Positions 1-28,452 of a stretch of DNA of 28,452 nt are shown here, piece by piece. Under the pieces are notes generated by a model, which saw nothing but the letters and a program-made list of their open reading frames with translations, did no database searches and was not told where the DNA came from. The stretch lies in IMG/VR virus record IMGVR_UViG_3300009442_000027, positions 1-28,452 of that record; one strand, written 5' to 3'. How positions within the stretch are numbered: position 1 is the stretch's first letter; every line of letters starts with the position of its first letter. Both the position numbers and the translations under genes were made by a program. This DNA is from a virus. Lineage: Duplodnaviria > Caudoviricetes.

Positions 1-220
1 AATACGGTTTGGGTATGGTTAGTGCGATTAAATTAAACGAAAATAAATTATGGAACAAACATTTGAAGATTACCTAAAGCAAGCAAGACAAGATTTTGCA
101 AAAGTAGCAAGTGAATATACCGTTACTGAACATTTAAAATTAAGAACGGCTATAGATAGCTTGCTGATTGCCTATGACCAAGCAGTAAACCAAGCATTAA
201 CTATACCCGTTGTTGTAAAA
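1..220 (+). repeat. attC-like inverted-repeat site with a long coding loop
   Basis: GGGTATGGTTAGTGC (11-25) is the reverse complement of GCATTAACTATACCC (194-208) at 13/15, both mismatches G-T type. A GTT-starting box GTTGTAAAA follows at 212-220. The left R box is cut off or degenerate at the window edge. Confidence 0.55.
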
Positions 221-301
221 TCGTTGCCTAATAAATACTGCCCTAAGTGTGGCGAACCGATTGCTAAACCGCATAAGTTTTGGTGTAAAGACAAGCCTTA
301 A
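50..301 (+). CDS. Small phage protein with C-terminal zinc-ribbon-like motif
   Basis: 83 aa ORF with ATG after an A-rich leader; CPKC...HKFWC motif after QALTIPVVVKSL, which is encoded by the repeat arm and GTT box. Confidence 0.7.
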   Translation: MEQTFEDYLKQARQDFAKVASEYTVTEHLKLRTAIDSLLIAYDQAVNQALTIPVVVKSLPNKYCPKCGEPIAKPHKFWCKDKP

Positions 302-303
302 TC

Positions 304-334
304 GGCTATGTTTTACAACCTCGTGTTGGCGGTA
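304..334. repeat. Junction of two inverted core boxes (TTTTACAAC-ctcgt-GTTGGCGGTA)
   Basis: TTTTACAAC (311-319) is the exact reverse complement of 212-220. GTGTTGGCGGTA (323-334) is the exact reverse complement of 1139-1150. Confidence 0.65.
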
Positions 335-1121
335 GTTTTTTTTCCATTTCAATAATCGTACTTATACAAAATAAATTTTCAATACTTTTCAAATTTGGTG
401 ATTTTTCATTTTTATTTAAATACTCAAAAATAGATTTACAATAATAATTTAAATGTTTATCAAATTTAATATCTGAGTGTTTTACAGCTGCACTCAATAT
501 GCTATTTGCCATTAAAATTGAGTTTTTAAGAATATTGTTCCGTTTAAATTCAACTATCTTTTCGTTTTTAACAATTCTTAAAGCATCCCAAAACCCTTCA
601 TCAGCTCTTGGATGAATGTATGAAGACCCTAAATCATATCCTAAACTATAAAGAAACGATAGATTCAATTCTTTTGCGAGATTCTCAATCTTAGGTTCTT
701 CCCATTCTTTTTTTTCTTTTTTTAGTTTTTCATATTTCTCAACTTGCTCTTTTTGGTCAATTAAATATTCTCTAGTTTTTGTGCTATTAAATTCAGAGCT
801 ACTTCTTGTTTTATTTCTAGATTCAAATGTTTTAATAAAAGACCAGTCTTTAAATGCTTGGTAACTATTTTTTTTATTTAAATGTTCAAGATAGAAATAC
901 CGTTCTATTATAAGACGATATAATGCCATAGCTTCGCCTTCTTGATCTTCTTTCAAGAGAATATTTATGCTATTTAACAGTGAGTGTGATTTTGATATAA
1001 AATTCCTTAAAATTATATTTTTCGTGTCAGAATTAGGATCGTCGAATACTATAATAACAATTTTAGTAATCCGCTTATATGATTCAACTAATTTGATTAA
1101 TTCATTATACTCTAGGTTCAT
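306..1121 (-). CDS. DUF5677-like helical protein (cargo, possible defence effector)
   Basis: 271 aa; LYRLIIE and YDLGSSYIH motifs resemble DUF5677; AT-rich and opposite to neighbouring phage ORFs; the C-terminus (LPPT) reads through the core box. Confidence 0.6.
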   Translation of the reverse strand: MNLEYNELIKLVESYKRITKIVIIVFDDPNSDTKNIILRNFISKSHSLLNSINILLKEDQEGEAMALYRLIIERYFYLEHLNKKNSYQAFKDWSFIKTFESRNKTRSSSEFNSTKTREYLIDQKEQVEKYEKLKKEKKEWEEPKIENLAKELNLSFLYSLGYDLGSSYIHPRADEGFWDALRIVKNEKIVEFKRNNILKNSILMANSILSAAVKHSDIKFDKHLNYYCKSIFEYLNKNEKSPNLKSIENLFCISTIIEMEKKLPPTRGCKT

Positions 1122-1139
1122 TCATAGTTTTTTTTAATT

Positions 1140-1194
1140 ACCGCCAACACCAAGTTATGCGAAGCGCAGCTACGTCATAGAAACTGTTAGCGAT
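1140..1194 (-). repeat. attC-like recombination site (about 55 bp imperfect hairpin)
   Basis: Minus strand reads ATCGCTAAC-agtttc-TATG-a-CG-t-AGC-tgc-GCT-t-CG-CATA-acttggt-GTTGGCGGT: AAC...GTT outer boxes, an inner stem with an unpaired base, located between two co-oriented genes. Confidence 0.62.
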
Positions 1195-1235
1195 TATTTT
1201 TTTGTCTTATTCAAAAAGTTGTTCGTGGCTCAAAG

Positions 1236-1982
1236 TTAGGGACTTTTCGGAGCTGGTTTATCTCTAAAATCATCATATATTGTATTGATACCCAGTATTA
1301 TTTCATCTAAACTCTTGCTTTTTTGTAAATTATTAATGATCTTGGAAAGTGGTCGACCTCTACTAATAGTTCCATGGTCTTCTATATATCTATCTAATAT
1401 TTCTGAAGCCTTTCTCATAGTGAGTAAATATGAATCTGCATTTGAACGCAAATAATTTAATTTATTTTCAGATTGATCTAAAGCTTTCTTAAGTTCATTT
1501 TTTTCATATTTGAGCTTCTGGTTTTCCTCATCATAATTATTATTAGATTTACTCAAATTAGCTCTACTTGTGTTAATGGATTCAATTTCTTTTGCCCATT
1601 TGTCTTTGATGTTTTTTAACTCATCCAACAATTTGCCATAATCGGTTGCATCAATTTTGGTTCGCTTGTCTATATGTGTGAATTGATAGTTTTTAAATTG
1701 AACAACAAGCCAAGAAGCAAGTATGTTGAGTGTGCCAAAAAGCACTAAGGCCACTACTGTAAATCCGAGTGGCTTCCATAACAAATTAGTGGACTCTATA
1801 AGTTCAAGTTCTTCAATATAGTCAATTCGAGTGATGCCGTGTAGGTGTTCTTCGTTGATAAACAAGATAGCAACCAATATTTTCCAATTACTAGCAATCC
1901 ATGCCAAAATAAATGTTCCTGTAAATGGTTTTTTTGCTCTTTCGTATAAAGTCGCTTTAACTGATTGATGAAATTTTTCCAT
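1236..1982 (-). CDS. Membrane protein with two N-terminal TM segments and a long coiled coil (cargo)
   Basis: 248 aa; ERAKKPFTGTFILAWIASNWKILVAILF and a second hydrophobic helix, followed by a heptad-rich region. Confidence 0.7.
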   Translation of the reverse strand: MEKFHQSVKATLYERAKKPFTGTFILAWIASNWKILVAILFINEEHLHGITRIDYIEELELIESTNLLWKPLGFTVVALVLFGTLNILASWLVVQFKNYQFTHIDKRTKIDATDYGKLLDELKNIKDKWAKEIESINTSRANLSKSNNNYDEENQKLKYEKNELKKALDQSENKLNYLRSNADSYLLTMRKASEILDRYIEDHGTISRGRPLSKIINNLQKSKSLDEIILGINTIYDDFRDKPAPKSP

Positions 1983-2091
1983 GGTTTTAATGATTTGAGG
2001 GTTATTTTTAAATCCATACCAGCGTTTTGTATAGGATAAGTATAGATTAATTAGCTAAATATACATGTTTTTAATTTCCATTTTATTCTCC

Positions 2092-2850
2092 TTAATTGTC
2101 TTTATAATTTTCATTTATTTTTTTTACAGAAACATTAGTAATTTCGTGACAAGCTTTTAATAGCCGATGCAAAGAATTGGTTAAATAACTTGCGTCAATT
2201 TTCAGGTTTTCACCCAACTTATAATTAGATGCTGAGTTCAATTTTAGGTAAGTTTCATTAACAATTGAATTATTATGAATAATTAAGTTTCTTGCAGAAT
2301 AAATCTCTACTATTTCATTAAAAAAGAGTCCATTTTTTTCATTTACGCTGACATATTTAAAGTTTAAATTAAATTTTTTTTCTAAATATTCAATTCTTTC
2401 CTTGATGCTTTGACGGCCCAATACCTCAACTTCCTTTTTGATTAAATTATTTTTAATATCTTCTATAGAATCAAATGAAAGTAACTCTTCATAAGTTAAA
2501 TTCTTTGTTTTAGTTTTCAAAGATTGCCAGAAAGATTTCAATAACAAGGTAGTGATTTTTGATAAAAACACATCGAAATACGTCACAGCATGAATTAGTG
2601 TCATCTGATAAATTAATAATGGAAGTCCATTAATTCGTCTATTCGTCTGGGCTAATTCAGCCTCTTTTATAATTTGAGCTCTTGTTTTATTACTATGTTT
2701 GTTGATACTTTCAATAAAATTTTGTTTTTTATCTTCATAAACCTTAGTTAATTCTGGTATATTTGACTTGAAGTGCATTAGCTGACTAAGTATATCTATA
2801 AACTCTATTCTAGACTCAATTACTTCTAACTCGTTTTCGTTTAAGAACAT
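2092..2850 (-). CDS. HEPN-domain protein (putative RNase, possible abortive-infection effector)
   Basis: 252 aa, helical, RxxxxH motif RNLIIH in EIYSARNLIIHNNSIVN, with an upstream VTYFDVFL helix typical of HEPN folds. Confidence 0.68.
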   Translation of the reverse strand: MFLNENELEVIESRIEFIDILSQLMHFKSNIPELTKVYEDKKQNFIESINKHSNKTRAQIIKEAELAQTNRRINGLPLLIYQMTLIHAVTYFDVFLSKITTLLLKSFWQSLKTKTKNLTYEELLSFDSIEDIKNNLIKKEVEVLGRQSIKERIEYLEKKFNLNFKYVSVNEKNGLFFNEIVEIYSARNLIIHNNSIVNETYLKLNSASNYKLGENLKIDASYLTNSLHRLLKACHEITNVSVKKINENYKDN

Positions 2851-2940
2851 TTTTTATGATATTTGTTGAGGGAAAACTATTCACCATAAGGTATAGTAAT
2901 TATGCTACTGTTGGAGAGTGGTTTAACTCGGGGTTTAATT

Positions 2941-3129
2941 ATGGAACAATTTAAGAAAATAATTCCAATCTTAGTTATCATTGCTATATACGGAGGCATC
3001 ACAACGATCTACTGCATAGATAACGATATTCCTATAAGATCTGCCTTAGACATAACTGTACCGCTCCTAATTGGGTTTTTCTTGCTGTATTTAGTTAAAA
3101 GTAATTGGAAAGATTTCATGAACAAATAA
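2941..3129 (+). CDS. Small two-TM membrane protein
   Basis: ORF track gives 2902-3129; ATG 2941 (MEQFKK...) is the more plausible start; two hydrophobic helices. Confidence 0.55.
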   Translation: MEQFKKIIPILVIIAIYGGITTIYCIDNDIPIRSALDITVPLLIGFFLLYLVKSNWKDFMNK

Positions 3130-3169
3130 TATCTCATTTTTTTTATATCTTTATCAAAAACTCTGTCTC

Positions 3170-3718
3170 ATGAAAAAAGCCCTACTTATTACCTTATTAT
3201 TTTCCTGTTTTAGTTTGACAGCTCAAACACCCAGTGAAAGCGAAGTTCAAGAAATTATTCAGAAAATAAACAATTTAGACAGCCTCTCAGCGCGTCAATT
3301 TGCTGATGACATTGCCCTTTCATCTAAAACAAATTTTCAGTTTTATGAGCTTAAAACTTATAAAAAAGGCCGCATTCTTAGATACAATTATATTAAGATG
3401 GATCTGCCTGAAGATCAACAACAGAAGATCGAATCCTATGGATGTGATCAAAATTGCTTGACTGTTGAATTTAAAGTGTATTATGAGGGTGGGAATCCTG
3501 ATTTAGAAATTATTGGAGAAAAAAAAATAGCATTTAGCGAAGTTGGAAGCTTCAGATTTTTAGACATATTTCCAACGTGGAAACGGGTATTTTATACAAA
3601 CTCAACTGAAGTTGATGTTTTGAGTTTTAAAAACAACGATATTTATTTAGCAAATACTGGTGTTTTCAGATTTCAAAAATTCAACAACTTTTGGACACTT
3701 AAAAATCAGAGCTTTTAA
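3170..3718 (+). CDS. Exported protein with Sec signal peptide (moron-like)
   Basis: MKKALLITLLFSCFSLTA-Q signal peptide with Gln at +1, typical of Bacteroidota; a -7-like TATCTTTA lies at 3146-3153. Confidence 0.75.
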   Translation: MKKALLITLLFSCFSLTAQTPSESEVQEIIQKINNLDSLSARQFADDIALSSKTNFQFYELKTYKKGRILRYNYIKMDLPEDQQQKIESYGCDQNCLTVEFKVYYEGGNPDLEIIGEKKIAFSEVGSFRFLDIFPTWKRVFYTNSTEVDVLSFKNNDIYLANTGVFRFQKFNNFWTLKNQSF

Positions 3719-3726
3719 CAATTGGA

Positions 3727-3758
3727 TTTGTAAAACCAATCTATTTTTTATAAATTCG
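3727..3758 (+). promoter_or_regulatory. Bacteroidota-type promoter for the 3763 gene
   Basis: -33 TTTG (3727-3730), 20-bp spacer, -7 TAAATTCG (3751-3758; one mismatch to TAnnTTTG), ATG at 3763. Confidence 0.5.
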
Positions 3759-3762
3759 TAAT

Positions 3763-4008
3763 ATGCCAATGAGTCCGAATCAAAAAAAAGGGATCAAAAA
3801 AAACAAGCTGCTACGCTACAAGGACGTTTTGGACTTATATAATGAAAAAAAAACAGAAGATATTCCTGTAATTGTAATTTGGCGCAAACACATTTACCCA
3901 CGTTTTTACATTTCACGAAAAACACTTTATATAATTCTAGCCACGCCCGTGGTTAAAGAACTCAAAGAAATTGCAGCCATTGAAGAACAGCAGCTTCAGA
4001 TGTTTTAA
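3763..4008 (+). CDS. Small basic HTH-like phage protein, candidate late-gene regulator
   Basis: 81 aa; IWRKHIYPRFYISRKTLYIIL resembles an HTH; it is the last rightward gene before the convergent head operon, where Mu-like phages have Mor/C-type activators. Confidence 0.5.
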   Translation: MPMSPNQKKGIKKNKLLRYKDVLDLYNEKKTEDIPVIVIWRKHIYPRFYISRKTLYIILATPVVKELKEIAAIEEQQLQMF

Positions 4009-4457
4009 ACATCGTTTAAACCACAACTATACGTAATTGTATATTCCTGGACACCATCGTCACGTTTAACCCTCACGCATCCCGTACGAATTAATTTACC
4101 TGCATATACTTCTGGATTAAATCCTTGTAATTTTTTATGAATTTCTTCAATGAGGTCCCAAATGCTCCAAGCATTATCTTTTTGAGTCACTGGCGCTTTT
4201 GCAGATGTATTGGTTAACTTCAAATTTGCAACAGTAAAACTAAACACCGCTTCAGCTTGTTGGCGCTCAATTGGAATTACTTTTTTGTCTCGACCAATGT
4301 TTGAATACTCAGCATTGGTAATATCTATGAGTACACAAGGCCATTGCACAGGAAAATTTGGACTGAAATAGTCTAACTGACCCCAATCTTCATCTACGTA
4401 TTTAAGGTCTGTTAAAGTGGCTAATCTCGTTTGAATGTTTTTAATTAGTGCTTTCAT
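4005..4457 (-). CDS. Tail terminator/completion protein (Mu gp37-like)
   Basis: 150 aa; YVDEDWGQLD...PVQWPCVLID and IHKKLQGF motifs; lies after the gpG-like gene. Confidence 0.65.
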   Translation of the reverse strand: MKALIKNIQTRLATLTDLKYVDEDWGQLDYFSPNFPVQWPCVLIDITNAEYSNIGRDKKVIPIERQQAEAVFSFTVANLKLTNTSAKAPVTQKDNAWSIWDLIEEIHKKLQGFNPEVYAGKLIRTGCVRVKRDDGVQEYTITYSCGLNDV

Positions 4458-5006
4458 CTATTTAAGTTTTTTAAGTATTTCTTTATTAAGATTTTGTAAG
4501 TTATGATCCACTACTTTTTTAATTCGCATTTCAACAGCAGGATCAAAGCCAATGAAACGCCGTTCTTCAATTTTCATTTTAGTGCCGACTTTCATAAGTG
4601 CCATTGCTTTCCATTTAGAAGCTTCAGCAGAAAGTGACCTGTTTCTTTTGGTGTTTGCTGCTTTTTTCTTTCTGACATTAAAAACAACAGCATTGCTAGA
4701 CTTGTAGTGCATGGCCCAGAAAAAGCTTTTCATTTTTGCGGTCACCACAATTTCACCGCCTTCGTTATGAATGCTCGCATAGGGTAAGTTACTACTCCAA
4801 CTGATTTTTCCAGTCTTGGTTGACGATTTTATACTTTTTCTCAAACGCCCTGACCTCAGTAATAGAGATCCTCTACTATTGGCGTGTTTGGTGGTTTTCC
4901 ACTTTTTATTGAAGAAGCTTTTACGCTCAAAATTACGATCAAACGCTTGGGTCAAATCGACTTCAACATCTTTTAAAATTTCGTTTAAAAACGATTTAGA
5001 ATCCAT
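4458..5006 (-). CDS. Virion morphogenesis protein (Mu gpG / tail completion S-like)
   Basis: 182 aa; LLRSGRLRKSI, PYASIHNEGG and RRFIG motifs. Confidence 0.85.
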   Translation of the reverse strand: MDSKSFLNEILKDVEVDLTQAFDRNFERKSFFNKKWKTTKHANSRGSLLLRSGRLRKSIKSSTKTGKISWSSNLPYASIHNEGGEIVVTAKMKSFFWAMHYKSSNAVVFNVRKKKAANTKRNRSLSAEASKWKAMALMKVGTKMKIEERRFIGFDPAVEMRIKKVVDHNLQNLNKEILKKLK

Positions 5007-5021
5007 ATTTAATTTTTTTTG

Positions 5022-5029
5022 TATCTTTG
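5022..5029 (+). promoter_or_regulatory. Bacteroidota -7 promoter element, probably driving a leaderless mRNA
   Basis: TATCTTTG is an exact TAnnTTTG match, 5 nt before ATG 5035. Confidence 0.6.
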
Positions 5030-5034
5030 TTATT

Positions 5035-5271
5035 ATGAGTTTTTCTAATCAAAATCTTAGAGAGTCAACAATTTTTGATTTAACAACAGACCCCAACATT
5101 ATTGTTGGTGAATTTGGTATTTCGGAAACTGCTGATCAGTACAACAAAATTATTTCAATAGAAACTCGAATTAAAGATTTTTTAGACCTCTCAGAACTGA
5201 CAAATGATTCTAAATTAAAAGAAGCAGTTTATAAACAGTTCAAAGAGGAATTACTTGTTTTTGCTTATTAA
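5035..5271 (+). CDS. Small acidic protein antisense to the head operon; candidate immunity protein for the MuF extension
   Basis: 78 aa from ATG 5035, in the frame of track ORF 4816-5271; fills the gap between MuF and gpG and overlaps the MuF 3' end by 21 nt. Confidence 0.6.
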   Translation: MSFSNQNLRESTIFDLTTDPNIIVGEFGISETADQYNKIISIETRIKDFLDLSELTNDSKLKEAVYKQFKEELLVFAY

Positions 5272-6792
5272 TTTTTTATCTAACTTCAATAGCTCACTAT
5301 ACCCATACTCTTCATGCACCAATGCTAAGCGTACAAACTCCGTTACATATTTTTTAGTCAGTTTAGAATTATTTACAATAGCATCAACTAAACCTATTTT
5401 TTGAAAACTATAAGTTTCATTTAATAGATGCTTTTCCACATCTGCCAAAACTTTTGATTTATTAGCTTTACTAAACTTTATTAGTTGATCGTAATTCCTA
5501 ACCATTGTATTATAACCCGTATTACCTCGATCATTCATTAGTTCTGTGTTCTCCAATTTTCCGCCCATAGATTTCATAAACTCTGGCAGGCGTTTCCTGG
5601 ATACAAATTCATTTGCTAATTCCATATATCTAGTGTCTATTTTTGTCAAATCAACATAACCAATTTTGTTTGCATTATGCATAATTTCATGATGTAAGGT
5701 TGAAATTGCTTGTTCTTGTAAATAAGTTGTTTTTCTCCCTTTATTAATATTATTTATTCCACTAATCACTTTATTCATGATTGTTTTTTTCAAATAAATA
5801 TCACCTTTCATGCCCGTATATCCATTAACGCCACGTCTTCGAGTAGTTGTAACATACTTAAATGAACGCGCAAAATAATCAGGGTTTTTCTTCGCAAAGG
5901 ATTTAAAATAGTCAGTTAAATCATCTTCATTCCTAATGGTTTTTGTTTTTTCACTGATCTGTTTTTTCACAGTAGCTTTCACTGCCTTAGCTCCAACAAC
6001 TTTGTTATATGGATGCTTTGGCGGAAAAATCACTTTTTGTTTGGCAGGGTTAAATCGAAAAATAGCTAGTTTGTTTTCACCTTTTTTACCGAGCTTCGTC
6101 GTTGCTTTTTCACCAAGTTCAATTGCTTTCTTTGGATCACTTTTATCATTCAGATAGCTTAAGACCTGGACAACGGTACAACGGCAACGCCACCCATTTG
6201 GCGCAAAATAGGAGTCCCAAAATGGATCGCTTTTTGGTAGTGTAATATCGTGAAGAACTCTGTGACTGTCACGAACCCTGTCATCATTGGCCGTTCGGTA
6301 CTGTAGATAATATTTGTCACCATCTTCAAAGGATTCCCAACGTTCGGCCATTTGCACGGCTCCAACGGCAAAATCATATTCGGCTTCTAAATAATTTTCG
6401 TTATAATTCTTTTTTATTTTCGAAATATCATTAGAAAATTGTGAAAATGATTTAATCGTTTTGTCTTTTGTCAATAAAAGCCTGGAAGCTTCAAAAAGTT
6501 GTGCATGAGTTTTGAGAGAAGAAAATAGAAAAATGTCATTTTCTAATCGGCCAATGAGTTCATTTGAAAGTTGGTTGTCTTTCAGTGTATCATTTAAGAT
6601 TTTAGCCGTTGATCGAATGATTTTTTTGTACTCAGGTACTTTTTCTAAATCTTCTGGCTTGTAAGTTCCTTTTTTGTGCAGCATTTTAAATGCTGTTTCA
6701 ACTGCTTTTAATAACGGTTTAAGGTTATCGGACAATGACAGGTTTAGCGTTTGTTTTTCGTGCTTACAATGGCTGCAACTGCAATCATACAA
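5251..6792 (-). CDS. MuF (Mu gpF / SPP1 gp7-like) minor head protein with C-terminal HExxH metallopeptidase-like extension
   Basis: YRTANDDRVRDSH and PNGWRCRC are MuF motifs; C-terminal HHEIMH plus downstream ELANE. Only a TTG start is available; the frame is open back to 6852. Confidence 0.85.
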   Translation of the reverse strand: MYDCSCSHCKHEKQTLNLSLSDNLKPLLKAVETAFKMLHKKGTYKPEDLEKVPEYKKIIRSTAKILNDTLKDNQLSNELIGRLENDIFLFSSLKTHAQLFEASRLLLTKDKTIKSFSQFSNDISKIKKNYNENYLEAEYDFAVGAVQMAERWESFEDGDKYYLQYRTANDDRVRDSHRVLHDITLPKSDPFWDSYFAPNGWRCRCTVVQVLSYLNDKSDPKKAIELGEKATTKLGKKGENKLAIFRFNPAKQKVIFPPKHPYNKVVGAKAVKATVKKQISEKTKTIRNEDDLTDYFKSFAKKNPDYFARSFKYVTTTRRRGVNGYTGMKGDIYLKKTIMNKVISGINNINKGRKTTYLQEQAISTLHHEIMHNANKIGYVDLTKIDTRYMELANEFVSRKRLPEFMKSMGGKLENTELMNDRGNTGYNTMVRNYDQLIKFSKANKSKVLADVEKHLLNETYSFQKIGLVDAIVNNSKLTKKYVTEFVRLALVHEEYGYSELLKLDKKLISKNK

Positions 6793-6814
6793 GAAGTCTA
6801 AACGACTATGAAAT

Positions 6815-6852
6815 GCCCCAAAATAAACTTCAGGGCTTACACGAAAAAAGGG
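6815..6852 (-). other. Predicted -1 ribosomal frameshift signal (portal to MuF)
   Basis: Overlapping heptamers C CCT TTT (6852-6846) and T TTT TTC (6849-6843), 6-nt spacer, hairpin GCCCTGAAG-ttta-TTTTGGGGC (6836-6815). The -1 frame is the MuF frame. Confidence 0.72.
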
Positions 6853-8099
6853 TCAAGTCCGTCAAGATTTAAACCTAAAGTGTTTTGCTTTGGTGCTTCT
6901 CGTTTTCCGATCACTTCGATGCCGAATTTCTGTTGCAGCCATTCAGGTTTTACATCAAAATATTGCAAGGATTCGCTTGTCATTTTCCAGAGTTGTTCAA
7001 TATCCTCAGTTTGTTCATAGCCATACGTCAATTCACCTTTTAGAACGCCTAAATTAACGAGCGCTGGTATCACGGTTGAGTTCCAGTTTTGCTCTAAAAA
7101 ACGCAAATCGCTATCGATTAACGTTTGAAGCATTTCTTGGCCGCTTTGATCTTTGGATCGGCTTCCATTTTGGGTGTCTTGACCAATGACAGCTCCAGTA
7201 ATTAGTAGCGATATTTGATTGTCACATAAATTAATTAGATTCTTATACACATCTCCGTTCGTATTCACAGATTTAGCCCACTCAAATTCTTCAGATTCGT
7301 CAATAATGAACCAAGCCGCCGCGCCCATGTCCTTCATCATTGTTTCGGCACGCCTGACCATTCCAGGATCTTGTGTATTTGTTTTCATCACTCTCGGAGG
7401 GATGCCGTATATTTCACATAGTTCACTCCAACAGCTTTGTGCAAATCTCTTAAATAGGACATGAGGCACCGCATTATTCAAGAGCCCTAAGTTTCCTTTT
7501 TCTCCAAATTCTAAAAGCCACGTTCCGTATTCGCTTACTTCTCGGTAAAATATTTTTTTGTCCTCACTGTAATCTGGATAGAACGCGCCATTTAAGGGGT
7601 CAATATTATCACGAGGGATTAAATCAACAACCAATTGATCTTCTTTTCCAATTTCTTCACTAAATGAAAATTCGATCAATGAATGAATACGATATTTAGA
7701 GTCCAAAATATGACGATTAATGTCATTCGTAAAAAGTGCATTATTTAGAATTTTTGTTTGTTCTTCATCCACTTCGCCGCTTGGTTTTTTCAAGACGATT
7801 CTTTCAGATAAAGCTTTCAAATTCCTGTTTTTATATTGCGAAGTCAACAAAGCATCTAAAGAGATTTCATCAAACAATTGTTGCAGTAAAAACCATTTTG
7901 GATTTTCTTCCAGTTTTGTCATTCGTAAGGCACGATTCCAAGTTGCAATATCTTGGCGTGTTCTGGATACAGCTTTAGGTGCAACCGTGGCCGCATAATT
8001 AGGGCCTTTGCCTTTGGTTGTTTTGCCATTGGCGGCAAAGGTCTGTTGTTGTTTTTGTTGCGGGGATCTTCTTCTATTTCTATTATTTTTTCGTGCCAT
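6837..8099 (-). CDS. Portal protein (DUF935 / Mu gp29-like)
   Basis: 420 aa; WSELCEIYGIPPRV, ISLLITGAVIGQD and GSRSK motifs; lies between gp36-like and MuF genes. Confidence 0.88.
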   Translation of the reverse strand: MARKNNRNRRRSPQQKQQQTFAANGKTTKGKGPNYAATVAPKAVSRTRQDIATWNRALRMTKLEENPKWFLLQQLFDEISLDALLTSQYKNRNLKALSERIVLKKPSGEVDEEQTKILNNALFTNDINRHILDSKYRIHSLIEFSFSEEIGKEDQLVVDLIPRDNIDPLNGAFYPDYSEDKKIFYREVSEYGTWLLEFGEKGNLGLLNNAVPHVLFKRFAQSCWSELCEIYGIPPRVMKTNTQDPGMVRRAETMMKDMGAAAWFIIDESEEFEWAKSVNTNGDVYKNLINLCDNQISLLITGAVIGQDTQNGSRSKDQSGQEMLQTLIDSDLRFLEQNWNSTVIPALVNLGVLKGELTYGYEQTEDIEQLWKMTSESLQYFDVKPEWLQQKFGIEVIGKREAPKQNTLGLNLDGLDPFFV

Positions 8100-8101
8100 C
8101 T

Positions 8102-8557
8102 CTATTCGTGATTAAATTTTTTTCTTGAACCATAAATAAATGGCTCTCTTTCAATTGCGTCTTCAGAATCGGGATCAAGCGTTGGCAATGTGCTTAAATT
8201 CACTTCACCATTGGCCAATTGTTTTAGCCAATTAATAGCCCGGTCATAACGTTCTTTAGTTTGCTCATAAATCACGTCGGCATTGCACAACTCGACGATC
8301 CACCATTTTGCTATGGTAATGGCGTGTTTTAAAATTAGGGCATTTCTATCAGTTCCAGAAGCCGTAAGAATGGCTTCCACATCATATTGCAGCCTCCCAT
8401 CTAACCATTCTTTTTTGTGGTTTCCTGACAAATAGCTTCTAACTTCTTCTTCAGCTGCTGCCATCGCCACATCTATAATGTCATCATTTCCTTCAGTTAT
8501 CTGTTCTAATTGATAATTGTACATTGTACTTGGTAAATCGGTTTTTTGTAAAAACAT
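8102..8557 (-). CDS. Head-tail connector (DUF1320 / Mu gp36-like)
   Basis: 151 aa; AEEEVRSYL...YDVEAI and RYDRAINWLKQLANG motifs. Confidence 0.85.
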   Translation of the reverse strand: MFLQKTDLPSTMYNYQLEQITEGNDDIIDVAMAAAEEEVRSYLSGNHKKEWLDGRLQYDVEAILTASGTDRNALILKHAITIAKWWIVELCNADVIYEQTKERYDRAINWLKQLANGEVNLSTLPTLDPDSEDAIEREPFIYGSRKKFNHE

Positions 8558-8560
8558 AGT

Positions 8561-10093
8561 TTAAAATCTTCGTGAATCGACGGACCCAAAGGAGTAAGTC
8601 GTTGCTTTTTTTATCATTCTACTTTGAATCAACCAACACGCCCCCTCGAGTGCATCGGGTCCATCCATTACGGTGGATTTTTCGGACACGCCAATCATTT
8701 GATCGTGCATCCGTATCATATTCGGTTCTTCTTTTTCTTTGATGTTAAAAATTAAATTTCCAAGTCGATTAAGCGGCTCCAAAGTGCCTTCAATTCTGAA
8801 GAATTTATCGGGCTTTTTTCGTTTGTCTTCTGTTATTGGAATTGTGAACCCGTAGATGTCTGCTTTTTGATAAATTAAAGGCAACAAAACCTGTTCGTAA
8901 TGTGGACCTTGCAAAGAGTTATTCTCTATCGAAATGCGTTTGGTATCGACGTTGTTTTCTTTTAAAAACAAATAGGCTTCATAGAGCCAATCTACAAATT
9001 TAGCGTTGCTCGTTTGTTCGACCCAAACCTTATATACATACCGTTTGCGGCCTTTAGAACCTACTATCACTACAGATTTATGGGAAGCTTGTTTATTGCG
9101 ACCTCTGTCTTTGTTTGAGGTCGAAGGATCTGCATATACGATCACTTGGTCACAAGTTGATAGTTTAGGGCATTTGTTGTAGGTTAATTCCTTAAACGTA
9201 TCGCCTTCAGAAATGGGATTGTTAAAGTATTCTTTTTGTTGAGCGCTCCACGGTATTTTTGAAAGAACCCGATCGATCAGTTTTTCAGTGTTTTTTTGTG
9301 GCCACGAGCTTTTGCCATCTTTATTGCGAATGTTAATTATATCGTGTTTGTCAGCTACTTTGGCCATTTCTGTAATGCAACAATATTTTGCTATGATGTT
9401 CCCACAAGCGAGCCACAAAAGAGGCTCAGAAATCGAGCGACAGGCATAGAGAGCTTCCATCACCCACTTCACCATTGCTTTGACTCTGTCTGGATTTCGA
9501 CAGGCTTCGTCGCTGTCTATATCGTCAGGAATGATAATATCAGGCCTCACAGCATCGTTTCTGGTCCCTCTGGGGTTTTGCCCTTCTCCAATGGCTCTAA
9601 ATGAAGCTCTGTATTTTGTAACAAATTCACCTGCCTCCCATTTATTGCCAATGGACATCTGATCGCCATAATCATTAATAATTCTGTTGTTTGATTCAAG
9701 CTCTGTTTTGTAGGGCAATAACAAGCGTTTGGCGTTGTCAAATGTGCTTGAAACCATCAGTACATTTTTCTTTTTCTTTGTAAGAATTAGAAAAAACACT
9801 ATGATCATAACGGTCACTGATTTGCCAAGCTCCCTTGACCACGAAACAACCTCGTACCACTCTGGATTTTTAAGAACTCGTTTGAATAAGTTTTTTTGAA
9901 AGGGTGCAGAATCGTGTGTGCAGTAGTGTGGAAAATAGTATTTTTTCCATTCTTCAGGAAATTTTTCTAAATGGGCAATCCGTTTTTGTTTTTCACTGGG
10001 TGTTTCGCTTAGATTAATAGGCGTTGCCTTTGCCGTATTGTCACGGTACTGATTCCAGAGTTTTAAATATTTACGATCTTCAACCGTGCCCAT
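8561..10093 (-). CDS. Terminase large subunit
   Basis: 510 aa; Walker A-like SRELGKS, Walker B IIPDDID, nuclease acidic motifs YADPS and DGPDALEG. Confidence 0.88.
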   Translation of the reverse strand: MGTVEDRKYLKLWNQYRDNTAKATPINLSETPSEKQKRIAHLEKFPEEWKKYYFPHYCTHDSAPFQKNLFKRVLKNPEWYEVVSWSRELGKSVTVMIIVFFLILTKKKKNVLMVSSTFDNAKRLLLPYKTELESNNRIINDYGDQMSIGNKWEAGEFVTKYRASFRAIGEGQNPRGTRNDAVRPDIIIPDDIDSDEACRNPDRVKAMVKWVMEALYACRSISEPLLWLACGNIIAKYCCITEMAKVADKHDIINIRNKDGKSSWPQKNTEKLIDRVLSKIPWSAQQKEYFNNPISEGDTFKELTYNKCPKLSTCDQVIVYADPSTSNKDRGRNKQASHKSVVIVGSKGRKRYVYKVWVEQTSNAKFVDWLYEAYLFLKENNVDTKRISIENNSLQGPHYEQVLLPLIYQKADIYGFTIPITEDKRKKPDKFFRIEGTLEPLNRLGNLIFNIKEKEEPNMIRMHDQMIGVSEKSTVMDGPDALEGACWLIQSRMIKKATTYSFGSVDSRRF

Positions 10094-10650
10094 TATTTTA
10101 ATTTTAAGTTGATGAAACCATCAAAAATTGGAATCAATGTTTTGTATAAATCAAAATCTTGTGGCTTTAGGTAATCCAAAAAGCTCGTGGTGACTTCATA
10201 AACTTCAGCTAGTGAAGTTTCTGTTTCGAGCTGTTTGATCGATTTTGTTAGGACCGCTATTTGGTTGGCTTCTTTTGAAGTTGCAAAATTTCCAATTTTA
10301 ATGGGATAATCTGAATCTGTATAAGATGGGTATGACAAAAATTCATTACCATCTTTATCTTTCAATTTTGTGCCCTTTAATAGATGGGTTGGAATTTCAT
10401 AAGTAATAGGGCGCGTTCTTATATTATCATTCAAACTTTCGAGCTGGTCATACAGATCTCGAACCATTTTTTGACGCGTTACCATAAGTGACTTGCGAAG
10501 TTTTTCCCAATTACCCTTTTTAATCCATGTAGATATGGTGTTAGGTCGTACATCAACACGCTCAGCTATTTCTTTATTAGTCAACTTTTGAGACGTATCC
10601 AAGTACAGCATTTTCGCATAATCTTCAGCAGATTTTTTCTTAAGGCCCAT
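10093..10650 (-). CDS. Putative terminase small subunit with N-terminal HTH
   Basis: 185 aa; KEIAERVDVRPNTISTWIKKGNW HTH; coupled to the large terminase by a TAATG overlap. Confidence 0.72.
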   Translation of the reverse strand: MGLKKKSAEDYAKMLYLDTSQKLTNKEIAERVDVRPNTISTWIKKGNWEKLRKSLMVTRQKMVRDLYDQLESLNDNIRTRPITYEIPTHLLKGTKLKDKDGNEFLSYPSYTDSDYPIKIGNFATSKEANQIAVLTKSIKQLETETSLAEVYEVTTSFLDYLKPQDFDLYKTLIPIFDGFINLKLK

Positions 10651-10829
10651 AGAGTAATTTTAAAGCAAAATAACCCAAAATAGACCATCTAAAATAAAAA
10701 CTGTAACCCTAGTTATCAGAGCTGTAAACTGTTTACTCATAAGTGTTTATGTAGTTCTCAATTTTTTGTAAGAAGTATTTTTATGACCAATATTTGCCAT
10801 TCAATTAAGTAACCAAGAAAGACAGTTAA
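10651..10829. promoter_or_regulatory. Divergent late-promoter region with two palindromic operator-like sites
   Basis: Intergenic region between the divergent operons. CTGTAACCCTAGTTATCAG (10701-10719) and CTGTAAACTGTTTAC (10722-10736) both start CTGTAA, 21 bp apart. Confidence 0.55.
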
Positions 10830-11804
10830 ATGCCAAAAAAGAAAAAGACTTTTATTTTTAATGATGAAGCTGTAATTAATAGTTATGGCTTCGTTATTCC
10901 TACTTCTGGAATCAGTTTAAGTCGTTTCAAGAAAAACCCTGTTATGCTTAATTCTCATTATGCAAGTAACAGTAATGTACTTGGCAAATGGGAAAATGTG
11001 AAAAAGGAAAAAGGCGTTCTTACAGGGAATCCCATTTTTGACAGTGAAGATGAAAATGTCACCACTATTGAAGGGAAAGTTGATCGTGGTTTCATAAATT
11101 CATGTTCTATGGGCGTGTCTTTTAATCGTGAAGATTTATCTTTCATAAACGACCAATTGGTACTTAAAAAATGTGAACTATACGAGGTTTCAATAGTACC
11201 GATCCCGAGTAACGCTAATTCGATTCGCTTGTATGCGTCCGAAACTGGTGAACTTATTAAGGAAACAGAAATACAAGAGCTTTGCCTCTCTTTATCGGCT
11301 GTTGATCCAAAAAAAACCACACCTGAAAAAAATCAAAACTCAAAAGAAAATATGAAAATTACATTAACCAGCGTAGCAGCTATTGCCTTGGGCTTTGCCG
11401 CTACCGAATTAGAACATGATGCTGCTGATGTCAATGCAAAAATTGTTGCATTGAACACCGAAAAAACGGCCGCACAATTGGCACTGTCAACGATTAAGAC
11501 GGCTCAGGAAGCTGAAAAACTTACAGCGATCAAAGCTGAAGTTGATTTGGCTTTGAAGTCAGGTAAAATTGCAGCAAATAAAGTTGAAGAGTTCGTTAAC
11601 TTAGGAATTGCCAATTCAACACTATTAACGTCAACTTTAGCTAGTATTCCCGCAAAGGCTTCTTTAGCTGCATTGGTTGAAGGGAATGGCAATACTGAGG
11701 TTAAGACCCCAGAGGATTTCCAAAAGTTATCACACGATGCTCAGTTGGCTTTCAAAGCTGAACAACCTGACGCGTACAAATTATTATTCACTTCTAAAAA
11801 ATAA
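10830..11804 (+). CDS. Prohead protease (HK97-type) with C-terminal scaffold
   Basis: 324 aa; NPVMLNSH, SCSMG and LYEVSIVPIPSNANS protease motifs; Ala-rich helical C-terminal half from an internal Met at 11352. Confidence 0.88.
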   Translation: MPKKKKTFIFNDEAVINSYGFVIPTSGISLSRFKKNPVMLNSHYASNSNVLGKWENVKKEKGVLTGNPIFDSEDENVTTIEGKVDRGFINSCSMGVSFNREDLSFINDQLVLKKCELYEVSIVPIPSNANSIRLYASETGELIKETEIQELCLSLSAVDPKKTTPEKNQNSKENMKITLTSVAAIALGFAATELEHDAADVNAKIVALNTEKTAAQLALSTIKTAQEAEKLTAIKAEVDLALKSGKIAANKVEEFVNLGIANSTLLTSTLASIPAKASLAALVEGNGNTEVKTPEDFQKLSHDAQLAFKAEQPDAYKLLFTSKK

Positions 11805-11808
11805 AAAA

Positions 11809-12723
11809 ATGCCAGCAAATTTTCCAGAAATATGGTTAGCTAGAGTTATTATCAATCTAACCACAGCCAATGAAGCACCTTGGCTCGAAGGCATCCCAGA
11901 ATTAGATGTCGATGTGACTGAATTTGGTGCAGGGTCTGCATCTGAAAAGAATACGATTCACATTCCAAGATCAATGTTTTCTCCGGATGTATTGATCAAC
12001 AATACGGCCTATCCAATTGCGCTTCAGGCGTACACTGATGACGAGGTGACGATCAATTTGGATAAGTACCAAACGAAACCGACAACATTATCTGATGATC
12101 AAATCATTGGCGGCTCTTACGAAAAGATCGATGTTATTACCAAAGGTCACACGGTTAAAATTGCATCTACCAAGTACAAGAAAGCAATACACGCTATTGC
12201 ACCCGCTGCTGATACGGTCAATACACCTGTACTCTTAGCTACTGGGGACCCATTGGTTTCTGGCGGTCGTAAAACACTGACTTATCAAGATTTAGTAACT
12301 GCAAAAAATCTACTTGGAAAGTCTGGTGGTGAATGTCCTGTTGAAAATAGAAGAATGGTTTTATGCCCAGATCATTGGGACGATCTTTTAAGAGATCGTA
12401 AGAACTTTGGTAACACCTTAGTGAATTACAAAACTGGTGATGTTGCCCCTGTTATTGCAGGTTTTCAAATTTACCAATATGTTGGTAATCCAATGTTTGC
12501 AGCCGCAGGAACTAAAAAAGCGTTTGGTTCTGTCAATGAAGCTACAGATGTACAAGCGTCTGTAATGTTCTACACACCGAACATTGCTAAAAAGACAGGT
12601 TTAACAAAACAATATTTTGCAGCTGCACAAAATGATCCTGAAAATCAGGTGAATAAATTGAATTACCGCCATTATTTCATTGCATTGCCCGCCCAGGCAA
12701 AGTATGTAGGCGCAATCATATAA
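11809..12723 (+). CDS. Major capsid protein
   Basis: 304 aa from ATG 11809 (the track extends upstream to TTG 11677); follows protease/scaffold; CPVENRRMVLCP and IAGFQIY resemble HK97-fold motifs; strong hairpin downstream. Confidence 0.82.
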   Translation: MPANFPEIWLARVIINLTTANEAPWLEGIPELDVDVTEFGAGSASEKNTIHIPRSMFSPDVLINNTAYPIALQAYTDDEVTINLDKYQTKPTTLSDDQIIGGSYEKIDVITKGHTVKIASTKYKKAIHAIAPAADTVNTPVLLATGDPLVSGGRKTLTYQDLVTAKNLLGKSGGECPVENRRMVLCPDHWDDLLRDRKNFGNTLVNYKTGDVAPVIAGFQIYQYVGNPMFAAAGTKKAFGSVNEATDVQASVMFYTPNIAKKTGLTKQYFAAAQNDPENQVNKLNYRHYFIALPAQAKYVGAII

Positions 12724-12727
12724 CCCA

Positions 12728-12762
12728 AAAAGGTGTTGGTTCAGAAAGAACCAACACCTTTT
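12728..12762 (+). terminator. Hairpin terminator / mRNA stabiliser after the capsid gene
   Basis: Perfect 15-bp stem AAAAGGTGTTGGTTC-agaaa-GAACCAACACCTTTT. Confidence 0.8.
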
Positions 12763-12774
12763 AAAATCAAAATA

Positions 12775-13068
12775 ATGGTACAAGAATTTGTAATACCTGT
12801 TTTACTTTCATTTTTCACAGCTCTAATCACTTGGGTCTTTGCTCGACGTAAAAATCAACAGCAAATCAAATCGATGGAGTTGGACAATGAGATTAAGAGC
12901 GCAGGTTACTACAAAGACTTGTTGGACGATATGTCAAGCCGATTGGACAAAGCAATCGAAGAATTAATGAGTTTGGAAGAACGTCACAGGAAGCTAATGG
13001 AAATCAACAGAGAGTTGGTGTCTGAACTTCAAAAATTTAAGCAGTTGAACGGTAAAACTAAAGAATGA
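12775..13068 (+). CDS. Putative holin-like protein (one TM plus coiled coil)
   Basis: ATG 12775 (the track start at 12733 lies within the hairpin); N-terminal TM then RRK; first gene of the lysis cassette. Confidence 0.55.
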   Translation: MVQEFVIPVLLSFFTALITWVFARRKNQQQIKSMELDNEIKSAGYYKDLLDDMSSRLDKAIEELMSLEERHRKLMEINRELVSELQKFKQLNGKTKE

Positions 13069-13490
13069 AACGGGTAAAAATACAACGGCTTTGGAACGAT
13101 AGAAACCAAACACTTGGAGTGTTTACTGTTTTGGATCAGAAAGGGCAACCGATTTTCGCTTGTTTATGCCTCGAACGTGGCAACAGAAATAACCAAAAAA
13201 ATGAGAGTAGTATCCCTGAAGGACGTTACCCATTGGTTTTAGAACATTCAGCAGCGTTTAAACAGGATTTATACGAATTAAAGGATGTTCCAAATAGAAC
13301 TGAATGTAAGATACACCTCTCAAATTTTTGGGATGAACTAAACGGCTGCATTGCCTTAGGCTTGAAGCTTAAAGACATGAATAATGATGGGTATTCTGAC
13401 ATTACTAACAGTAAAGCTACTGTTGAATTATTTCATAAAGTAATGAAAAATACACCCAGAACAACTATAGAAATTACAAACCCATTATGA
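13065..13490 (+). CDS. DUF5675-like protein, probable endolysin (L,D-peptidase-like His/Cys)
   Basis: 141 aa; SIPEGRY and KIHLSN...LNGCIALG motifs; lies between holin-like and spanin-like genes. Confidence 0.72.
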   Translation: MKRVKIQRLWNDRNQTLGVFTVLDQKGQPIFACLCLERGNRNNQKNESSIPEGRYPLVLEHSAAFKQDLYELKDVPNRTECKIHLSNFWDELNGCIALGLKLKDMNNDGYSDITNSKATVELFHKVMKNTPRTTIEITNPL

Positions 13491-14041
13491 AGTACCTATT
13501 TCAAATATTATTGATCTTGTTTTTAAGTTCTTGCACAGCCTTAAAAAGCGTGAAAAAAGAAACTGAAACAATATCGATTTCTGAAAAAGAAACGGTTGAG
13601 AAATACGACAGCATTGTTAGTATAAAACAAAACAGAGCCATTAAGGACACGTTTGTTTTTAAGGTCCCGAAAAGTAGCAGTTCTGATAAATCTACTGACA
13701 TAATTTTAGATGCTCGACTGGATGAAATATTAGAAAAGCTGAATTTTCAAAAATCTTCAGGGACTAACAGTTACAAAATCAATTACAATCGACACAAACG
13801 AGAAATTGAAGGATCTGTTGAAGTTGGTGCAACTGAAGATAAAACGCAAAGTACTAATGCGTCAAGTTCGCAAAAAAGTAGTGAAAGTAATTTTTTATCA
13901 AGCGTATCAAAAAAAACAGGCATTCCAACAATATGGATCTTGGGAATCATAGTTTTTTTATTAAGGAGTCAAATTTTTTGGCTACTCAAAAAACTATTTC
14001 CCCTATTAGAAACCTTAACAATAGTTAAATATTTTAAATGA
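13487..14041 (+). CDS. Putative unimolecular spanin
   Basis: N-terminal lipobox LSSC plus C-terminal TM IWILGIIVFLL; follows the endolysin. Confidence 0.68.
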   Translation: MKYLFQILLILFLSSCTALKSVKKETETISISEKETVEKYDSIVSIKQNRAIKDTFVFKVPKSSSSDKSTDIILDARLDEILEKLNFQKSSGTNSYKINYNRHKREIEGSVEVGATEDKTQSTNASSSQKSSESNFLSSVSKKTGIPTIWILGIIVFLLRSQIFWLLKKLFPLLETLTIVKYFK

Positions 14042-14436
14042 AAATTAGTATGAAAAACATCTTTAAAAATTACTCGAACTTAAAAAGTTATTACGAAACT
14101 TCTGATCAACAAAAATTTTTCTTTCCCTCAGATGCAGCGAACCACGCCCGAACTTTAACCGATAAAACGGTCAAAGAAGTGAAGCGAGGATCTTCAAAAA
14201 AAGAAGCTGCTAATGATTCAAAAGATTCAAAACTTAATGTGATTCAGGCTGCTCCAATAAGAAAAAAAGTTATTGAAAAGTTGGAGACGGTTGAAGCTGT
14301 TGAAAAAGCTTTGAAAACGGAAACGGCTAAATCAGTAAAAGTCGCAGGTAAAAAACGAATTGAAGAATTGAAAGCTAAATTTGAAAATACTTCTACAGCT
14401 TCAGCTTCAGGAAATTCATCTGAAGAAGAAGAATAG
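14038..14436 (+). CDS. Hypothetical charged phage protein upstream of the sheath
   Basis: 132 aa ORF coupled to the spanin gene; Lys/Glu-rich; start may be ATG 14050. Confidence 0.6.
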   Translation: MKISMKNIFKNYSNLKSYYETSDQQKFFFPSDAANHARTLTDKTVKEVKRGSSKKEAANDSKDSKLNVIQAAPIRKKVIEKLETVEAVEKALKTETAKSVKVAGKKRIEELKAKFENTSTASASGNSSEEEE

Positions 14437-14457
14437 AACCCTTTAAAAAAAAGATAT

Positions 14458-15687
14458 ATGTTACCAGGAATTAGTATAAAATTTGACAATGGCAATTTAG
14501 ATACAATTGTATCTACAGAGGATGGTATTTACGGACTGTTGGCTTCTGCTGTTGCAGTGTCCACCACTTTCTTATTGAACACGCCGTACAGCGTGAAAAA
14601 TATGACTGAAGTGGCCGCACTGGGCATAACGGCCAGTGTAGATAATTACAATCTGTATCACAGTTTGCGTGAGTTTTATGAAGAAGCGGGTGAAGGCACT
14701 AAGCTTTGGCTAATGGGCTTCGATAAATCCAAATTAGTAAGCGATTGGTTTACAGTAGTTGTAGACACTGGAAAAGCACCTGTTGAAGTTCTATTGGATA
14801 AGGCTAACGGTGAAATCAAAGCTCTCTTTACAAAGTATTCACCACTTGGGAGTTTTTCTCCTACTATTGCAGATGGTTTGGATGCGGATGTTTTTCTTGC
14901 AAAACAGAAAGCTCAATTGGTTGCAACCAATTATGCGACCAATAAATTTTCACCTTTTTATGTGGTCTTAGAAGGCTATGCATTTACAGGCGTGCATGGT
15001 GATTTGACCACACTTTTAGTAGGATCTGATAATCGTGTTGGAATTTTCATTGGTGACACTAAAGCTCGTACGGGCACCGTGCCGAGCTTTGGAGCGAGTA
15101 ATCATATTCTTGCAGGCCGTCGGTCTAAAATTCAGGTCCACGAAAGCTCTGGAAAAGTAAAAACAGGTCCTTTAGAAAATTTGACCGCCTTTATCTTAGA
15201 TAAGGCGGTAGAAGATTACGATGTGGCTTCGCTTCATGATAAGGGTTATATCACATTTAGAACGCACGTTAGAAAGTCGGGCTATTACATTTCAGACGAC
15301 CCTTTAGCGACCAACCCAACGAATGACGATTATAATCAGATCCCGTTGCGTGAAGTCATTGACAAGGCGTATCGATTGGCTCATAAAATTGCATCTAATG
15401 AAATTTTGACGGATTTTGATTTGAACAATGACGGTACTATTACACCATTTTTTGCTAAGACTGTGGAAGGCAACATTGAACGTGAAATTGCCGAACAAAT
15501 GACCGTTAACGGAGAATTGTCTATCGATCCTACCAATAAAAACGATTTTGGAGTCGAAGCAAAATTTGACACTATCAATAACGTAGCAACAACAAACAAA
15601 ATTGAACTGACCCTAAAGGTTAGACCAAAAGGCTATGCCCGATGGTTTAACATTTTGTTAGGGTATTCTGTAACTTTAAATAACTAA
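14458..15687 (+). CDS. Tail sheath protein (DUF2586-like)
   Basis: 409 aa; LHDKGYITFR...GYYISDD and VIDKAYR motifs; C-terminal VRPKGYAR; precedes the tube gene. Confidence 0.85.
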   Translation: MLPGISIKFDNGNLDTIVSTEDGIYGLLASAVAVSTTFLLNTPYSVKNMTEVAALGITASVDNYNLYHSLREFYEEAGEGTKLWLMGFDKSKLVSDWFTVVVDTGKAPVEVLLDKANGEIKALFTKYSPLGSFSPTIADGLDADVFLAKQKAQLVATNYATNKFSPFYVVLEGYAFTGVHGDLTTLLVGSDNRVGIFIGDTKARTGTVPSFGASNHILAGRRSKIQVHESSGKVKTGPLENLTAFILDKAVEDYDVASLHDKGYITFRTHVRKSGYYISDDPLATNPTNDDYNQIPLREVIDKAYRLAHKIASNEILTDFDLNNDGTITPFFAKTVEGNIEREIAEQMTVNGELSIDPTNKNDFGVEAKFDTINNVATTNKIELTLKVRPKGYARWFNILLGYSVTLNN

Positions 15688-15691
15688 ATAA

Positions 15692-16105
15692 ATGGCATTC
15701 AATTCAAGACAATACGAGTGGGCGGATCTTACTTTAATATTAGGAGGTCGTGACATTATAGGCATTCGAGCCGTGAAATATACAGAAAAAATTGAAAGGG
15801 AGGCGGTCTATGCAAAAGGGCGTGAACCTCATTCGATTCAAAGCGGCAACATTGCCTATGAAGGTGAAATCATGGTTCTTCAGAGTGAATATGAAGCATT
15901 GGTTAAAGCAGGCAAAGGTTCTGTTTTAAGCTTAAGCCTCGACGCCTTATTTGCTTACGGAAATCCTTCTAATGGTGATGCAATCACCACTGACCGATGT
16001 TCAGGAATTAGATTTACTGAAGCCGCAAAAGATATTAAACAAGGTGACAAATTTCAAGAAATTGCATTGCCATTTGTTTGCCTTAATATTAAAAACCAAG
16101 CCTAA
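15692..16105 (+). CDS. Tail tube protein
   Basis: 137 aa; FNSRQYEWAD and YAKGREPHSIQSGN motifs; follows the sheath. Confidence 0.8.
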   Translation: MAFNSRQYEWADLTLILGGRDIIGIRAVKYTEKIEREAVYAKGREPHSIQSGNIAYEGEIMVLQSEYEALVKAGKGSVLSLSLDALFAYGNPSNGDAITTDRCSGIRFTEAAKDIKQGDKFQEIALPFVCLNIKNQA

Positions 16106-16398
16106 TGTTTACAGCTACAGAAGATCAAATTAAAAATTGGAAAAAAGAACACGGTGATGTTTTTAAATTCAAATCAGAAAAACACGGAAAGGCTGTTTAT
16201 TGCAGAAAACCGAAGCGAAAAGAAATGAGTTTTGTGAGTACGATTAAAGATCCTTTGAAATTCAATGAGGCACTTTTGAAAGCCTGTTGGTTGGATGGTG
16301 ACGCTGAAGTATTGACGAATGAAGATATTTTCTTAGGGATGTCCGCAGAAGTTTCTCTGCTTTTGGAGTTTGCAAAAATAGATGTGGAAAAGCTTTAG
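16105..16398 (+). CDS. Tail assembly chaperone (gpG-like)
   Basis: 97 aa between tube and tape measure; ends GTG GAA AAG CTT TAG. Confidence 0.78.
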   Translation: MFTATEDQIKNWKKEHGDVFKFKSEKHGKAVYCRKPKRKEMSFVSTIKDPLKFNEALLKACWLDGDAEVLTNEDIFLGMSAEVSLLLEFAKIDVEKL

Positions 16399-16601
16399 AG
16401 GCCGCTGAAGTAACGTTTGATCAATTTATTAGAATTAGCAACGCACAACTTAGATATTATTTTAATATTCAAGACCCTGACGGCCTCGATACTGAGAAAT
16501 GGGCACAATTGGTAAGAGAATTACAGTTTGTAAGAGGTCTGGAAAATCCAGACTCTGAAACACATAAAGACTATGAGCAGTACATTAAATTACATTCTTA
16601 A
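16392..16601 (+). CDS. -1 frame extension of the tail chaperone (gpGT-like), absent from the ORF track
   Basis: ATG-less 69-codon frame ALEAAEVTFDQFIRISNAQLRYYFNIQDPDGLDTEKWAQLVRELQFVR..., entered at GGAAAAG (16386-16392); fills the gap up to the tape measure gene. Confidence 0.72.
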   Translation, partial: ALEAAEVTFDQFIRISNAQLRYYFNIQDPDGLDTEKWAQLVRELQFVRGLENPDSETHKDYEQYIKLHS

Positions 16602-18585
16602 ATTCAGATCAGATGCAGACAAAGTGACTGCATCTGTTTTTAAGTTAGATAAAGGTTTAAATGGTGTTCAAGATCGAATTAAAAAATTAAGTACTAAGTT
16701 TTCTTCTGGAATTGATAAAATCAATTCTAAACTCGGAGGGCTTCGCTTAAATTCTTTCATTCAAAATATACAGTTTGCATCCCAAGGTTTGGACTCTTTA
16801 AACGCCCCAGGACTCAAATTAAATGCCTCGCTAGCTGATCTGTCCGCAATTACAGATGTTACGGGTGACGGCCTAAAAAAGATCGAGCGTTACGCTCGTG
16901 ATAATGCCAAAACATTTGGCGGTGAAGCTGCTGATGGCGTGGAATCGTATAAGTTGATACTGTCTCAACTTAATCCAGAAATAGCGAAGGCTCCAAGGGC
17001 TTTACAAAATATGGGGAATCATGTGAGTACACTGAGTAAAACAATGGGCGGTGATGCGACCGCTGCTACTGAAGTATTGACAACAGCGATGAATCAATAT
17101 CAGATTTCCACGGATGACCCTATTAAAGCGAGTGAGCAGATGGGAATCATGATGAACATTATGGCGGCAGGTGCAAAAGAAGGATCTGCTGAACTGCCTC
17201 AAATAAAATCAGCTTTGGAAAATGCAGGTTTGGCAGCAAAAACGGCCAATGTTAATTTTTCAGAAACAAATGGATATATTCAAGTTTTAGACAAAGCAGG
17301 AAAAAAAGGCGCTGAAGGTGGTATTGCATTACGTAACGTCATGGCTTCATTGGCTCAGGGGCGTTTTTTACCAAAAGATGTTCAAAAAGAATTGGCTTCA
17401 GCAGGGATCAGTATTTCGAGTTTAACGGACAAAAATAAGTCGTTATCGGATCGATTAAAGCCGTTACGTGGCATCATGCATGATCAGGCTTTGGTTACTA
17501 AATTATTTGGTAAAGAAAACAGCAACGCCGCCATTGCTATGATTAGCGGAATCGATGAAGCTGAACGTTTAACGACAGCAATTACAGGCACCAATACAGC
17601 TTATGAGCAAGCGGCAATTGTGATGGAATCACAAGCTGAAAAAAATTCAAGACTTACTGCCAGAATAGATGACTTTAAAATTAGTTTGTTTAATGCAACT
17701 GGTGGCCTTATGGGTTATGCATCTGTTTTAGGTTCGGTTGCTTTTGATATTAGTAATTTGATTCCAATTTTTAGCGGTTTTGGTCAAATTATTTCATTTG
17801 TTACCAATGCTACAAAAATGCAAGCTTTATGGGCTGGTATTGTCAGTACTGCAACTACTGTTTGGACAGGTGTACAATGGCTTTTAAATGCGGCACTTTC
17901 ACCTATAATTTTGATCCCAGTAATTATAATCGCTATTGTTGCTGCAATTGCTTTGGTGATTTCAAAAACAGAGGGTTGGGGCAAAGCCTGGAAACATACG
18001 GTTAATGGCGCAAAACTTTTATTTAAAGCCTATTCTCAATCTGTAAAGTTATATTTTATGACTGCTGTCAATGCTATAATGGTTGGGATTAATCTGATCA
18101 AATTAGGTTGGTTTAAATTTAAGGAAGCTGTTGGACTTGGTGATAGTAGCGAAAATCAAAATATGATTTCTAAAATCAAAGCTGATACTGAAGCTCGTAA
18201 ACTAGCTGTTATAGACCAAGCGAAAAAAGTGGCAGCGACCTTAATTAAGTCAAAGGATGAATTTCAAAAAGCAGCAGGATCTATAAAGTGGAAGGTGAAA
18301 ACAGAAATTGAAAATCCTTCAGGGATTGCAGTTCCAAATTTGCCCGGTGTTCTTAATTCTGGAGAAACTATTACTAAAGACCCAAACAAAGACCCTCTAA
18401 AAACAAATAAATCGATTGCTACAGGCGGTACAAAACATAATTATATCACTATTAATTTAGATAAATTGATAGAAGCGGTCAATATTAAAGGAAACGATTT
18501 TAAAGACAGTGCAAAACAGATGCAAGACCAAACAACAGATGCACTCTTACGAACCTTGGCTTTAGCCACAACAGCAGGAAGTTAA
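16573..18585 (+). CDS. Tail tape measure protein
   Basis: 670 aa; Ala/Gly-rich helical TP901-type core (KGAEGGIALRNV) and a central hydrophobic segment. Confidence 0.92.
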   Translation: MSSTLNYILKFRSDADKVTASVFKLDKGLNGVQDRIKKLSTKFSSGIDKINSKLGGLRLNSFIQNIQFASQGLDSLNAPGLKLNASLADLSAITDVTGDGLKKIERYARDNAKTFGGEAADGVESYKLILSQLNPEIAKAPRALQNMGNHVSTLSKTMGGDATAATEVLTTAMNQYQISTDDPIKASEQMGIMMNIMAAGAKEGSAELPQIKSALENAGLAAKTANVNFSETNGYIQVLDKAGKKGAEGGIALRNVMASLAQGRFLPKDVQKELASAGISISSLTDKNKSLSDRLKPLRGIMHDQALVTKLFGKENSNAAIAMISGIDEAERLTTAITGTNTAYEQAAIVMESQAEKNSRLTARIDDFKISLFNATGGLMGYASVLGSVAFDISNLIPIFSGFGQIISFVTNATKMQALWAGIVSTATTVWTGVQWLLNAALSPIILIPVIIIAIVAAIALVISKTEGWGKAWKHTVNGAKLLFKAYSQSVKLYFMTAVNAIMVGINLIKLGWFKFKEAVGLGDSSENQNMISKIKADTEARKLAVIDQAKKVAATLIKSKDEFQKAAGSIKWKVKTEIENPSGIAVPNLPGVLNSGETITKDPNKDPLKTNKSIATGGTKHNYITINLDKLIEAVNIKGNDFKDSAKQMQDQTTDALLRTLALATTAGS

Positions 18586-19278
18586 ATGGTATTTGATCAA
18601 ACAGACATATTATTCGCTTCGTTGGTTGGTTCTAAAGTCACCGAGTCAATTCCACGTTTTGAAGCGATTCAAAATGAGTTGGCCAAACACGTATTGCCGC
18701 CAATACCTTTTTTGCCTCTAATCAATAAAGAAAAAATAGATCATGCTGAAGGTGGTTATGATGGTGATTTATGGAAAGCAGACGCGCCGACCCCAAAGGA
18801 TCAACAGTTTTTTCCTTTGACTCTAATTGTTGAAGTTGAAACCAATGGATCAACAAAACAACAACGGTTTTTGCTGCCGTACGAACCACTAATTAATATT
18901 AGTGGAAAAAACACGATCATTCGTAGAAATGTGGCCAAGATGAAACAAAATAATGGTGTTTCAATAGGGGGATCGATCAAAGAACGTTGGACTCAAGACG
19001 ATTATGAGATTACAATCACTGGTGTATTGATTGGTTCTATTTTGAAAGGGTCTAATGAAGATTGCTATCCAAAAGACGATTTTCAGTCTTTGTTAGTGTA
19101 TCTAACGGCCGCCAAAAGAATAGGGGTTGAGTGTGAACCTTTACAGCTGTTAGGGATCAACCATATAGTAATAGAAGAATTTAGTTTTCCTTTTACAAAG
19201 GGTGAAAATGTACAAGCTTATGAAATTAAAGCTTACAGCGATTTTGATTACAAATTATTATTAGACATAAATGATTAA
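18586..19278 (+). CDS. Tail tube initiator-like protein (DUF6046-like)
   Basis: 230 aa; EPLINISGKNTIIRRNV, GSIKERWTQDDYEITITG and C-terminal AYSD motifs; follows the tape measure. Confidence 0.7.
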   Translation: MVFDQTDILFASLVGSKVTESIPRFEAIQNELAKHVLPPIPFLPLINKEKIDHAEGGYDGDLWKADAPTPKDQQFFPLTLIVEVETNGSTKQQRFLLPYEPLINISGKNTIIRRNVAKMKQNNGVSIGGSIKERWTQDDYEITITGVLIGSILKGSNEDCYPKDDFQSLLVYLTAAKRIGVECEPLQLLGINHIVIEEFSFPFTKGENVQAYEIKAYSDFDYKLLLDIND

Positions 19279-19744
19279 AGATAATATGAAAGCGAAAGCA
19301 GGACTTTTTACTTTACTTATCGGAATGATAAGTTTAGTGGGATTCGGAATAACTACCGCCGACCCAGTCCAAAATTCAATCCCCGATTCTATGGACTGTT
19401 TTGATACAGAAATAGTTTTGGTAAGTGTAGAAATGCCGTTTCAAATGGAATTTGAAATACCGTATTTAGAGCATCAAATCGATGTTCAGAGCAATGTGAT
19501 TGTTTTCTCAAATTCTTCTTTAGAAGATGCTAATTATAGTATCTATGATTATAGAAGTTTTGAGGATCCTGGATTAAAAGTTTCAAAGAAGTATGAACGA
19601 ACAAAAAACACTATTACATCCGTTCTTATACCTCCAAATGAAATTGTACAGCGATATCATAATTTAATCGGTAAAAACAAATCAACTTTAAAACTTCAAG
19701 TTGCAAGTTTAGGATCAAAATTTTTATTGCCAGATATTTCTTAG
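19271..19744 (+). CDS. Hypothetical protein with N-terminal signal/TM segment within the tail operon
   Basis: 157 aa; MKAKAGLFTLLIGMISLVGFG hydrophobic segment; followed by a terminator-like hairpin. Confidence 0.55.
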   Translation: MIKDNMKAKAGLFTLLIGMISLVGFGITTADPVQNSIPDSMDCFDTEIVLVSVEMPFQMEFEIPYLEHQIDVQSNVIVFSNSSLEDANYSIYDYRSFEDPGLKVSKKYERTKNTITSVLIPPNEIVQRYHNLIGKNKSTLKLQVASLGSKFLLPDIS

Positions 19745-19767
19745 AAAACAAAAAGTAATTATTATTG

Positions 19768-19797
19768 AAAAACGTCTGTTTAGGCGGGCGTTTTTTT
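19768..19797 (+). terminator. Intrinsic terminator (G-U-rich stem)
   Basis: AAAAACGTCTGT-ttag-GCGGGCGTTTTTTT: stem with several G-U pairs followed by a T7 run. Confidence 0.6.
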
Positions 19798-19810
19798 AAA
19801 AAATAAGATC

Positions 19811-20785
19811 ATGCTAAACATAGATTGGAACATAGAATTTCAGACAAACGGACAAGGCTACCAGTTAGGGATGCTCGCTGAATGTGAAGTGTTTTCTTCA
19901 GTTGAAAATTTAGCAGACACAGCCACAATTGTTTTACCAGAAGCCGTAATGAATGAGGTTTTAAATTTTGAAAATAAATTGATTCGTGGTTCTGAAGTGG
20001 TTATAAAAATGGGTTATGATGGTGTTTTGGAAACCGAGTTTACCGGCTATATCCAAGACATTACTAATAACGATAGTTCTTTGAAAATAGTTTGTGAAGA
20101 TGCTTTGTTTTTGTTTAGAGTTGGGATTCCCGACATTGAATTGAAACCAACGTCTTTATCAAAAATCGGACAGTATTTAATTGATCAAATTGACAGCTCT
20201 TTTAGTTTGAAATGTACGTATGACATTAATTATGAAAAGTTCACAATTCACCAAGCGACAGGTTATGATGTTTTAAAAAAGATTCAATCAGAAACGAAAG
20301 CTAATATTTATTTTAATACGAAATTGAAGGAATTACATATTCACCCCCCCTATGTTGAAAAAGGTGGCGAAGTCTTTTATTCGATGCAAAAAAACGTTGA
20401 AAACTCATCTTTAGAATTTGACAATAAGTTAGATTCTAAAGTTGAAATCACGATTGAAAGCACAGATTTGAAAGGCACTGTTCACAAGGTGACAGCAGGG
20501 ACCACGGGCGGTAATAAAGTAACTCTAAAAGTTGGGGCGATGGATGAAGCATCGATGCGAAGAATCGCAGATGTAGAATTACTTAAAAGTAATGCAGCAG
20601 GCTATGAAGGTAGTTTTGATACGTGGTTGATACCATTTGTAAAACCAACGTATTCGGCACGTATTAAAGATGAAGATTACCCAAATAAAACAGGGTATTA
20701 TTATGTGGCATCGGTGGTCACTAATTTGAGTGAATCGGGCGGTAAACGTACGATTACACCAAGTATAAAATTAAGTGATGGATAA
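19811..20785 (+). CDS. Baseplate hub protein (Mu gp44 / late control D-like)
   Basis: 324 aa; LADTATIVLP, GYDG...EFTGYI, CEDALF and GYEGSFDTW motifs. Confidence 0.8.
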   Translation: MLNIDWNIEFQTNGQGYQLGMLAECEVFSSVENLADTATIVLPEAVMNEVLNFENKLIRGSEVVIKMGYDGVLETEFTGYIQDITNNDSSLKIVCEDALFLFRVGIPDIELKPTSLSKIGQYLIDQIDSSFSLKCTYDINYEKFTIHQATGYDVLKKIQSETKANIYFNTKLKELHIHPPYVEKGGEVFYSMQKNVENSSLEFDNKLDSKVEITIESTDLKGTVHKVTAGTTGGNKVTLKVGAMDEASMRRIADVELLKSNAAGYEGSFDTWLIPFVKPTYSARIKDEDYPNKTGYYYVASVVTNLSESGGKRTITPSIKLSDG

Positions 20786-21281
20786 AGCATCTGAATTAAA
20801 AAAACGGTTGCGTGAAGTGGTTGGATTGGATTTAATTTTACCCATAACAGGGACTGTGGTATCAGTAGATACAGATCATTGTAGGGTGAAACTTAAAAGT
20901 GGTTTGATTGTCTCTGATGTGAAGCTTCAAGCGACTATTAGCCGTGGATCTAACTTTTTGAGGTTGATCCCTAAAATTGATAGTACGGTTGTTATGGTGA
21001 GCTTAACGACTGATTTGAATAATTTGACAGTCGTGAAGTTTGATGAAGTAGAAAAAGTAGAATATTCCCAAAATGGTTTGGAAGTATTAATTGACAGCAC
21101 AGATAAGAAGGTTTCAATAAAAAATAATGAAGCTTCATTGGTTGATGTTTTTGAAGATTTAACCACGTTGTTGAAATCGTTTAAAGTTTATACACCTGCT
21201 GGACCTAGTGGGACTGCTTTACCCGATTCAGTAGCTTTGATTAATCAGTTAGAATTGAAGTTTAAAAAGCTATTAAAATAG
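20778..21281 (+). CDS. Baseplate spike/assembly protein (gpV / Mu gp45-like)
   Basis: OB-fold-like N-terminus (GTVVSVD, IPKIDSTVVM) and C-terminal TPAGPSGT; ATG 20778. Confidence 0.65.
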   Translation: MDKASELKKRLREVVGLDLILPITGTVVSVDTDHCRVKLKSGLIVSDVKLQATISRGSNFLRLIPKIDSTVVMVSLTTDLNNLTVVKFDEVEKVEYSQNGLEVLIDSTDKKVSIKNNEASLVDVFEDLTTLLKSFKVYTPAGPSGTALPDSVALINQLELKFKKLLK

Positions 21282-21288
21282 GTTTAAA

Positions 21289-21498
21289 ATGAGTTTAAAT
21301 AAGACAGATTTAAAAAATGACATCATTCAAATCATGAATGACATGATGAAACGTGAAGAAACTTCAATAGAAGAATTTGCGACTCGATTATCAGATTCGA
21401 TTGATACGTATGTGAAAGCTGCTGATATTAATTATACAGGTGGTTTGATAGCTCCAAATGGGGCGGTGTCTGGAACTTTTAACGGCACATTGACATGA
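21289..21498 (+). CDS. Small baseplate-region protein
   Basis: 69 aa; FATRLSDSIDTYVK motif; coupled to the next gene. Confidence 0.6.
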   Translation: MSLNKTDLKNDIIQIMNDMMKREETSIEEFATRLSDSIDTYVKAADINYTGGLIAPNGAVSGTFNGTLT

Positions 21499-21836
21499 AA
21501 GATAAAGCGATTCAATTTGTAGATTATAAAGATGTAGGTACTGTACTCGATTTGAAGATCGATGTGAAAAGGGACCAGGACGGTAAAATAGTAAGCGGTT
21601 TGGTGATTGGCGACACGCTTCAGCAAAACAAGGCTTTTTTGTTGTTAGGTCATCCTAATGATTTTAAAGGCAATCCGTTATTAGGAATTGGAATTGAAGA
21701 TATTTTGTTAAGCAGTGACTTATTAGAATATCGTCACAGAATTAGAGAGCAATTTGCAGTAGATGGGTTAAAGATCACGAACCTGGACCTATATAATACA
21801 AATCGAATTAAAATTGAAGCGCATTATGAAAGTTAA
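21495..21836 (+). CDS. Baseplate wedge protein (gp25/W-like)
   Basis: 113 aa; GDTLQQN, FKGNPLLGIGI and IREQFAVDG motifs. Confidence 0.65.
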   Translation: MKDKAIQFVDYKDVGTVLDLKIDVKRDQDGKIVSGLVIGDTLQQNKAFLLLGHPNDFKGNPLLGIGIEDILLSSDLLEYRHRIREQFAVDGLKITNLDLYNTNRIKIEAHYES

Positions 21837-22107
21837 ACAGGGTCAAAGTTTTTTGGATAAGGTTACACAACTGACAGGCTCATTTGAGAATGCTTTAAAA
21901 ATGGCCTTATTGAACGGAATAAGCATTACAGATGACGTTGCAAAAGGTTTGGTTGTAATTCCTACTGAAGTCACAAATTTACGCGTTGTGGCTTCTTATA
22001 ATGAGTTTAATGAGCCTTCAACAAATATTGGTCACAGTGAAATACAGGCCTTAGAAACTTTTGGCATTGGTGCAATGGGAATTGCAGATACATTAATAAT
22101 AGCATGA
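21826..22107 (+). CDS. LysM/gpX-like baseplate protein
   Basis: VKQGQSFLD...GSFENALKMALLNGISITDD LysM-like pattern; ATG 21826. Confidence 0.62.
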   Translation: MKVKQGQSFLDKVTQLTGSFENALKMALLNGISITDDVAKGLVVIPTEVTNLRVVASYNEFNEPSTNIGHSEIQALETFGIGAMGIADTLIIA

Positions 22108-22964
22108 GAACACGAATAGAAATAAAAAATCAGATCACAACTTCATTTATCAATAATGAGGTTATTTCAGGTGCTTATGGATTAACGGAAAACTTGACCT
22201 TTGAACAGCAATTTTCATTGGTGAGCTTTGAAAATATTTTGTTTGATATTCTCTCATTTTCAATATTCCTTTTAGAGCAATTATTTAATCAGCACCAAAA
22301 AGAAGTTGAAGATCAGCTGTACAATCAAAAATCTGGAAGCCTTCCTTGGTATCGATTCATGGCCTTGAAATTTCAATATGGATTTGCTTTGATTACCGAT
22401 TCTGATGAATTTGATAATTCGAGTTCGACTACTGAACAAATAGAAGCCTCCAAAATTATAAAGTATGCAGCAGTAAATGAAGGTGATGTTCAGGGCACCG
22501 TAATTGTTAAAATAGCGGGTGAAACCAATGGAGTTTTAGCGCCTATTAGTGCTTCAGCTCAAACGAGTGTAGAAGCTTATTTTGAAGAAATAAAATATTC
22601 AGGTACTAGAGTTCGAGTCATTAATTACCTTCATGATCGGTTGTTTTTGAATTTAAGAATTTATAGAAATCCTTTGGTTTTAGATGCGAATGGGGTGAGT
22701 ATTTTAACGGGCGTTAAGTCTGTAGAAGAAGCCATCCAGGCATACATGAAAGAATTGCCTTTTAATGGTGAATTAGAGCTTGAAAGTTTGACAGACAAGC
22801 TCCAATTGGTTGATGGCGTAATTACAGCTCATTTAATTGAAGCTTCTACAAGTCACATAACAGAAGAGGGTTATGGATTGCCAAATCCAATTGATGTGAA
22901 ACGGATTCCTGAAAGTGGATATTTTCAGGTGGTTAATTTTGATAATATCAGTTATGTGGTATAA
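22104..22964 (+). CDS. Baseplate J-like protein
   Basis: 286 aa; WYRFMALKFQYG, IIKYAAV, LPFNG, LQLVDGV and PESGYF motifs. Confidence 0.72.
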   Translation: MRTRIEIKNQITTSFINNEVISGAYGLTENLTFEQQFSLVSFENILFDILSFSIFLLEQLFNQHQKEVEDQLYNQKSGSLPWYRFMALKFQYGFALITDSDEFDNSSSTTEQIEASKIIKYAAVNEGDVQGTVIVKIAGETNGVLAPISASAQTSVEAYFEEIKYSGTRVRVINYLHDRLFLNLRIYRNPLVLDANGVSILTGVKSVEEAIQAYMKELPFNGELELESLTDKLQLVDGVITAHLIEASTSHITEEGYGLPNPIDVKRIPESGYFQVVNFDNISYVV

Positions 22965-23418
22965 TATAAATTTTGAAAAATTGTTTTTGCTGTTGCAGCC
23001 AACCTTTTTGAGAAAACAGGTGACCGCCGCATTTGTAAAAACTGCATTTAGTCCCCTAAAAACCATTTATGATAATTGGTTTAAGGCTCGAAATGAAGCA
23101 CTGTATAAATTGGCTCACAATGGGCAGGTTTGTTTGTTACGAAAGTCTTTGAATGATCATTTTGATGGTAGCTTAAGAAGGATCTATATCGGCAATGGAA
23201 ATAGTTATTTAAGAAAATATATTTATACAAATGCAGAAGAAAAACCTCAGTATTTGGGTAAAATATTCATTCATTCTTTTTCTGATTATTCTGATACGGG
23301 TGTTGACTTTATCGTATTTGCACCGACAAGTATTGTAGGATCACAAATTTTTGAATTAGAAGCTTTCATTGAATTTTACAGAGAAGGCGTTAAACGTTAT
23401 AAAATAGTAGGAATATGA
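22954..23418 (+). CDS. Baseplate/tail protein (gpI-like position)
   Basis: ATG 22954; LLQPTFLRK, HNGQVCLLRKSLNDHFD and DFIVFAP motifs; follows the J-like gene. Confidence 0.65.
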   Translation: MWYNINFEKLFLLLQPTFLRKQVTAAFVKTAFSPLKTIYDNWFKARNEALYKLAHNGQVCLLRKSLNDHFDGSLRRIYIGNGNSYLRKYIYTNAEEKPQYLGKIFIHSFSDYSDTGVDFIVFAPTSIVGSQIFELEAFIEFYREGVKRYKIVGI

Positions 23419-24248
23419 ATAAAACAGATTTCAGTCACATAGGGGGTTTTCCATTTGAAACGGAAACTTTGGAACATATGCAAGAAGCTTATGATATTTT
23501 TCAAGCCTTTGGTGAATTGGTTGGTACAAAATCAATTGTCAAAGGATGCATTCAGACCAGTAATAATGTCAGTGATGGTGTTATTTATTGGGACGGCGAG
23601 CTGTTGCCTTTTGTTGGTGGTGAACTTCAAAGTAAAATTAAGATTGTTGAAGTCATAAGTTCAGCTGAGTTTGAAGATGGTGAAGTGAAGCCAATTCATT
23701 ATAAACGTCATGCAGCCTTTGGAAGTGGCACGGATGCAATATTGTGGACTGAATTTAAAAGAGCTTATCCAATTACTTCGGGGTTGTATTTAGACAAAGT
23801 AGATATGTATGCAGGCGCTTTAAACCAAATACCAACAGGGTGGCATCTTTGTGACGGTTCAAATGGTACTGTTGATTTAAGAGGGCGATTTGTTGTTGGA
23901 TTAGATCCCTCAAAAACCGATTATAATGAGGTTGGGAAAAATGGTGGTACAGAAGAAGTTGTTTTGTTAAAACAAAATTTACCGTCTTACAATTTAACAA
24001 AAAACTTATCTACTAGTTCAAAAACTGTCAATGGAAAATACATTGGTGACGATGGTGATGGATGGCCGGATGGCTCTACAGATAGAACGCCACAAGGCGT
24101 CGAAAATAGTTATTTAAGAGATTCAGAAACACTTGTAATTCCGTCACTTCCTGTCAATGGAACAATATCTTCAGGTGGTTCAAATGAGGCACACGAAAAT
24201 CGCCCGCCATTTTACACACTTGCATACATTCAATTTAAAGGCATATAA
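23415..24248 (+). CDS. Tail fibre protein with tail-collar domain
   Basis: 277 aa; IPTGWHLCDGSNGTVDLRGRFVVG and AHENRPPFYTLAYI collar motifs. Confidence 0.82.
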   Translation: MNKTDFSHIGGFPFETETLEHMQEAYDIFQAFGELVGTKSIVKGCIQTSNNVSDGVIYWDGELLPFVGGELQSKIKIVEVISSAEFEDGEVKPIHYKRHAAFGSGTDAILWTEFKRAYPITSGLYLDKVDMYAGALNQIPTGWHLCDGSNGTVDLRGRFVVGLDPSKTDYNEVGKNGGTEEVVLLKQNLPSYNLTKNLSTSSKTVNGKYIGDDGDGWPDGSTDRTPQGVENSYLRDSETLVIPSLPVNGTISSGGSNEAHENRPPFYTLAYIQFKGI

Positions 24249-24250
24249 TT

Positions 24251-25024
24251 ATGGCAATAGTAAATTTAAACACTATTAAAAACTGGTTTAAAACTGGTTT
24301 AAAACCAACACAATCACAATTTTGGAGTACTTGGGATTCTTTTTGGCACAAAAATGATTCAATTCCAGCAAATTCAATTGATGGTCTTGACGATTTATTA
24401 GATGAAAAAGCGGATTCGGAAGCTATTGAAAATCACTTAACTGATGAAGATGCACACTCTGATGAGTTTGATAAAAAAGTCGATAAAGTTGAAGGGAAAG
24501 GTTTATCGTCCGCTGATTTTACCCAGAAAGAAAAGACAAAGTTAGCTGAATTAGGTACTGTCTCTATAAAGGATTCTTCATCTACTGAAATATTTAAAGT
24601 AACTGATGAATTGTCTTTTGGTGATGGCTTCGAACTTGATCCTTTAGAGAAAAAAATTAGGTATAGTCCAACTCAAAGTAACTGGCAAACTCTACCATTA
24701 CTAAATGGTGGAACTGGTTATGTTAAATATAAAAGAATCGGCAATAAAATTTTATTAAGAGTTTCTTTAAGCTCCTATAGTGAAAGTGTATCATGGAACC
24801 CTTTTTGTCATTTAGCGAAACTGCCAATAGAGTTTAGACCCGACGAAGAACAACAGAGAACAGTATTTGGTATTACAGGAAGGTATGGTAATGGTGCAAG
24901 TACAAATTTCAGAAACTTAGCTTTGATAATTCAAACAAATGGGGCAGTTTCTGTAACATTTGGAGAAACAAATCAGAATTATAGATTTGATAGTGAATTT
25001 CTAATTAATACAAATGATTTATAG
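24251..25024 (+). CDS. Tail fibre / receptor-binding-type protein
   Basis: 257 aa; NWFKTGLKPTQSQFWSTWDSFWHK N-terminus, KVDKVEGKGLS repeat motif, C-terminal beta domain (YKRIGN, LPIEFRP). Confidence 0.65.
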   Translation: MAIVNLNTIKNWFKTGLKPTQSQFWSTWDSFWHKNDSIPANSIDGLDDLLDEKADSEAIENHLTDEDAHSDEFDKKVDKVEGKGLSSADFTQKEKTKLAELGTVSIKDSSSTEIFKVTDELSFGDGFELDPLEKKIRYSPTQSNWQTLPLLNGGTGYVKYKRIGNKILLRVSLSSYSESVSWNPFCHLAKLPIEFRPDEEQQRTVFGITGRYGNGASTNFRNLALIIQTNGAVSVTFGETNQNYRFDSEFLINTNDL

Positions 25025-25026
25025 AT

Positions 25027-25521
25027 ATGAAACAAGTAATTAAAAGTACAGATATCGCACTGATAACTACTGAAAAAGTAGAGAAAACATTTGATAATAA
25101 GCATGCATATTTACATGTAATTGTTAAGTTATTAAAAGACGACGAGCAGAAACAAGAAAGAACCTATAAGGTAAGAACTGACCTTGTGGGTTATTGTGAT
25201 GTCAAAATACAGATATTTAACTCCGAAGGTGCGCCTCAATTAGGTTCAGATGGATTTCCTTTATTTGAAACCAAAGAGCAACTAGCTTGGCTAGAGCAAA
25301 AACAGGATTGGTCCTTGCAAACTTTCACTTATGCAGAAATAGACAGTTTTGCGTTGGAAGTAGAAGCACAACTTCCTGTAGGTTTAACACGAACGGCAAA
25401 AGAAAAGGTCGAAATACAAATTATATTTTTAGCAAAACGCAAAGAGGCCGCTCCTTGGGGAATTGCAGCAAATAAATGGAGAATACGCACAAATGAAGAT
25501 TTATTAAAAGATAAAGCTTGA
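25027..25521 (+). CDS. Hypothetical protein (possible fibre assembly factor)
   Basis: 164 aa ORF directly after the fibre gene. Confidence 0.55.
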   Translation: MKQVIKSTDIALITTEKVEKTFDNKHAYLHVIVKLLKDDEQKQERTYKVRTDLVGYCDVKIQIFNSEGAPQLGSDGFPLFETKEQLAWLEQKQDWSLQTFTYAEIDSFALEVEAQLPVGLTRTAKEKVEIQIIFLAKRKEAAPWGIAANKWRIRTNEDLLKDKA

Positions 25522-25559
25522 CATGATACGAGTTGGAAAACTTATAAAATAATTTAAAA

Positions 25560-26645
25560 ATGAAAATCGAAAAAACAACAGCAGGAAATATTATTATTAA
25601 GACTGATAATGATGAAGTTGAGCATATTATTGCGACGGATGTTTTTATAAACAAACATCCAAGAAATAAAAAAGGAGTTCTTATTAGTAAAACACCAACA
25701 AACCAAGATGAAGGTGAGGCAATAAAAGTGTATTTTGATGAAATTACTTCTATAAATGGAGCTGATTTTAATGGCAACCGAAATGATTTATTGGTCGAAT
25801 TATCTAAACTTTTTAATAGTGGTGGGGCGGAGAGCGAAAGCGGCGCAGGTTCACTTTTTTATACACCACGTTTTATTGTAAATAAGGTTTCGCCAGAAGT
25901 TGTAGCGATTAGTAGTACCTCTCAAATAATCATAAACGGAGAGTTTCTGGACTATGTATCAAAAGTGAGTTTCAGCGCGCCAAACGCATCTGGGGCTGAA
26001 ATCTCGATAGCTTCCAATACATTTGATGAATTGACTTTAGATTTGATCACAAATGTAGAAGTTCAAAATTATGAAATCACTATTGAAGCTCCTAATAGAC
26101 AACAAGAGGTTTTTACGATTGGAGCTTCTGATATTCAATTTTATACACCCATCACTAGTGGTACGGGGCCAGAACTATGGAGAAAGACAGGTTCAAATAA
26201 TGCTTCAGTTGTTTTAGAAGGAGGGTACCAAGCTGAAAACACTGGTGGTAATGGCTGGAATGAGCATGCCTATTTTGGGCCCTTTACAAGCTCTCAGAAA
26301 CTGGAGTTTTCATTTACAGTTGATCGTTTAAGCGGTGCATCAACAGCTCACTGTATGATTAAAATGAACAGTCAAAACAATGCAGTCTCTACTGGAGATC
26401 CAAGGGTGTATGTTGCGGGCTCAACAATACAGATTTATGCTCCTGGCGGATCTCGACTAGCAACTCCTGCAATCTCTGTAGGCGATGTTATCGATGTTGT
26501 TTTATTGCCAAATAAATATGAGGTTTTTAAAAATGGGGTTTCGGTCGCTGTCTATAACGGTAGCGTAGGTCTCACAAATATATTCATGAATTTCACGAGC
26601 TATCGAGTATTCCAAGCCTCAAATATTAACGTAAAAGTATATTGA
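25560..26645 (+). CDS. Ig-like (IPT/TIG) plus beta-sandwich protein, candidate accessory adhesin
   Basis: 361 aa; VNKVSP...IIINGEFL resembles IPT/TIG; GDVIDVVL...YEVFKNG resembles SPRY/lectin folds; no signal peptide. Confidence 0.55.
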   Translation: MKIEKTTAGNIIIKTDNDEVEHIIATDVFINKHPRNKKGVLISKTPTNQDEGEAIKVYFDEITSINGADFNGNRNDLLVELSKLFNSGGAESESGAGSLFYTPRFIVNKVSPEVVAISSTSQIIINGEFLDYVSKVSFSAPNASGAEISIASNTFDELTLDLITNVEVQNYEITIEAPNRQQEVFTIGASDIQFYTPITSGTGPELWRKTGSNNASVVLEGGYQAENTGGNGWNEHAYFGPFTSSQKLEFSFTVDRLSGASTAHCMIKMNSQNNAVSTGDPRVYVAGSTIQIYAPGGSRLATPAISVGDVIDVVLLPNKYEVFKNGVSVAVYNGSVGLTNIFMNFTSYRVFQASNINVKVY

Positions 26646-27013
26646 AAATGACAAGACAAGAACTCATTAACGAAATAGAAAAATTGAATCCTGAGATTAT
26701 GATGGTTGTTGATCAAAAAAGCACTGATAAATTACATGAGATTTATCAAGCAATGAAGTACCCACAACGGCGGATCGATGGCCAACGCTTCTCAGACATG
26801 CAGGGCGCAAAACTGGTGATCCTAGAAGCTTCAGATGTTGTCAAGAAAGCTGTGTCAGATTTTTTTGCACCTTCTCAGAATTTTTTAGTTCTAGGATGGT
26901 GGAAATCGGCCTTAAGAGATTTACAAACCAGAAAACCAAATGCCTATGTCAGTGCTGAACTGCTGGGTGGGATTATTAAATACATTGAAAGTTATATCTC
27001 TAAAAGTTATTAA
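26642..27013 (+). CDS. Hypothetical protein
   Basis: 123 aa ORF coupled to its neighbours; ATG alternative at 26648. Confidence 0.55.
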   Translation: MKMTRQELINEIEKLNPEIMMVVDQKSTDKLHEIYQAMKYPQRRIDGQRFSDMQGAKLVILEASDVVKKAVSDFFAPSQNFLVLGWWKSALRDLQTRKPNAYVSAELLGGIIKYIESYISKSY

Positions 27014-27014
27014 A

Positions 27015-27398
27015 ATGAAAAAATTAATCAAATCAATACTCGTTTTTGCTATTGCCTATTTTGCTTTAAAATACTTTTTGTGGTTTGGAGTGATGTACGC
27101 ATTTACTATTTGTCTATTAAGAAAAAATGAAGTGGATGAACCTACTTTTTCAGACTATTTATGGCGATTAGCCACAAGTATAGATCAAACTCTTAACGCT
27201 TGTTTGCTTTTTATCTTAAACGATTTAATGCGCTTCCCTAAGGGCATAAATTATGGTAATATAGATGAAACTATAAGTGGTGTTACTGGAAAGAATCAGT
27301 TACGAAATACGCTTACATGGTTTGGTAAAGGAATAAACTGGTTTTTATCAAAATTAGAAAAGGATCATTCAGTAAAAAGCATTGAGGAGGATGAGTAA
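27015..27398 (+). CDS. Phage membrane protein
   Basis: ATG 27015; hydrophobic N-terminus; SIDQTLNA...GNIDETISGVTGKN...DHSVKSIE pattern of a common phage tail-end membrane family. Confidence 0.65.
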   Translation: MKKLIKSILVFAIAYFALKYFLWFGVMYAFTICLLRKNEVDEPTFSDYLWRLATSIDQTLNACLLFILNDLMRFPKGINYGNIDETISGVTGKNQLRNTLTWFGKGINWFLSKLEKDHSVKSIEEDE

Positions 27399-27545
27399 TA
27401 AAAGAGGGTATAAAAACCCTTGACTTTGACTGCTGTAATTTCTCAGGCCACAGCAAAACAATTAAGGTGCCAAAACACCAAGCCAAGGGAGTTATTATTT
27501 CCTTGTTTAGCTGGTGTTTTGGCACCTTAATATTTACCTGAGAAT
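27397..27545 (-). ncRNA. Predicted structured antisense RNA across the leader of the ThyA-like gene
   Basis: Exact minus-strand promoter at 27548-27579; perfect 20-bp stem 27461-27480/27512-27531; outer stem 27434-27447/27537-27549; weak terminator AGGGT/ACCCT plus TTTTATT at 27397-27420. Confidence 0.55.
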
Positions 27546-27547
27546 TA

Positions 27548-27579
27548 CAAATATATAGTTATGAATAAATATCACCAAA
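27548..27579 (-). promoter_or_regulatory. Bacteroidota consensus promoter, antisense to the ThyA-like gene
   Basis: -33 TTTG (27579-27576), 20-bp spacer, -7 TATATTTG (27555-27548). Confidence 0.68.
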
Positions 27580-28196
27580 TGCTTAGTGACATTTTAAAAA
27601 ACGGCAAAACCCAAACTAACAAGAAAGGGATTATTAAATATCTTTTAAATAAGAAATTAACGTTGAAAGCAATTGATCTGCTCGAGGTTTTCGAGGGGCA
27701 TCCTATGGCACGTAAGAAGCTCAAAGATGAGCTCAATCTCTTTATGGTGGGAGAACGAATGACAGAGGCGTATCGTGAAGTAGGAATCACTTGGTGGGAT
27801 TATTGTGGTCCTATACTGGTGAACTCTTACCCGACCTATTTTGAGCAATTGCCAACCTTAATAAAGAAAATCAACCTTGAGAAGCGCAGCAGTAAGAATT
27901 ACGTAATGTTCTTGGGAGCGACGAACCAGGAGAGTAACCAGCAGCCGTGCCTGTCGCTCATTCAGTTTCAAATTGAAAAAGGTAAGTTGATCATCAGTGC
28001 CTACCAACGCAGCTCGGATGCTTCGCTTGGCCTCCCAGCAGATATTTATCACTTGTACTTAATCAGTAAACAGATCAAGTTGCCACTCAAAAGCATTACG
28101 TTGTTCTTGGGAAATGTACACTTATATAAGAATAATATCAAGCCCACTAAGGCGTTACTGAAAGGGAGACAGGCTAAATTTAGTTTGAATGTATAA
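27561..28196 (+). CDS. Compact thymidylate-synthase-family protein with dCMP-type Asp (putative dCMP methylase/hydroxymethylase)
   Basis: 211 aa; catalytic PC (QQPCLSLIQF), YQRSSD, GNVHLY. RSSDASLGLPAD aligns to E. coli ThyA RSCDVFLGLPFN with D in place of N177. Confidence 0.8.
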   Translation: MNKYHQMLSDILKNGKTQTNKKGIIKYLLNKKLTLKAIDLLEVFEGHPMARKKLKDELNLFMVGERMTEAYREVGITWWDYCGPILVNSYPTYFEQLPTLIKKINLEKRSSKNYVMFLGATNQESNQQPCLSLIQFQIEKGKLIISAYQRSSDASLGLPADIYHLYLISKQIKLPLKSITLFLGNVHLYKNNIKPTKALLKGRQAKFSLNV

Positions 28197-28230
28197 AGTG
28201 AGGTTATGATCTGTCTAATCCTAAAAGCGA

Positions 28231-28269
28231 TTTAAAGTTGTTTTAAAACCCATTTAAACAGTTTTTAAA
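28231..28269. repeat. Four TTTAAA motifs at exact 11-bp phase
   Basis: TTTAAA starts at 28231, 28242, 28253 and 28264. Confidence 0.8.
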
Positions 28270-28284
28270 TCTCTACAAAAAAAT

Positions 28285-28330
28285 GTACTTTTGGAATTCA
28301 ATCCTCGTACATTTCGAATTTTCGATTATA
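28285..28330. repeat. Putative transposase-binding repeats and right terminus of the prophage
   Basis: GTACTTTTGGAATT (28285-28298) and GTACATTTCGAATT (28307-28320), 12/14 identical and 22 bp apart, followed by TTCGATTATA; sequence character changes afterwards. Confidence 0.6.
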
Positions 28331-28452
28331 GATCCCCTATTTCCTTTTATAAACTCCCACTCGGTTTGCGATTGCGTTACAATTGTTCTGGAACGGGGGT
28401 AAGGTTCTCACAAAATGTTAAGCTCACGAAATAAGTTTAGTTGATAAATACA

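Follow-up and report, generated by a model that had tools for sequence, protein, structure and literature searches.

An integron-like cassette array in Bacteroidota phages whose genes start inside attC-like sites, with probable in-frame exchange of gene halves at the GTT core box

How can a protein-coding gene be built across a recombination hairpin, and what moves when such a site recombines? The question is raised by the left end of the DNA analysed here (the window), an entire contig of 28,452 bases with head, tail and lysis-region genes, whose phage is found in marine metagenomes from several studies. A preliminary description, made from the letters of the window, had proposed that an 83-aa gene spanning an attC-like site exchanges its C-terminal module at a GTT codon, in a dedicated domain-shuffling system rather than ordinary whole-gene capture. 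We conclude that the feature is real, integron-like in its working and outside the IntI family. It is probable (about 70%), judging from sequence comparisons, that whole genes travel as cassettes via AAC boxes and that a true in-frame exchange of N- and C-halves takes place in addition at GTT, probably through the same enzyme.

The array lies at the left contig end and three - strand genes come next, the left part of the phage being absent from the contig. Its features are as follows.

1-3, + strand: left core box, AAT in place of AAC; the likely usual crossover point, possibly weakened
11-25, + strand: left arm of the attC-like hairpin, with GTAT core at 13-16, 9 nt beyond the core box
50-301, + strand: 83-aa gene; loop and right arm encode its N-half (aa 1-54), the body its CxxC tail (aa 55-83)
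194-208, + strand: right arm, encoding ALTIP, with ATAC core at 203-206 and a 5-nt spacer at 207-211
212-214, + strand: GTT core box, the codon of Val55; junction of N-/C-half exchange
212-319, + strand: 108-bp cassette body with complementary ends, holding tail and stop; recurs whole in L057, L060/L062, L063 and L064, and with its 5' end cut in L061
317-327, + strand: collapsed second site, AAC-CTCGT-GTT, with about 113 bp of hairpin gone
325-1148, - strand: host-type cassette body with ends GTTGGCGGTA / TACCGCCAAC, holding a DUF5677 gene (306-1121, -)
1146-1188, + strand: short attC-like hairpin site with an empty loop
1186-2060, - strand: probable third body with a 248-aa gene (1236-1982, -), suggested by its GTTAGCG start; far end degenerate and position uncertain

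The sequence bears out the basic layout as it had been described. The left arm at 11-25 (GGGTATGGTTAGTGC) and the reverse complement of 194-208 are identical at 13 of 15 positions; the other two form G.T pairs on the + strand, whose fold pairs all 15 positions; the - strand fold leaves the arms unpaired. Because the arms pair without gaps, the site has no extrahelical bases. Codon 48 of the gene finishes at 193, 194-220 encode ALTIPVVVK with GTT as codon 55, the tail contains no in-frame ATG, and the body ends at 212-220 (GTTGTAAAA) and 311-319 (TTTTACAAC) are complementary at 9 of 9 positions. The altered left core and the collapsed second site are details that had not been recorded before. 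Shuffling reproduced the 13/15 arm match in 5 of 300 permutations of 1-220 and the 9/9 complementarity in 10 of 300 permutations of 201-330, and the fold of the full 220 nt did not rise above shuffles (z -0.70). Taken singly, the inverted repeats of the window are modestly beyond chance, and the case rests on relatives.

Overlapping contigs extend this picture on both sides. Further units had been expected to the left, and a contig reaching 97 bases further carries there an empty unit (GTTGTATG...CATACAA-TA-C) together with the right arm of another site; in locus L017 the same CATACAA-TA-C ends an empty 42-bp unit upstream of the window's left core. One contig from run X3 has a different sequence left of exactly the first core-box base. 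A contig of that run also follows the window through 1-319, then has 113 additional bases and resumes at 319, giving a second site of about 124 bp, and the commonest site length is 119-127 bp (71 of 189 sites). The collapsed form is spanned in runs X5, X6 and X7, and the 113 bases were not seen in a second set of reads. Both AAC sites flanking the gene are damaged, so that it may no longer be able to move. In the collapsed state of the second site, the tail body (window 199-327) resembles a site loop for the DUF5677 cassette (AAC, 10 nt, GTTG...CAAC, 5 nt, GTT), and the DUF5677 gene itself passes through the collapsed site (window 306-345), its stop at 306-308 lying within the end of the tail body.

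A search with a right-arm pattern containing three degenerate positions returned 51 viral loci and 36 genome matches, seven of which are not sites (L106, L110, L123 and L128 fall within long genes, and L107, L116 and L125 have no nearby left arm); one other arm pattern gave zero matches. The viral loci repeat the layout of the window, with AAC, 5-10 nt, the left arm, a loop with an ATG, the right arm, 5 nt, GTT and a body with mutually complementary ends. Each of the three variable arm positions shows covariation between left and right (Fisher p about 1e-13, 2e-10 and 1e-7 in 54 of 75 right arms, 21 having no left arm by regular expression, with lineages that are not independent), the strongest position showing 30+21 matched pairs and 1 mismatched pair. 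Body ends are complementary at 4.37 of 6 positions in phages (n=105) and 5.32 in hosts (n=80), compared with about 2.1 (2.09) across bodies. The loop ATG is in frame with the GTT codon at 83 of 195 phage-side sites, the other frames at 11 and 8, and at 1 of 88 host sites. Site arrays are unidirectional. At least 10 of 12 arm positions pair without gaps in 165 of 186 sites on the phage side and in 100 of 110 from hosts, with a detector that favours pairing, and under symmetric scoring G.T outnumbers A.C on the phage coding strand by 327:16 among 206 sites on the phage side and by 197:4 among 114 from hosts. The detector called one site in 38.7 kb of shuffled sequence and demands AAC and good pairing, and the window's own site escaped it. 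Entire genes also occur within hairpin loops, followed by empty bodies and with stops in the right arm (L074:3715-4012, L087:3720-4012, L150:5310-5503), and phage-type loop-plus-tail units are seen in bacterial MAG contigs amid opposite-strand genes (L096/L103, L122).

Comparison of proteins and loci indicates that the two halves of the gene have been exchanged at the GTT codon, as the preliminary description had predicted for related phages. The N-half (aa 1-54) has 49 homologues, 44 of which could be parsed, and these carry tails of 41 clusters; a second loop family of 28 members has 23 tail clusters. Reciprocally, the 29-aa tail of the window is found in 14 parsed proteins (two further tail-bearing proteins were unparsed) behind 14 unrelated N-halves, with a maximum identity of 0.26, and always starts at the GTT codon. 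Pairs with N identity of at least 95% have different tails in 32 of 34 cases, a share inflated by the protein database, which merges sequences more than 90% identical and therefore undercounts pairs with the same N-half and the same tail. In 15 of the 44 loop-family proteins the V is absent at the offset junction. At the DNA level, 5 of the 9 metagenome loci other than the window's twin contain the complete 108-bp body (L057, L060, L062, L063 and L064); L061 has it without its first bases, and L058 and L059 have its start only. Four N-termini stand in front of it, the window included, and six different sites behind. The window and L054, which have the same loop, are identical through GTT and diverge at the next base, and the window and L060, which have the same body, differ until two bases before GTT; together these pairs would bracket the joint within T-GTT, albeit from separate events. 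One identical loop peptide at L060:3096 and L061:1008 (reverse strand) precedes different bodies, an 8-residue tail in L060 and, by sequence motifs, a probable DNA cytosine methyltransferase in L061. In cultured phages, the identity between Danklef_1 and Freya_10 stops exactly at GTT, at an array end fixed by the phage backbone, and the same pair also has two junctions at AAC and a shared body that is preceded by different loops. Polaribacter phages P12002L and P12002S have the same loop family with altered yet paired arms and a different tail. A three-part in-frame fusion is present at L058:2519-2860, consisting of a loop N-half, the window's tail minus its stop, and the end of another loop peptide with a further body.

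These breakpoints could also be read as the product of short-homology recombination of the RecT/Red type within the shared right arm, with GTT merely its end and with the recombinase moving whole genes at AAC. Relatives do encode RecT or NinG genes, a right arm of 15-25 bp is common to many loops, one junction between P12002L and P12002S lies in the left arm, and in a contig from run X5 the arms of the window enclose a different loop, followed by the same tail and downstream DNA as in the window, the identity beginning inside the arm. Nevertheless, the tail follows arms that differ to the last codon (PV, QR, SG, DG, TD, FG), the DNA spacers differ up to one base ahead of GTT, left and right arms remain matched where in-arm crossovers would spoil the match, and the end of Danklef/Freya identity falls precisely on GTT. 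We therefore regard a purely homology-driven exchange as unlikely.

The 83-aa fusion protein is the setting for a further doubt, namely whether the hybrids do anything at all. Its match to PHROG 30067 is limited to aa 1-56, and a weak YhfH-like match at aa 57-73 is below the cut-off. AlphaFold gives a confident helical hairpin at 5-51 and low confidence for joint and tail, so that the N/C junction is the end of the confidently predicted part. A fold search against viral structures returned 3 matches, none with E < 0.001, and no family, fold or solved relative found by profile and structure searches accounts for the protein. An RNA-library contig covers 149-319 and possibly reflects DNA carry-over. 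A search for the loop protein in genome contigs gave 70 candidates, none confirmed, and viral scans for the tail or tail end found the window's own relative only. The fusions might accordingly be by-products, an ATG having arisen in the loop and read-through being tolerated, with useless hybrids. The missing relatives are in keeping with this, as are the tails, which are tiny and often unrelated, some bodies adding only 3-8 residues. Against it stand the frame bias given above, 18 invariant residues among 26 aligned N-halves, and the codon changes, with 4 synonymous and 1 replacement codon in the N-half between window and L054, and 5 synonymous and 4 replacement codons in the tail (leaving aside the stretch that the search pattern had fixed); both sides of the joint have synonymous changes in the fused frame. 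We judge useless hybrids improbable as a general account, although the idea can hold together with the exchange of halves at GTT, for which adaptive fusions are unnecessary.

Which enzyme could act on these sites? A tyrosine recombinase had been suggested as something to look for, and none is encoded anywhere in the 28-kb window, nor is there an attI-like motif near its array; a family tied to such arrays does exist in relatives. In hosts, an Xer-like tyrosine recombinase heads the arrays and is co-oriented with them, relatives of it being present in 63 of 121 host-family genomes. The motif ATAACnnGTT follows the recombinase gene directly in 30 of 30 host loci examined, and among these loci no site lies upstream of the recombinase; a cassette site occurs within 1.5 kb downstream in 11 of the 21 loci having at least 1 kb of downstream sequence. 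Sites at recombinase loci share one direction in 13 of 14 cases, and in 7 of 12 cases the first body beyond the attI-like motif has a complementary end closing it. Phage arrays have a similar end, a putative attI, and the recombinase comes right after the array in L074, L022, L087, Leef_1, Freya, Danklef and Ingeline. Its domains are a SAM domain and a catalytic domain, and the nearest solved structures are those of XerA. The array-linked recombinases score 102-208 bits against the integron-integrase profile TIGR02249, whose cut-off is 265, and span profile positions about 180-240 with 8-20 codons, so that some 40 profile residues are absent. Another tyrosine recombinase, within the array of Cellulophaga phage phi19:3, was set aside as a different family (26% identity over 185 aa). 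A Lacinutrix contig (L144:1-11056) carries the recombinase, the attI-like site and 12 cassette sites up to its end, and many host contigs terminate at these cassette-site repeats.

The orientation of the host arrays indicates which crossover is the usual one. In chromosomes of the Flavobacteriaceae hosts Psychroserpens, Lacinutrix and Winogradskyella the same arm recurs in long arrays whose genes lie on the opposite strand. In host arrays, the first body after the attI-like motif is followed by a hairpin and not preceded by one, which means that a body belongs with the hairpin on its left when read on the phage coding strand; host genes on the opposite strand together with the G.T bias on the phage coding strand make AAC, left of the hairpin, the expected usual crossover. 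In integrons, a G.T bias is the bottom-strand signature of the sites, and the folding strand is cut at 5'-AAC, the other strand being cut far more rarely, more so without bulged bases (PMC5027507, in its accessible text). Where two loci share a body, they also have the left loop in common in 15 of 16 pairs (not independent; about 10 versus 1 groups) and the right loop in 2 of 12 (2 versus 6 groups), both right-loop-keeping pairs being collinear sister records. Furthermore, Freya_5, Freya_6 and Freya_9 differ from Freya_10 by units gained or lost at internal junctions that share AAC alone, one of the deleted units being a complete loop-plus-tail gene; Freya_1 and Freya_8 are consistent with AAC junctions, but across record ends. 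Freya isolates of one study differ solely in array content, by up to 4.9 kb, with some bodies multi-gene (L194 1-4100, L198-L201). Freya genome sizes of 44.0-48.9 kb are given in PMC8776804, whose main text contains neither 'integron' nor 'cassette' and whose accessible passages do not remark on the array differences.

Sequence comparison thus suggests that the routine crossover at the left AAC likely moves hairpin and tail, i.e. the whole gene, and that exchange at GTT is likely a second, rarer route and the source of the hybrids. The proposal of in-frame swapping is borne out by relatives, but as a secondary process on top of whole-gene movement; what had been set against whole-gene capture appears to be its companion, the site being reversed relative to the phage gene and whole-gene traffic usual. 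The segment 212-319 is probably not what normally moves, and a circle of it alone, which had been proposed for detection, is predicted by neither crossover. Other kinds of exchange occur too: P12002L and P12002S differ at two AAC junctions and by an indel that resolves in the left-arm TGTAT and does not fit a strict AAC rule, and the window's collapsed site ends at an arm core. A model in which GTT is the main crossover and the tail body (with the next hairpin) the mobile part of a dedicated domain shuffler is very improbable, for the great number of N/C combinations and the complementary body ends that speak for it are offset by the facts that either crossover predicts such ends, that bodies retain the left hairpin and seldom the right, that changes among sibling isolates fall at AAC, and that host integrase and attI-like motif set the opposite orientation.

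We consequently favour a two-route mechanism. The gene would be one unit of an integron-like cassette array in Bacteroidota phages, starting in the loop of an attC-like hairpin and read through it, and its normal movement, as an intact gene, would use the AAC on the left flank of the hairpin. Recombination at the GTT codon would be the second route, joining the front half of one gene in frame to the back half of another, presumably when the same Xer-like recombinase cleaves the opposite strand. The enzyme would cut its sites as folded single strands, and the phage of the window may depend on a copy supplied in trans by the host or by another phage in the same cell. What has been observed directly is the layout, the two kinds of breakpoint in relatives, the orientation reversed with respect to host cassettes, and the recombinase with its attI-like motif beside host and phage arrays. 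A broader proposal, for which we would give somewhat less than even chances, is that Bacteroidota phages and hosts share an integron-like system in which hairpins free of bulges are cut at both ends by an Xer-type recombinase that lacks the IntI insertion; start codon and N-module, placed in the loop by the phages, would make the array a natural combinatorial library of proteins, with selection favouring new N/C fusions.

Compared with integron attC sites and cassettes as treated in the accessible text of PMC5027507, the sites are alike in AAC...GTT boxes, paired arms, unequal spacers and complementary body ends, as well as in one-strand G.T bias, a usual cut at 5'-AAC on that strand and rare use of the other. 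They differ in that the phage genes are encoded by the folding strand and have their start within the loop, the arms are mostly without bulged bases, the associated recombinase is about 40 profile residues short and scores below the cut-off, and the host recombinase is co-oriented with its array. Integron genes lie on the top strand and end before attC; this is true of the host genes and of 306-1121, whereas 50-301 is on the other strand and overlaps its site, and the recombinase is not an IntI with the specific insertion that integrons require.

Shufflons and phage tail-fibre invertases (R64 Rci, Mu Gin) invert a fixed local set between inverted sites beside the enzyme. They are similar in that a recombination site lets one N-terminus be fused in frame with alternative C-termini; here, in contrast, the sites face one way, no recombinase is present in the window, both halves vary, and the tails come from an open pool common to unrelated contigs and phages.

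The closest published description appears to be that of Qi et al. 2023 (PMC9892861), who reported integrase-less attC clusters (CALINs) in phages including Polaribacter phage P12002L; the window has three attC-like sites (by eye and custom detector) and no integrase in 28 kb. P12002L carries a homologue of the window's loop gene with another tail. The accessible text of that paper calls two P12002L sites, in divergent directions, and is silent on genes starting inside sites, in-frame fusion and an Xer-like recombinase. IntI1 with the top strand of P12002L_attC2 gave no recombinants there, which counts against our preferred explanation. By eye, the working P12002L_attC2 and the phage genes lie on opposite strands, and P12002L and P12002S diverge at the AAC that forms the crossover triplet of this site; P12002L_attC1, which failed, is listed on the coding strand. 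This fits the reversed orientation, in a table that does not give the meaning of 'forward'. Nivina et al. 2020 (PMC7439510) engineered synthetic attC sites embedded in proteins and, in the accessible text, proposed them for module shuffling; a recombination hairpin is protein-coding in both cases, and here it is natural, widespread and associated with many realised fusions. In the literature covered, which included few subscription papers, we found no description of natural read-through genes, N/C fusion or the Xer-like enzyme. No integrons were reported in Elizabethkingia (PMC11523902), and standard tools detect almost no integrons in Bacteroidota (PMC9024848), according to the accessible parts of these papers.

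As for the source phage, its terminase is 44% identical to that of Bacteroides phage p00. We take p00 to be a transposable, Mu-like phage, and the final contig bases ACA fit the end of such a phage. A thymidylate synthase-like gene lies close to the phage right end (window 27561-28196), and TTTAAA-rich repeats are dispersed between late genes (21258-21299, 24262-24306, 28223-28279). The three - strand genes beyond the array (window 320-2850) have a low GC of 0.26-0.32, versus 0.36 for the phage backbone. Rfam over 1-4000 gave two chance matches and nothing relevant, and the DUF5677 gene, sought in host-family genomes, was found in 1 of 301, as a fragment without a demonstrated array.

If the two-route mechanism is true, the locus would be a natural instance of attC-in-protein module shuffling, hitherto proposed as engineering, and would offer phages a concrete path to mint small new proteins and a lead on the birth of cassettes. 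Cultured phages with both the enzyme and varying arrays exist (Freya, Danklef, Leef_1 and Ingeline). More generally, the data point to a large integron-like system in Bacteroidota, served by an enzyme without the domain thought to be required for hairpin sites.

Follow-up and report, generated by a model that had tools for sequence, protein, structure and literature searches.

Organization of the portal-MuF locus

The window, the whole stretch of 28,452 nucleotides analysed here, belongs to a Bacteroidota Mu-like phage and contains a Mu-type portal gene on the minus strand (6837..8099; PF06074, E 2e-65; phrog_113). Its 0-frame product comprises 420 residues (48.2 kDa), passes the profile cut-off and resembles the portals of Mu and JBD30; the structure model of a fused homologue has 8rka and 9knu as its best matches. 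The -1 frame opens past a TGA at 6855-6853 (minus strand), the last stop of that frame, and runs for 533 codons to position 5251. From 6843 to 5251 it encodes an extension of 530 residues, comprising a conserved N-terminal segment with CxC/CxxC, a MuF (SPP1 gp7-like) domain (6172..6444, minus strand; PF04233, E 4e-13; phrog_220 and phrog_324) and a C-terminal domain (5254..5958, minus strand). An earlier note on this DNA had described this frame as opening directly after the TGA and continuing into MuF, which we confirm; the predicted portal-MuF fusion would count 949 residues, as that note had stated, with a mass of ~109.5 kDa. A sequence search for a solved MuF relative found none.

The C-terminal domain carries an HExxH...E motif, whose residues His90, Glu91, His94 and Glu113 are invariant in 24 homologues that were chosen for HExxH. 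Its structure model (pLDDT 92.9) has an M1 aminopeptidase as best VIA match (Z 8.6, rmsd 4.8, 196 aligned), and M1 aminopeptidases, DPP III and thermolysin lead the VIA rows; Foldseek returned no match at E<=0.001. With HExxH and a downstream Glu on a modelled zincin fold, the domain is predicted to be a gluzincin-type metallopeptidase, and peptidase activity is likewise a prediction. Among relatives, 78 of 117 complete extensions are longer than 380 residues, and their C-terminal domains are mixed (ART, CdiA_C-like, papain-fold, LPD3, PBECR2 and HExxH), so that the peptidase is only one of a set of domains that can replace each other at this end. MuF is encoded directly after the portal and followed by a variable, putative effector domain, as in MuF polymorphic toxins. 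In such toxins the cognate immunity gene adjoins the toxin gene. A small acidic ORF convergent with MuF and overlapping its stop (5035..5271, plus strand; 78 residues, pI 4.4) is a candidate immunity gene. Its homologues adjoin the same peptidase family in relatives, and such a small ORF lies beside 52 of 74 long MuFs versus 10 of 38 short ones, co-varying with the C-terminal domain.

Sequence and geometry of the junction

The portal gene ends with GAC CCT TTT TTC GTG TAA on the minus strand, as previously noted. Both overlapping heptamers described there are present. T TTT TTC (6843..6849) is a canonical X XXY YYZ sequence in phase with the portal frame, located shortly after the TGA, and is the predicted -1 slip site; the exact heptamer is found in 119 of 134 clusters of related portals. 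C CCT TTT (6846..6852) is not conserved (an upstream XXX heptamer occurs in 7/130) and was rejected as a working slip site. A 6-nt spacer (6837..6842) that ends with the portal stop codon separates T TTT TTC from a predicted stimulatory hairpin (6815..6836, GCCC...GGGC). The hairpin and its distance stand as first proposed, with 8 pairs and a 6-nt loop in the minimum-energy fold (-10.6 kcal/mol) rather than 9 bp. The fold has a z of -2.75 over 33 nt but of -0.4 over 91 nt. No terminator was predicted at the hairpin, and an Rfam search there matched no RNA family.

Counting all frames, the window holds 55 heptamers followed 5-7 nt downstream by a stem of at least 7 pairs, and the portal-end site ties for second by energy among them; it is the comparison with relatives, not the window alone, that places the junction above chance. 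The junction is identical in two loci, L001 and L002, and the portal of a third, L168, is 100% identical; the three may come from related samples.

Conservation of frame, heptamer and stem

MuF lies in the -1 frame relative to the portal in 234 of 246 loci, and in 134/141, 68/72 and 36/39 portal clusters at 90%, 70% and 60% identity, respectively; the loci are best-scoring matches and kin by descent, so that their counts are not independent. The MuF profile used was rebuilt, its first version having been contaminated by fused seeds. A random frame in homologues, which the earlier note had named as grounds for dropping its reading, is therefore not what is found, and its expectation that relatives end in TTTTTT(C/T) plus a hairpin is borne out. 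A canonical in-phase heptamer lies within the last 8 codons in 130 of the 134 clusters (~4% expected), and the remaining four also have a T-run and hairpin. The portal stop falls 3 nt past the heptamer in 121/130, and the last -1-frame stop a median of 7 codons upstream. Codon choice is locked as well: among 126 terminal Phe-Phe pairs, the first Phe is TTT in all 126 (background 74%), the second TTC in 119 (background 26%), and the preceding wobble position T in all 126 (59.7 expected), whereas internal pairs read TTT-TTC in 3 of 32.

A stem of at least 6 pairs starts at +6 in 120/130, versus 17/130 at +4 and 10/129 at +30, which places the 3' structure within the canonical 5-9 nt. Mean MFE is -15.7 at the junction versus -5.3 to -7.4 in the flanks. 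The GCCC and GGGC stem arms are swapped in a compensatory manner among relatives (n=61): pair 2 is C-G in 46 and G-C in 15, pair 3 C-G in 45 and G-C in 13. Since loop lengths vary, a MAFFT alignment of 55 junctions mis-pairs the arms, and covariation was therefore counted by an anchored stem search; as this search takes the best partner, it was accompanied by the offset controls.

From the heptamer onward, the -1 frame is open in 130/130. Its residues are conserved before any ATG (Tyr 97%, Cys 87%, His 85%), and the first ATG stands at median codon 93. The overlapping -1 ORF is thus coding and has no conserved start, apart from a weak enrichment of TTG. Frameshift sites of the dnaX and IS3 type in bacteria have an upstream Shine-Dalgarno-like stimulator; here GGAG, AGGA or GAGG was found upstream in 11/130.

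In two loci, L205 and L210, MuF is in the +1/-2 frame although T6 and the hairpin are retained there. Three others first classed as +1 (L337, L338 and L382) were left out, a further check pointing to broken MuF frames or misclassification. The slip signal belongs to a large clade and not to every Bacteroidota Mu-like portal.

In-frame fusions and other lineages

Of 89 long portal homologues, 88 contain a MuF domain. The T-run and stem are kept in 12 of 13 junctions of in-frame portal-MuF fusions, where the -1 frame closes after 19-41 codons and most runs are T7. The extension of the present portal aligns, from its first residue on and over 295 residues, with the stretch that follows the portal in the single-ORF fusion P0146 (54% identity). 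In the hankyphage group the slip signal is present in 79/80, and an ATG stands close to the portal stop in 60 of 79 loci. Relatives in which MuF has its own start lack the signal and show mixed frames; lotta8-1, FPSV-S1 and Mushu have separate MuF genes with ATG.

A published mass spectrometry table reports hankyphage MuF peptides in the 250-85, 85-30 and 30-10 kDa gel fractions (PMC12135933); it does not discriminate between fused and separate MuF, because MuF is in all fractions and small proteins trail into the heaviest one.

Alternative explanations

MuF could be an independent product, translated from TTG 6792 or some other weak start beyond the portal stop, through re-initiation or through a coupling that the hairpin tunes. 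This TTG (6790..6792, minus strand) is the start that gene callers would pick. The earlier note had named it as the only MuF start; the first internal Met of its ORF is residue 37 and not 38. Over 105 loci the codon at this position is TTG in 31 and another Leu codon in 59, so that TTG represents 31/90 of Leu codons versus 18% in the background (~2-fold). ATG, GTG or TTG precedes the conserved Tyr in 64/105, versus 45/122 in a control stretch, and the ATG codons of the hankyphage group and the ATG-started MuF genes point the same way. Yet 41/105 loci have no such codon before the Tyr, a non-TTG Leu codon is the commonest state at the TTG position, and separate synthesis leaves unexplained the fixed frame, the codon lock and the signal in in-frame fusions far from stops. 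We consider this explanation improbable. RNA polymerase slippage on T6, adding one U, would yield the same fusion without ribosomal frameshifting, and most sites are indeed homopolymer runs, mostly T7 in fused forms. It is slightly less probable still: in 3/130 the run gives way to heptamers that are not homopolymers, A AAT TTT and C CCT TTC, the run never departs from the codon phase, the hairpin is fixed 6 nt 3', and six T fall below the length of efficient slippage runs, which is about nine or more.

The portal might also need a C-terminal Phe-Phe, with the hairpin serving RNA processing or stability and the frame relation being an inherited accident. Phe418 is invariant in 36 aligned portals, and a conserved L-x-L motif lies beside it, shortly ahead of the slip site in the tail of the portal (6864..6878, minus strand); L-x-L occurs in 78/130 portal tails, versus 13/130 shuffled tails and 11/520 15-mers of the portal body. 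Protein selection cannot, however, fix the synonymous positions described above, neither a terminator nor an Rfam family was found at the hairpin, and MuF would often be start-less, making this account very improbable. That a sequencing error or inactivating deletion split a fused gene is the least credible of these accounts. In-frame fusions do exist, and one locus (L018) differs by one T from the usual form, but 134 clusters share this split, down to ~46% portal identity, and the comparison refutes such an origin.

A probable programmed frameshift at the portal end

A programmed -1 frameshift at the portal end that makes a portal-MuF fusion, the reading first proposed from this sequence alone and now supported by relatives, is likely. 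The heptamer and hairpin would make a minority of ribosomes shift; two tRNA-Phe would slip in tandem on U UUU UUC, with the hairpin, 6 nt further on, as the stimulator. Shifted subunits would lose the last portal residue and gain the MuF-plus-peptidase extension, the predicted junction peptide ending FFR rather than FFV, followed by VSPEVYFGAFHSR. The 109-kDa form may co-assemble with short subunits into the portal of 12, its MuF part lying within the head, at a mean of 1-2 fusion copies per portal if efficiency is 10-20%. Frameshifting would thus set a mean copy number, binomial over 12 subunits, and not the fixed stoichiometry proposed earlier. The proposed tether of the effector to the portal ring would hold at assembly and may be cut during head maturation. 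A prohead protease/scaffold gene (10830..11804, plus strand; PF04586, E 3e-6) encodes a candidate releaser of MuF, which might cut the low-confidence linker, after which MuF and effector might leave with the DNA. The L-x-L motif in the portal tail is a candidate protease site; downstream of the junction, the L-x-L count and that of a control stretch are alike (72/98 versus 79/98). In relatives with in-frame MuF, the same signal would yield a short portal.

A broader proposal, possible but short of probable, is that Bacteroidota transposable phages, including hankyphage, load effectors by means of a reversible switch, namely recoding at the C-terminus of the portal. A few of the 12 subunits would emerge from translation already joined to MuF and an exchangeable effector, this cargo would be freed in the head by the prohead protease, and lineages would have repeatedly flipped the switch (slip to fusion or slip to bare portal) with no change in the 6-nt distance of the hairpin. 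Hankyphage is inducible in a laboratory Bacteroides strain (PMC12135933), and the frameshift and MuF effector delivery are therefore directly testable.

If correct, this reading places the portal among the few phage genes subject to programmed recoding, and it explains how MuF, lacking a start of its own, is produced and packaged in small numbers. MuF in many Bacteroidota phages and prophages would then be annotated with a wrong start, as separate proteins, and the inverted relatives would form a natural pair on how the heptamer (TTC versus TTT) sets efficiency.

Comparison with known systems

In E. coli dnaX (tau/gamma), slippage into the -1 frame leads to early termination, which gives two subunit lengths in one ring-shaped complex. 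The in-frame relatives resemble dnaX, and differ from it by a U-rich heptamer, no conserved upstream Shine-Dalgarno and a phage structural gene. Frameshift-extended capsid and tail proteins, of which T7 10A/10B is one case, provide virion oligomers in which a fraction of subunits has an outside-facing C-terminal extension, whereas the portal extension would, by prediction, point into the head.

As far as the sources considered in part go, tail assembly chaperones (lambda G/GT; TP901-1 gpG/gpT, PMC4493119) likewise have an X XXY YYZ close to the 3' end of a gene for morphogenesis, and a short major and an extended minor product that share one start. The present site lies in the portal gene and not in the one that precedes the tape measure gene, a MuF-effector forms the extension, the 3' hairpin is conserved with swapped arms, and the logic is inverted in some lineages. 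A separate candidate for a site of the G/GT kind lies at 16386-16392.

Our literature search found no report of a frameshift at the portal-MuF junction; in-frame portal-MuF fusions are in print. Single-ORF portal-MuF(-PBECR) fusions (PMC5512222, PMC7302621; Porphyromonas phage007a) have the domain order of the predicted transframe protein, so such a chain is tolerated. In the portions of these papers considered they are described plainly, without a portal frameshift, and those of Bacteroidota keep the slip signal. In the sections of PMC5576092 considered, SPP1 gp7 binds the portal at 1-2 copies per capsid, the word 'frameshift' has 0 occurrences, and MuF polymorphic toxins, like gp7, have MuF right after the portal and variable C-terminal domains, as here. 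There MuF is a separate protein, whereas here covalent loading is predicted.

Portal-MuF junction of the window

The window covers the head and tail region of a Mu-like phage, with named homologues pointing to a Flavobacteriaceae host. The minus strand carries the TerS, TerL, gp36 adaptor, portal, MuF and neck genes, the plus strand those for protease, capsid and tail. The terminase-portal-MuF-neck block (4005-10650, minus) is inverted relative to the protease, capsid and tail genes from 10830 (plus), the same layout as in hankyphage, which likewise has a thymidylate synthase-like gene corresponding to that at the right end of the window (27561-28196, plus).

The portal gene (8099-6837, minus; PF06074) ends with GAC CCT TTT TTC GTG TAA and is followed by a predicted hairpin (6836-6815, minus) with a folding energy of -10.6 kcal/mol. 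The -1 frame, open between 6852 and 5251 (minus), contains PF04233. Taken by itself this junction is weak: counting all frames, the window has 55 sites that combine a heptamer with a stem. Elsewhere, a likely tail assembly chaperone gene (16105-16398, plus) ends with G GAA AAG CTT TAG and is followed by an ATG-less open -1 frame that reaches the tape measure gene; a second frameshift, of the G/GT type, is probable at the heptamer 16386-16392 (plus).

Conservation of frame, heptamer and hairpin

Relatives comprised all 7, and then the best 80 of 142, 80 of 314 and 80 of 243, confirmed loci, in overlapping sets that include copies of the window's phage. MuF lies in the -1 frame in 234 of 246 loci; the others are seven in-frame fusions, two +1 arrangements, one deletion and two truncated loci. 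Clustering the portals leaves this bias in place (134/141 clusters at 90% identity, 68/72 at 70%, 36/39 at 60%), as the earlier note had anticipated. Its expectation of a slippery T-run followed by a hairpin was also borne out. A canonical heptamer is present within the last 8 portal codons in 130 of 134 clusters, compared with about 4% expected, a count that, like the codon counts, ignores kinship among relatives that are not independent by descent, so that nominal P values were given no weight. The heptamers are T TTT TTC (119), T TTT TTT (7), A AAT TTT (2), C CCT TTC (1) and T TTT TTG (1); the remaining four clusters carry either T TTT TTT, ten codons ahead of the stop, or N CTT TTT, in each case with a hairpin after it. 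The overlapping C CCT TTT, proposed as a second heptamer, fared poorly, with a counterpart in just 7 of 130.

Phenylalanine occupies the last-but-one position in all 120 homologous portal proteins listed, 109 of which end in FFx. All 126 terminal Phe-Phe pairs begin with the codon TTT (background 74%), and 119 of them have TTC as the second codon (background 26%); the wobble base just before the pair is T every time (59.7 expected). This codon use indicates that the constraint acts on the DNA.

Folding energy over 45-nt windows averages -15.7 kcal/mol for those placed at the heptamer end versus -5.3 to -7.4 elsewhere, with z < -1 in 120 of 130 hairpin windows. A stem of at least 6 pairs starts exactly 6 nt past the heptamer in 120/130, against 17/130, 10/129 and 23/129 at control offsets of +4, +30 and +60. 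In the set clustered at 70% identity (61 stems), 46 have C-G and 15 have G-C at pair 2, and 45 have C-G and 13 have G-C at pair 3; loop length varies widely.

Several loci depart from this pattern. L205 (~1880-1915) and L210 (~4230-4265), sister to a fused clade, retain T6 and the hairpin, with the portal read as CTT TTT TCG and MuF in +1/-2; they are possibly a +1 or -2 variant. In L246 (~4128-4165) a deletion removes the 3' arm of the hairpin and places MuF in frame 0 after the stop; the closely related L065 and L221 have intact junctions. A-rich heptamers (A AAA AAA/G/T, G GGA AAG) end the portals of L250, L253, L452, L457, L458, L475 and L444, with MuF in -1 and the hairpin often weak or absent.

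Frameshifting or independent initiation of MuF

In all 130 cases no stop interrupts the -1 frame between heptamer and MuF; in L086 it closes after 156 codons. MuF might instead initiate on its own, for example at TTG 6792. The first ATG in this frame lies at a median of codon 93, and within 20 codons in only 12 of 125. An alignment of 124 sequences shows conserved residues upstream of it (F8 86%, H12 85%, L15 80%, Y19 97%, C23 87%), and 41 of 105 loci lack any start-type codon before the conserved Tyr. Two counts stand against a frameshift-only reading: 31 of 105 loci have TTG at the position of TTG 6792, roughly double the 18% background among Leu codons, and a start-type codon precedes the conserved Tyr in 64/105 versus 45/122 in the control. 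As aligned, the -1 frame has no conserved MuF start codon, against which this weak excess stands.

In-frame fusions

phrog_35074 matches portal and MuF alike. Of 89 longer portal homologues found by a search, 88 carry a MuF domain and 82 have Phe-Phe in a crudely defined junction window. Among 13 distinct fused junctions in DNA, 12 retain a T-run (10 T TTT TTT, 1 T TTT TTC, 1 G CTT TTT) with a stem 6 nt on (7 nt in L018); no stem was found at the fused junction of the distant L426. Where the T-run is kept the -1 frame ends after 19-41 codons, and a -1 slip would there yield a short portal. Fused L061, L206, L218, L340, L341, L343, L355, L359 and L366 carry T TTT TTT, split forms mostly T TTT TTC; one reason may be that fused forms require more frequent slipping. 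A FastTree tree of 118 portals, rooted on Mushu, places fused forms at five positions among -1 forms, with L426 outside, which suggests repeated flips between split and fused states. In the model of the fused homologue P0122, a portal fold is followed by a low-confidence linker (397-442) spanning the junction, and then MuF.

The fusions L018 and P0146 resemble the predicted frameshift product and could be homopolymer assembly errors. In L018 (~4655-4700, from Flavobacterium covae) a run of seven T goes with a 722-aa in-frame fusion, and its sister L103 has six T; the extra T is either a recent change or an assembly error.

Range of the signal

Eight of 71 named phage records were examined. Hankyphage p00 and TCUEAP3 have T TTT TTC, a 6-nt spacer, a stem and MuF in -1. 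A-run heptamers with MuF in -1 occur in fF4 and Peternella, with a stem in fF4 and none found at the Peternella junction. Portal and MuF are fused in phage007a, and MuF is in +1 with an ATG in lotta8-1, FPSV-S1 and Mushu. The best 80 of 152 hankyphage-group loci represent 26 distinct junctions; 79 of these loci have MuF in -1 together with the heptamer and stem, and one is cut off. An ATG is nearby in 60 and not in 19. Of 401 genomes in the phylum of G001 (G001 included), 53 have PF06074. Sixty loci from 64 matches included 6 missed by the profile, 28 without MuF, one that ran off and 25 with both genes, namely 15 in -1 (11 with an open heptamer), five in +1, four in frame 0 and one fused. With frames so mixed, the signal marks a large clade.

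C-terminal domains and the neighboring ORF

Complete extensions exceed 380 aa in 78 of 117 cases. Their tails match ADP-ribosyltransferase, CdiA_C, papain-fold, LPD3, PBECR2 and other families, some matching none, and HExxH occurs in 31 of the 78. The tail encoded in the window contains HExxH, followed 19 residues later by a Glu, and these are invariant in 24 chosen homologues. Its C-terminal domain model (pLDDT 92.9) best resembles M1 aminopeptidases (Z 8.6, rmsd 4.8, 196 aligned); a Foldseek search with it gave no significant match. A small acidic ORF (5035-5271, plus), convergent with and overlapping the end of MuF, co-varies in sequence with the MuF C-terminal domain, and hankyphage has an ORF at the same place. 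It is a candidate antisense-oriented immunity gene.

Proposed mechanism

From these comparisons, the portal-MuF signal is real and conserved, and likely a programmed -1 ribosomal frameshift. Of the earlier proposal that such a frameshift fuses portal to MuF, the signal and frame hold, and the product itself is a prediction. The literature searched, which lay outside subscription journals and frameshift-survey supplements, yielded no portal-MuF frameshift. The frameshift passages seen there concern tail chaperones, reverse transcriptase or spanins (PMC5576092, PMC8008677, PMC7761591, PMC10367356, PMC5512222, PMC7302621, PMC7911831, PMC4493119, PMC2628397, PMC11445458, PMC12135933), and in-frame portal-MuF fusions are already described (PMC5512222, PMC7302621). 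In the hankyphage S6 Table, which rests on a search against annotated proteins, portal has 20 peptides and MuF 3; MuF appears in the 250-85, 85-30 and 30-10 kDa fractions, and small proteins such as the adaptor are also in the 250-85 kDa fraction (PMC12135933).

Stimulated by the hairpin, two tRNA-Phe would slip in tandem on U UUU UUC, giving mainly a 48-kDa portal and, as a minor product, a 949-aa, 109.5-kDa fusion. The slip site lies about 30 residues beyond the region aligned to the Mu and JBD30 portals, and the JBD30 crown and wing are described as remaining within the head (PMC11445458). By analogy, the portal tail of the window's phage would face inward; more speculatively, MuF delivery would require cleavage. 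The Mu portal loses its C-terminal part through the prohead protease, and solved Mu chains have 369-383 of 512 residues modelled. An L-x-L motif precedes the slip site in 78 of 130 portals (6864-6878, minus, in the window), in many 1-5 residues before Phe-Phe; the protease/scaffold has similar motifs. At 10-20% efficiency, 12 subunits would by computation include 1.2-2.4 fusion copies, with 28-7% of portals empty, a stoichiometry similar to that reported for SPP1 gp7, at 1-2 copies per capsid (PMC5576092).

Follow-up and report, generated by a model that had tools for sequence, protein, structure and literature searches.

A predicted dCMP C5-methylase of the ThyA fold in the mom slot of transposable phages of Bacteroidota, encoded behind a structured leader shared with Mom and DNA methylases

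The last gene before the right end of a Mu-like phage was found to encode a 211-amino-acid (aa) ThyA-fold protein with aspartate at the site of ThyA Asn177, which is most plausibly an enzyme resembling the dCMP methylase of phage Xp12, yet no standard member of that group. The sequence analyzed, referred to as the window, is the whole 28,452-nucleotide (nt) stretch of IMG/VR record IMGVR_UViG_3300009442_000027. The gene belongs to the Hankyphage "ThyA" family, which, judged by its residues and genomic position, is a conserved, misannotated group of ThyA-fold proteins with Asp177 that occupies the mom slot in transposable phages of Bacteroidota. Cytosine methylation directed against restriction is considered likely, because an Asp-type active site occurs here together with a leader that is shared with Mom and DNA methylases. 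Fold, residues, conservation, position, shared leader, and exchange with Mom or methylases form the observed side of the model described below.

In the proposed mechanism, Cys130 would attack C6 of the base, Asp161 would select and protonate cytosine, and deoxyribose would be selected by His187, Tyr189, and Ser151. Methylene-tetrahydrofolate would serve as the donor, and a final hydride transfer, rather than the addition of water, would yield 5-methyl-dCMP, which host Cmk and Ndk are presumed to raise to the triphosphate, leading to partial, sequence-independent substitution by the host polymerase. The resulting 5-methylcytosine (5mC) in new phage DNA would blunt restriction in the next host, and the leader and an antisense transcript would hold the operon low in the lysogen and during early induction; Mu restrains mom likewise, though by a different route. 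We hold this full mechanism, in which a dCMP C5-methylase in the mom slot introduces partial 5mC into phage DNA against restriction, with a confidence slightly above even.

RESULTS AND DISCUSSION

Phage context and right end

The window covers the head and tail genes of a Mu-like phage (with Mu portal, gp36, and MuF), arranged in the same order as in Hankyphage, and the public runs containing this phage are marine metagenomes. The top Pfam match of the ThyA-like open reading frame (ORF) is PF00303 (E = 5e-19). An earlier note, based on the letters of the window, had described this as the last gene before the phage end, a placement borne out by the right-end motif and by junction contigs (Table 1). 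The phage end lies at 28326 to 28330, 134 bp past the stop codon, and the phage-host junction recurs in independent assemblies: a host contig of run X5 starts at 28330, a contig of run X4 terminates at 28330, and a contig of an RNA run carries different DNA before 28326. Since the depth of the host flank in run X5 is 182, versus 5.7 for the phage contig, the insertion site (window 28326 to 28452) seems to be occupied in only a small fraction of the host population. Elsewhere in the window, positions 306 to 2850 (minus strand) and 2902 to 3718 (plus strand) hold low-GC cargo (GC, 0.26 to 0.33), consisting of a DUF5677 gene and four ORFs of unknown function, which are possible defense morons inside the prophage.

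Table 1. Features at the window's right end
Feature	Position	Strand	Remarks
Leader hairpin 1	27404..27421	+	3' arm (segment a, 27417-27422) complementary to hairpin 2 segment c
Leader hairpin 2	27434..27549	+	Perfect 20-bp arms 27461-27480 / 27512-27531; segment c 27484-27489
TAnnTTTG box, Bacteroidota -7 promoter-like, pointing back over leader; predicted antisense promoter	27548..27555	-	
ThyA-fold enzyme with Asp at Asn177 site; predicted dCMP C5-methylase (Hankyphage "ThyA" family)	27561..28196	+	
Right end of transposable phage, host DNA beyond	28307..28330		Motif common to relatives; assembly junctions

Fold and active-site residues

The AlphaFold model of the protein (mean pLDDT of 84, from a 72-sequence alignment) resembles Escherichia coli ThyA with a Z score of 20.1 to 20.2 and an rmsd of 2.5 to 2.6 across 208 to 209 residues. 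Foldseek matched it to ThyA structures along the whole chain (E = 7e-15), the ESM Atlas returned PF00303 clusters only, and the C terminus of the model was aligned to ThyA residue 264, where the folate-closing tail of ThyA ends. Residues were mapped with two MAFFT modes against E. coli ThyA, T4 gp42, and Xp12 TS, all taken from annotated records. The hallmarks of ThyA are present, namely, the fold, the catalytic Cys (ThyA C146 = C130 of the phage protein), Glu58 (E58 = E57), RSxD (R166/S167/D169 = R150/S151/D153), and HxY (H207/Y209 = H187/Y189), and Trp80 is likewise matched (W80 = W79). The earlier note had read the Cys, RSxD, and HxY as intact, and the alignment agrees; it upholds equally the departures reported there, i.e., Asp at the Asn177 site (N177 = D161, in both modes), Leu in place of the His after the catalytic Cys (H147 = L131), and altered RTG and SRR motifs (NKKG and SSKN; R21 = K21, R126/R127 = K112/N113), in a protein whose ORF gives the stated length of 211 aa. 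Of the ThyA phosphate arginines at 21, 126, 127, and 166, only the last is kept, as Arg150. The water-excluding lid and folate contacts are also unlike those of ThyA (W83 = C82, L143 = Q127, F176 = A160), which counts against the main reading. ThyA Y94 corresponds to Y90 in one MAFFT mode and to Y93 in the other, and the register of the invariant N88-S89-Y90 relative to the T4-type Ser/Thr-x-Tyr motif (Ser94, Tyr96) shifts between the modes.

Family, conservation, and descent

A protein search that scored at least 8000 candidates listed 120 matches of 71 to 100% identity; among the matches listed, the closest named homolog is that of a Formosa sp. (91%). Among 669 matching records of cultured or deposited phages, 21 are 68 to 70% identical (19 Bacteroides phages, including Hankyphage, and 2 fecal phage records), and the remainder are below 60%, those listed being approximately 26% identical. 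In a family alignment of 199 sequences (119 proteins and 80 viral loci, two rows being identical to the query; P0002 was excluded owing to an internal duplication), Cys130, Leu131, Asp161, Asp153, Gln127, Glu57, Trp79, His187, and Tyr189 are invariant, as are Lys22, Arg109, Lys112, Asn113, and Ser151, while Arg occupies site 21 in just 10. Asp161, Cys130, Gln127, Asp153, His187, Tyr189, and Glu57 are kept in 80/80 genome loci. The dN/dS ratio relative to locus L002 is approximately 0.09, synonymous sites being saturated in six other pairs.

Homologs are publicly annotated as thymidylate synthase, and ThyA proteins are the top sequence and structure matches. An ordinary, divergent thymidylate synthase is most improbable all the same, for the uracil-selecting Asn177 and His147 are both replaced, by Asp161 and Leu131, in 199/199 sequences, positions 177 and 147 being the top two that separate modified from unmodified phage contigs (PMC8670742), and the protein scores far under all curated ThyA cutoffs of NCBIfam. 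Cytosine-type specificity, as put forward in the earlier note, is well supported. Asp at 177 turns ThyA specificity to dCMP (PMC8670742). The literature, most subscription journals aside, gives the Hankyphage "ThyA" family no cytosine substrate, and the main text of PMC12135933 does not mention the protein.

A profile search recovered graded relatives that retain Asp177 and form a path to ThyA-like proteins carrying RTG, SRR, and Leu143. In a tree of 22 rows, the 13 rows of the short type cluster as a single supported group (98/99), which is not grouped with Xp12, and T4 gp42 and Xp12 are on long, unsure branches. This gradation and the tree suggest that the short family derived from ThyA-like Asp177 enzymes. 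Five full-length ThyA-like proteins (P0224, P0233, P0236, P0252, and P0270) carry Asp177 with RTG/SRR mostly intact and represent candidate dCMP methylases in their own right; a metagenome scan with the distant homolog P0139 returned no matches.

Predicted product

Hydroxymethylases require Asp or Glu at position 143, three residues before the catalytic Cys; in the T4 enzyme, gp42, which is without the ThyA-like C-terminal tail, this Asp145 is required, and D145N is strongly deficient (PMC6400193). Hydroxylases of the RB69 gp48 type (5-hydroxy-dCMP synthase) carry Asn at 169 as a signature, D169N (PMC13326640). Neither residue occurs in the present family, which has Gln127 and Asp153, respectively, in 199/199 sequences. 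The signature of the Xp12 dCMP methylase (D196, D188, and N162) is matched by D161, D153, and Q127, while the intact monophosphate clamp and the linked DHFR/deaminase genes of the Xp12 type are absent. The residues are therefore a better fit to the Xp12 dCMP methylase, with its amide at 143, than to the T4 hydroxymethylase, with its Asp. Methylation is the best reading given Gln at 143, Asp at 169, Asn143 of Xp12, and a tail of ThyA length, and the likely product is 5-methyl-dCMP. If C5 chemistry is granted, we favor a methyl-forming last step (hydride transfer) by a small measure and regard a hydroxymethyl-forming one (water addition) as rather unlikely, if realistic. Expression of Xp12 TS with T4 gp1 in E. 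coli yielded 5mdC, and in the same screen 5/7 Asp177 homologs did so and 2/7 yielded none (bioRxiv 2024.12.05.627091).

Mom slot and neighboring methylases

The right-end slot of Mu-like phages is described as holding interchangeable modification genes (mom, Hia5, Hin1523, and Nme1821) under tight control (PMC3299994). The ThyA-like gene is likewise in the last operon at the right end and exchangeable with Mom or methylases. The mom position assigned in the earlier note is now more strongly supported than it was there, because genuine Mom genes and C5 methylases of related phages are headed by this leader as well; the check on locus swaps proposed in that note found Mom (PF25680), m6A, and C5 methylases behind this leader. 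A slot survey via tail genes covered just 3 and 7 loci.

Neighboring genes were assessed in 160 loci, being the best 80 of 504 viral and the best 80 of 494 genomic confirmed loci. A D12-class adenine methylase stands immediately before or after the ThyA-like gene in 109, 37 have downstream room but no adjacent D12 methylase (one of these, L146, has a ParB-methylase in its place), and 14 loci end too soon. The one-gene system that had been suggested thus holds for the window and some relatives (37 of the best 160) but not for the 109 in which it is accompanied by an adenine methylase. The commonest partner methylase, which has FGGSG and DPPY motifs, shows 35% identity to a right-end gene of Haemophilus phage SuMu; we infer from PMC3299994 that it is Hia5-like.

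Several arrangements within these loci merit description. At L016:5572-6639, the C terminus of a methylase runs in frame into the ThyA-like gene as a 355-aa ORF, representing either a fusion or an assembly artifact. One Flavobacterium genome (G001) carries three such prophages (L092, L094, and L095), each with leader, methylase, and ThyA-like gene. In Bacteroidales phages, an 80-aa gene (phrog_17790; hp44 of Hankyphage, L081:7680-7922, and approximately 45 loci) is situated between leader and enzyme, and it possibly encodes a regulator comparable in role to Com of Mu. The label "Mor-like" was dropped for this gene, whose matches are a weak one to HTH_28 and an unnamed PHROG only.

A structured leader with an antisense promoter-like box

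A structured leader of approximately 150 nt, absent from the earlier note, is located at 27404 to 27555, upstream of the ThyA-like gene (folding z of -8.95 for 27395 to 27580). Among 58 aligned elements, covariation was evident in 8/8 pairs of the base stem and in 9/9 pairs of a mutually exclusive alternative helix between the 3' arm of hairpin 1 and the apex of hairpin 2. The alternative helix shows 70 double-sided changes versus one single-sided change, exceeding all 500 shuffles and all slid controls, these counts being inflated by sequence kinship. In the window itself this helix is 6 bp only, and in stepwise folding it arises only with the 5' arm of hairpin 1 absent; in L013 and Hankyphage it is a transient minimum. 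With RNAalifold, run on the MAFFT alignment, just 5 pairs of the apex were recovered.

On the opposite strand, the element is ended in 78/81 loci (47-nt search span) by a TAnnTTTG box, which we take to be the Bacteroidota -7 promoter consensus; its middle bases vary freely, and the background rate is 13/948 30-nt windows. A sigma-70 promoter scan was uninformative. The plus strand folds better in 70/81 fixed windows, a weak preference since coding controls display it in 58/81, and the conserved apex G-U pairs (47 and 45 of 58) lean to the same strand. The leader may act as an antisense-controlled switch which keeps a harmful modification operon down. What is new here, at the level of sequence, is a structured leader, shared by modification cargo, in which an alternative helix covaries and which bears an antisense promoter-like box. 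The leader reached the gathering score of no Rfam family (20 loci scanned), and no description of it was found in the literature, most subscription journals aside.

A covariance model built from 44 leader elements (match, E up to 0.05) matched 156 of the best 160 loci, including 113/117 of those outside the training set, as well as Hankyphage, and gave no match in the Xp12 or T4 stretch. An earlier check, limited to 240 nt before the first modification gene, had found long hairpins in 106/112 other but 6/48 Hankyphage-type loci; the idea that the latter are without the leader was rejected, as the model places it before the 80-aa gene.

The cargo was surveyed without reference to the enzyme by a pattern scan of viral contigs, which retrieved 73 loci out of an estimated 210; the genes downstream were classified by tblastn and inspection. 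The leader precedes DNA-modification genes in 68/73: ThyA-like enzyme in 20 (11 alone and 9 with a methylase), Hia5-like alone in 12, Hia5-like with Dam-like in 4, Dam-like in 6, ParB-methylase in 7, Mom in 4, C5 methylase in 4, and ABC-ATPase/GNAT/formyltransferase in 11. Pfam support was obtained for two C5 methylases (PF00145) and two ABC or GNAT/formyltransferase loci. The other 5/73 have unrelated sequence downstream, none of them with the TAnnTTTG box. Whole-genome searches added eight leader matches. Two stand before Mom (PF25680), three before Dam-like genes (one of these scanned), and one each before a Hia5-like gene and a ThyA-like enzyme; the eighth is an exception, located ahead of a 102-aa HTH gene of the DnaA-C type in surroundings that are not those of modification (L175:1501-1965). 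Misses in these RNA-model genome searches mean little, because 24 candidates were scored per genome and the known G005 locus was missed. In the 11 ABC-ATPase loci (e.g., L190:2764-4546, L213, L227, L237, L256, and L260), the ABC-ATPase gene overlaps a GNAT frame that has no upstream start, at a run of A's, and a formyltransferase gene follows; this overlap has the appearance of a conserved programmed frameshift within a cassette for DNA modification.

The strong hairpin directly upstream of the gene, the degenerate phosphate and folate sites, and the binding of human TS to its own mRNA (PMC4274661) would accord with a pool-disturbing or regulatory protein, which consumes folate or dCMP or binds the leader hairpin and leaves no marker in DNA. 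We rate such a role as very unlikely, given that the catalytic residues are all invariant (199/199) and that the leader occurs without the gene in 48/68 modification loci, making it independent of the protein.

Route into DNA and the nature of the substrate

The 40 ORFs scanned in the window, which excludes the early region, included no kinase, dCTPase, polymerase, DHFR, or deaminase, in keeping with the earlier note as to the first three. Neither the Hankyphage annotation nor a set of 100 early-region ORFs (four relatives plus Hankyphage) yielded a kinase, dCTPase, DHFR, deaminase, or polymerase; the majority of these ORFs had no Pfam match, and one gave a weak AAA_18 match with no PDB relative. 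Three Xp12 neighbor genes had no tblastn match across the best 160 loci. A DUF4406 protein occurs in early regions (L265:9566-9895 and cluster C14, 19 viral loci; matched in 1/5 scanned); its fold is presumably nucleoside-deoxyribosyltransferase-like, and so is that of MilB, which partners MilA. All five host genomes with such prophages possess an Asn-type ThyA and Cmk. With host Cmk present, a one-gene route into DNA is possible, although perhaps a weak one; RB69/DLP3 TS homologs expressed alone, without a kinase, gave only a trace of modified C in E. coli DNA (PMC13326640).

As the route into DNA is the softest step of the model, we retain, as unlikely but deserving of weight, the alternative that the same chemistry is applied to dCTP/dCDP, to CMP (followed by Cmk and ribonucleotide reductase), or to cytosine in DNA, which would make a phage kinase and dCTPase unnecessary. 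It would suit the absence of a nucleotide-pathway partner from the annotation and early-region ORFs just described and the replacement of the monophosphate clamp by K22, K112, N113, and R109 in 199/199 sequences; moreover, all other slot occupants of known activity (Mom, m6A, and C5 methylases) act on replicated DNA. No ThyA-fold enzyme is known to act on DNA or triphosphates, which counts against this alternative, as does the invariance of His187/Tyr189, which bind a free 3'-OH, and of Ser151, the main deoxyribose determinant. For the CMP hydroxymethylase MilA, Ser at 167 is reported to favor deoxyribose, and Lys at 126, the residue found at the R126 site here, to be tolerated and to aid ribose binding (PMC5175136); the MilA-type pair of Ala167 and Lys126 is not matched, Lys112 being present alongside the invariant Ser151.

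The dCMP-deaminase-like gene found in 5/5 host genomes, scoring below the curated ComEB cutoff, could drain 5-methyl-dCMP to dTMP, which weighs against the main reading. Were this to predominate, the gene would boost thymidylate supply and leave little 5mC in DNA, and the thymine of Xp12 does derive from 5-methylcytosine nucleotides (bioRxiv 2024.12.05.627091). This outcome appears decidedly unlikely to us, as the hosts own a ThyA and the gene closes the tail operon, away from replication genes and following a leader that otherwise serves DNA-modifying genes.

Expression

After repressor silencing, Hankyphage ThyA changed by log2 values of 2.0, 1.5, 1.8, and 4.4 at 1, 2, 6, and 22 h, versus 2.9, 4.2, 5.9, and 6.6 for the capsid gene (PMC12135933); it is thus induced along with the phage, less than the structural genes at 1 to 6 h. 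This lag fits damping and also a higher baseline. It is no proof of damping, because RT and avd, which lie upstream of the leader, lag as well, while the downstream methylase rises early (PMC12135933). Hankyphage packaging is biased toward the left end (PMC12135933). Contigs from metatranscriptomes cover the upstream tail genes, with only a 21-nt off-target match in the leader and gene, and are neutral evidence.

Implications

Nucleotide-level cytosine modifiers are already known from phages with their own kinase, dCTPase, and polymerase. If the proposed function is correct, a widespread family, including that of Hankyphage, is misannotated as thyA, cytosine in phage and host DNA may be marked during induction, and the leader would represent the Bacteroidota counterpart of Mu Com/mom control. 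A further-reaching version, which we consider doubtful, is a self-sufficient, folate-dependent, SAM-independent ThyA-fold cytosine methylase acting on dCTP or DNA, with the leader as universal control of Mom, methylases, and other cargo; its carrier would rank among the most common Bacteroidota phage groups of gut and aquatic habitats, with the leader antisense controlled. The leader is usable alone, having pointed to modification genes in the 68/73 loci, and could find new ones, and inducible Hankyphage lysogens exist as an easy testing ground.

Comparison with known systems

Mu mom and the Hia5, Hin1523, and Nme1821 genes share with the present gene a right-end slot, interchangeable modification genes, and tight control. 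They differ in acting on adenine in DNA after replication and in control via Com, whereas the phage described here has a ThyA fold, an RNA leader with an antisense promoter-like box, and no Com-like gene that was seen.

The Xp12 dCMP methylase (MT664984 45326-46195) has in common with the phage protein Asp177, Asp169, a non-acidic amide at 143, the lack of His147, and the catalytic Cys and Glu. It is longer (289 versus 211 aa), retains the RTG and RR phosphate motifs with all four arginines, and adjoins genes for DHFR, deaminase, and HAD proteins, in a phage whose C is fully replaced; no such neighbors were found for the present family in the best 160 loci. T4 gp42 is similar in its Asp at 177, Lys at 21, and His/Tyr sugar pair; in contrast, it bears the water-activating Asp145 where the phage protein has Gln, keeps three phosphate arginines, and is partnered by a phage kinase, dCTPase, and polymerase, none of which were found with the phage protein. 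E. coli ThyA corresponds over the whole-chain fold (Z, 20) and in C146, E58, W80, R166, S167, D169, H207, and Y209, and is set apart by N177D, H147L, L143Q, W83C, F176A, R21K, R126K, and R127N, the phage protein being 53 residues shorter. The ThyA of Hankyphage (Bacteroides phage p00; DAC76694.1) is 68% identical over its full length and shares the residues, right-end position, and leader, the locus differing in the 80-aa gene behind the leader and in an adenine methylase that follows.
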